Virus record (IMG/VR): IMGVR_UViG_3300048998_000108
Span: 1 to 37,345 of that record
Length of the DNA stretch: 37,345 nt
Reading direction: 5' to 3' (one strand)
DNA from: a virus
Taxonomy: Duplodnaviria > Caudoviricetes
Within the stretch, counting starts at the first letter, position 1; every line of letters starts with the position of its first letter. The notes under the pieces are model-generated. The model had not been told where the DNA came from, ran no database searches, and saw only the letters and a program-made list of their open reading frames with translations. Of this stretch, positions 1 through 37,345 are shown in pieces. The position numbers and the translations under genes were made by a program.

Positions 1-24
1 TTAACTTTCATAGGAGCACACATC

Positions 25-204
25 ATGTTCGTGTTCAGGGTCGAAGTCAGGAATGAGAATGACGCCATCATCGAGCGCGTCCTCGTCGTCGCCAGAGATA
101 TCACAGCCGCGCACGAGCGCGCGCTGAAACAACTCTCCAAAGAGTACAAGCCGACGAAACTGCACGCCTCGTCAATCGAGCGGCTGCCTGACAGGGTGAT
201 CTAG
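25..204 (+). CDS. Hypothetical protein, 59 aa (MFVFRVEVRNENDAIIERVLVVARD...)
   Basis: Read by eye (below ORF-track cutoff): AGGAG SD at 12-16, ATG 25, TAG 202-204. Confidence 0.65.
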   Translation: MFVFRVEVRNENDAIIERVLVVARDITAAHERALKQLSKEYKPTKLHASSIERLPDRVI

Positions 205-377
205 TCGGCGGGACGCCTTCCATGTCGAAACAACAATTCTTCGCGCACGTGATCGTCGCGCACACGAAGCCTTCCGCAGACCAAAGCGCGGCGATCCGAC
301 ACCTGCGCGAGTGCGTGCATACCGCGAACGGCTCGATTGCTCTCGAAGGAAAGTTCTAGCGCGAGAAGGTCGCATTT

Positions 378-746
378 ATGAAACTTCCATACTTCCCTTT
401 TTATCCCGGCGACTGGCTGCGCGATCAAGTATCGGGCTGCTCGCTCGCAGCGCAAGGGTTGTGGCTGCGGATGCTTATTCTCATGCACGACAGTGAGAAC
501 TACGGTTACCTCTCGTTGAACGGCGTGCCTATTCCTCCTGAGTCCATCGCCCGCAGGTGCGGATGTCCTCTTGAGCAATACACGACTCTTCTTCAAGAGC
601 TAACCGTAGCAGCGGTCGTGCGCGTGACGGAGCACGGCATCCTCTACTCGAAACGCATGGTCGTGGACGCGAAAGCGCGGTCGAGTGTGGCGGATCGGAA
701 GCGGAAGGAGCGAGAGCGGAGGAAGAAAGGCGGTGAACCGAAATGA
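378..746 (+). CDS. Phage replication initiator N-terminal part (DUF1376/YdaU-like); probably truncated or fragmented
   Basis: MKLPYFPFYPGDWL...AAQGLWLRMLILMH...HTH...SKRMV, followed by basic RKRKERERR, is typical of phage replisome organisers. Confidence 0.75.
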   Translation: MKLPYFPFYPGDWLRDQVSGCSLAAQGLWLRMLILMHDSENYGYLSLNGVPIPPESIARRCGCPLEQYTTLLQELTVAAVVRVTEHGILYSKRMVVDAKARSSVADRKRKERERRKKGGEPK

Positions 747-818
747 CTTAAACAATTTTTTACCCGCGCGCCGTCACGCTCTTGTCACGCCGTTGTCCCG
801 GCTTACGCGCGCGCGGTG

Positions 819-869
819 TCAGTTTCAGTTTCATATTCAGTTTCATATTCAGTTTCAGTTTCAATTTCA
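819..869 (+). repeat. Hexamer tandem repeat (TCAGTT/TCATAT/TCAATT) x8, reading SVSVSYSVSYSVSVSIS in the initiator frame; ori-associated region
   Basis: Seen directly; followed by an AT-rich stretch and a 12-bp inverted repeat TTTGTGTGTGTG (937-948) / CACACACACAAA (1013-1024). Confidence 0.8.
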
Positions 870-1039
870 GAGGCGCGAGTTTGAAAGCACTCGCGCTGTG
901 GACAAATAAATTTCTGATTGAAATTTATTTGAAAATTTTGTGTGTGTGCTTGAGCACTCGGTACGTTGAGTGAGCGCGCGCGGGCGCGCGTGGCAACTCG
1001 GATGCCTCTCGCCACACACACAAATTTGGAGAAAATTCG

Positions 1040-1456
1040 ATGTCAAACGCTTTTGCGCCAACCCCTGTTTCGGATTCACAGGTTGACGACCTGCAAACGA
1101 AGAATCCGAAGCGCAACGTGCGGATGGTCTTGAGAAAATTCATGACGCTCAAAGGTCGCGCGCCGTCGCTCGTCGAACTCGTGCGCTGGGTGGCGACTGA
1201 GACCGATCCGACCACTCTCGCTGACACACGCCCCGCACGCACGATCTCCGACCCGACTTGCCAACAATGCGACGGCACAGGCTTCGTCAAAACCGTGCGG
1301 CGCTACAACGGGGTGGAGATGACGGGCAGGCTCTACACAACCCACGCGGATCGGGATGGCGTGACGCAACGAAAGCTCGTGCGTTGCGATCATCAAACTC
1401 TGCACGTCGATCCGCGTCACGGCGAAGAATTGACGCTGAACGAATGGAGCAACTGA
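1040..1456 (+). CDS. Hypothetical protein with CxxCxGxG motif; possibly the C-terminal part of the replication initiator
   Basis: CQQCDGTGF...VRCDH resembles the C-terminal Zn-binding segment seen in initiator/loader genes; GGAG upstream. Confidence 0.6.
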   Translation: MSNAFAPTPVSDSQVDDLQTKNPKRNVRMVLRKFMTLKGRAPSLVELVRWVATETDPTTLADTRPARTISDPTCQQCDGTGFVKTVRRYNGVEMTGRLYTTHADRDGVTQRKLVRCDHQTLHVDPRHGEELTLNEWSN

Positions 1457-1510
1457 CTTTTCAGCGCGGGCGGAAAAGTTTGACGGGGTTTGACGCGATA
1501 GGGGGTTGTG

Positions 1511-1798
1511 ATGAGTCAACATTTTCGAGGCTACGACGACATTGAGCGCGCGCACGATCTACTCGCCGCGATCATCGCTCAGGACGCGACGGGTTTAGCT
1601 TTGAGCGCAGAGACGCTCTACGCAATCCACTCCGCGCTTGACGTGCTCTGTTGGGTGCTTGTGCATGACCACAACACGGCGTTCGCGGGCAACTTGACGA
1701 TGCTCGAAGAGGCGATCATGGAAGCCGGTTACGTGCCGACAAGACTTCCCCGACCGATGACGCGCACTGAGGCGCGAGAGGAAGGTTACATCGAATGA
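1511..1798 (+). CDS. Hypothetical protein
   Basis: ORF in operon; ATGA overlap with next gene. Confidence 0.7.
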   Translation: MSQHFRGYDDIERAHDLLAAIIAQDATGLALSAETLYAIHSALDVLCWVLVHDHNTAFAGNLTMLEEAIMEAGYVPTRLPRPMTRTEAREEGYIE

Positions 1799-2115
1799 GC
1801 AAACGTCACGCAATCGAAGCAATCCTGAGCGAGAAATCGGATCGGTATCATGATTGGCTCGAAGTCTTCGGCACGAACCGCGTGCCCGTCATCTCGCCGC
1901 TCAGCCGCACGGTTGAATTACCTATCGGCACGCGCGAATGTTTCATGCTCTGCGTCGAAGCGTTGGACTCCGGGCAGCGCGAAAGACTCGTCGCGCATCT
2001 GGCGCGCAAGTTCCCAATCGCGGCTGACATCATCGCCGACGAGTTGCGGCGCAACGGGCTCATGCCGCTACTCGCGGAAGATGTTTTCACGGTCGTTGGC
2101 GCGCGGCTGTTGTGA
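1795..2115 (+). CDS. Hypothetical protein
   Basis: ATGA coupling, protein-like composition. Confidence 0.7.
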   Translation: MSKRHAIEAILSEKSDRYHDWLEVFGTNRVPVISPLSRTVELPIGTRECFMLCVEALDSGQRERLVAHLARKFPIAADIIADELRRNGLMPLLAEDVFTVVGARLL

Positions 2116-2242
2116 GGTGAATCCATGTTCACGTTCGGCTCTCTCTTCTCAGGCGTGGGCGGTATGGATTTAGGTTTAGAGCACGCGGGCTTCGCTTGCG
2201 CGTGGCAGGTGGAGATAGACACGGATGCGAGACGAGTGCTCG

Positions 2243-2643
2243 GTGAATAGCTCCCCGACTTCAAAGAAGGGGCTTCGACAGAAAGACGCAGAAAGTTGAG
2301 AGGTGCTATGAGTACGGAAGAAATCTACGAACAGTTAAAGCGTCATGTGCGCGACGAATTATACAGAGTCCACGTCGGCGGTCATGGCGACGGATGCCCA
2401 CAATGCACGCGCTTAGATTCGACGTGGACGGGTTGCCCCGTCATTGACGAGTTCATGGTCGAGCGCGTCATCAACGTCTGCAACGTCGGCTTACAGGCGA
2501 TAGCTCTGGCGGCACAATCGCCAGCGTCAACGATTTCTATCACGTCGAAGGGCGGCATAGTTGAGGCGCGGATTTGAAAGCATCCGCGCGGTGGCTACGT
2601 TTTCCTCTCCCTCATAAATGAGGGAGTCTCCAACGAGGTTTTG
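2243..2643 (+). mobile_element. Non-autonomous hairpin-ended element, IS200/IS605 superfamily-like (ISC/IscB-type ends), with one cargo ORF
   Basis: Left end GTGAATAGCTCCCCGACTTCAAAGAAGGGGCT (imperfect hairpin); right subterminal hairpin CTCCCTCA-TAAA-TGAGGGAG (2607-2626); no target duplication; interrupts a conserved gene. Confidence 0.75.
2308..2577 (+). CDS. Cargo protein of the insertion, 89 aa, His/Cys cluster (HxxxHxxxCxxC...C)
   Basis: GAGAGGTG SD, ATG 2308; lies wholly within the inserted element. Confidence 0.65.
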   Translation: MSTEEIYEQLKRHVRDELYRVHVGGHGDGCPQCTRLDSTWTGCPVIDEFMVERVINVCNVGLQAIALAAQSPASTISITSKGGIVEARI

Positions 2644-2922
2644 ATAAAAATTTCCCGCGCGCGGCGAAGCTCGCGGACGTGCGCGAAGCGGGAGCGCACA
2701 ACCTCTCCCGCACTACGCTCGTCGCGGGCGGCTTCCCCTGTCAAGACGTTTCCCGCTGCAACCCGCGCGGCGAAAAACTCGAAGGCGCGCGAAGCGGACT
2801 CTGGTCTGAGTTCGCGCGCATCATTGGCGAGCTTCGACCGGCTTACGCACTCATTGAAAACGTCACAGGGCTCTTTAATTCAGGATTCGAGAGAGTGCTC
2901 TGCGACCTTGCCGCGCTCCGGT

Positions 2923-3237
2923 ATGATGCGGAGTGGACGACTCTACGCGCTTCCGACTTCGGCTATCCGCACACGCGCGAGAGGCTATTCATTGTTGCCT
3001 ACCCCGAACGCGAGCGATTGGCTCAAATGTCGGTGTTCGTTGAAAGTTATCGTCGGCATCTTCGCAAGCGTCAAGACGCGCGAGAATTACCGGCAGATTT
3101 CGATGCCGTACATCTTGAAGCTGTCGGGCGTACCTACGTCCGCATACCGGAAAATTTATGCGTGGATGATGGGCTCCCCGCTCGATTGGTGCGACCTCAA
3201 ATCAGGGGATACGGGAACGCGGTCGTGCCTGAAATAG
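2923..3237 (+). CDS. Putative second (beta) subunit of the C5 MTase in an overlapping frame; start uncertain
   Basis: Frame is open 2641-3237; contains LLPTPNASDW and motif-IX-like YAWMMGSPLDW, which the main frame lacks. Confidence 0.55.
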   Translation: MMRSGRLYALPTSAIRTRARGYSLLPTPNASDWLKCRCSLKVIVGIFASVKTRENYRQISMPYILKLSGVPTSAYRKIYAWMMGSPLDWCDLKSGDTGTRSCLK

Positions 3238-3322
3238 CGGAATGGGTAGGGCGACGAATCTACGCGCACGCTCGCCTTGCGGAGAGCGAGGATTGAATTA
3301 CGATTCACGAAAGGAGCACCGC

Positions 3323-3520
3323 ATGAAGACAACAATCGAAGTCAAGTCGAAGAAAGAAGGCGAACTCATCAAGCGTGGACTCGACGATCCGGTGACGCGC
3401 GCCTTCGTCCAAGTCGTCGGATCGCTATTGCCGCTCACGCCGCGTGCGCGCGAGCGCGTTCTTATCTTCGTTAAAGACTCGCTCGACGAGGAAGCGGAAA
3501 AACTCCGCGATCAAGGTTGA
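3323..3520 (+). CDS. Hypothetical protein, 65 aa
   Basis: AAGGAG SD, ATG 3323 (MKTTIEVKSK...). Confidence 0.75.
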   Translation: MKTTIEVKSKKEGELIKRGLDDPVTRAFVQVVGSLLPLTPRARERVLIFVKDSLDEEAEKLRDQG

Positions 3521-3547
3521 TTGATTCTCTAAACTGAAAGGAGCACC

Positions 3548-4159
3548 ATGAATTTGAACACGATCCCCGTCACCGAGCGCGGACAAGCGGCGGCACTCTT
3601 TCGCGCCTACGCCGACGCGCACCGCATCCGTCCGAACGATAACGACCTCGCGCTGATGCGAACCTACCGCGCCATGTCGAAAGGCTTGCGCGTCTTCGAT
3701 CTCGTCGAAGCCTTCCGCGCGACGGGGCTCGACGAGCGGGGACGCCCTCGCCTAGCCGTCGTGCGCGCCGACGCGAGGCGCGCGAACTTCCGCCACACGG
3801 GGCGTGGCGGCGGCGTCTTCGCGCACTTCGATCTGTGGAGGCGCTCGCGCCGCTCGCACGTCTTTCGCGGCGGTCTCTTTTCCCTCCCCGACCAAACATT
3901 CGACACCGCGAAGATTCCCACATTCTCCGGCACCGTCATCTCAGCCGTCGTGCCGACCATCCCGCCAGAGCATCGCCCGACACGCTCGCTCGCCGGTTAT
4001 CAAATCCTCTTCGAGCCCGTGTGGGAAGACGTGCCGCACGATCCGTTTCTCACTCGGCATCTCTACGGATCGCTTTTCGTCATCGTCGCGGAGTGGGATT
4101 TGACGGAAGTCGAGCAGATGATCTTGCGGATGGTCGAAAGGGAAAGGGGTACGCGGTGA
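3548..4159 (+). CDS. Hypothetical phage protein, 203 aa
   Basis: AAAGGAG SD; ends with conserved-looking P.DPFL.RHL...VAEWDLT.VE segment. Confidence 0.8.
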   Translation: MNLNTIPVTERGQAAALFRAYADAHRIRPNDNDLALMRTYRAMSKGLRVFDLVEAFRATGLDERGRPRLAVVRADARRANFRHTGRGGGVFAHFDLWRRSRRSHVFRGGLFSLPDQTFDTAKIPTFSGTVISAVVPTIPPEHRPTRSLAGYQILFEPVWEDVPHDPFLTRHLYGSLFVIVAEWDLTEVEQMILRMVERERGTR

Positions 4160-4392
4160 GTGAGAAGAAAAATAAGAGCTTCAACCTTGAGCCGGGCGAT
4201 CTGCGCCAACGCTCGCCAAACTCGCCGATGCTCGAAGTCGTCGGAGAGGGCGCGGACGCATACCTCTGGATCGGCAACAACGCCGACGACGACAAGGCTT
4301 GCTACGCGACGCTCGGCGGGCGCGCCGACTTGCGGAAGCTCGCGCAGGAGATTCTCGCGCGACTCGACTCCGGCGACTCGACTCCCACGTAG
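4156..4392 (+). CDS. Hypothetical protein, 78 aa
   Basis: GTGA overlap with upstream stop; MSEKKNKSFNLEPGDL... Confidence 0.65.
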   Translation: MSEKKNKSFNLEPGDLRQRSPNSPMLEVVGEGADAYLWIGNNADDDKACYATLGGRADLRKLAQEILARLDSGDSTPT

Positions 4393-4498
4393 CGCGGAAT
4401 TTTATTTCAACTCTTTCTGCTTTTCGCGTATGGTAGTTGTCGGAGCGCACCGGCTCGCAAGGATTCTCCCTCTAACCCGCTTTGCAAGGAGACACCCT

Positions 4499-4717
4499 AT
4501 GAGTCGCGCCCCGTCGGAAAACCGCGCCACACCCGCACGCCGCAACGAAGACGCACACCTTCGGGAGCTTGAGCGGCAGCTTCGCGCCTTCCTCGATTTC
4601 GCGACCGCTCACCCCCTCCACCACTTCTCGCCGGGCGCGCAAAAACTGATCGTCGAAGCTGTGCCCGTCGTCGAGCAGCTCGACGCGATTCGCTGCGTGA
4701 CCCCCTCGAAGAAATAA
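4499..4717 (+). CDS. Hypothetical protein, 72 aa
   Basis: AAGGAG SD, ATG 4499. Confidence 0.65.
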   Translation: MSRAPSENRATPARRNEDAHLRELERQLRAFLDFATAHPLHHFSPGAQKLIVEAVPVVEQLDAIRCVTPSKK

Positions 4718-4795
4718 AGCCCGCCCGCCGACTTATCCTTACCTCCAACGCGACGCGCCCGCGCGCGACTCTTAATTTTCGGAGCGAAGCCCGCG

Positions 4796-5296
4796 ATGAA
4801 CACCGCCACCGCCAGCCACAACCCTTCCCCCGCGCCCGCCACAACCCTTCCCCTTCGTTTCGAGACGACTGAGCAGCGCGCGCGCCGCTCCGAACGTGAC
4901 CGCGCGCGCAAAATGCTGAAACGCGCGCAATCGCCCAACGCCGAGCGTCGCGAGCGTTACCTTGCCCTCGCCGCAGAGCTTGAATCGCTCGCATCAACCG
5001 CGCCGGATGAAACGACGCACGCGGAGTTGAACCGCGAGGTGTATCGCATCCGCTTGCGCGGCTCGCATTCAGAGGAAGCGTGCCGCGAATCGGTCTTCAC
5101 TCACGTCTGTAAATCGGCAGTCGAGTTGTCGCGTAAAGAGATCGCAGAGGATGTCGGGTTGTCGGTCGAAGATGTGCAAGTCGCGCTCGATTATTTGACG
5201 AGCGCGGCGGTTGATGTCGTGGAGATTCTCACGCGGGGCGGGAAGGAAAACTGCGGTCGCAAAGGGACGGTGCTCTACTACCGCGCGCGACACTGA
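4796..5296 (+). CDS. Winged-HTH DNA-binding protein; candidate late-gene regulator
   Basis: LSRKEIAEDVGLSVEDVQVALDYL...beta wing LYYR; last gene before the late control region. Confidence 0.65.
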   Translation: MNTATASHNPSPAPATTLPLRFETTEQRARRSERDRARKMLKRAQSPNAERRERYLALAAELESLASTAPDETTHAELNREVYRIRLRGSHSEEACRESVFTHVCKSAVELSRKEIAEDVGLSVEDVQVALDYLTSAAVDVVEILTRGGKENCGRKGTVLYYRARH

Positions 5297-5306
5297 TACC
5301 GTAATC

Positions 5307-5332
5307 ATACTTATTATACATATAATAAGTAT
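5307..5332. promoter_or_regulatory. Perfect AT-rich palindrome ATACTTATTATA-CA-TATAATAAGTAT
   Basis: 12-bp arms, 2-bp centre; TATAAT on both strands. Confidence 0.6.
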
Positions 5333-5338
5333 CAATTG

Positions 5339-5383
5339 ACGCGCTCGACCCTCGTCGCAAATGGCGAGAAAAGTCGAGCGCGT
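5339..5383 (+). other. Stem-loop (ACGCGCTCGAC / GTCGAGCGCGT) enclosing a 16-bp box at 5352-5367
   Basis: 11-bp perfect outer arms; inner imperfect stem. Confidence 0.6.
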
Positions 5384-5451
5384 TTCCGTTAATGCATACT
5401 AATGAAGATCGATCTACATCTATTCGCTGCTATATGAATTGATAAGTAAGT

Positions 5452-5483
5452 TTCATCCTTCCGCCTTCCGCCTTCATCCTTCA
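5452..5483. repeat. Heptamer tandem repeat TTCATCC/TTCCGCC x4.5
   Basis: TTCATCC TTCCGCC TTCCGCC TTCATCC TTCA. Confidence 0.8.
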
Positions 5484-5640
5484 ATTCGCGTGACCCCTCT
5501 CCGCTAATAAAAAATTCTCTTCGTCTAGTCTCGCTCGTGCAGTCGCGGCGGGCGGCGCATCCGTGCTGGCGACATTGCTTCGCAGCCATGCTTGTTCGCC
5601 CGCCGCGACCGCGCTGCCACAAACGAAGAGAGATCAAGCG

Positions 5641-5958
5641 ATGCCAGACCCACGCCCGAAGAAGACAGCCACCGCCCCGCGACTCCCCGCCGTCTTGCGC
5701 GCCGTCGGGCTTCTCTCTCTTTCAGGCGTCGTCGCCTTCTCGACCTCCGTGTATCACGCGGGCTCGGCAGAAGCCGTGCGCGACTCGCGCATCACCGCCG
5801 TCGAGCAGAAGGTCACGACGCTCGACGAAAACGTTGTCCCGCGTCGCGAGCACGAGGCGCATTGGAAAGCGATTGAGGAGTCGCAGAAGTCAATTCAGAC
5901 GGACGTGCGCGAGATGCGCGAGACGGAAAAGCAAATCCTCTTGAAGCTCACGAAATGA
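5641..5958 (+). CDS. Single-TM plus coiled-coil protein (holin/XhlA-like candidate)
   Basis: Hydrophobic LPAVLRAVGLLSLSGVVAFSTSVY followed by heptad-rich C-terminus; first gene of late operon. Confidence 0.55.
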   Translation: MPDPRPKKTATAPRLPAVLRAVGLLSLSGVVAFSTSVYHAGSAEAVRDSRITAVEQKVTTLDENVVPRREHEAHWKAIEESQKSIQTDVREMRETEKQILLKLTK

Positions 5959-6260
5959 AGCGACTGAAAATCACAACGCAGACCATAGACGCGCTCGATT
6001 GGCAGCCCGTGTACGCCTCTATTGATTGCGACAGTTTGATCTTTACAAACTTGGGTAATGCTTCGCTCGACTTTCGCACGGACGAAGAGGACGCGGGCTC
6101 TTCCGTCTCGATTGTGGCGGGCGTCTCGCAGCCGTTCGCAATGTCATGGACGCGCGGGATTCGCTTTAGTGACGACTTCCGCTTTCACGCCGGCGATTGT
6201 GTCGGTTTCTTCAAAGCGGCGTCCGGCGTTGCGACCCTTAAAACCATCTTCATGCTGTGA
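5955..6260 (+). CDS. Hypothetical beta-rich protein, 101 aa
   Basis: ATGA overlap. Confidence 0.7.
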   Translation: MKRLKITTQTIDALDWQPVYASIDCDSLIFTNLGNASLDFRTDEEDAGSSVSIVAGVSQPFAMSWTRGIRFSDDFRFHAGDCVGFFKAASGVATLKTIFML

Positions 6261-6266
6261 ACGCTT

Positions 6267-7046
6267 ATGAGAATCAACATCAAAGGTAAAAACGTCTCGG
6301 CACTCGCACTGCGCGGGATGCTACGCAAAAGTGGCTTCGTCGTCTCGGAGGCGGGCGCGCTCCTCTCAGTCGCAATCGAAGAGAGCGAGACGGAGAGCTT
6401 CATCGTCGTTGACGGCGTTGACTCGGAGTTGGAACGCCTCGTCGTCAACTCGATTGCGGAGCTATCGTTGACGCCGATCCTCTTGCGTCGTGGCGGCTCA
6501 CGTCAATCGAGCGATCACGAGATCGCGATCACAGTTCCGGCGCGCGACGCGGAGCGCATCGCTGTCGAGCGCGGAGTCTTGCGCGCCCTCATTCGCGCGA
6601 GCGAGCCGAAGAGCGTCGAAGCGTCGCGCGGGCGAGCGACGGGTCGCATCCGACGCTTCCTCGCTCGTTTCTTCGTCGTCCTCTTCGTCGGCACGGGCGT
6701 GCTTCTTGCGCCACAGGCGCACGCACAAGAGTTGACGGTGAATAGATCGAATGAAGCGGCGCAACTCTCGACACCCAAACCTTCACAGGCGCAAGCACTC
6801 GAAATCCGCGACCTGCAATTTCGTCAAGACAAGCTCTTGATCGAGGAGAAGAATTTAGAGATCGAATACGCCCGCGTCGGGCGTGAAGCGCGCGCGCTCG
6901 ACTCGGAGATCGAGCGGGCGGTGCGCCGCGCGGCCGCCGCGCTCCACGTCTCTCTCGACGCCTACCGCTTCGACTTGGACGCGCTCTGTTTCGTGCCGCG
7001 CCCTGCATCGCCGAACCCTTCAATAAAACAGGAGAAGAAAAACTGA
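6267..7046 (+). CDS. Membrane protein: alpha/beta N-domain, internal signal-peptide-like TM, C-terminal coiled coil
   Basis: RIRRFLARFFVVLFVGTGVLLAPQAHA|Q starting at about aa 127. Confidence 0.75.
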   Translation: MRINIKGKNVSALALRGMLRKSGFVVSEAGALLSVAIEESETESFIVVDGVDSELERLVVNSIAELSLTPILLRRGGSRQSSDHEIAITVPARDAERIAVERGVLRALIRASEPKSVEASRGRATGRIRRFLARFFVVLFVGTGVLLAPQAHAQELTVNRSNEAAQLSTPKPSQAQALEIRDLQFRQDKLLIEEKNLEIEYARVGREARALDSEIERAVRRAAAALHVSLDAYRFDLDALCFVPRPASPNPSIKQEKKN

Positions 7047-7711
7047 TGAAAAACATTTCGCGCTTTTGTGCGCTCGCGTTATTCGCGCTCGTCTCTTTCG
7101 CTTCCGTCGCCGACGCGCAACTCGCGCAGTCGGGCGGCGGCGGAAGCTCGCTCACTTCGATCACGCTCGGCGGAAACTCCGTCACCGCGCTCGCGACCGG
7201 CGAGTTGAACACGAACCTTGCGCGCGTCGGAGGCTCAGCCGTCTCGACCGGCAACGGCGTCGCGGGCGTGGGCGTCCAGCGCGTCGCTATCGCCTCCGAC
7301 AACACCGCCTTCTCAGTCAACGCGACTTTGCAGACCGGATCGAACTCAATCGGCAATGTCGGCTTGAACGCGGGCACGAACTTCATCGGCATGGTCGCGC
7401 CGAAAACGACCTGCGGCACGACGCCCGTTGATTCCGGCTTCGTCTCCGTCCCCTCAGCTTCAACCGTCGTCACGAACATGAGCGCGGCGACGTGCGCGGA
7501 GAAGATTCTCGTCTCTAACGTCACGGCTTCGCCCGTGACTTTTAATCTGACGGATAACGCGGGCACGCCGAATGGCTACATCACGAGCTTCTCCATTCCG
7601 GCAAATTCCAATCTCGTCTTCGATCTCGCCGGGATGAAATTCAGTGCCGGAATTAAGTGGTCTGCCGGATCAGCCTCCGCGCTCGTCGGTCAGATCGTCG
7701 GCTGGCAGTAA
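7046..7711 (+). CDS. Exported Gly/Ser/Thr-rich beta protein with Sec signal peptide
   Basis: MKNISRFCALALFALVSFASVADA|Q; AGGAG SD. Confidence 0.8.
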   Translation: MKNISRFCALALFALVSFASVADAQLAQSGGGGSSLTSITLGGNSVTALATGELNTNLARVGGSAVSTGNGVAGVGVQRVAIASDNTAFSVNATLQTGSNSIGNVGLNAGTNFIGMVAPKTTCGTTPVDSGFVSVPSASTVVTNMSAATCAEKILVSNVTASPVTFNLTDNAGTPNGYITSFSIPANSNLVFDLAGMKFSAGIKWSAGSASALVGQIVGWQ

Positions 7712-7713
7712 AG

Positions 7714-8262
7714 ATGAAACGCACGCTCTTCACTTCCGCGCTCGCCTTGTGCGCCGCCATCGGACTCTTCTGCCCGACGGCGCGCGCGCAAGGTCTCGCC
7801 ACGTCGGGCGCGAAGACGACTGACGCCGCGACGAGCGCGACCGGCTCGGCAGTGCCGACGAGCGCGAGTTACGCGGGCGTGCGCGAATCGTCTTCTCTCG
7901 CCGGGCTCATTCAATGCGACAAGAGCGCGCAAAGCGCGATCTCGACGGCGACGACGACGCAGCTCGTCGCCTTGAGCGGCTCGACGGTGATCTACGTCTG
8001 CGGCTTCACGATTGAGATTCAGGGTGTCGCGACGACGGCGGGAACGGCGCAGTTGAAGTATGGCACGGGGACGGCTTGCGCCACGTCGCCTGTCAGCATC
8101 ACGCCAGATTTTATCGGCTCAATAACGGCGGGCACGCCGACCGTTATTAGTCAGGGCATCGGACTCGGCACGATCTTTCGCACCGTCGCGGGGCAAGCCC
8201 TGTGCGTCACGACGACGACAACGACCGTGCAGAAAGTTTTTATCAGCTACGCGCAGTTCTAA
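7714..8262 (+). CDS. Exported Thr-rich beta protein with Sec signal peptide, 4 Cys in mature part
   Basis: MKRTLFTSALALCAAIGLFCPTARA|Q; ATG 7714. Confidence 0.8.
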   Translation: MKRTLFTSALALCAAIGLFCPTARAQGLATSGAKTTDAATSATGSAVPTSASYAGVRESSSLAGLIQCDKSAQSAISTATTTQLVALSGSTVIYVCGFTIEIQGVATTAGTAQLKYGTGTACATSPVSITPDFIGSITAGTPTVISQGIGLGTIFRTVAGQALCVTTTTTTVQKVFISYAQF

Positions 8263-8274
8263 AAACCGAGATCA

Positions 8275-8718
8275 ATGAAGCTCAACAAAAAACAGAAAGA
8301 GCATTTGCTCGCGCTCGTCGCCGAAGGCTTGCAATCTGACGAGATCAACCGTCGCGCCGCACGATTCAAGCCCGCGTATTCGGTCTCGCGCCAGCAAGTG
8401 GACTTCTACCGCGACTCACGAAAAGTGAAGCTCGACGAGTTGAAAGAGGCTTCCGAATCGGGCGCGCTCAAGTCCGGCTTTGCGCTGAAAGAGCGGCGCG
8501 TCGAAGTGCTCTCAGACATCGCGGAACGGATTTATCAGGACTTGCAAGGCGGCATCCGCGAGCGCGCGGCATTCGAGTTCAAGGAAGCTGAGATTAGACA
8601 GTTGCGCGGCGTCTTCGACGATCTCGCAAAGGAAGCGGGCGATAGAAAACAGAAGGTTGAACACTCAGACGACGCCGATGCGCCGCTCACGATTCGAGTT
8701 GAATACGAAGATGCTTAA
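8275..8718 (+). CDS. terS: Terminase small subunit (putative)
   Basis: N-terminal HTH, helical core and QKVEHS...PLTIRVEY tail; overlaps terL. Confidence 0.7.
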   Translation: MKLNKKQKEHLLALVAEGLQSDEINRRAARFKPAYSVSRQQVDFYRDSRKVKLDELKEASESGALKSGFALKERRVEVLSDIAERIYQDLQGGIRERAAFEFKEAEIRQLRGVFDDLAKEAGDRKQKVEHSDDADAPLTIRVEYEDA

Positions 8719-9952
8719 CGAGAGTTCACGACAAGTGATCGTGCGCTTGCCGCGTCTGCACGTCGCGCAAACGAAGATCGTCCGCGAGTCGCGGCGATTC
8801 AATATCGTTTGTTGCGGTCGCAGGTTCGGTAAATCCGTGCTCGGCATTGATCGCCTCGTGCGCCCCGCGCTCGAAGGAAAGTTCACCGCCTACTTTTGCC
8901 CGACCTACAAGATGCTCGCAGAGATTTGGCGGGAGACGCGCCGCGTCGTCAAGCCCGTGACGCGCAACGCGAACGCGACCGATCATCGGATCGAGCTGAT
9001 CACGGGCGGCATCATTGATATGTGGTCGCTCGAAGCCATCGAGTCTGTGCGCGGTCGCAAGTATCACCGCGTCGTGCCCGACGAAGCCGCCATGTGCGCG
9101 AACCTCAAGGATGCTTGGCAAGAGGTCATCCGCCCGACGCTGACAGACTACGCGGGCGACGCTTGGTTTCTCTCGACACCCAAAGGCATCAACTTCTTCA
9201 AAGAGCTTTTTGATCGCGGACAAGACCCTTCGCGCGCGACTTACGCGAGTTGGCAGATGCCGACGCTCGCGAATCCTTACATCTTGCCGAGCGAAGTTGA
9301 AGCGGCGCGCATGGAATTGCCCGCGCAGGTCTTTCAGCAAGAATACCTCGCCGAGTTTTTACAAAACGAGGGCGCGGTCTTTCGCAACATCGAAGCGAAC
9401 TTGACCGCGCCGCTTGCCGCGAAGCCGGACGATCACGCGGGACACCGGATCGTGATGGGCGTGGATTGGGCGCAGAAGAACGACTTTACTTGTCTCTCTG
9501 TTTTCTGTGCGACCTGCATGACCGAAGTCGAGCTTGATCGCTTTAATAAGATCGAGTTCGCGCACCAGCGCGGGCGACTCCGACGCGCTTACGATTTCTG
9601 GCGCGTCGCAGACGTGCTCGCCGAAGAGAATTCCATCGGCGCGCCGAACATCGAAGCCCTGATCGCGGAGGGCATTCGCGTCTTCGCCTTTTCTACGACC
9701 GCGCAGACCAAAGCCCCTCTCATTCAATCCCTCGCGCTCTCATTCGAGCGACGCGAAGCGCGCTGGCAAGACATTCCGGTCGCGACGGCTGAACTCGTCG
9801 CTTACGAATCCACGATCAACCCGACGACGGGGCGCGTGAGCTACAACGCGCCCGCAGGTCTCCACGACGACACCGTGATCGCGCGTGCGCTCGCGCGGCG
9901 CGCGGCGGAAAGCACGGGCGGGACGGCTGAAACGGGCGAGCCCCTTTGGTAA
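8711..9952 (+). CDS. terL: Terminase large subunit
   Basis: LHVAQ adenine motif, Walker A CGRRFGKS, Walker B VVPDEAA, coupling STPKG, nuclease GVDWA...HDD. Confidence 0.95.
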   Translation: MLNESSRQVIVRLPRLHVAQTKIVRESRRFNIVCCGRRFGKSVLGIDRLVRPALEGKFTAYFCPTYKMLAEIWRETRRVVKPVTRNANATDHRIELITGGIIDMWSLEAIESVRGRKYHRVVPDEAAMCANLKDAWQEVIRPTLTDYAGDAWFLSTPKGINFFKELFDRGQDPSRATYASWQMPTLANPYILPSEVEAARMELPAQVFQQEYLAEFLQNEGAVFRNIEANLTAPLAAKPDDHAGHRIVMGVDWAQKNDFTCLSVFCATCMTEVELDRFNKIEFAHQRGRLRRAYDFWRVADVLAEENSIGAPNIEALIAEGIRVFAFSTTAQTKAPLIQSLALSFERREARWQDIPVATAELVAYESTINPTTGRVSYNAPAGLHDDTVIARALARRAAESTGGTAETGEPLW

Positions 9953-9961
9953 GGAGAAAAA

Positions 9962-11326
9962 ATGAACATCGTTAATTCACTTCTCGGATATTTCGGCTAC
10001 GGCAAACAGTCGCCGCAACTCGAAGAGGTCGCGCGCTTAAACATTTCCGCGCGCGCTCACCTGTACGTCGAAGGGCACGCGCCCAAGCAGCTCATCGTCA
10101 AGCAGGGCGCGGTTGACGATAACGTCCACGTCAACTACGCGCGCCTCGTCTTGGAAAAGAAAGTCGCCTTCCTCTTCAACGACGCTTTGAAGATCAGCAT
10201 CGGCGCGGAAGGCGACACACGCGGCGCAGACTATCTCGAAGAGGTCTGGAATCAAGAGCAGCGCGACATTGATTTCATGGACATGGCGACTGACGGCGGC
10301 ACGTCGGGCGATGTGTGGTTGAAGATCGCTATCGGCGCGGACGGCTCTCCGCGCGTCGTCGTCGGCGATCCTAACTGCTACACGGCAGAGACCGACCCCG
10401 ATGATGTCTCGCAGGTGCTCACGTACCGTTGCGAGTATCAATCGAAAGACGCATCGGGGCGCAGCGTAGTCTTCCGCGAAGAGACCACGCCCGGCGCGGA
10501 CGGCGAGAGTTGGCAGATTCAGCAGTATCACTCTTACGACGGCGGCAAGTCCTTCTCGCCCGTCGGCGATGGCGTGACGTGGAACTTCGCGTTCGCGCCT
10601 GTCTTCCACGCGAAGAACCTGCCGAAGTCGAAGAGCTTTTACGGGCGTCCCGATCTCACTCCCGACGTGCTGCATCTGTGCGACGCGCTCTCCCGCGTTG
10701 ACTCTCTGTGCTCGAAGATCGTTCGCATCCACGCCAGCCCGAAACCTTACGGTCGCGGGTTGAAGAAGTCAGATATCGAGTGGGGCACGGACGGCATGAT
10801 CTTCATGGGGTCGGGGTTGGGGAACGTGCAAGCCGAGATCGGGCTCTTGGAGATGAAGGGCGATCTTTCGGGCGCGCTCGCGCTGCGGAAAGTTTTGCGC
10901 GAAGGCTTGAGCGAGATTACGGGCGTGCCGGAAGTGGCGACGGGCAAGCTCGAATCAACGGGGCAGCTTTCAGGCGTGGCTCTGCAAATCATGTACTCGC
11001 CTTTGAGCGATCAGACGAAGGTCAAGCAGCGTCTCTACGGGAAGCTCATCAAGGATGTCGTCTCCGCGCTCATGGCAATCGGCGGCATCTCCGGCGCGGT
11101 CATGCTGCATTGGTCGAATCCTCTGCCCGTTGACGAGCGTGCGCAACTCGACGCGATGGAGGCGAAGAAGCGAATTGGGTTCTCAGAGAACACCGTGATC
11201 AAGGAACTCGGCGGCGATCCCGTGCACGAGGCGAAGATGCGCGAGACGGAGAGACAGGACGCGCAAGACGCCTTCAACGCGGGACACTCCGGCGCGCAAC
11301 TCGGAACTGAATTGCTCGCCGCGTGA
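9962..11326 (+). CDS. Portal protein (SPP1-like)
   Basis: Follows terL; HVNYARLV, LSGVAL, W.NPLP.D motifs; AAGGAG SD. Confidence 0.9.
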   Translation: MNIVNSLLGYFGYGKQSPQLEEVARLNISARAHLYVEGHAPKQLIVKQGAVDDNVHVNYARLVLEKKVAFLFNDALKISIGAEGDTRGADYLEEVWNQEQRDIDFMDMATDGGTSGDVWLKIAIGADGSPRVVVGDPNCYTAETDPDDVSQVLTYRCEYQSKDASGRSVVFREETTPGADGESWQIQQYHSYDGGKSFSPVGDGVTWNFAFAPVFHAKNLPKSKSFYGRPDLTPDVLHLCDALSRVDSLCSKIVRIHASPKPYGRGLKKSDIEWGTDGMIFMGSGLGNVQAEIGLLEMKGDLSGALALRKVLREGLSEITGVPEVATGKLESTGQLSGVALQIMYSPLSDQTKVKQRLYGKLIKDVVSALMAIGGISGAVMLHWSNPLPVDERAQLDAMEAKKRIGFSENTVIKELGGDPVHEAKMRETERQDAQDAFNAGHSGAQLGTELLAA

Positions 11327-11352
11327 AGTGATGCCGCTTTGGTGACAGAGTG

Positions 11353-12339
11353 ATGCCAGACGTTTACGAACAAGCGCAGGAGTTCAAAGCCCGATTGCTT
11401 CGCGGAGAGCGCGCGGCGTTGGGCGAACTCCTGCGCGCGTACCGACTGACAGTCGAGCGAGCGGAAGCGCGCATTAAAGACCTCACAGACCAGATCGAGA
11501 AATTTCAGGGTGAAGAAATTTCTTCATCGTGGCTCTACGAGCGCGGGCGACTCTCACAACTCAAGTTTGAGATTCAGATCGAGATCAACCGCTTCTCACA
11601 GGTCGCATCACTTCGCGTCGCGCGCGAGCAGCGCGCGGCAATCTCTCAAGCGAGTGAAGACGCGCAAGCGTTAATCGCCGCGAGCAACGGCGATGCCGTC
11701 TCAGTCCAATTAGGCACACTGAATGCGAATGCCGTCGTCGCGATGGCTGGTCACGCATCGGACGGCTCGTCTCTTCGTCAGTTGTTCGCGGCGCGCGGTG
11801 GCGTGGTCGCGCAGGGCGTAGCCGATGAACTCGTATCGGGTGTGGCGACTGGCGCATCGTTGCGCGTGATCGCGAGTCGCGTGCGTGACGTGCTCGGCTC
11901 AGACCTCGCACGCGCCTTGACCATCGGTCGCACTGAAATTCTCAGATCGTATCGCGCGGCAAGTTTAGAGACGTACAGGCGCGCGGGCTTCACACAATAC
12001 CGTTGGCTCGCGGCGAAAGATTTGCGGACTTGCTTGATCTGTCTCGCGCTCGACGGATCGATCTGGTCTATCAATCAACCTTTCCCAGCGCACGTGAATT
12101 GTCGCTGCACGTTCGTTCCCGTCATCAACGGACAAGCGATGACTTACGAGACGGCTGCTGAATGGTTCGCCGCGCAGAGTGAGGGCGCGAAGCGCGAGAT
12201 GCTCGGCGGGGCGTATGGAGCCTACGCGCAAGGGCGAATCACTTTGAAAGATTTTGTCGGATTCAAACAATCGGCGCGCTGGGGTCTGACGGCTTACAGG
12301 CGACCACTCGCAGAAATTCTTACAGACGTGAAGGAGTGA
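11353..12339 (+). CDS. Head morphogenesis / minor head protein (SPP1 gp7 / Mu gpF-like)
   Basis: IGRTE...W....D.RTC..C..LDG...P.H.NCRC. Confidence 0.9.
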   Translation: MPDVYEQAQEFKARLLRGERAALGELLRAYRLTVERAEARIKDLTDQIEKFQGEEISSSWLYERGRLSQLKFEIQIEINRFSQVASLRVAREQRAAISQASEDAQALIAASNGDAVSVQLGTLNANAVVAMAGHASDGSSLRQLFAARGGVVAQGVADELVSGVATGASLRVIASRVRDVLGSDLARALTIGRTEILRSYRAASLETYRRAGFTQYRWLAAKDLRTCLICLALDGSIWSINQPFPAHVNCRCTFVPVINGQAMTYETAAEWFAAQSEGAKREMLGGAYGAYAQGRITLKDFVGFKQSARWGLTAYRRPLAEILTDVKE

Positions 12340-12345
12340 AATCAG

Positions 12346-12888
12346 ATGGACGACGCAACGCAGACCACAACGCAGACGACGGACACGCCGCCCGCGTCCA
12401 CTACCGCCACTTCCGGCGATGCTTCAGCAACGACAGCGACGCCCGCGACCACAGTCGCGACGACACCCGCCGCAGTCACCGTGCCCGACGGCTATGTGCC
12501 GAAGACCGAAGTCGAGAGCGAGCGCACGGCGCGCACTGAGGCTGAGACGCGCGCGACGGCGGCGGAAGCTCGCGCACGGAGCGCGGAGATCAAAGCGACC
12601 GCGCTCGCGCTTGGCTTCAACGACGCAAGCGACGCCGAGCGGTTCATCGGCGTGGACGCGACCGACATCGAAGCGGCTTTGAAGGAAGTGATCGAGAAGA
12701 AGTCGTATCTCGCGAAGCCGAGCGATCCCGTGCGACCGCCCGTCACGCCGACGAGCCCGACGAACCCCGCGCGCGCGACCACAGGTGCGACGACCTTCAC
12801 GGCGGCGCAGATATCGGATCGCGCGTTCTGGTCGCAGAACCGCGACGCGATCATGCTCGCGATGAAGGAAGGTAGGATTCAGGGTTAG
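12346..12888 (+). CDS. Capsid scaffolding protein (putative)
   Basis: Low-complexity N-terminus, coiled coil, YLAKP, C-terminal AMKEGRI; upstream of MCP. Confidence 0.75.
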   Translation: MDDATQTTTQTTDTPPASTTATSGDASATTATPATTVATTPAAVTVPDGYVPKTEVESERTARTEAETRATAAEARARSAEIKATALALGFNDASDAERFIGVDATDIEAALKEVIEKKSYLAKPSDPVRPPVTPTSPTNPARATTGATTFTAAQISDRAFWSQNRDAIMLAMKEGRIQG

Positions 12889-12922
12889 AAGAAGTGCGGC
12901 TGTTTCTTTCCGTAACAGGGGC

Positions 12923-12952
12923 TTGTGTGGAAAGGTAACAGTACGGTATAGT
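12923..12952 (+). promoter_or_regulatory. Putative sigma70-type promoter TTGTGT-18-TATAGT
   Basis: Consensus resemblance in intergenic region. Confidence 0.45.
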
Positions 12953-12964
12953 GCGGCGCATCAC

Positions 12965-13008
12965 GAACGCTTATCAGTCATGTCGGGCTGATAAGCGTTC
13001 TTTCTTTT
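12965..13008 (+). terminator. Intrinsic terminator-like hairpin just upstream of the MCP RBS
   Basis: GAACGCTTATCAG / CTGATAAGCGTTC 13-bp stem followed by TTTCTTTT. Confidence 0.75.
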
Positions 13009-13035
13009 CCAACCATCCGCAAAGGAGCACCGCAA

Positions 13036-13953
13036 ATGTCCACACCGATTGTTCGCTCGACCGCCGAGACCGCCGGATTTATTCCGCAAATCTGGGCGCA
13101 GCGCGCGCTCGACATCCTGCGCGCCAACATCGTTCTACTGAAACTCATCGCCCGCGACACGGACTATGAGCCGCAGCCGCAAGGCAAGACTCTGACGATC
13201 CCCTATCCGGGCACGTTCACCGCGCAGAAGAAGACGCAAGGGTCAAGCGCGACCATCCAGACGCCATCGGGCGGCTCAAGCGTCAACGTCACTCTGAGCG
13301 AACTCGCCTACGTGGACTTCGTGATCGAAGACTTCGCGCGCGTGCAGGCGTCGTCCGAACTGCTTGACCGCTACATCGAGCCCGCCGCCGTCGCCATCGC
13401 CGAGCAGATGGAAGCGGACTTGTTCACGCTCTACTCGTCAATGACGGGCGGAAGCGTCGGCACGTCGGGCACGGACATGACGCCCGCCGAGATTCGTCAA
13501 GCGGCGAAGCTCCTCGACGACGCGAAAGTGCCGATGTCGAATCGCTCGCTCGTCATCTCGTCGAAAGATCGCGTCGCCCTCTTAGGCAACACGGAACTCA
13601 CGAGCTACTTCGCCTTCGCGCGTCCCGAAGGCGTGGCGCAAGGGTCTCTCGGAAACCTCTACGGTTTCGAGACCTTCATGTCGCAGCTCGTCCCCGCCGT
13701 CGCGGGCACTCCCGTCTCGACGAAGAACTTGGCTCTCCACAAGAACGCGATGATCTTGGCGACGCGCCCGTTGGGTGAGCCTGAGCCGACCACAGGCTTG
13801 CAGGCGTCGTCGCTCGTGGACAACGACTCCGGCATCGCGATCCGCGTGCTTCGCTCATACGACATGGCGGCGCGCGGTCATCGCATCGGCTTCGACGTGC
13901 TCTACGGCTACACGCCGCTTCGCACGAATCACGGCGTCATCGCGCTCTCGTAA
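13036..13953 (+). CDS. Major capsid protein (HK97 fold)
   Basis: FIPQIWA, G.TLTIP, LDDAKVP..NR, G.LYGF, FDVLYG motifs; strong SD. Confidence 0.92.
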   Translation: MSTPIVRSTAETAGFIPQIWAQRALDILRANIVLLKLIARDTDYEPQPQGKTLTIPYPGTFTAQKKTQGSSATIQTPSGGSSVNVTLSELAYVDFVIEDFARVQASSELLDRYIEPAAVAIAEQMEADLFTLYSSMTGGSVGTSGTDMTPAEIRQAAKLLDDAKVPMSNRSLVISSKDRVALLGNTELTSYFAFARPEGVAQGSLGNLYGFETFMSQLVPAVAGTPVSTKNLALHKNAMILATRPLGEPEPTTGLQASSLVDNDSGIAIRVLRSYDMAARGHRIGFDVLYGYTPLRTNHGVIALS

Positions 13954-13960
13954 GCGAGCC

Positions 13961-14329
13961 ATGTGCTTCATCACGAACGCGGGTGGCGTGACGCATCACG
14001 TCTCGGAAGACGACTTCAATCGTCTTAACGCGACGCAAGGCTTTCGCGCCGCCACAGAGGAAGAGATCGCGAGTTGGAAAGCGCGGCATCTTCCGCCAGC
14101 CCCCGACGGTAACGCCGTCGAGACGGTGCTCCCGACGACGGGCGTCGAGACCAATAATCTTGACGCTCCGTCGGGGGGTCATCAATCATCCGCCTCCCCG
14201 CTAGAACAGTCGAGCACCGGCGACTTCGATGCGACTAACAGCCAACCTACAACTCGAAAGCCCGCTCCTGACTCAACCGCAGGCGTTGAGAAGCGCGCTC
14301 GCAAAAATCGTTCGCGAGACAGCGTTTGA
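13961..14329 (+). CDS. Hypothetical protein, 122 aa, disordered C-terminus
   Basis: ATG 7 nt after MCP stop; GFRAATEEEI motif. Confidence 0.6.
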   Translation: MCFITNAGGVTHHVSEDDFNRLNATQGFRAATEEEIASWKARHLPPAPDGNAVETVLPTTGVETNNLDAPSGGHQSSASPLEQSSTGDFDATNSQPTTRKPAPDSTAGVEKRARKNRSRDSV

Positions 14330-14729
14330 GGTAGAGGCGGACATTAAAGAGCGAATGCGCTCTCCGAAGTCGGGGCGCACCTATCGTCGCGGCGTGCTCA
14401 CACGAAAAGCCACGAAGGGTACGCGCTCTCTCGGCTTACGTGAGCGCACGACGAAATCAGGCGCGCGTCTGGCGATAGTTGGATCGCGCATTCACCGCGC
14501 GAGCGCGCCCGGCGAAGCTCCCGCCGTTGACACGGGACAGTTGATCAATTCGATCTCAACTCAAGTTGACGATCTTCATGCGTCCGTCTCGACGCCTTTG
14601 CAGAAAGCGATCTGGCTCGAAGAGGGGACGCGCAAAATTGCGCCGCGTCCTTCATTCGAGCCTGCGGCGACCGATGCGCGCGAGAAGTTTGAAGCGCGTT
14701 GCGACGCAGCGGTGAAGGAGTTGCTATGA
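14229..14729 (+). CDS. Neck / tail-completion protein (HK97 gp10-like)
   Basis: HRASAPGEAPAVDTGQLINSI...LEEGTRKIAPRPSFEPA. Confidence 0.85.
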   Translation: MRLTANLQLESPLLTQPQALRSALAKIVRETAFEVEADIKERMRSPKSGRTYRRGVLTRKATKGTRSLGLRERTTKSGARLAIVGSRIHRASAPGEAPAVDTGQLINSISTQVDDLHASVSTPLQKAIWLEEGTRKIAPRPSFEPAATDAREKFEARCDAAVKELL

Positions 14730-15424
14730 CGGACTACGCAGATATCAACACGCTCATTCAAGGGTATCTGCCCGCCGTCACGAACGACGACGACAAGGCG
14801 GCACTGTCGGGCATGATCACGCGCGCGTCGCGCGCGATTGACACGCGCACGCGCCGCCACAGTGACGCCTTCGCTCCCGCGCCGAATTCGACCTCCGATC
14901 AAATCATCTATGGCGCGGGCACTGCCGTTTTGCTCACGCCCGAATACGTCGAGGGCACGGTCTCGGCAGTCGTCGCGCCGCAGGGCTATATGCCGGAGAG
15001 TTACGTCGAGTTCCGACGACGCGAAGTCTCGACGGGCGTGCTTCGGGTCGGGCTTCACACCGCGACGACGGACGGCATTCGCACGCCGCGTGTCGCGTGG
15101 AAGTCGGGTGTGCCCTTCACCGTCACGGCGCGCTGGGGATTTCTCTCGACGCCAGCCGAGATCACGGAAGCGACCTTGAAGCTCGTGCGCGTGTGGTGGC
15201 GGCAACAAACGGGCGAAGTGTCGGGCACGACGGCTGAGTTGAATGCGGCGCGCTATCCAGAGCGCGGCTTCCCGAAAGAGGTTGACGAGTTGATCGCGCC
15301 CTACGTCTTGGAAGATGTCGAGCACGACGAAGAGGCAGGGACGATTGAGCGCGGCGAGCTGCTCGACGTTGACCATCTCCCTTGGCGCGATCCGTTCACA
15401 GGCGGCGGAGGATACCGTTTCTAA
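14726..15424 (+). CDS. Head-tail adaptor/connector (gp6/gp15-like)
   Basis: ITRASRAID, VTARWGF..TPAEITEATL, V.ELIAPY; AAGGAG SD. Confidence 0.8.
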   Translation: MTDYADINTLIQGYLPAVTNDDDKAALSGMITRASRAIDTRTRRHSDAFAPAPNSTSDQIIYGAGTAVLLTPEYVEGTVSAVVAPQGYMPESYVEFRRREVSTGVLRVGLHTATTDGIRTPRVAWKSGVPFTVTARWGFLSTPAEITEATLKLVRVWWRQQTGEVSGTTAELNAARYPERGFPKEVDELIAPYVLEDVEHDEEAGTIERGELLDVDHLPWRDPFTGGGGYRF

Positions 15425-15427
15425 GTC

Positions 15428-15958
15428 ATGCCTATCTTGCCAACCGACGAGGTTCAAGTTGAGAAGATCACGCGCACCGGTCTCGTCGCGCTCTTCACGG
15501 GCATCGTCGGCTTGCCGCACGTCTTAGACCACGCGACCTACGTCGAAGGCGAAGCCGAGTACGTCAGACAGTTTGGCTACAAGCATCCCGACACGAACAA
15601 GACTGAGTATCGCCTGCTCGAAATAGTTTTCGGCGACTTCAAAGATTTAGATCAGGGCTGCGACGACAATCCCACTTACCAACTTCTCTACACGATCAAT
15701 CTTTTAGTGCAGCACGCGCCGATGCGCGCAAACGCCGAGACACCGACCTCTTCAACAGATGATTTCGCGCGCTTCATCATGACGCTTCGTCGCAAAGTCT
15801 TATCGGGGCGGAAAGTCGCGGGCTACGATCAGCTCTACGCCAACAACTTGAAGCCGCAAGCATCTCGTTTCGGCGCGGACGATGAACTGAGCTTGCGCGC
15901 CGCGCACTTCGCCTCTTTCCTGCTCGCCGTCGAAGTGACGCCGAGTCCACTAACTTAA
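15428..15958 (+). CDS. Putative tail terminator
   Basis: Size and position immediately before the tail tube gene. Confidence 0.5.
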   Translation: MPILPTDEVQVEKITRTGLVALFTGIVGLPHVLDHATYVEGEAEYVRQFGYKHPDTNKTEYRLLEIVFGDFKDLDQGCDDNPTYQLLYTINLLVQHAPMRANAETPTSSTDDFARFIMTLRRKVLSGRKVAGYDQLYANNLKPQASRFGADDELSLRAAHFASFLLAVEVTPSPLT

Positions 15959-15975
15959 AGTGAGGTACATCCGTC

Positions 15976-16995
15976 ATGCCGACTCCAAACACTTTCAAGC
16001 AGTCAAAAGTCTTCGTCGCCTACTCGCCCGTCGCCGCCGTGCAAGCCGCGTTGGGGACTGCGCTCGACGAAGCCCTCTTGACCGCGCGCCTCAATCTCCC
16101 GCTCGGAAATAAACCGTTGCCTTCGCGCCGCGTCACGCGCGACGACATTCGCGACTGCACGGGCAGGTATTTGATCGGGCGTCGTCTCACGTCGCGTCTC
16201 GCCCTGTGGACGCTCACGCTCGAACAGGTTGACGCGCGACTCGCCGCGATCTTCCTCGCGTGGGCGCAAGGCGACGCAGCAGCAGTGACGGGCTCAGGTG
16301 CGCCCTACACGGAAGCCATCACGCGGCGCGCAAGCGATCAACTCTCCGCGACATCGTTCATCGTCGGCGCGGAAGATAGTGATGAGCCAGCCGAGTTGTA
16401 CAAGGACATGATCTTGAACACGCTCGACATCGAAGCGACCATCCGAGGGAAGGTCACGATGCGCGCGAACTTTATCGGCTCGGCAAACGTCGCCGTCGTC
16501 CCTTCATACACGCCGCCCGCGTGCGGCAACCTCGTGGCTCTGTACGCGCAGGATTGTCAGTTGCTTGTCGGAGGCGTGGACTACACGAGCGATCTCAGAC
16601 AGTTCCACTACGCCTACAACAACAACCTCGCGGCGAACGACGACCCGTTCCCCTTCGACGCGATTGATCTCGTCAGGCTTGAGCGAAGCGAGCAGGGCGA
16701 AACGTCGCAGCTCACGTTCGGCGTCTATGGCACGAAGACGCACGCGCTCTACGGGCACGCTTTCGCCGAAGACGTGCTGGCACTCGCGTTGCGGCTGGGT
16801 TCGGCGACAGAGGGCACGTCCATCATCGCGCTGGGCGCGCAAGTAACACTCGGCGAGCCACCCGTAGGTTACGCGGGCGAGGCGAATCGCTCAGTCGTCA
16901 ACGTCGAAGCCTCCCCGTTCAGCGTGTCGGGGGCGAAGCCCGATCACGTCAACTATGTTGGCGCGTCGAGTCCGCGTCTGCTCGTCGCGGCGTAA
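15976..16995 (+). CDS. Major tail (tube) protein
   Basis: 339-aa beta-rich ORF after neck genes and before chaperones and TMP; GAGG SD. Confidence 0.7.
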   Translation: MPTPNTFKQSKVFVAYSPVAAVQAALGTALDEALLTARLNLPLGNKPLPSRRVTRDDIRDCTGRYLIGRRLTSRLALWTLTLEQVDARLAAIFLAWAQGDAAAVTGSGAPYTEAITRRASDQLSATSFIVGAEDSDEPAELYKDMILNTLDIEATIRGKVTMRANFIGSANVAVVPSYTPPACGNLVALYAQDCQLLVGGVDYTSDLRQFHYAYNNNLAANDDPFPFDAIDLVRLERSEQGETSQLTFGVYGTKTHALYGHAFAEDVLALALRLGSATEGTSIIALGAQVTLGEPPVGYAGEANRSVVNVEASPFSVSGAKPDHVNYVGASSPRLLVAA

Positions 16996-17043
16996 GAGCC
17001 CTTTCAACTTTTCCACATCTTTTCAACCGGAGGAAAACCGCTG

Positions 17044-17268
17044 ATGAGTAGCACGCAACCCGCCGATAACACCTTCATCCGCGACCGTCTCACGACACTC
17101 GAAGACGAGATCGTGAAGTTACGCGACCGACTCGAAACCGCGCTCGCGCCCTCGCCGCCTTCGACTGAGACGACGGCTGTAAAGTCATCTAGCCGCTCGC
17201 ACATCGCGGGGCGTTTGGAGAGCTTGATCGACAACGTTCGTGACTTAACTGCGCGCCTCGAAATTTGA
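17044..17268 (+). CDS. Small coiled-coil protein
   Basis: GGAGG SD; two heptad helices separated by a P/S/T linker. Confidence 0.65.
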   Translation: MSSTQPADNTFIRDRLTTLEDEIVKLRDRLETALAPSPPSTETTAVKSSSRSHIAGRLESLIDNVRDLTARLEI

Positions 17269-17332
17269 CGCGCTTTGACGCTGCACGCTCGCCGGAAATG
17301 GCGATAGGTGTAGTCACTGTAAGGAGGAAACG

Positions 17333-17581
17333 ATGTCGGTCTTGAGAGCAAAGATGCGCGTCGCGGACGTCGCGCAGATCAAGAACCCCGACGGCTCGAC
17401 GAGCCAAGAGCGCGTGAAATTGTCCGCCGTGTCTGGCGATGAAGGGACGGACAACGCGCAGTGGTCGAAGTGGACGCCCCAAGCGAGCTTCGACATCACG
17501 ATCAACAACCCTAACGCCTTCGGCAAGCTCGCGAGCGGTCACGAATATTTCGTTGACTTCACGCCCGCCGAAGCTGAGTAG
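17333..17581 (+). CDS. Small beta-rich hypothetical phage protein, 82 aa
   Basis: AAGGAGG SD; RAKM...N..WSKWTP.....I.NP.A...G.EYFVDFTPA. Confidence 0.85.
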   Translation: MSVLRAKMRVADVAQIKNPDGSTSQERVKLSAVSGDEGTDNAQWSKWTPQASFDITINNPNAFGKLASGHEYFVDFTPAEAE

Positions 17582-17682
17582 GCGCAGTAATCAATCCGGT
17601 ACTGCATCGCTGAAACTGACGAGCATCGAGGCTCGCCACTTCCGGCGATGGAGCACCGCAAAACTTTTTCGGAGGTTCAATC

Positions 17683-18141
17683 GTGGGAGACGTTTTGAAG
17701 TTCAGCAAACGGAGCTACCAGCCGGAAGTCGCAATCGTCGTGCGCCACGCTTGGTATCCAGATTCACCGTTCACTTTCTTCTTTCCGAAAGTCTTGCCTC
17801 AGTGCGCACTCAACGCCGAAAAGACCTACTTCGGATTGACGGACGCGGAAGGGAAGGACGCGGCGCGCAAGGCGTTGATTGAAGTCGTCGCGTTGATGTC
17901 TCTGCGCGCGCCGGAGGGCTTCGACGACTTCGCGACCGTCGTCGCGCCGTCGTTCGTTGAACGCATCCGCACTTACTTCGACGATCCTTCCATGCCGGAG
18001 CTTGAGCAGATCATCGTCGCCGCGTGGACGGCGTACAAGCAAGGAGCGCGCCCCAGCGCGTATTTGAAAAGCCTTTCAGACAATGGCGCGGGAAGTGGTC
18101 AACCTTCATCAGTTCCTAAACAAACTGAATCCGGCGTTTGA
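17683..18141 (+). CDS. Tail assembly chaperone (putative)
   Basis: GGAGGT SD, GTG start; between tail tube and TMP. Confidence 0.65.
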   Translation: MGDVLKFSKRSYQPEVAIVVRHAWYPDSPFTFFFPKVLPQCALNAEKTYFGLTDAEGKDAARKALIEVVALMSLRAPEGFDDFATVVAPSFVERIRTYFDDPSMPELEQIIVAAWTAYKQGARPSAYLKSLSDNGAGSGQPSSVPKQTESGV

Positions 18142-18475
18142 CGACTGCCCGCGCCTCTGCGCGCTCGAAGACGGCAGAGAGCGCGAGAGTTTTTGCGACA
18201 ACTGCGACGCGAAAGCTCAATACGAATTCTTCGAGCGGTCTTTCGAGCATGAATCACAAAAGCAAAGCCTCTCGAAAGATTATTCGTTCTCGCGCCTCTA
18301 CCGTGATGTGTCGCGCGTCATGGCGGTGAACTTCGAGCACAGGCGCGGCTACCCGAAAGGGTGCTCGGCTGTGGAGGCGCAACTGCTCGACATCGTTCGC
18401 TACGAGATGTCGCGCCCCGCGCGCGCGGCGAATTACGAGCTTGATCAGAAGCTCAAGAACAGGGGCGAGACGTGA
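18083..18475 (+). CDS. Second tail chaperone ORF (gpT-like), Cys pairs
   Basis: Overlaps previous gene by 59 nt in the +1 frame; CPRLC and CDNC. Confidence 0.55.
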   Translation: MAREVVNLHQFLNKLNPAFDDCPRLCALEDGRERESFCDNCDAKAQYEFFERSFEHESQKQSLSKDYSFSRLYRDVSRVMAVNFEHRRGYPKGCSAVEAQLLDIVRYEMSRPARAANYELDQKLKNRGET

Positions 18476-18645
18476 GACTCGAAACGATCATCTTGTCGGG
18501 CAATGCGCGCGATAGGCGCAAACTTTTACGCGCGCGCCGACGCGCAATTCTCGCCGCGCATCCGCAGGCTGTATTCCGCCGTCGTGATCGCGGTCGCGTA
18601 GAAGTCCATTTGTCCATGCCCGCGACGCACAAGCGCAATGGCTAA
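18472..18645 (+). CDS. Small Arg-rich protein, 57 aa
   Basis: GTGA overlap upstream, 8-nt overlap with TMP; fills the gap exactly. Confidence 0.4.
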   Translation: MRLETIILSGNARDRRKLLRARRRAILAAHPQAVFRRRDRGRVEVHLSMPATHKRNG

Positions 18646-21133
18646 CAGGCTCGAAGTCAGTATTGACGTGACGCGCGAAGAGGCGGCATCCGCTTCCTTC
18701 GCCAATGTCGCGCGCTCTGCGGAAGCCGCCACCGCCGCCGTCAACGCGGGCGCGGCAGAGCTATCGCCAGCAGCAGCCGCAATCGAGCGCGATCTTTTGA
18801 AGATGGGCGTCGGCGCGGAGGTCGCGAGAAAAGCCGCGCAGCAGTTCGCAGCGACGACTGTCGAAGCGTCGGCGACGGCGGTTAAGGCTTACGAGCGTGA
18901 GGCGGTCGCGGCTGAACTCTCGGCGAAGCAGCAACTTGCGGCTGCCGCGTCGTTGCAGCGTCAACGCAGCTCCGCTCTCATTCAACAGGCGCGGGAAGAG
19001 GAGCGCGCGGCACTACGCGCGGCGGAAGGCGCGCCGATCTCTGCTTTCGGTCTGCGACGTGCGATCACGACGGGGGCGCAGGCGGCGGGGTTGCCGGGCG
19101 AAGTGGGCGCGCTCGGCGGGTTGGGCGCGTTCGGCGGACCCATCGCGTTAATCGGCGGTGCGCTCGCCGCAGTCGCCGCCGTGCGAGAGTTGATCACGCT
19201 CGACGCCGAAGCGCAGAAAAGCCAGATCGATCTCGCGCTCGCGGCGCGCGACACGGGGCAGAGCTTTGGAGAGTTGAGTGCGGATGCTGAGACTTTCCGC
19301 GCCTCGATCATCGGCACGCGCGAAGATGCGAACACGCTCGCGGGCGCGCTCGGCGATCTGCAAGCACGCACGGGCAATGTTTTCAACTCTCAAGACCTCG
19401 CTCAAAGCCTCTCCACGATCACGACGGCGCGCGGACTCGACGCGAAGGACGCAGCGAAGTTGATCGAGGGCGTCGGGCGTGGCGATAAGGGAGCGTTTGA
19501 AGCTCTGACGAATCGCAGCGCGGAGCTTGCGCTCGACGCTTACGCGCGCTCGGTAGGGACGACGACCGCGCGGCTCACGCAGATGCAGCGCGCGCAAGCC
19601 TTAGTCTCTGCGGCGATGCAGGAGAGCGCGAAATATACCGACCTCGCGGCGGCGCGCGTGGACTCTCTCGACGGGCGGCTGTCGAAGTTCAAATCGGACG
19701 TGACGGACGCGCTCTCACAAGGCGGCGTGCCCTACCTCTTAGGGCTGCTCGCCTCTGGCGGCGATCCGACGAAGGCGGCTGGCATCGGACTGCAACTGAG
19801 CGTCCAGCGCGCGGTGGAAGGTGTGGGCGCGGGCGCGAAGGCTTCGGCGGGCGGATCGGTCACGACCGACGCACAAGACGCCGCGCGACAAGAGGCTCGG
19901 CGCGCGCAGCTCGAAGAGGGGTTGCGCCGCTTTCAAGAGCAGAATTTCGGCGCGGGCACGGAGGGCGTGCAGGCGAGACTCGCGGCGGCGCGCGAGCTGC
20001 AAGCGCGTTTCGAGTCGGTGAAGGCTTCAATCTCGACTGACGATGCCGAAAGGTTCGGTCATCAGATCGCGGAGTCGCTCAAGAGCGCGAATCACCAGCT
20101 CGACGAGATGATCGATCACGCGCGCGATCAAGTTCCCGCCGCGCTCACAACGCTTGCCGCACGACTCGACCGCGATAACCCCTTCGTCAAATTGGGACTC
20201 GAAGGCGAGCAGCGCATCTCTGCTTTGCGAAAACAGTTCGCCCCGCTCGGCGATGATTTTGTCGAGCAGATGGTCAGGATGGAGCGGGCGGCTACGGCGG
20301 TAGATGCCGCCACACTGCGCTTCAATTCGCGTCTGACGGCTTTGCGCGATCATCAGGAAGCCGAGAGGCTCAGGCAGCCCTTCGTCGGCTTGACGGGCGC
20401 GGAAGAGCGCAGCAGCGCGACGGCTGCGGCGCGCGGCAACTTCGCGCTCTCAGGCGTCGCGGGTCGCGAGCAAGCGAACGCCCTTCGCGCCGGATTCGCG
20501 CGCGTCGATCCAAACTTCCTCGCGACGCAGCAATTCAATGAGTTGTTGCGACAAGAGCGCGAGATGAGCGGCTTGACGGGCGGCGCGGCTAAGGCGGCAA
20601 AAGCGGAGTTCGATAAGCGGTTCGAGCAGATTTACAACTCGCTCTCACCCGACCAGCAGGCGCGGGTCGCGCGCGATCCGTCGCTCGCGGTTTCCAACCG
20701 TCGCTTTCAATCGGCGTTCGCGGGCGATGCTGCGCGGTCGCAAAAAGAGATTGCCGATTCGATTGAGCGCGAGCGCGCGGGCAATCAACTGCAAGCGAAC
20801 GCGCGCGAGCAGTTGCAACTCTTCAATCAATCCGGCTTGCCGACGGACGAAAAGCTAAAACAGTTTCTCGCGATCACGGGCACGCTCTCCGATAAAGAGT
20901 TGACGGGCGATCTTCGCATCGCGCGTGCGCGCGCGCTCGACGAGTCGGCGCGGCGCGAGGCGGGCAGAGAAGGCGCGGCGGATAATCTCGTCAAGGCGTT
21001 GACGGCGATCATCACGGGGAAGGGTTTGAAGATTGACGGAGACATCGGCTTGAACTTCAATGTGAAAGACGATCTCACGGTCGCGCCGGATTTAGGCTCG
21101 ACGCCGAAACCCGAAGCGTCGGATGGACAGTAG
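18638..21133 (+). CDS. Tape measure protein
   Basis: 831 aa, Ala-rich helical, Gly-rich hydrophobic segment, RLEVSID N-terminus. Confidence 0.88.
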   Translation: MANRLEVSIDVTREEAASASFANVARSAEAATAAVNAGAAELSPAAAAIERDLLKMGVGAEVARKAAQQFAATTVEASATAVKAYEREAVAAELSAKQQLAAAASLQRQRSSALIQQAREEERAALRAAEGAPISAFGLRRAITTGAQAAGLPGEVGALGGLGAFGGPIALIGGALAAVAAVRELITLDAEAQKSQIDLALAARDTGQSFGELSADAETFRASIIGTREDANTLAGALGDLQARTGNVFNSQDLAQSLSTITTARGLDAKDAAKLIEGVGRGDKGAFEALTNRSAELALDAYARSVGTTTARLTQMQRAQALVSAAMQESAKYTDLAAARVDSLDGRLSKFKSDVTDALSQGGVPYLLGLLASGGDPTKAAGIGLQLSVQRAVEGVGAGAKASAGGSVTTDAQDAARQEARRAQLEEGLRRFQEQNFGAGTEGVQARLAAARELQARFESVKASISTDDAERFGHQIAESLKSANHQLDEMIDHARDQVPAALTTLAARLDRDNPFVKLGLEGEQRISALRKQFAPLGDDFVEQMVRMERAATAVDAATLRFNSRLTALRDHQEAERLRQPFVGLTGAEERSSATAAARGNFALSGVAGREQANALRAGFARVDPNFLATQQFNELLRQEREMSGLTGGAAKAAKAEFDKRFEQIYNSLSPDQQARVARDPSLAVSNRRFQSAFAGDAARSQKEIADSIERERAGNQLQANAREQLQLFNQSGLPTDEKLKQFLAITGTLSDKELTGDLRIARARALDESARREAGREGAADNLVKALTAIITGKGLKIDGDIGLNFNVKDDLTVAPDLGSTPKPEASDGQ

Positions 21134-21149
21134 GGAGAGTCAATTCTAA

Positions 21150-21602
21150 ATGCCGCTTTCTTCCGAGCGTTACTACGTCGGCTCAGTCTCCGACTCGACG
21201 ACGACAATCTTTTTGTCGAGCGACATGACGAACGCAGGCGTGCCCGCGAAAATTGAGCTTTCCGGCGAAGACGCATTCGACGACATCACGGGCGAGACCG
21301 TGACGGAAGCGTCGGACGGCAACATTCACACGCAAGCGATCATCGCGGGTGTGGTCGGCGTGAGATTCGAGATCAAGATTCTCTTTTGTCCTGAAGCTCT
21401 CTTCGCCGCGCTCGTCTCCATGCTCGAAGGCACGCGCGGCACGAACGCGAGCGTGCGTGTCCATCTCACTTCCGTCAAGCGCGAGATAGACGTGCAGGCA
21501 ATCGCGAATGGTAACGGCTGGCTCTCAACGGGCAAATTCTCCGGCTCAGTAATTCAGGATGTTGTGACGAGGTTAATCAGTACCGGCGCGGGAGGCGCAT
21601 AA
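21150..21602 (+). CDS. Tail tip protein (distal-tail-like, putative)
   Basis: Directly after TMP; GGGAG SD. Confidence 0.55.
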   Translation: MPLSSERYYVGSVSDSTTTIFLSSDMTNAGVPAKIELSGEDAFDDITGETVTEASDGNIHTQAIIAGVVGVRFEIKILFCPEALFAALVSMLEGTRGTNASVRVHLTSVKREIDVQAIANGNGWLSTGKFSGSVIQDVVTRLISTGAGGA

Positions 21603-21607
21603 CGACG

Positions 21608-22024
21608 ATGGCTGACAAGTCAACATATTTGAGCAACCACTTGCTCGATCATCTACTCGGCGGACCCGACTTCGCGCGCCCCGCAACCGTCTATGTCGCG
21701 CTCTTTACCTCCGCGCCGGGCGCGGGCGGCGGCGGCACGGAAGTCTCAGGCGGCTCTTACGCGAGAGTCGCCGTCACGAACAACGCGACGAACTTTCCCG
21801 CAGCGTCGGGGGCGTCGAAGTCGAACGCGACGGCGATCACGTTTCCAGCCGCAACCGCCGGATGGGGAAGCGTCTCGCACTACGGGCTCTTCGACGCGCT
21901 CACGGGCGGCAACCTCTTGAAGTTCGCTCCGATCCTCGTCGCCGGAGTCGCGACGCCGCGCACGGTCGCGTCAGGCGATCAACCCTCCTTCGGCGTCGGC
22001 GATCTGGTCTTCAACGAGAGTTAA
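21608..22024 (+). CDS. Virion tail-associated structural protein
   Basis: YVALFT..P......EVSGGSYARVAV...N...ITFP.AT..WG.V.H.GLFDA.TGGNLL is a widespread phage tail family pattern. Confidence 0.85.
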   Translation: MADKSTYLSNHLLDHLLGGPDFARPATVYVALFTSAPGAGGGGTEVSGGSYARVAVTNNATNFPAASGASKSNATAITFPAATAGWGSVSHYGLFDALTGGNLLKFAPILVAGVATPRTVASGDQPSFGVGDLVFNES

Positions 22025-22034
22025 GGAGTCGCCC

Positions 22035-23852
22035 ATGCTGCAATACGCCGTCTTGCAGGTCGCGCGCGAAGTCTCCGCGCCCGCGACATCAATCGCCCGC
22101 GTGCGCTCGCCGCTCGCGGGAAACATCACGCGCGTCGAGGTTTCGACGGAGAGCGCGAACGGCGCGGGCGTCGCCACCTTCGACGTGAATGTGAACGGCA
22201 CAAGCATTTTCACTTCGACGGGGCATCGCCCTTCGCTCGCGTCCGGCGCGAGCGAAGGCTTCACGACGAGCGTTGATGCGCCTTCGGTTGCGCGTGGCGA
22301 TCTCGTGACGATAGATGCCGCGACGATTCCGGCGGGCGGCTTTGCGGCGATGACGCTCACCGTCACCGTCACGATTGACGATGGGATCGCGACAACACTT
22401 TCTGGCGATGCCTCCGGCGCGTTCTCTGCTAACACCGTCACAAAAGTTCAGGGCAACGCCGTTGATGCAACCGCGCCGACGCACGAGCAGGCTTACGTCT
22501 GGTCGCAGTTTGCGGCATCGTTCGTCGCGCGAAACCTCACGCTCACGCACGACGACATCATCGCCGATCTCTATTGGGGCGCGCTCGCGCGCGTGACGAC
22601 GAGCGCGGAGTTGACGGCGGCACGCGGCGACTTCCTCACAAACATTGATGCGTCGGGCGTCGCAGGATTGATCGCGGAAGTTCAATCGCTCGGTCACACG
22701 CTCTTCACGGGAAGCGAATACATCGCGCGCGCGCGCACCGACGCGCAGTTCGTCTCCGATCTCTTTCAAGCTTACTTGGGTCGCAATCCCGCGTCGGCGG
22801 AAGTGACGACATGGACGACGTATCTTGCGACGCACACGCGCGCGCAGACCGACGCTGCCGTTTCCGCCGCGTCGGAAGTGACGACGATTCGTTTGCGTCG
22901 CGTGGTCTCTTCGTCGAATCGGGGCGTGAATCCGATGACGACGCTCGGAGACTTCATCGCGGGCGGCGCGGCGGGCGCGGAAGGTAGGATCGGGATCGGC
23001 TCTGCCGGGCAAGTGCTGACAGTCGTCTCCGGCTCTCCGGCGTGGGCGACTCCGACGGCGGTTGGCATGGCGAACCCGATGACGGCATCGGGCGACATCA
23101 TCTACGGCGGGACGGCGGGCGCAGCGCAACGGCTCGCCAAAGGCAGTGATGGTCAAATCCTCACGCTCGCCTCTGGTCTCCCAGCGTGGGCTGCCGCCGC
23201 GTCGGGAGCGGTCGCGCCCTTCACCTCCTCGCACCCTGACGCGCACCCGTCGAGCGCGAACGCGGCGGACGACGAGTTCGACGGCTCGTCGCTCGACACG
23301 GCGGGCACGCGCACGTCAGGCGCAACCGCGTGGGCGTGGGTCAATCAGGGAAGCGTGCTCTTGAGCTACTCGCAGAGTCACGCGATGCTCAAGCGCGCCG
23401 CCTCGAACTCGGCGAATAACGTCTCGTCAATCGTGCAGTCGCTGCCTTCGCAGACCTTCAAGTACAGGTGCAAGATGTCGTTCGCGACGAAGAACGCCGA
23501 CAACATGGCGGGGCTCGTCTTGAGAGATTCGGCGTCATCGAAGCTCATCATGTTTCAGTGGTATTCGGGCTCGTCGCCGACTTTGAAGGTGCAGCAGTAC
23601 ACGAACAACACGACTACGGGGACGACATCGCAGTCCGTCAACTGCATGGATGCGACGCTCTACTTGGAGATCGAGCAGGACGCGACGAATCGTTACTACC
23701 GCTTCTCTTTCAACGGCGTCGAAGGATCGTTTAACGAGATATTGAGCGAGACGAAGACGGCTTTTCTCACGCCCGATCAAATAGGGCTCGCGCTCAACCC
23801 TTTCAGCGCGCCCTGCATCGCCGCGTTCGATTGGTTCAGGCGCATTAGCTGA
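22035..23852 (+). CDS. Tail fibre / receptor-binding protein with DUF4214-like helical insert and C-terminal ConA-like lectin domain
   Basis: Two NPMT..GD.I.GG.AG...R...GS.GQ.LT..SG.PAW repeats; TDAQFVSDLFQAYLGRNP; DDEFDGSSLD...AGLVLRD...FDWFRR. Confidence 0.8.
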   Translation: MLQYAVLQVAREVSAPATSIARVRSPLAGNITRVEVSTESANGAGVATFDVNVNGTSIFTSTGHRPSLASGASEGFTTSVDAPSVARGDLVTIDAATIPAGGFAAMTLTVTVTIDDGIATTLSGDASGAFSANTVTKVQGNAVDATAPTHEQAYVWSQFAASFVARNLTLTHDDIIADLYWGALARVTTSAELTAARGDFLTNIDASGVAGLIAEVQSLGHTLFTGSEYIARARTDAQFVSDLFQAYLGRNPASAEVTTWTTYLATHTRAQTDAAVSAASEVTTIRLRRVVSSSNRGVNPMTTLGDFIAGGAAGAEGRIGIGSAGQVLTVVSGSPAWATPTAVGMANPMTASGDIIYGGTAGAAQRLAKGSDGQILTLASGLPAWAAAASGAVAPFTSSHPDAHPSSANAADDEFDGSSLDTAGTRTSGATAWAWVNQGSVLLSYSQSHAMLKRAASNSANNVSSIVQSLPSQTFKYRCKMSFATKNADNMAGLVLRDSASSKLIMFQWYSGSSPTLKVQQYTNNTTTGTTSQSVNCMDATLYLEIEQDATNRYYRFSFNGVEGSFNEILSETKTAFLTPDQIGLALNPFSAPCIAAFDWFRRIS

Positions 23853-26173
23853 TGTCGATCTTCTTTCCCGTCGGCGGCTCAACGGTCATCGCCCTCGAAG
23901 CCTCCTCAGAGGGGATGGGCGACTCGCTGGCAACGCTTCGCTTCGCACCGCTCTCTCTGCACGCGCTCTCGACGGGCGAATCAATCAGTCTCGCGACTCT
24001 CAACGCTTCAATCGATCTGCGCGCGCACTCGACGGGCGAGTCGTCGAGTCTAGCGACTCTCCGTGTCGCCAACCGATTGCGCGCACAATCGTCGGGCGAG
24101 GGCGCAAGTCTCGCGACTCTTCGCGAGTTGCTGCGCTTCGCAGCGTCGGGCGCAGGCAACGGTTTCTCACTCGCGACATTGCGACTGAATGCGGCGGGCA
24201 CGCCCTCGCTCGAAGCTCAATCGTCGGGCGAGTCGTCGAGTCTAGCGACACTCGGCGTGCGCGTGCGGCTCGTCGCGATCTCCGCAGGCGAGGGCGACTC
24301 TTTCGCCTCTCTCGCGGGCACTGCCGCGCTCGATTACGGCTTCACGTTCTTCGTGACCGTCTTGCCCCTCGCCCTTCAATCTTCCTCACGTCGCACTTAT
24401 CGCGCGCGCTTGCAGGCAGACGGCGCGGAGCTGCCCATTACGCGCTTTGACTTGAGCGCGCCCGAAAATTCTATCGGCGCAAGTCTCACGCCGACGCTCG
24501 CCACGCCCGATCCCGCGTTTCTTTCGACGACGAGTCTCTTCACGCTCGCCCTCGGAGTCTTCGACGGCACATCTTTCTCATTCGTCAATTTACTGACAGG
24601 CGGAAAGCTCTCCGCGCGCGCTCTCTCAATCGGCTTACGAGATCGTCGCCCGACCGATGCCGCGACTTGCACGGTGATTGATGCGCTCGCGGACAGGTGG
24701 CAGCTTGCCCCGCCACGTCCAACGACACTCGAAGGCGCGGGCAGCTTCGACGCTGGCGACGCGACGGAGGGCGTAGATTCGATTCACGACGAGCGCGGCG
24801 TCGCAGTGTTGCCCCTGCACGTGCCCGTCGCCAACCTCACGCTGCACGAGGCGCTCAGGCGCGCTTACGTGGTGGGCTGCGGCTTCGCTGCGGTCGTGAC
24901 GAACATCCCCGACTATCGCTTGTCGCGCGTGAACTTCTCCATCTCGGCGGGCTACCACGAGTCGGTGCGCTCACTTCTCGCGCTTTATGAACCCGTGTAT
25001 GCGACTGTGGGTAACACGCTCTGGATTATCGATCCCGATGAAGTCATCAACGCGGGCGCGCCAGCTTATCAACTCCCGCTCTCGGCGGTCGTGACGGTGA
25101 AGGACTCTCAAGCGCAGCGACAAATAGTTGATGCCGTTGTGGTCTCCTATCAAGAGAATGTGAGCGATGCGGAGATCGTGACGGGCGAGCGGTTTGAAGA
25201 GGAGACGGCGACGGCGGGGACGTTTGGCGAAGTGGGCTACACGGAGACTTTGAGTCGCAGGCGCATCAGGCAATACGCGCGAACTGTTGCGCCGACAATC
25301 GTGACGCGCGAAGAGGCAGTTGATGTGACGACGCTCGTGCATGATTACTTGGGCGTGCTCATTCATCGCGAGGCGCAAACCGACCAGACAGATTCGCTAG
25401 GGCGAAAGGTCGGGCACACGCGCACAGTGGAGTCGCTCGTGCCGCAACTCTCCGACGGCACGCTACTATTGCAGACGACGGAGCGCGAGACGTGCGCCGT
25501 CACCTATCGCCCGCATCCGACCGATCCGCGCCGCTACGTGCAGGACACTTCGACGACTTTCGTCGAAGGATTGATCTTAGCCGACGCCGACAATCCTTAT
25601 CGCGGCGAGCCGTTCAAGCTCCCGATGACGGACGCGCACCGAAACGGCATCGTTGACCCGACTGCTTCGCAGTCAACCGACTTCGTTGCGATCCGAACGA
25701 CGACGGAAAGTTTGCGCGTGCGCTCGGATGGTCAACTCGACGTGGCGGTCGTCGTCATTGATCATCTCGCCAACACGACGCAGAGATCGAGCGCGCAAGC
25801 TCGCGTCGGAGAGATCAGTTTCGACGCGACGCGCCAGCGCACGCGGCGCGTGATCGTGAGACTGCCGGGTGCGACGACGAGCACGCGCCGCGTCGTCGAA
25901 CTCTCGGCGGGCGAAGTGCCGCGCGCCGAGGCGTTGCGCCTTGCGCGTCGCAAGCTCGCGCGCTTGAACACGCCGCCGCGCAGAGTTTCGATTCAACTGC
26001 CCTCTGTTGACTTCGCGATTCGTCGCGGTCAAATCGTGCAGGCGTTTAATCGCACGGGCGCAAGCGGCACGTTTATCGTCACGGGCTACTCGATCACGGG
26101 CGAGAAGCTGGGGAGTCGCGATCAGTTGATCACAATGAACTTGGACGCGATTCAATTAACGGCGGGGCTCTAG
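23852..26173 (+). CDS. Tail protein (baseplate-hub-like) with seven N-terminal ~21-aa repeats
   Basis: Repeats of A.S.GE..SLATL at about 23897-24315; hub-like C-terminus (IRRGQIV...FIVTGYSI). Confidence 0.7.
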   Translation: MSIFFPVGGSTVIALEASSEGMGDSLATLRFAPLSLHALSTGESISLATLNASIDLRAHSTGESSSLATLRVANRLRAQSSGEGASLATLRELLRFAASGAGNGFSLATLRLNAAGTPSLEAQSSGESSSLATLGVRVRLVAISAGEGDSFASLAGTAALDYGFTFFVTVLPLALQSSSRRTYRARLQADGAELPITRFDLSAPENSIGASLTPTLATPDPAFLSTTSLFTLALGVFDGTSFSFVNLLTGGKLSARALSIGLRDRRPTDAATCTVIDALADRWQLAPPRPTTLEGAGSFDAGDATEGVDSIHDERGVAVLPLHVPVANLTLHEALRRAYVVGCGFAAVVTNIPDYRLSRVNFSISAGYHESVRSLLALYEPVYATVGNTLWIIDPDEVINAGAPAYQLPLSAVVTVKDSQAQRQIVDAVVVSYQENVSDAEIVTGERFEEETATAGTFGEVGYTETLSRRRIRQYARTVAPTIVTREEAVDVTTLVHDYLGVLIHREAQTDQTDSLGRKVGHTRTVESLVPQLSDGTLLLQTTERETCAVTYRPHPTDPRRYVQDTSTTFVEGLILADADNPYRGEPFKLPMTDAHRNGIVDPTASQSTDFVAIRTTTESLRVRSDGQLDVAVVVIDHLANTTQRSSAQARVGEISFDATRQRTRRVIVRLPGATTSTRRVVELSAGEVPRAEALRLARRKLARLNTPPRRVSIQLPSVDFAIRRGQIVQAFNRTGASGTFIVTGYSITGEKLGSRDQLITMNLDAIQLTAGL

Positions 26174-26188
26174 AGTGAGGAGAAAACT

Positions 26189-26398
26189 ATGATTGAACTT
26201 CATGTGCATTTCCAGAGCGGCGTTTGGGGCGTCTCGATTCGCGAGCGCGGGAAGATGGATCGCTTCGTCACGTATCCGGCATGGGATAAGCGCGTCGCTT
26301 TGAGTTACGCGAAAGCGGAGGCTAAGAATTATCGCCCTGCGCGTGTCGTCGTGCATGACAAGGCGGGCGCGATTCAGAACAAACTCGATTTCGAGTGA
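26189..26398 (+). CDS. Hypothetical protein, 69 aa (DUF2188-like pattern)
   Basis: GAGGAG SD; W.V..RG......A...AK..A......VVVHDKAG.IQ. Confidence 0.7.
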   Translation: MIELHVHFQSGVWGVSIRERGKMDRFVTYPAWDKRVALSYAKAEAKNYRPARVVVHDKAGAIQNKLDFE

Positions 26399-26411
26399 GA
26401 GAGGAGAAAAG

Positions 26412-26690
26412 ATGATTCCAGAACGCAACCTTAATTCACCTTTGCGGCGCATGGTTGATGAGCGCGGTGTGACCGCCGTGCTCAAAGAACTAACAGAGAT
26501 CGTTGACGAGCTTAATTCACCTTTGCGGCGCATGGTTGATGAGCGCGGTGTGACCGCCGTGCTCAAAGAACTAACAGAGATCGTTGACGAGTTGGACGCG
26601 GGCGGCGAGTGGCGTGGCGTCTCTAATAACCTTGAACGCGCACACATTCTATCACGCGAGGTTGAGGCGCAACTTGAATCGGAAGTTTGA
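26412..26690 (+). CDS. Hypothetical protein with internal 27-aa duplication
   Basis: GAGGAG SD, ATG 26412. Confidence 0.65.
   Translation: MIPERNLNSPLRRMVDERGVTAVLKELTEIVDELNSPLRRMVDERGVTAVLKELTEIVDELDAGGEWRGVSNNLERAHILSREVEAQLESEV
26430..26591 (+). repeat. Perfect 81-bp tandem duplication
   Basis: 26430-26510 identical to 26511-26591. Confidence 0.95.
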
Positions 26691-26696
26691 ATTTCG

Positions 26697-26840
26697 ATGA
26701 AAACTTGCTGGTGTTGCGGCGGGGACTCAGGCGGTTGCGGCTGCGCGCGCTCGCGCTGCGAGCGGTGCTTCAACTGCACACGATGTTGTCTGTGCGACGA
26801 CGAGGAAGGCGAGGACGAAGAAGATGCCGACGGTGACTGA
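26697..26840 (+). CDS. Cys-rich mini-protein with acidic tail, 47 aa
   Basis: MKTCWCCGGDSGGCGCARSRCERCFNCTRCCLCDDEEGEDEEDADGD; fills the gap between neighbours. Confidence 0.6.
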   Translation: MKTCWCCGGDSGGCGCARSRCERCFNCTRCCLCDDEEGEDEEDADGD

Positions 26841-27144
26841 CACGCTGGGAAACCCTCTGACGCACGTCGCGCTCGTCATGTCGCCCCTCTCTGATTCGAG
26901 TGTCGTCGTCGCGCGCGTCGAGTGTCGTGCGGGTCTCTTCCTCGCCGCCACGTCGGAAGGCGCGGCGCGCGTGCTGGCTCGTCGCACAGGCTCAGGCAGC
27001 CCGTTTGTTGACCTCTCCACGTCGCCGATCTCTTTGACGGAATTTGACGGCACGACGCAAAGTTTCGACTTCAAAGTCAGCGCGGGCGCGGTCTCTGCAA
27101 TCGAGCGCGATGCGTTGAGCGTGCGTGTCACGTTCGCGCCATGA
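26824..27144 (+). CDS. Hypothetical beta-rich protein, possibly virion-associated
   Basis: GAGG SD; ATGA overlap with next gene. Confidence 0.7.
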   Translation: MPTVTDTLGNPLTHVALVMSPLSDSSVVVARVECRAGLFLAATSEGAARVLARRTGSGSPFVDLSTSPISLTEFDGTTQSFDFKVSAGAVSAIERDALSVRVTFAP

Positions 27145-27383
27145 GGACGAAGAAGATGGAAGAGGTGAAAGTTTTTCTGACGGAGCGCGAGATCGGCGGA
27201 CACCTCTACGGCGAGCACATCTGCGCGCGCAGTTTGGCTGAGGCGCAAGAGTTTGCGGCGCGCGCGGGCGTGCGACTACTCGGCGAGTTGGAGGAGACGC
27301 TCTGCGCGAACTGCCTCGCGCGCATCGGCGGCTCTGCCCCGACGACTTCGCCGAACGATTGGGACGAAACGATTGATGCGTAA
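27141..27383 (+). CDS. Hypothetical protein, 80 aa
   Basis: ATGA coupling; CANC. Confidence 0.6.
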   Translation: MRTKKMEEVKVFLTEREIGGHLYGEHICARSLAEAQEFAARAGVRLLGELEETLCANCLARIGGSAPTTSPNDWDETIDA

Positions 27384-28868
27384 GTGAGCGATGAAAAGAA
27401 AAAAGTTTCGAGCGGCACGACGAAGACCATCACGCTTCGACGTAAGGGAAAGAGCGCGCCCACGCAAATTGCGACCGCGCAGCCGAAGCGCGGCATCGTT
27501 CCCGTTGACGACGAGTCGGCGCGCTACCTCAGACGCGGAAAACCTCTCGTCACCTTCTACGATCTCGGCACGCGCCTCCGTAGCGTCGAGACGGAATCCG
27601 ATTCGCTCTTTCTACTCGACGCAAACGAATCCGCGCCCGCGCCGCACGATGGCTACATCAACGAATACGTCGAGCTGCGCTTAGAGTCGCCCGCGCTTCT
27701 TTCGACGAACGACGACGGCTCACTCGCGCTCACGCGCAGCGAAAAGATCGCGGCGGGCGAGTGGTCGCGCTTTCTCGCTCTACTACTTGGCTCGCGCGCC
27801 GACCCTTCGCACGTCACGTTTGATCCGTTCGGCACGACGAAGGCGAACGGATCGGGGCGCACCTTGCCGAACGTGATGCCGATCCCGTTTCCCGCCGTCT
27901 GGAATTTCGAGCTTGCCTTGCGCTTCAAATACGCCGACGCGAGCGTGAAGACATATGCGATAGATGACCGGGACGGCTTGCGCCCTGCGGAGTGGCAGCC
28001 GCCCGTCGAGACACCTTCGGGCGAGCATTGGAATGCGATCAATCTCTCAGACGAGACGGCGCAACACGAAGGGAAGCTGAAACCGAAGGCGAGCGAATTA
28101 AAGAACCTCGCGTCGCTGAAACTCACATCGCCGACGCTTTTCTACGAAGCCTTCGACACCGCCGACGTAAACGTGAAGGTCACAAGCGAGCCGTCGCCTT
28201 CGGCTGCGGCGGTCGCGTTCCCTTCGTCGTTCAAAAGTTTGCGCGTCTATCTCGTGCCGCGCGTTGCCGTGATGTTTCGGCAGACCGCGCGCACGCGGCA
28301 CGAGAATTGGTCGGGCACGGTCTCAGGCTCTTCCACATCTTCGACGGCGACGGCGATCTCGACGGCGTATCAGGGATTCTTCGCCGAGCGGATGCCGATT
28401 CATAGCTGGGCGCGGCTTCATTCAAATACTTGGGGCACGGTCTTTCGTCTGACGGGCGCGGAAGATCAAGCCATGCGCGCATTCAATAAAGTCTTCGACC
28501 GCTCAAACATTTTCACGACGCGCACGCTCGTCGAAACACGCCTGCACACGAACCTTCACGCGGGCGACGACGTTTCGGTCGCATTCGAGTCGGGCGCGTG
28601 GAGTGCCTCCGATCTCGACGCGCGCAACGCTACGGCTCTCACAGCCGCGCTCTCCGCTTCGGTCTCTGGACTCGTCGAGAGTTCGCAGACGGACACGGAC
28701 ACGGTATCCGCTCCGGCGCAGGGGCAGCTCGAAGCCGACGCCGCGCGTGGCATCCCTTCCGGCACGCTCGTCGCCGCGCTCGCCGATGGCGCGCGTGTTT
28801 TCTATGTGTGGAATATGGAAGATGATCGGATCGGCGCGGGCTACCGCGTGCTCTCACTCCGCGTCTGA
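27384..28868 (+). CDS. Hypothetical protein, 494 aa (putative tail-associated)
   Basis: Long ORF, GTG abutting previous stop; S/T-rich. Confidence 0.75.
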   Translation: MSDEKKKVSSGTTKTITLRRKGKSAPTQIATAQPKRGIVPVDDESARYLRRGKPLVTFYDLGTRLRSVETESDSLFLLDANESAPAPHDGYINEYVELRLESPALLSTNDDGSLALTRSEKIAAGEWSRFLALLLGSRADPSHVTFDPFGTTKANGSGRTLPNVMPIPFPAVWNFELALRFKYADASVKTYAIDDRDGLRPAEWQPPVETPSGEHWNAINLSDETAQHEGKLKPKASELKNLASLKLTSPTLFYEAFDTADVNVKVTSEPSPSAAAVAFPSSFKSLRVYLVPRVAVMFRQTARTRHENWSGTVSGSSTSSTATAISTAYQGFFAERMPIHSWARLHSNTWGTVFRLTGAEDQAMRAFNKVFDRSNIFTTRTLVETRLHTNLHAGDDVSVAFESGAWSASDLDARNATALTAALSASVSGLVESSQTDTDTVSAPAQGQLEADAARGIPSGTLVAALADGARVFYVWNMEDDRIGAGYRVLSLRV

Positions 28869-28879
28869 ACCCCCGACGC

Positions 28880-28908
28880 TTGACAGCATCGCTCGAAGTG
28901 ACGATAAT
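28880..28908 (+). promoter_or_regulatory. sigma70 promoter TTGACA-17-GATAAT with a 16-bp box (28889-28904) in the spacer and -10
   Basis: Perfect -35, 5/6 -10, 17-nt spacer, upstream of the adenine MTase. Confidence 0.8.
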
Positions 28909-28996
28909 CGCCGGCGCGTGATCATCTCGCCAGATTCGGCGAGGGTCGAGCTTTGACGCTCAAGCGCGCATCTCCATTTCTGGCGAGGCTTCAGGT

Positions 28997-29722
28997 ATGC
29001 AATACGCGGGCGGTAAGAACGGGGCGGGCGTCTATCAATCAATCATCAATTTGATGCCGCCGCATCGCGTCTATATCGAGCCGTTCTTAGGATCGGGCGC
29101 GGTCTTGCGGATGAAGCGACCCGCGAAAGTTAATATCGGCGTTGACGCCGACGCGCGCGCAATCGAGACGCTCAGGCTTGAGCTGGCATCGTCGAATCCG
29201 GCGAGCCTGCAAAAGCTGCTCGCATCGCTGAAACTGACGGTAGGCTCCGGTATCGAATTCTTGCGCGCCTACCCGTTTCGTGGCGACGAGTTGTGCTACA
29301 TCGATCCGCCCTACCTCTTCGACGTGCGATCTTCCAAACGGCGAATCTACGCGCACGAGTTCGGGACCGAAGAAGAGCACGCGGAATTACTACGCCTCGT
29401 CGTGACTCTTCCTTGCATGGTCATGCTCTCAGGCTACCGTTCGGAGTTTTACGACCGCACACTCTGGAAGTGGCGGCGCGCACAGTTTCAGACGACGAAC
29501 CGCGCCGGCGCGCGCACGCTCGAAGTCGTGTGGATGAACTTCCCCGCGCCATTGGAGCTTCACGATTACAGATTTTTAGGAAAGGGCTTTAGAGAGCGCG
29601 AGCGCATCAAGCGAAAGCGCGAGCGTTGGAAAGCGAAGTTGCTGCGGATGCCGCAGCTTGAGCGGCACGCGATTCTCTCAGCCGTCGCGGAGCTTCGCGC
29701 GGGACCGCCACGCCAGATGTAG
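28997..29722 (+). CDS. DNA N6-adenine methyltransferase (D12/Dam class), compact, with basic C-terminal extension
   Basis: YAGGK, YIEPFLGSGAV (SAM binding), IGVD, YIDPPY (catalytic), MLSGY, EVVWMNF. Confidence 0.92.
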   Translation: MQYAGGKNGAGVYQSIINLMPPHRVYIEPFLGSGAVLRMKRPAKVNIGVDADARAIETLRLELASSNPASLQKLLASLKLTVGSGIEFLRAYPFRGDELCYIDPPYLFDVRSSKRRIYAHEFGTEEEHAELLRLVVTLPCMVMLSGYRSEFYDRTLWKWRRAQFQTTNRAGARTLEVVWMNFPAPLELHDYRFLGKGFRERERIKRKRERWKAKLLRMPQLERHAILSAVAELRAGPPRQM

Positions 29723-29746
29723 CGATGCGATCCTTCGAGTGGATCG

Positions 29747-31486
29747 TCACTTCCGGCGAGGGCGGCAGCCGAACATTTCCGACCAATGCGGCGAGCGTCC
29801 ATTTCCCGCCGACCAGCCCGAAACCTCTCTTGAGATTGTCAATTGCGTCGGGCGCGGTGTACCGTGCTCGTCGTAATCAATAGTCTGAGGGGTCGAAAAG
29901 CGGAAAACGAACCGAAGGCGCGGGTGCTTCTCTTCGCTTGGAATAACTGTCACGCTCTCAACTAACGCGCGCACGATCTCCACTTTGCGCGCGTCGTTTG
30001 CCGACTCGATTCCTTCACGCAAGCGTTCGAGCAAGCGCGCAATAGACTCGATTCTCTCCGCCGCGCTGCGCGCGCCGACGCGCTCGCGCTCTTCACGCGC
30101 GGCTTCCGACTCCGACGACTCTATTTCACGCCGCACGCCTTCGAGTTGCGTGCGCGCCTCCGTGCGCGAGAGCGTGCCATCGGCGACGAGTGAGACGAGG
30201 CGTTCGCGCTTGCGCTTAAGTCGCGCGAGTCGCGTGGCGTGCGAGGCGCGCCGCTCGCCGGATCGGGCGATGGTGGACGCGGACGCGCGCTTGTGTGTGA
30301 GCAGTTCGCGCAACTCCGCGAGTGCCGAATCGGGCGAGCGGATGAACTCCGCGCAGAACTGCCACGCGACCGAATCGAGGAAGTCGGCGCGCACGCCCGC
30401 CGTTCCGCATGGCGGGCGCGACGCTTCGCGAACGACGTGGCTCGCGCAGCGATAGTAGGGGAGGTGTGCGCCGCCCGCGCTCCGGTTTGAGATACCGACA
30501 AGGGCGAGGAAGTTGCGCCCGCACGCGCCGCAGACGACGAGCCCGCGCGCGAGATACGTGCGCTTCGAGTTTCGCGGCGCGAACCGCTTGCGCGCGTCTA
30601 TGAGAGCTTGAACGCGGTCGAACTGTGCGCGTGTGATGATCGCGGGCGGGCGCGCGGGCGTGCCTTGCTCCACGCGCTTCACAGAGCGCGAGCTTCGCTG
30701 TCTCGTCTTACGTGGTCTCCACGTCCACTCGCCGACGTAGAGTGGGTTTCTAAGGAGTCCCGCGACCGTCGCCTGATACCATCTTCGGTTTCGCGTGGCG
30801 TCGTGCCAGCCGATAGGATGCGGGATGCCACGCAGGTTCAGTTGATCAGCGATGCGCGAAGCTGAACGCCCCTGCTCGCAGAGCATGAATATCTCGCGGA
30901 CGATCTTGGCTTGCTCTTCGTCAATCGCGAGCCGCTTCCCCTTGTATTTGAGGTCGGGCGCGGTGAAGGGCGCGAGCTTGTAGCCGAAAGGAGGGCGCCC
31001 GCCGAGCCAGCCGCCCGCGCGCGCCGCGCGCTCCATTCCCGCTTTGGAGTTCGCAAGGATGTCTTCGCGGTCGTACTGTGCTACCCCTGCGTACATGGCG
31101 CGCATCATGGCGCGCGCGCCTGCGCTCGCCTCACGCGGCACGGGTTCGCGCGTGGCAATCAGATCAAGCCCCAACTCGACTTCGATCTGCTCGACGACGA
31201 GATGAATGACGAGGGCTTTGCGACCGATGCGTTTATGCGTGAGGCAGACGACGCCGCGCGCGCGTGAGTGAGCGGAGCGCAAGTCTTCGAGCATTCGGCG
31301 ACCGGCGGGGCGCGCGTCAAGCGGAAGCGTGCCTGATACTCCGTCGTCTAAATACTCGGCGACGATCTCGATATGGTTGAGCGCGCACCACGAACGAATC
31401 TCGGAGAGTTGCGTCTGGATGGTGACGCGCTCACGTTGATCGTCAGAGGAGACGCGGGCGTAGAGGACGTAAGGGGCAAGTTCCAT
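29747..31486 (-). CDS. int: Large serine recombinase (integrase)
   Basis: YARVSS catalytic Ser, DDGVSG, GG.PPFGY, LLRNPLYVG, Zn ribbon CGACG...YYRC...C, coiled coil. Confidence 0.95.
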   Translation of the reverse strand: MELAPYVLYARVSSDDQRERVTIQTQLSEIRSWCALNHIEIVAEYLDDGVSGTLPLDARPAGRRMLEDLRSAHSRARGVVCLTHKRIGRKALVIHLVVEQIEVELGLDLIATREPVPREASAGARAMMRAMYAGVAQYDREDILANSKAGMERAARAGGWLGGRPPFGYKLAPFTAPDLKYKGKRLAIDEEQAKIVREIFMLCEQGRSASRIADQLNLRGIPHPIGWHDATRNRRWYQATVAGLLRNPLYVGEWTWRPRKTRQRSSRSVKRVEQGTPARPPAIITRAQFDRVQALIDARKRFAPRNSKRTYLARGLVVCGACGRNFLALVGISNRSAGGAHLPYYRCASHVVREASRPPCGTAGVRADFLDSVAWQFCAEFIRSPDSALAELRELLTHKRASASTIARSGERRASHATRLARLKRKRERLVSLVADGTLSRTEARTQLEGVRREIESSESEAAREERERVGARSAAERIESIARLLERLREGIESANDARKVEIVRALVESVTVIPSEEKHPRLRFVFRFSTPQTIDYDEHGTPRPTQLTISREVSGWSAGNGRSPHWSEMFGCRPRRK

Positions 31487-31532
31487 TGTGGCGACTCCGG
31501 TGCGAGCCGCGTTCGGGAGGTTGCGCCGCTCG

Positions 31533-32156
31533 TTATTGCTTTAGCTCTGCGAAAAACTGCGCTTCGTCATCATTGATGATGTGCTCAATTTCAACGTTAA
31601 GGTCTGTGGCGTTAGCTATGTACGAATCAAAGTGCCCTTTGGGGTAGTAGTCATACTCGAAACTCTCGCCGGGCTTGATGTTTCCGACAGGGATTGAAGG
31701 CGCACGCGAATCCCCTAACCGCTTGCCATGATCGTAGCGAGTCGTTAAGACCGTTAGAAAAGGAAGCGTCACGTTTGAATTGTTAGTGATTCTGAGGCGC
31801 ACGTAATCGGCGTAAGGCTCTTCAATGCCGTACCTCTGTGAAGTGTCGAAGCTCAGCACTTCGACCGTGAAATGCTTTCTGGCTTCTAGTATTTCCTCGC
31901 GCGGGAGATTGCTGGCGACAAGTTCTTTATTGAAACTGCGCGTGCTGTGGTGAAGCATCACAGCGCAGAGGAGCGCGGAAATGCACACGGCTACAATGAT
32001 AGGTATGCCTAAGCCTCTTCCGACTTGAAAAGAATCTGTTGCGGGTCGGGGAAGCGTTTGCGATTCCACTAGCGACATTTCAGAGCCACACCTACGGCAT
32101 GACGCATCTTCTGCAAAAGTGACAAATCCGCATTTCTGACATTTCCTACTTTTCAT
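31533..32156 (-). CDS. Membrane-anchored protein: N-terminal Zn ribbon, TM helix, extracytoplasmic beta-sandwich
   Basis: CQKCG...CRRCG; LGIPIIVAVCISALLCAVML; ITNNSN...IKPGES; visibly lower GC. Confidence 0.8.
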   Translation of the reverse strand: MKSRKCQKCGFVTFAEDASCRRCGSEMSLVESQTLPRPATDSFQVGRGLGIPIIVAVCISALLCAVMLHHSTRSFNKELVASNLPREEILEARKHFTVEVLSFDTSQRYGIEEPYADYVRLRITNNSNVTLPFLTVLTTRYDHGKRLGDSRAPSIPVGNIKPGESFEYDYYPKGHFDSYIANATDLNVEIEHIINDDEAQFFAELKQ

Positions 32157-32261
32157 GTAAGGATTTCCTTTCGGTTGGCGGGTAGTGAGCTATGAGGTTG
32201 CGAGGTCAAGAGGCGCGATTGAGTGCGCCACTTCCAACGTAGCAAACCGACTCGCGCCCCG

Positions 32262-32696
32262 TCAATCCCAACTCCTCACGCTCTCAATCACAATCGCCTT
32301 GATCTCGACTTCGCCGAGTTCATAATCCAAATCTTCATAATTCGAGTTAGCCGAGCGCAACAGCACGCGCGGCTCGCATCCACTATCGAATAAATAAAAA
32401 TGCTTGATGACGAGTCCGCCTTCCGGTATGCGCGCGACGACGAGCCGTCCATTTTTAACTTCCGACATCTCGAAGTTGCGGCGGCACGTCACGCGATCTC
32501 CATCGAAAATTCCGTCGTCGCGCAAAGAGTCACCGGCGACGCGAATCGAAATCAGATCGTCGTAAGGTCGCGCTGTCGCCGGACGGACAATCTTGCGGCG
32601 GCGGACTGAGGGGAGAAATTCGACGGTCTGACCCGCGCCGATCTGCCCGTAGTCGGGCACGCTGATGACGCGAGCGTGTGCGAGGTTTGTGAGCAT
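32262..32696 (-). CDS. Stand-alone S24 (LexA/CI/UmuD-type) peptidase domain
   Basis: YGQIGAG cleavage region, VAGDSL (Ser), IFDGD, LVIKHF (Lys), L.SAN.NY. Confidence 0.88.
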   Translation of the reverse strand: MLTNLAHARVISVPDYGQIGAGQTVEFLPSVRRRKIVRPATARPYDDLISIRVAGDSLRDDGIFDGDRVTCRRNFEMSEVKNGRLVVARIPEGGLVIKHFYLFDSGCEPRVLLRSANSNYEDLDYELGEVEIKAIVIESVRSWD

Positions 32697-32702
32697 GAGG
32701 TA

Positions 32703-33251
32703 TTAAGCCCGCTTTGTCTTTTTTGTTTTCTGACCCTTAACTGCCCGCGTCGCGTTTTCTCTGCGCGCCTTTTGTGTTGGCGTCTCGTCGCGCAAGTTCG
32801 CGTCCACGTCTTCGACTTCTTGCGTCTTGGCGGGCGCGATAGGGCGGCGACGTTGAATCTCATTACCCAGCAAGCGCACGGTTGGTAGTAAGTCGCGTTT
32901 GTCTTCGTCAGAAAGCTCGCTATACGCTTTGAAGGCGTCGCGAATTTCCCAATCGAAAATCTCGGCATCATCAAACTCGAACGCTCCCGGTCTATGAAAT
33001 AACTGACCACAGACCAGCGAAAAGAGCATGGGCTCAGTGATGCCCAGACCTTTCGCGAGCGCAGCTAACTTCTCACCAGAGACGTTCTTTACTTGCCCGT
33101 TCTCAATTCGAGTTACGTAGGCGTCGGAAATCCGCCCGCCACTCCGCTTCTCAACGTCAGTTGTCGAGAGCCTGTTTTCGCGCCTAACTCGACGGACAAA
33201 ATCACCGAGCGACTCCATCGGCTTCTTTTCTAGCGGATTGCTACTAGCCAT
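32703..33251 (-). CDS. CI-like XRE HTH repressor (start 33251 or 33218)
   Basis: LGDFVRRVRRENRLS..DVE..SG..IS.AYVTRIENG....S...L..LAKGLG; divergent from cro. Confidence 0.88.
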   Translation of the reverse strand: MASSNPLEKKPMESLGDFVRRVRRENRLSTTDVEKRSGGRISDAYVTRIENGQVKNVSGEKLAALAKGLGITEPMLFSLVCGQLFHRPGAFEFDDAEIFDWEIRDAFKAYSELSDEDKRDLLPTVRLLGNEIQRRRPIAPAKTQEVEDVDANLRDETPTQKARRENATRAVKGQKTKKTKRA

Positions 33252-33261
33252 AGGAGACAGA

Positions 33262-33374
33262 CTACTATCGTAGCTTGCTACTATGGGTAGAGACATTCCT
33301 ACAAAAGTAGTTGACACAAATCTTGCCTTTATGTATATTCCTACTATCGTAGTAAAAAGACTACGATAGTAGGA
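33262..33374. promoter_or_regulatory. Lysis-lysogeny switch: five CTAC-N4/5-GTAG operators and PR promoter TTGACA(33311)-17-TATATT(33334)
   Basis: Operators at 33262, 33278, 33299, 33341, 33361; three are CTACTATCGTAG or its reverse complement. Confidence 0.85.
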
Positions 33375-33381
33375 GGAAGCG

Positions 33382-33615
33382 GTGCACAGAGCCGAGCTAA
33401 TCCGCGCGAAAATGGGTGAGCTAAACCTTTCAAAAGCAGAGCTTGCCCGCCGTGCTCACCTTAACCCCAACACCATCACGGCGGTCTGTCGCGGAGACGA
33501 GACGATGCCGAGCACACTTCAAAAAGTGTGTGACGCGCTCGGATTGACTCTCGCGGAACTGTTCACGCCGAAGGAAGGCGAGCAGGCAGGAGTCGAAGAG
33601 CCAGGCGCCGCGTGA
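33382..33615 (+). CDS. Cro-like HTH regulator
   Basis: LSKAELARRAHLNPNTITAV...TLQKVCDALG; AGGAGG SD. Confidence 0.88.
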   Translation: MHRAELIRAKMGELNLSKAELARRAHLNPNTITAVCRGDETMPSTLQKVCDALGLTLAELFTPKEGEQAGVEEPGAA

Positions 33616-33869
33616 AGGCTCACACGGACGCCGCACGCATCTGGCGATCAACTCTAAACGCCGAACTCTCCGATCACTCCACAGAAATGCGCCAACCGCG
33701 AAACTACCAGCCGAGCTACCCCGTCGAGGTCGAGTTTGTGCCCGACCGTGAGGCGGAGCTTCGCGCGTTGATGCTCGCGCTGGGGATGTCGGATGAAGAG
33801 ATCGCGGACGTGCTCGCGCTACGGCGAGAAAGAGATCAAGTAGAGGTCGCGTCCGTCGGCGCGGCATGA
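33612..33869 (+). CDS. Hypothetical protein
   Basis: GTGA overlap with cro. Confidence 0.6.
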   Translation: MKAHTDAARIWRSTLNAELSDHSTEMRQPRNYQPSYPVEVEFVPDREAELRALMLALGMSDEEIADVLALRRERDQVEVASVGAA

Positions 33870-33879
33870 CGAAATGAGA

Positions 33880-33923
33880 AGACGGTTTCGGGGCGTGCCT
33901 GCAAAGCCAACCCGAAACCGTCT
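33880..33923 (+). other. Stem-loop in early operon (AGACGGTTTCGGG / CCCGAAACCGTCT)
   Basis: 13-bp perfect arms, intergenic, no U-tract. Confidence 0.65.
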
Positions 33924-33948
33924 CGATAACTCACGAAGGAGTTGTTTC

Positions 33949-34161
33949 ATGGTAGCACGAAATGAGTCTCACACAAGGCAAAAACTTCCGCCCGCGCCCG
34001 TCGAAGACATTGACGCGCTACTCGTCGAGATCAAGACCGTGTGCGAAAACGATTTTCTTGACGCTCGCGAGAAAGACGATCTGATCTGGAAATTGGCGAA
34101 GCGGATCGAGATCGCGAGACGACGAGAGCGCGAGTCGGAAAGAGAGGTACGCGCGGCATGA
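33949..34161 (+). CDS. Hypothetical protein, 70 aa
   Basis: AAGGAG SD, ATG 33949. Confidence 0.7.
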   Translation: MVARNESHTRQKLPPAPVEDIDALLVEIKTVCENDFLDAREKDDLIWKLAKRIEIARRRERESEREVRAA

Positions 34162-34457
34162 AGTTCATCCAGATCGGACGCCGCGTCATCAACCTCGCGG
34201 CAATCGCTTACGTCAACCTCTACCGCTCCGCGACGAGCGTCGAAATCTACCTGCTCGCGACCGAAGGGCGCATCTCGCCCGGCGATCACAACCTGCTCGA
34301 AGGCGAGTCGGAGATGACGACGCTTATCTTCCATGCGGAAGAGGCGGAGCAAGTGCGCGCCTACTTCGCGGACGCTTACGACGTGAAGAGCGAGACCTTC
34401 GTCATCTCGCCCGCGAAGCCCATGCCCGCGAGTGCGACAGAAGAGGAGGGCGAATAG
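34158..34457 (+). CDS. Hypothetical protein, 99 aa
   Basis: ATGA overlap; MKFIQIG...INL..I.YV. Confidence 0.75.
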   Translation: MKFIQIGRRVINLAAIAYVNLYRSATSVEIYLLATEGRISPGDHNLLEGESEMTTLIFHAEEAEQVRAYFADAYDVKSETFVISPAKPMPASATEEEGE

Positions 34458-34459
34458 CC

Positions 34460-34714
34460 ATGCCTTTATGTCGCAGGTGTCCCGCTCCAATCGTCTTCGC
34501 CAAACAGAACGCGACCGCGCGCAACCCCTACCCGGCGAACAATCCCTTGAACGCGCTTCCCGACGAGCGCGGCAACCTTCGTCTCAATCGCGAGACGATG
34601 ACTTACGACGTGCTCACCGGCGACGAGCTGCGTGCCGCTCGCTCGTCGGGCGAGAAACTTTACTTGTCTCACTTCGCCACGTGCGCTCACGCGCGCGAGT
34701 TCGTGCGCGGCTGA
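34460..34714 (+). CDS. Small Zn-finger phage protein
   Basis: CRRC...SHFATC; GGAGG SD. Confidence 0.75.
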   Translation: MPLCRRCPAPIVFAKQNATARNPYPANNPLNALPDERGNLRLNRETMTYDVLTGDELRAARSSGEKLYLSHFATCAHAREFVRG

Positions 34715-34719
34715 GGGCG

Positions 34720-34944
34720 ATGATTCTCTTAACGAAGCCGATCTGTGAGCACACTGACGCGGAGCTAGTGCGCGCCGGGCTCACCCTGACGGAGCTCTAC
34801 GCGGTCTCACCGGAGCCGCGATACCTTGCGCTCGTGAATCAGATCGACGCGGAGTTGATCGCGCGCATGAAGGCTTCAAATCCTTACGGGCAAAACTCGA
34901 ATGGCATATCTGAAAGCGGAGAGCGCGCCCTTAACGCGCGCTGA
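34720..34944 (+). CDS. Hypothetical protein, 74 aa
   Basis: GAGG SD, ATG 34720. Confidence 0.6.
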   Translation: MILLTKPICEHTDAELVRAGLTLTELYAVSPEPRYLALVNQIDAELIARMKASNPYGQNSNGISESGERALNAR

Positions 34945-35107
34945 AAAGTTCAAGCGTGAGTTGGAAGCGTTCCGCGTCATCTGCGCCGCGCTTCATTGGC
35001 GCACGGAGTTCGTGTCCAGCTTGCGCGCACGGTTGTATTGGAGTCGAAGAGGCGAAAGGCGCGAGCCGGGTTCAACGACTCGCGCCCTTAATGGCACGAC
35101 AGACTGA
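34901..35107 (+). CDS. Hypothetical protein
   Basis: ORF fills gap; no clear SD. Confidence 0.4.
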   Translation: MAYLKAESAPLTRAEKFKRELEAFRVICAALHWRTEFVSSLRARLYWSRRGERREPGSTTRALNGTTD

Positions 35108-35156
35108 CACAAGTGAATGCGCTTGAATATAGCGCGGAAAGGCAAGACGGTCAACC

Positions 35157-36011
35157 ATGAGTGATGATAAAGGGAGCGCGCTCGTCAAGCGCGAACCCGA
35201 ACTGCAAATGCGGGAGGCACGCATTGTGCCGCTCGACGAAGGAAACGTTTTTCAACTCGGCGAGATGATCGCCCAGAGCGGCTACTTCCAAGACGCGAAG
35301 CAGGCGGCTCAGGCGGTCGTCAAAGTCCTCGCCGGTCGCGAGCTAGGGCTTGGCGCAATCGCTTCGATGACGGGCATCTACATCGTGCAGGGGCGCGTCA
35401 CGCTCTCCGCGAACCTGATTGCCGCCGTCATCAAGCGTTCGGGTAAGTACAACTACCGCGTGCGCGAGATGTCGGAGAAGGCTTGCGAGATCGAATTCTT
35501 CGAGGGCGGGGAGAGTCTCGGCAAATCGAAGTTCACGATTGAAGAGGCGCGAGTTGCGAAGCTCGCCGACGGCGACAACTGGAAAAAGTATCCGCGCAAT
35601 ATGTTGTTCGCGCGCGCGATGTCGAACGGCGCGAAGTGGTACGCGGCGGATGTCTTCGCGGGACCCGTGTACACGCCCGACGAGTTGGGCGCGCATGTCT
35701 CGCTCGACGAGTCGGGGGAGATGCGCGTTGAAGAGACGCAAGCGAAGGCTACCGCGCAGGAGACGCGCACGGCGGAAGATGAACGCGGCGCGCTCGTCGC
35801 TCAGGTGCGCGAGATGTGCGCGGAGTTGAATAGCGCGGGGTACAAACCCGTGTGGACTGCCGTCACGCTTAACACTTACGTCAACGAAAAGTTCATGCGC
35901 GCTGGCGGGCTAGAAAGCTGCTCGCTCGACGATCTGCGCGCTCTACGTACTGATCTTTTCGAGAAGCTGAAAGCGACGCCCGTCGCGGCGGGGAAGGGGG
36001 CGAGTAAATGA
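35157..36011 (+). CDS. RecT/Red-beta-like single-strand annealing protein
   Basis: G.ELGL....SM.GIYIVQGR...FTIEEA..A.L....NWKKYP.NML.ARA.......DV..G.VYTPDEL. Confidence 0.82.
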   Translation: MSDDKGSALVKREPELQMREARIVPLDEGNVFQLGEMIAQSGYFQDAKQAAQAVVKVLAGRELGLGAIASMTGIYIVQGRVTLSANLIAAVIKRSGKYNYRVREMSEKACEIEFFEGGESLGKSKFTIEEARVAKLADGDNWKKYPRNMLFARAMSNGAKWYAADVFAGPVYTPDELGAHVSLDESGEMRVEETQAKATAQETRTAEDERGALVAQVREMCAELNSAGYKPVWTAVTLNTYVNEKFMRAGGLESCSLDDLRALRTDLFEKLKATPVAAGKGASK

Positions 36012-37315
36012 CATCCCCACGACCCGCCCGCGAGAAGAAAAAAGCGGGAACGCATTCGCACAAGCTCAAAACGCGCGAAGAGAAGTTAAACGACGCTCTG
36101 CGCGCCGCGCTCTCTCTCCACGAAGATAGCGAGGCGCGTTGGCGCACGTTAGTCTCAGGCACGGCAACGGACGCGCAAATCTGGCACGCCCTGCTCAAAG
36201 AGTTCGGCACGGGCGGCGGCTCGCAGACCGAAGGCGGCACTCAGTTCGCCTACCTCGGCGGAAGCCCGACGACACCGCCGAAGTTCTGGGTTGACTGCGG
36301 CTCGCACTACTCGACGCAGAAGCCGACGCTTGCGGGCGCGGCGTTGGTGAAGCGCGTGCGCGAGTTGCTCGCGATCCCGCCTTTCGACGCGGACAAGTTG
36401 AACGCGAGTGGTCGAGCATCGTCGGAAGCGGCGAGCGGCGACGACGAGTCGCACACGCACGAATTCGTCGCGCACGAGTTCACGCCGACGGCGCGCAGTA
36501 AGACGATGTGCGCGCTTTGCCATCGCGGGCGCAACGCCGAGCCGCACAAGACTTGGAAAGCCGCTCAAGCGAAGCTCGCCGAATCTGGCGATGGAGTACC
36601 GGAGGCGCACGAAGATTCTATTTATGCCGACGACGACTCGACGGCTCTGCTCGCGCGCACGGAAGAGGAACAACGCGAACGCTTCGACGATCTCGCGCTT
36701 GCCGAAGATGCGATCTCCAGCTTACGCAAGTCGAAGCGTCGGGAGAAGCTCGAAGAGGAGCGACGCAAGCTCTCCGAACTGTACGACGCGACCTACTCGG
36801 AAGTGTCAGCCGCTTTCGGCAACGACGCCGCGTTAGCGGTGCGCGAGAGAGTCGAGACGCCTTTCAATCCTCTCGACGACACCGCCGCATCTGGCGATGA
36901 CTCCGGAGCGCGGGACCTTACCGCCGCAAACGGCGATGCTTCAGATGCCCCTGCAACGCAGATTGCAGATGCGCCCGCCGTCTTCACGAAAGAAGTCGAG
37001 ATCGAGTTAAACGATCACGACATCGCGTCGCGCGCGAAAAAGCTCTCTTATCTGCGCGTGCAGATCGAAGAGTTGCTCGCGGAGAAGAAGAAGACCGACG
37101 ACGGCTACAAGGCGAAGATCGGCGGGCTCGAAGAGCAGTGCTTCGAGTTGTTCGCGGAGATTCGTCGGGGGCGCGTGACGGAAGAGGTAGAGGTTTACGA
37201 GCGTCGCGACTACGAGCGCAAAGTCGTCGAGACTCTGCGCGCCGAGACGAACGACGTGATTGACGCGCGAGCGATGCTACCGCGCGAGTTGCAGATGCCG
37301 CTCGTCAGTTTGTGA
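36008..37315 (+). CDS. Multidomain hypothetical protein, 435 aa
   Basis: ATGA overlap; H..H...CALC...H segment and C-terminal coiled coil. Confidence 0.75.
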   Translation: MTSPRPAREKKKAGTHSHKLKTREEKLNDALRAALSLHEDSEARWRTLVSGTATDAQIWHALLKEFGTGGGSQTEGGTQFAYLGGSPTTPPKFWVDCGSHYSTQKPTLAGAALVKRVRELLAIPPFDADKLNASGRASSEAASGDDESHTHEFVAHEFTPTARSKTMCALCHRGRNAEPHKTWKAAQAKLAESGDGVPEAHEDSIYADDDSTALLARTEEEQRERFDDLALAEDAISSLRKSKRREKLEEERRKLSELYDATYSEVSAAFGNDAALAVRERVETPFNPLDDTAASGDDSGARDLTAANGDASDAPATQIADAPAVFTKEVEIELNDHDIASRAKKLSYLRVQIEELLAEKKKTDDGYKAKIGGLEEQCFELFAEIRRGRVTEEVEVYERRDYERKVVETLRAETNDVIDARAMLPRELQMPLVSL

Positions 37316-37345
37316 TCAAGAGAGTCGGGGGGGGGTGTGGGTTAA

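Follow-up and report, generated by a model that had tools for sequence, protein, structure and literature searches.

A 401-bp stretch of a phage genome (positions 2243..2643) interrupts a gene for a C5 methyltransferase (MTase). It is very probably a non-autonomous element of the IS200/IS605 type that captured a phage-type gene, likely inactivated the MTase, and likely entered it in single-stranded form through a Y1 TnpA acting in trans. This reading draws directly on the insert and its exact borders, on TnpA-type ends with their guides, on sister elements with other cargos and on sister elements that encode TnpA. An earlier note on this DNA had already proposed a non-autonomous IS200/IS605 derivative with cargo, and the ends, guides and sister elements support that proposal.

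The window, i.e., the whole stretch of DNA that was analysed (37,345 nucleotides), is a 37.3-kb contig of the linear class that is 49% complete, and no terminal repeat was found on it. Its genes for terminase, portal, P22-type coat protein and a large serine recombinase indicate a temperate tailed phage. The window sequence was present in two soil-metagenome runs of the same study, either of which may have been the source of the contig, and no RNA run containing it was listed.

The interrupted methyltransferase and the borders of the insert

The 5′ part of the MTase gene (2125..2242, plus strand) contains motif I. Its frame opens at 2125 and runs as far as codon 42, a stop (2248-2250) inside the insert. 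The 3′ part (2644..3296, plus strand) is still open, with the PCQ, ENV, RxR and GNAV motifs intact. When the 401 nt from 2243 to 2643 were deleted in silico, a single frame of 256 aa with the junction RRVLDKNFP was obtained. The earlier note, which described a clean 401-bp insert, was therefore right in its coordinates, frame and junction. Because 473 other deletions in the range tried likewise keep the MTase frame, restoration of the frame is by itself weak evidence, and the length of the insert was fixed by the spacing in homologues. The two halves match PF00145 positions 1-36 and 40-169. In the rejoined MTase the distance from motif I to PCQ is 61, identical to that in 89 of the 94 homologues in which both motifs could be located, among 119 aligned. 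No insertion follows residues 38-52 in any of the 119, and the junction columns are free of gaps; uninterrupted homologues with the predicted junction are thus present.

No target duplication was found beyond a single G at the junction, the same one-base ambiguity that the earlier note had described. The sister copies share the five starting bases behind different flanks and have a final G before AT(A/G)AA, and their agreement settles the boundary as GTGAA...G|AT(A/G)AA. An independent 151-nt contig from run X1, with a different flank, departs from the window sequence at exactly 2243.

The split MTase is probably dead, as judged from its sequence, because the earliest possible start of the 3′ part is a GTG at 2679, and a protein started there lacks residues 40-51, among them an Asp kept in 117 of the 119 homologues. 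The intact frame of the 3′ part points to a recent insertion. No other family site seen splits a recognisable conserved gene.

Ends, guides and targets

In the IS200/IS605 convention the whole element (401 bp, 2243..2643) lies on the minus strand, with its left end at 2643 and its right end at 2243; the cargo gene lies on the plus strand, in the direction of the phage operon. The right end carries the terminal motif TTCAC (2243..2247, minus strand), which family ends mark as the transposon-encoded right cleavage site and which is also found in ISGst2 (10.1101/2023.03.14.532601). It is followed by an imperfect subterminal hairpin (2253..2272, minus strand), judged by eye from the sequence and the family alignment, and at the hairpin foot by the DNA guide GAAG (2273..2276, minus strand), the final base of which is complementary to the terminal nucleotide of the element. 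A guide of this kind, in one of three states, is present at 15 of 15 family ends.

At the left end, the main structure (2598..2635, minus strand) consists of an outer 4-bp stem (2598-2601 with 2632-2635), an inner hairpin (2607-2626) and the guide GAGA (2627-2630, minus strand). A second hairpin (2566..2589, minus strand) has an 8-bp variable stem in which 8 of 8 pairs are compensatory across 10 ends, and a conserved loop, TTGAAAGC on the plus strand, that contains the cargo stop codon. This hairpin of the family corresponds to the second left-end hairpins known in IS608, ISDra2 and IS605 (PMC5934647). The target outside the element is TTTAT (2644..2648, minus strand; ATAAA on the plus strand), the family norm being TTCAT. 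One guide-target pair in the 401-bp element is therefore G.T, since TTTAT instead of TTCAT faces the guide GAGA. Of the hairpins that the earlier note had seen near both ends, those at the 3′ end were borne out by folding (2555-2655, z −3.7, 0/200 shuffles). The 5′ end alone folds no better than chance (z +1.3), and its hairpin has its support from the family alignment only.

The element comprises one 89-aa ORF and 65 + 66 nt outside it, i.e., 131 non-ORF nucleotides in total, in line with the earlier description of a single cargo gene with no TnpA, TnpB or IscB and no room for an omega-RNA. Rfam gave no omega-RNA (HEARO) match to the element. A reading as an IStron or group I intron was rejected: no intron family matched in the Rfam scan, and 131 non-coding nucleotides are too few for a group I ribozyme core. 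No terminal inverted repeats were found among the 22 pairs listed.

The guides covary with the cleavage sites. The terminal base complements the last base of the guide at all 15 right ends (G/C in 8, T/A in 5 and A/T in 2), and the terminal motifs TTCAC, TTCAA and TTCAT represent three states that each match their own guide; a sixteenth right end, found later, is also complementary. Five of the 15 carry the TCAA/GAAT pair of IS608, in which this guide/cleavage-site logic has been described (PMC5934647). The ends share ancestry and had been inspected before they were picked, so the covariation amounts to a few independent changes, not fifteen. In the three left-end stems of 10 ends, 88% of 199 cells are paired, with slid controls at 29-45%, and compensatory changes occur in 17 of 20 pairs (0/500 shuffles); these counts are favoured because the structure was drawn from the same sequences.

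Of the 16 left ends listed, some of which came from patterns requiring the target, 13 are preceded on the minus strand by the target TTCAT; the 401-bp copy has TTTAT at this place, and TTCAC occurs there where one element adjoins another. TTTAT, TTCAT and the terminal TTCAC have all been reported in Geobacillus ISGst elements (10.1101/2023.03.14.532601). A covariation between the third base and the target, seen in the first three copies, was dropped when more copies contradicted it. TTTAT may be the original target or may have mutated after insertion. At the corresponding position of the MTase, K is the commonest residue (82/119 homologues), and seven homologues have DE, which would correspond to TTCAT.

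The element and its family thus have the hallmarks of IS200/IS605. Subterminal hairpins occur without terminal inverted repeats, and the left end both folds and covaries; insertion is 3′ of a fixed target of 4-5 nt, with no duplication; guide and cleavage site are complementary at 15/15 right ends, with one G.T pair at the left end of the 401-bp copy; and four sister elements contain a cognate Y1 HUH TnpA. Because its guide mismatches the target at one position, the 401-bp copy may excise poorly.

Pattern and profile searches found no further copies of the 401-bp element within the window. At 869-901 there is a solo second hairpin in which 9/9 positions pair and the loop is that of the family; the other parts of a left end are missing. 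It lies in the gap behind a replication-organiser-like gene, after short TTTCA(G/T) repeats, and is possibly the relic of an earlier element.

Sister elements and their cargo genes

The family was found by pattern scans of viral and metagenome contigs, followed by profile searches of those contigs. With the right-end profile, 16 true ends scored at least 17 (15 of them being seeds), and the best reversed control scored 8.4. The ends do recur elsewhere, bracketing other ORFs in seven elements and tnpA in four, so that neither of the two outcomes named in the earlier note as refuting it was obtained. Together with the 401-bp copy there are eight complete cargo-only elements, the others being L001 (311 bp), L012 (399 bp), G003:16283-16768 (486 bp, two ORFs), G004:10415-10780 (366 bp), G002:5713-6395 (683 bp), L072 (354 bp) and L070 (316 bp). 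An additional cargo element, in L015, has a degenerate end. Among six cargo elements compared, DNA similarity is limited to the ends, and in an all-against-all BLASTP comparison no two of 10 cargo proteins matched with an E below 0.16. The 190-aa cargo of the 683-bp element belongs over its full length to phrog_12600 (E 9e-71), a family of unknown function; it has an HPPC motif, which we take to recall cytosine methyltransferases.

Four complete elements encode a TnpA matching PF01797, namely L042 (1088 bp, E 4e-42), G002:1570-2828 (1259 bp, E 5e-44), G002:21467-22668 (1202 bp, E 6e-38) and L071 (1189 bp, E 6e-40). Their genes lie on the opposite strand and comprise a variable small ORF, a second small ORF (HTH-like in all but one of the four elements), and the Y1 TnpA. 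A promoter-like AT-rich stretch is followed in these elements by an unrelated ORF of 71-134 aa that differs in all four. A fifth tnpA element, read by eye, is interrupted. No TnpB or IscB ORF was found in the four complete elements. The TnpB domain PF07282 was found in none of five related records, with the control matching in 8 of 14; a scan for RRXRR was likewise 0/5, with its control also matching nowhere. No iscB stands beside any family end that was read.

Additional family ends were found in other contigs of run X2. Among 185,579 species genomes, one right-end pattern gave four loci, all of them chance matches, and no true member; a BLASTN search of annotated phages and plasmids with the element returned short chance matches only. 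In the viral scans, 1 of 2, 3 of 4, 15 of 23 and 3 of 13 rows were discarded as chance after reading. L018 and L035 were left out of the family since they have no second hairpin. The L035 insert (~865-2544) has a similar left end and, by eye from motifs, an apparent tnpA and tnpB. L073 contains two related IS200/IS605-like inserts of ~400 bp (~2140-2540 and ~3025-3425; the same in L075), which were set aside as yet another type. Their interiors are conserved without a clear ORF, ATGAA follows each, and they probably belong to another group, as elements of the PATE or guide-RNA type.

The left end of one element abuts the right end of another at L015 (oriented 2542/2543) and at G004:10780/10781, giving the same junction as a circular intermediate would have. 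Three left ends occur within 4 kb in G002. Such ends therefore pile up in some phages. Several left ends also stand alone, so an ORF elsewhere may in some cases lie between two ends by chance, without ever having moved as an end-ORF-end unit. At G003:16768-20311 (L059, L060) we observed a csf2-like gene (TIGR03115, E 2e-20, below the cut-off) and a cysH-like gene with two further ORFs. They are bounded by a family right end at 20311 and, at 16768-16818, by a left end that is inverted and truncated. The gene set resembles a type IV CRISPR-associated operon and is possibly a 3.5-kb cargo.

The cargo gene of the 401-bp element (2308..2577, plus strand) is preceded by GAGGTG (2300..2305, plus strand), a Shine-Dalgarno-like sequence whose function is presumed. 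The 89-aa product has eight relatives with 58-78% identity, and a profile search of 1.84 billion representatives added three more (11 in total). One His and three Cys are invariant and possibly form a metal site; our best guess is a small metal-binding accessory protein. The cargo belongs to no family in Pfam, PHROG or NCBIfam, and its predicted structure (pLDDT 69.8) matched no known fold (best Atlas score 0.77, best Foldseek E 0.88, best Z 4.5). A search for relatives in viral contigs gave 170 pattern matches, none of which was confirmed.

The last codons and the stop of the cargo gene come from the second hairpin of the element. This C-terminal tail is absent in all 11 relatives, suggesting that the gene was fused to the element end at capture. 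The cargo stop codon lies within the hairpin loop in six of the eight complete cargo elements and 14 nt earlier in the other two, and no main cargo ORF reads through the hairpin in another frame. This constancy suggests selection for a translatable cargo, an effect that shared ancestry could inflate. Just outside the elements, the target ATG opens an ORF of at least 66 codons at 9 of the 14 ATG targets listed. In L001, the initial bases of the element substitute for the stop of the upstream gene.

Mechanism, alternative readings and significance

In IS608, both hairpins are bound by TnpA while the DNA is single-stranded; the enzyme cuts the sites selected by the guides, reseals the donor and pastes the circle behind a target (PMC5934647). 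For the 401-bp element, the minus strand would have been peeled off, circularised and pasted 3′ of TTCAT, here of the near-match TTTAT, with no duplication. The TnpA would have been supplied by a sister element on the host chromosome, in a prophage or in a co-infecting phage. We infer action in trans because no Y1 TnpA was found on the 37.3-kb contig and no TnpA on five other cargo-bearing contigs. Around the MTase, three window genes of unknown function (1795-2115, 3548-4159 and 4796-5296) have relatives in the provirus G002 (29-48% identity). With two tnpA genes and four left ends of the family, G002 is a candidate source lineage for the helper TnpA.

On the plus strand the family target, ATGAA, frequently coincides with a start codon, and a GAGG-type ribosome-binding site forms the end of the element. 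For these two reasons, insertions at gene starts would be nearly silent, with the cargo read from the phage transcript. The 401-bp copy is the exception, having entered the middle of a gene instead. Since it sits inside a conserved gene, its ORF is not a resident gene merely flanked by ends, and the mid-gene landing indicates that ends and cargo travelled together. No second site of this cargo element was found, so the argument for movement as a unit comes from the interrupted gene alone. The cargo would most likely have been captured by recombination that swapped the tnpA core for a phage ORF, and selection would keep ORFs that stop in or just before the second hairpin.

An alternative that we consider unlikely has two steps, in which an ordinary TnpA-encoding or empty (PATE) element entered the MTase and at a later time, while in place, exchanged its core. 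The phage ORF would have been gained by illegitimate or by end-to-end homologous recombination, and the cargo unit itself would never have transposed. Cores are freely exchanged in the family, with eight cargo sets and four gene sets before tnpA, and solo ends and a solo second hairpin occur. Core deletions are known for IS605-type elements (PMC3119063), and an identical cargo element at two sites was not found. However, the fully open 3′ part of the MTase with its intact motifs leaves little time for two events, both element ends are intact, and the contigs of three runs contained neither an empty nor a TnpA-filled allele at the MTase site.

The earlier note had also raised the idea of a reversible switch, a phase variation, regulated or selected, in which phage methylation alternates as the element leaves and re-enters the gene. 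A scarless excision would restore the MTase frame, and the MTase halves are undecayed. This idea nevertheless found no support and is very improbable. No excision product, circle or empty allele of the element was found, and at the site itself the contigs of three runs, which drop rare variants, were all filled, with the joined form absent. There is no helper in cis, and no TnpB or IscB, omega-RNA or homing nuclease was found that could re-install the element. The target TTTAT is mismatched to the family guide, and excision of ISGst2 is reported to depend strongly on its cognate target (10.1101/2023.03.14.532601). Moreover, a family site splitting a recognisable conserved gene was seen nowhere else.

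Least probable of all is an origin by deletion from an IscB (ISC) element, the cargo having taken the place of its nuclease and omega-RNA: the cargo has the orientation of iscB relative to the ends, ISC elements target N|ATGA (PMC4810608) and the IscB of ISGst5 uses TTCAT (10.1101/2023.03.14.532601), but all four complete TnpA relatives hold only a small ORF, an HTH-like ORF and tnpA, an omega-RNA remnant is absent, and iscB adjoins no family end read. ISC and IS605/IS1341 elements have termini of this sort and N|ATGA or ATAA targets in common (PMC4810608). The ends therefore do resemble those associated with IscB, as the earlier note had it, but that name is too narrow for a family whose TnpA relatives lack IscB.

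The preferred reading, a non-autonomous element mobilised in trans with its cargo, sets the family beside several known systems. PATEs, described in Haloquadratum (PMC3119063) and, related to ISGst1 and ISGst5, in Geobacillus (10.1101/2023.03.14.532601), are likewise short, have subterminal hairpins but no transposase, make no target duplication and have ends in common with TnpA-encoding elements. The ISGst elements also match the family in the TTCAT/TTTAT target and the TTCAC terminal motif. According to the accessible parts of the sources, however, PATEs encode no protein (PMC3119063; PMC4810608; 10.1101/2023.03.14.532601), whereas the 401-bp element has an intact 89-aa ORF with 11 relatives, and the ORFs of its sisters differ. 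IS608 and ISDra2 are alike in guide/cleavage logic, in the second left-end hairpin and in the family of the TnpA found in the sisters, but the 401-bp element has neither tnpA nor tnpB. In its autonomous sisters, unlike in IS608 and ISDra2, tnpB is lacking and tnpA comes after two other genes, a variable small ORF and an HTH-like one.

Elements of the ISC, IS1341 and IS605B groups resemble the 401-bp element in being non-autonomous, in the N|ATGA or ATAA target and in the orientation of iscB (PMC4810608). The 401-bp element differs from ISC and IS1341 in lacking a nuclease and an omega-RNA, in being three to four times shorter and in its variable payload. Membership of ISC was rejected, as there is no iscB or omega-RNA (HEARO) within the ends, and so was membership of IS1341/IS605 (TnpB), for which there is no room and PF07282 was 0/5 in related records. 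The mobile elements MPME1 and MPME2, inserted in mycobacteriophage genomes, are similar in size (~440 bp) and have one small ORF (PMC4351075), but they have terminal inverted repeats and a single family of 123-aa ORFs, in contrast to the TnpA hairpins and varying ORFs found here. Membership of this group was rejected as well: the element has no inverted repeats, and no match to an annotated phage covered more than 8% of the query. Mobile insertion cassettes are derivatives of kilobase size with inverted repeats that depend on DDE transposases. They share with the 401-bp element a passenger gene between IS ends and mobilisation in trans, whereas the family described here has single-strand HUH ends and units of 0.3-0.7 kb. 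MIC231 is named as a mobile insertion cassette in PMC6542083.

In the accessible parts of the literature we found no report of phage mini-elements that have TnpA-type ends and differ in cargo, although passenger-carrying members may be covered in reviews or supplements; the accessible text of a 2026 preprint on IS605 accessory genes does not use the word "cargo". As far as those sources go, non-autonomous IS200/IS605 elements have been described as empty (PATEs) or as carriers of RNA-guided nucleases. Here, the same ends enclose eight different small cargos, sisters with these ends carry a bare TnpA operon, and the copy in the middle of a conserved gene is natural evidence of a cargo unit moving. 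More tentatively, and as a proposal that we do not yet favour, the family may represent a gene-cassette system of temperate phages, with units of 0.3-0.7 kb that carry one or two small genes, TnpA in trans, landing at ATGAA with a new ribosome-binding site, tandem stacking and exchange of cargo. Such a system, if it exists, would be a path by which a single-strand transposase brings many tiny accessory genes into early operons, and would provide a natural minimal cargo vector for TnpA. If the finding is general, it would explain part of the micro-gene mosaicism of phages, and would offer matched sets of TnpA, ends and cargo whose three natural guide variants would allow programmable single-strand insertion to be tested.
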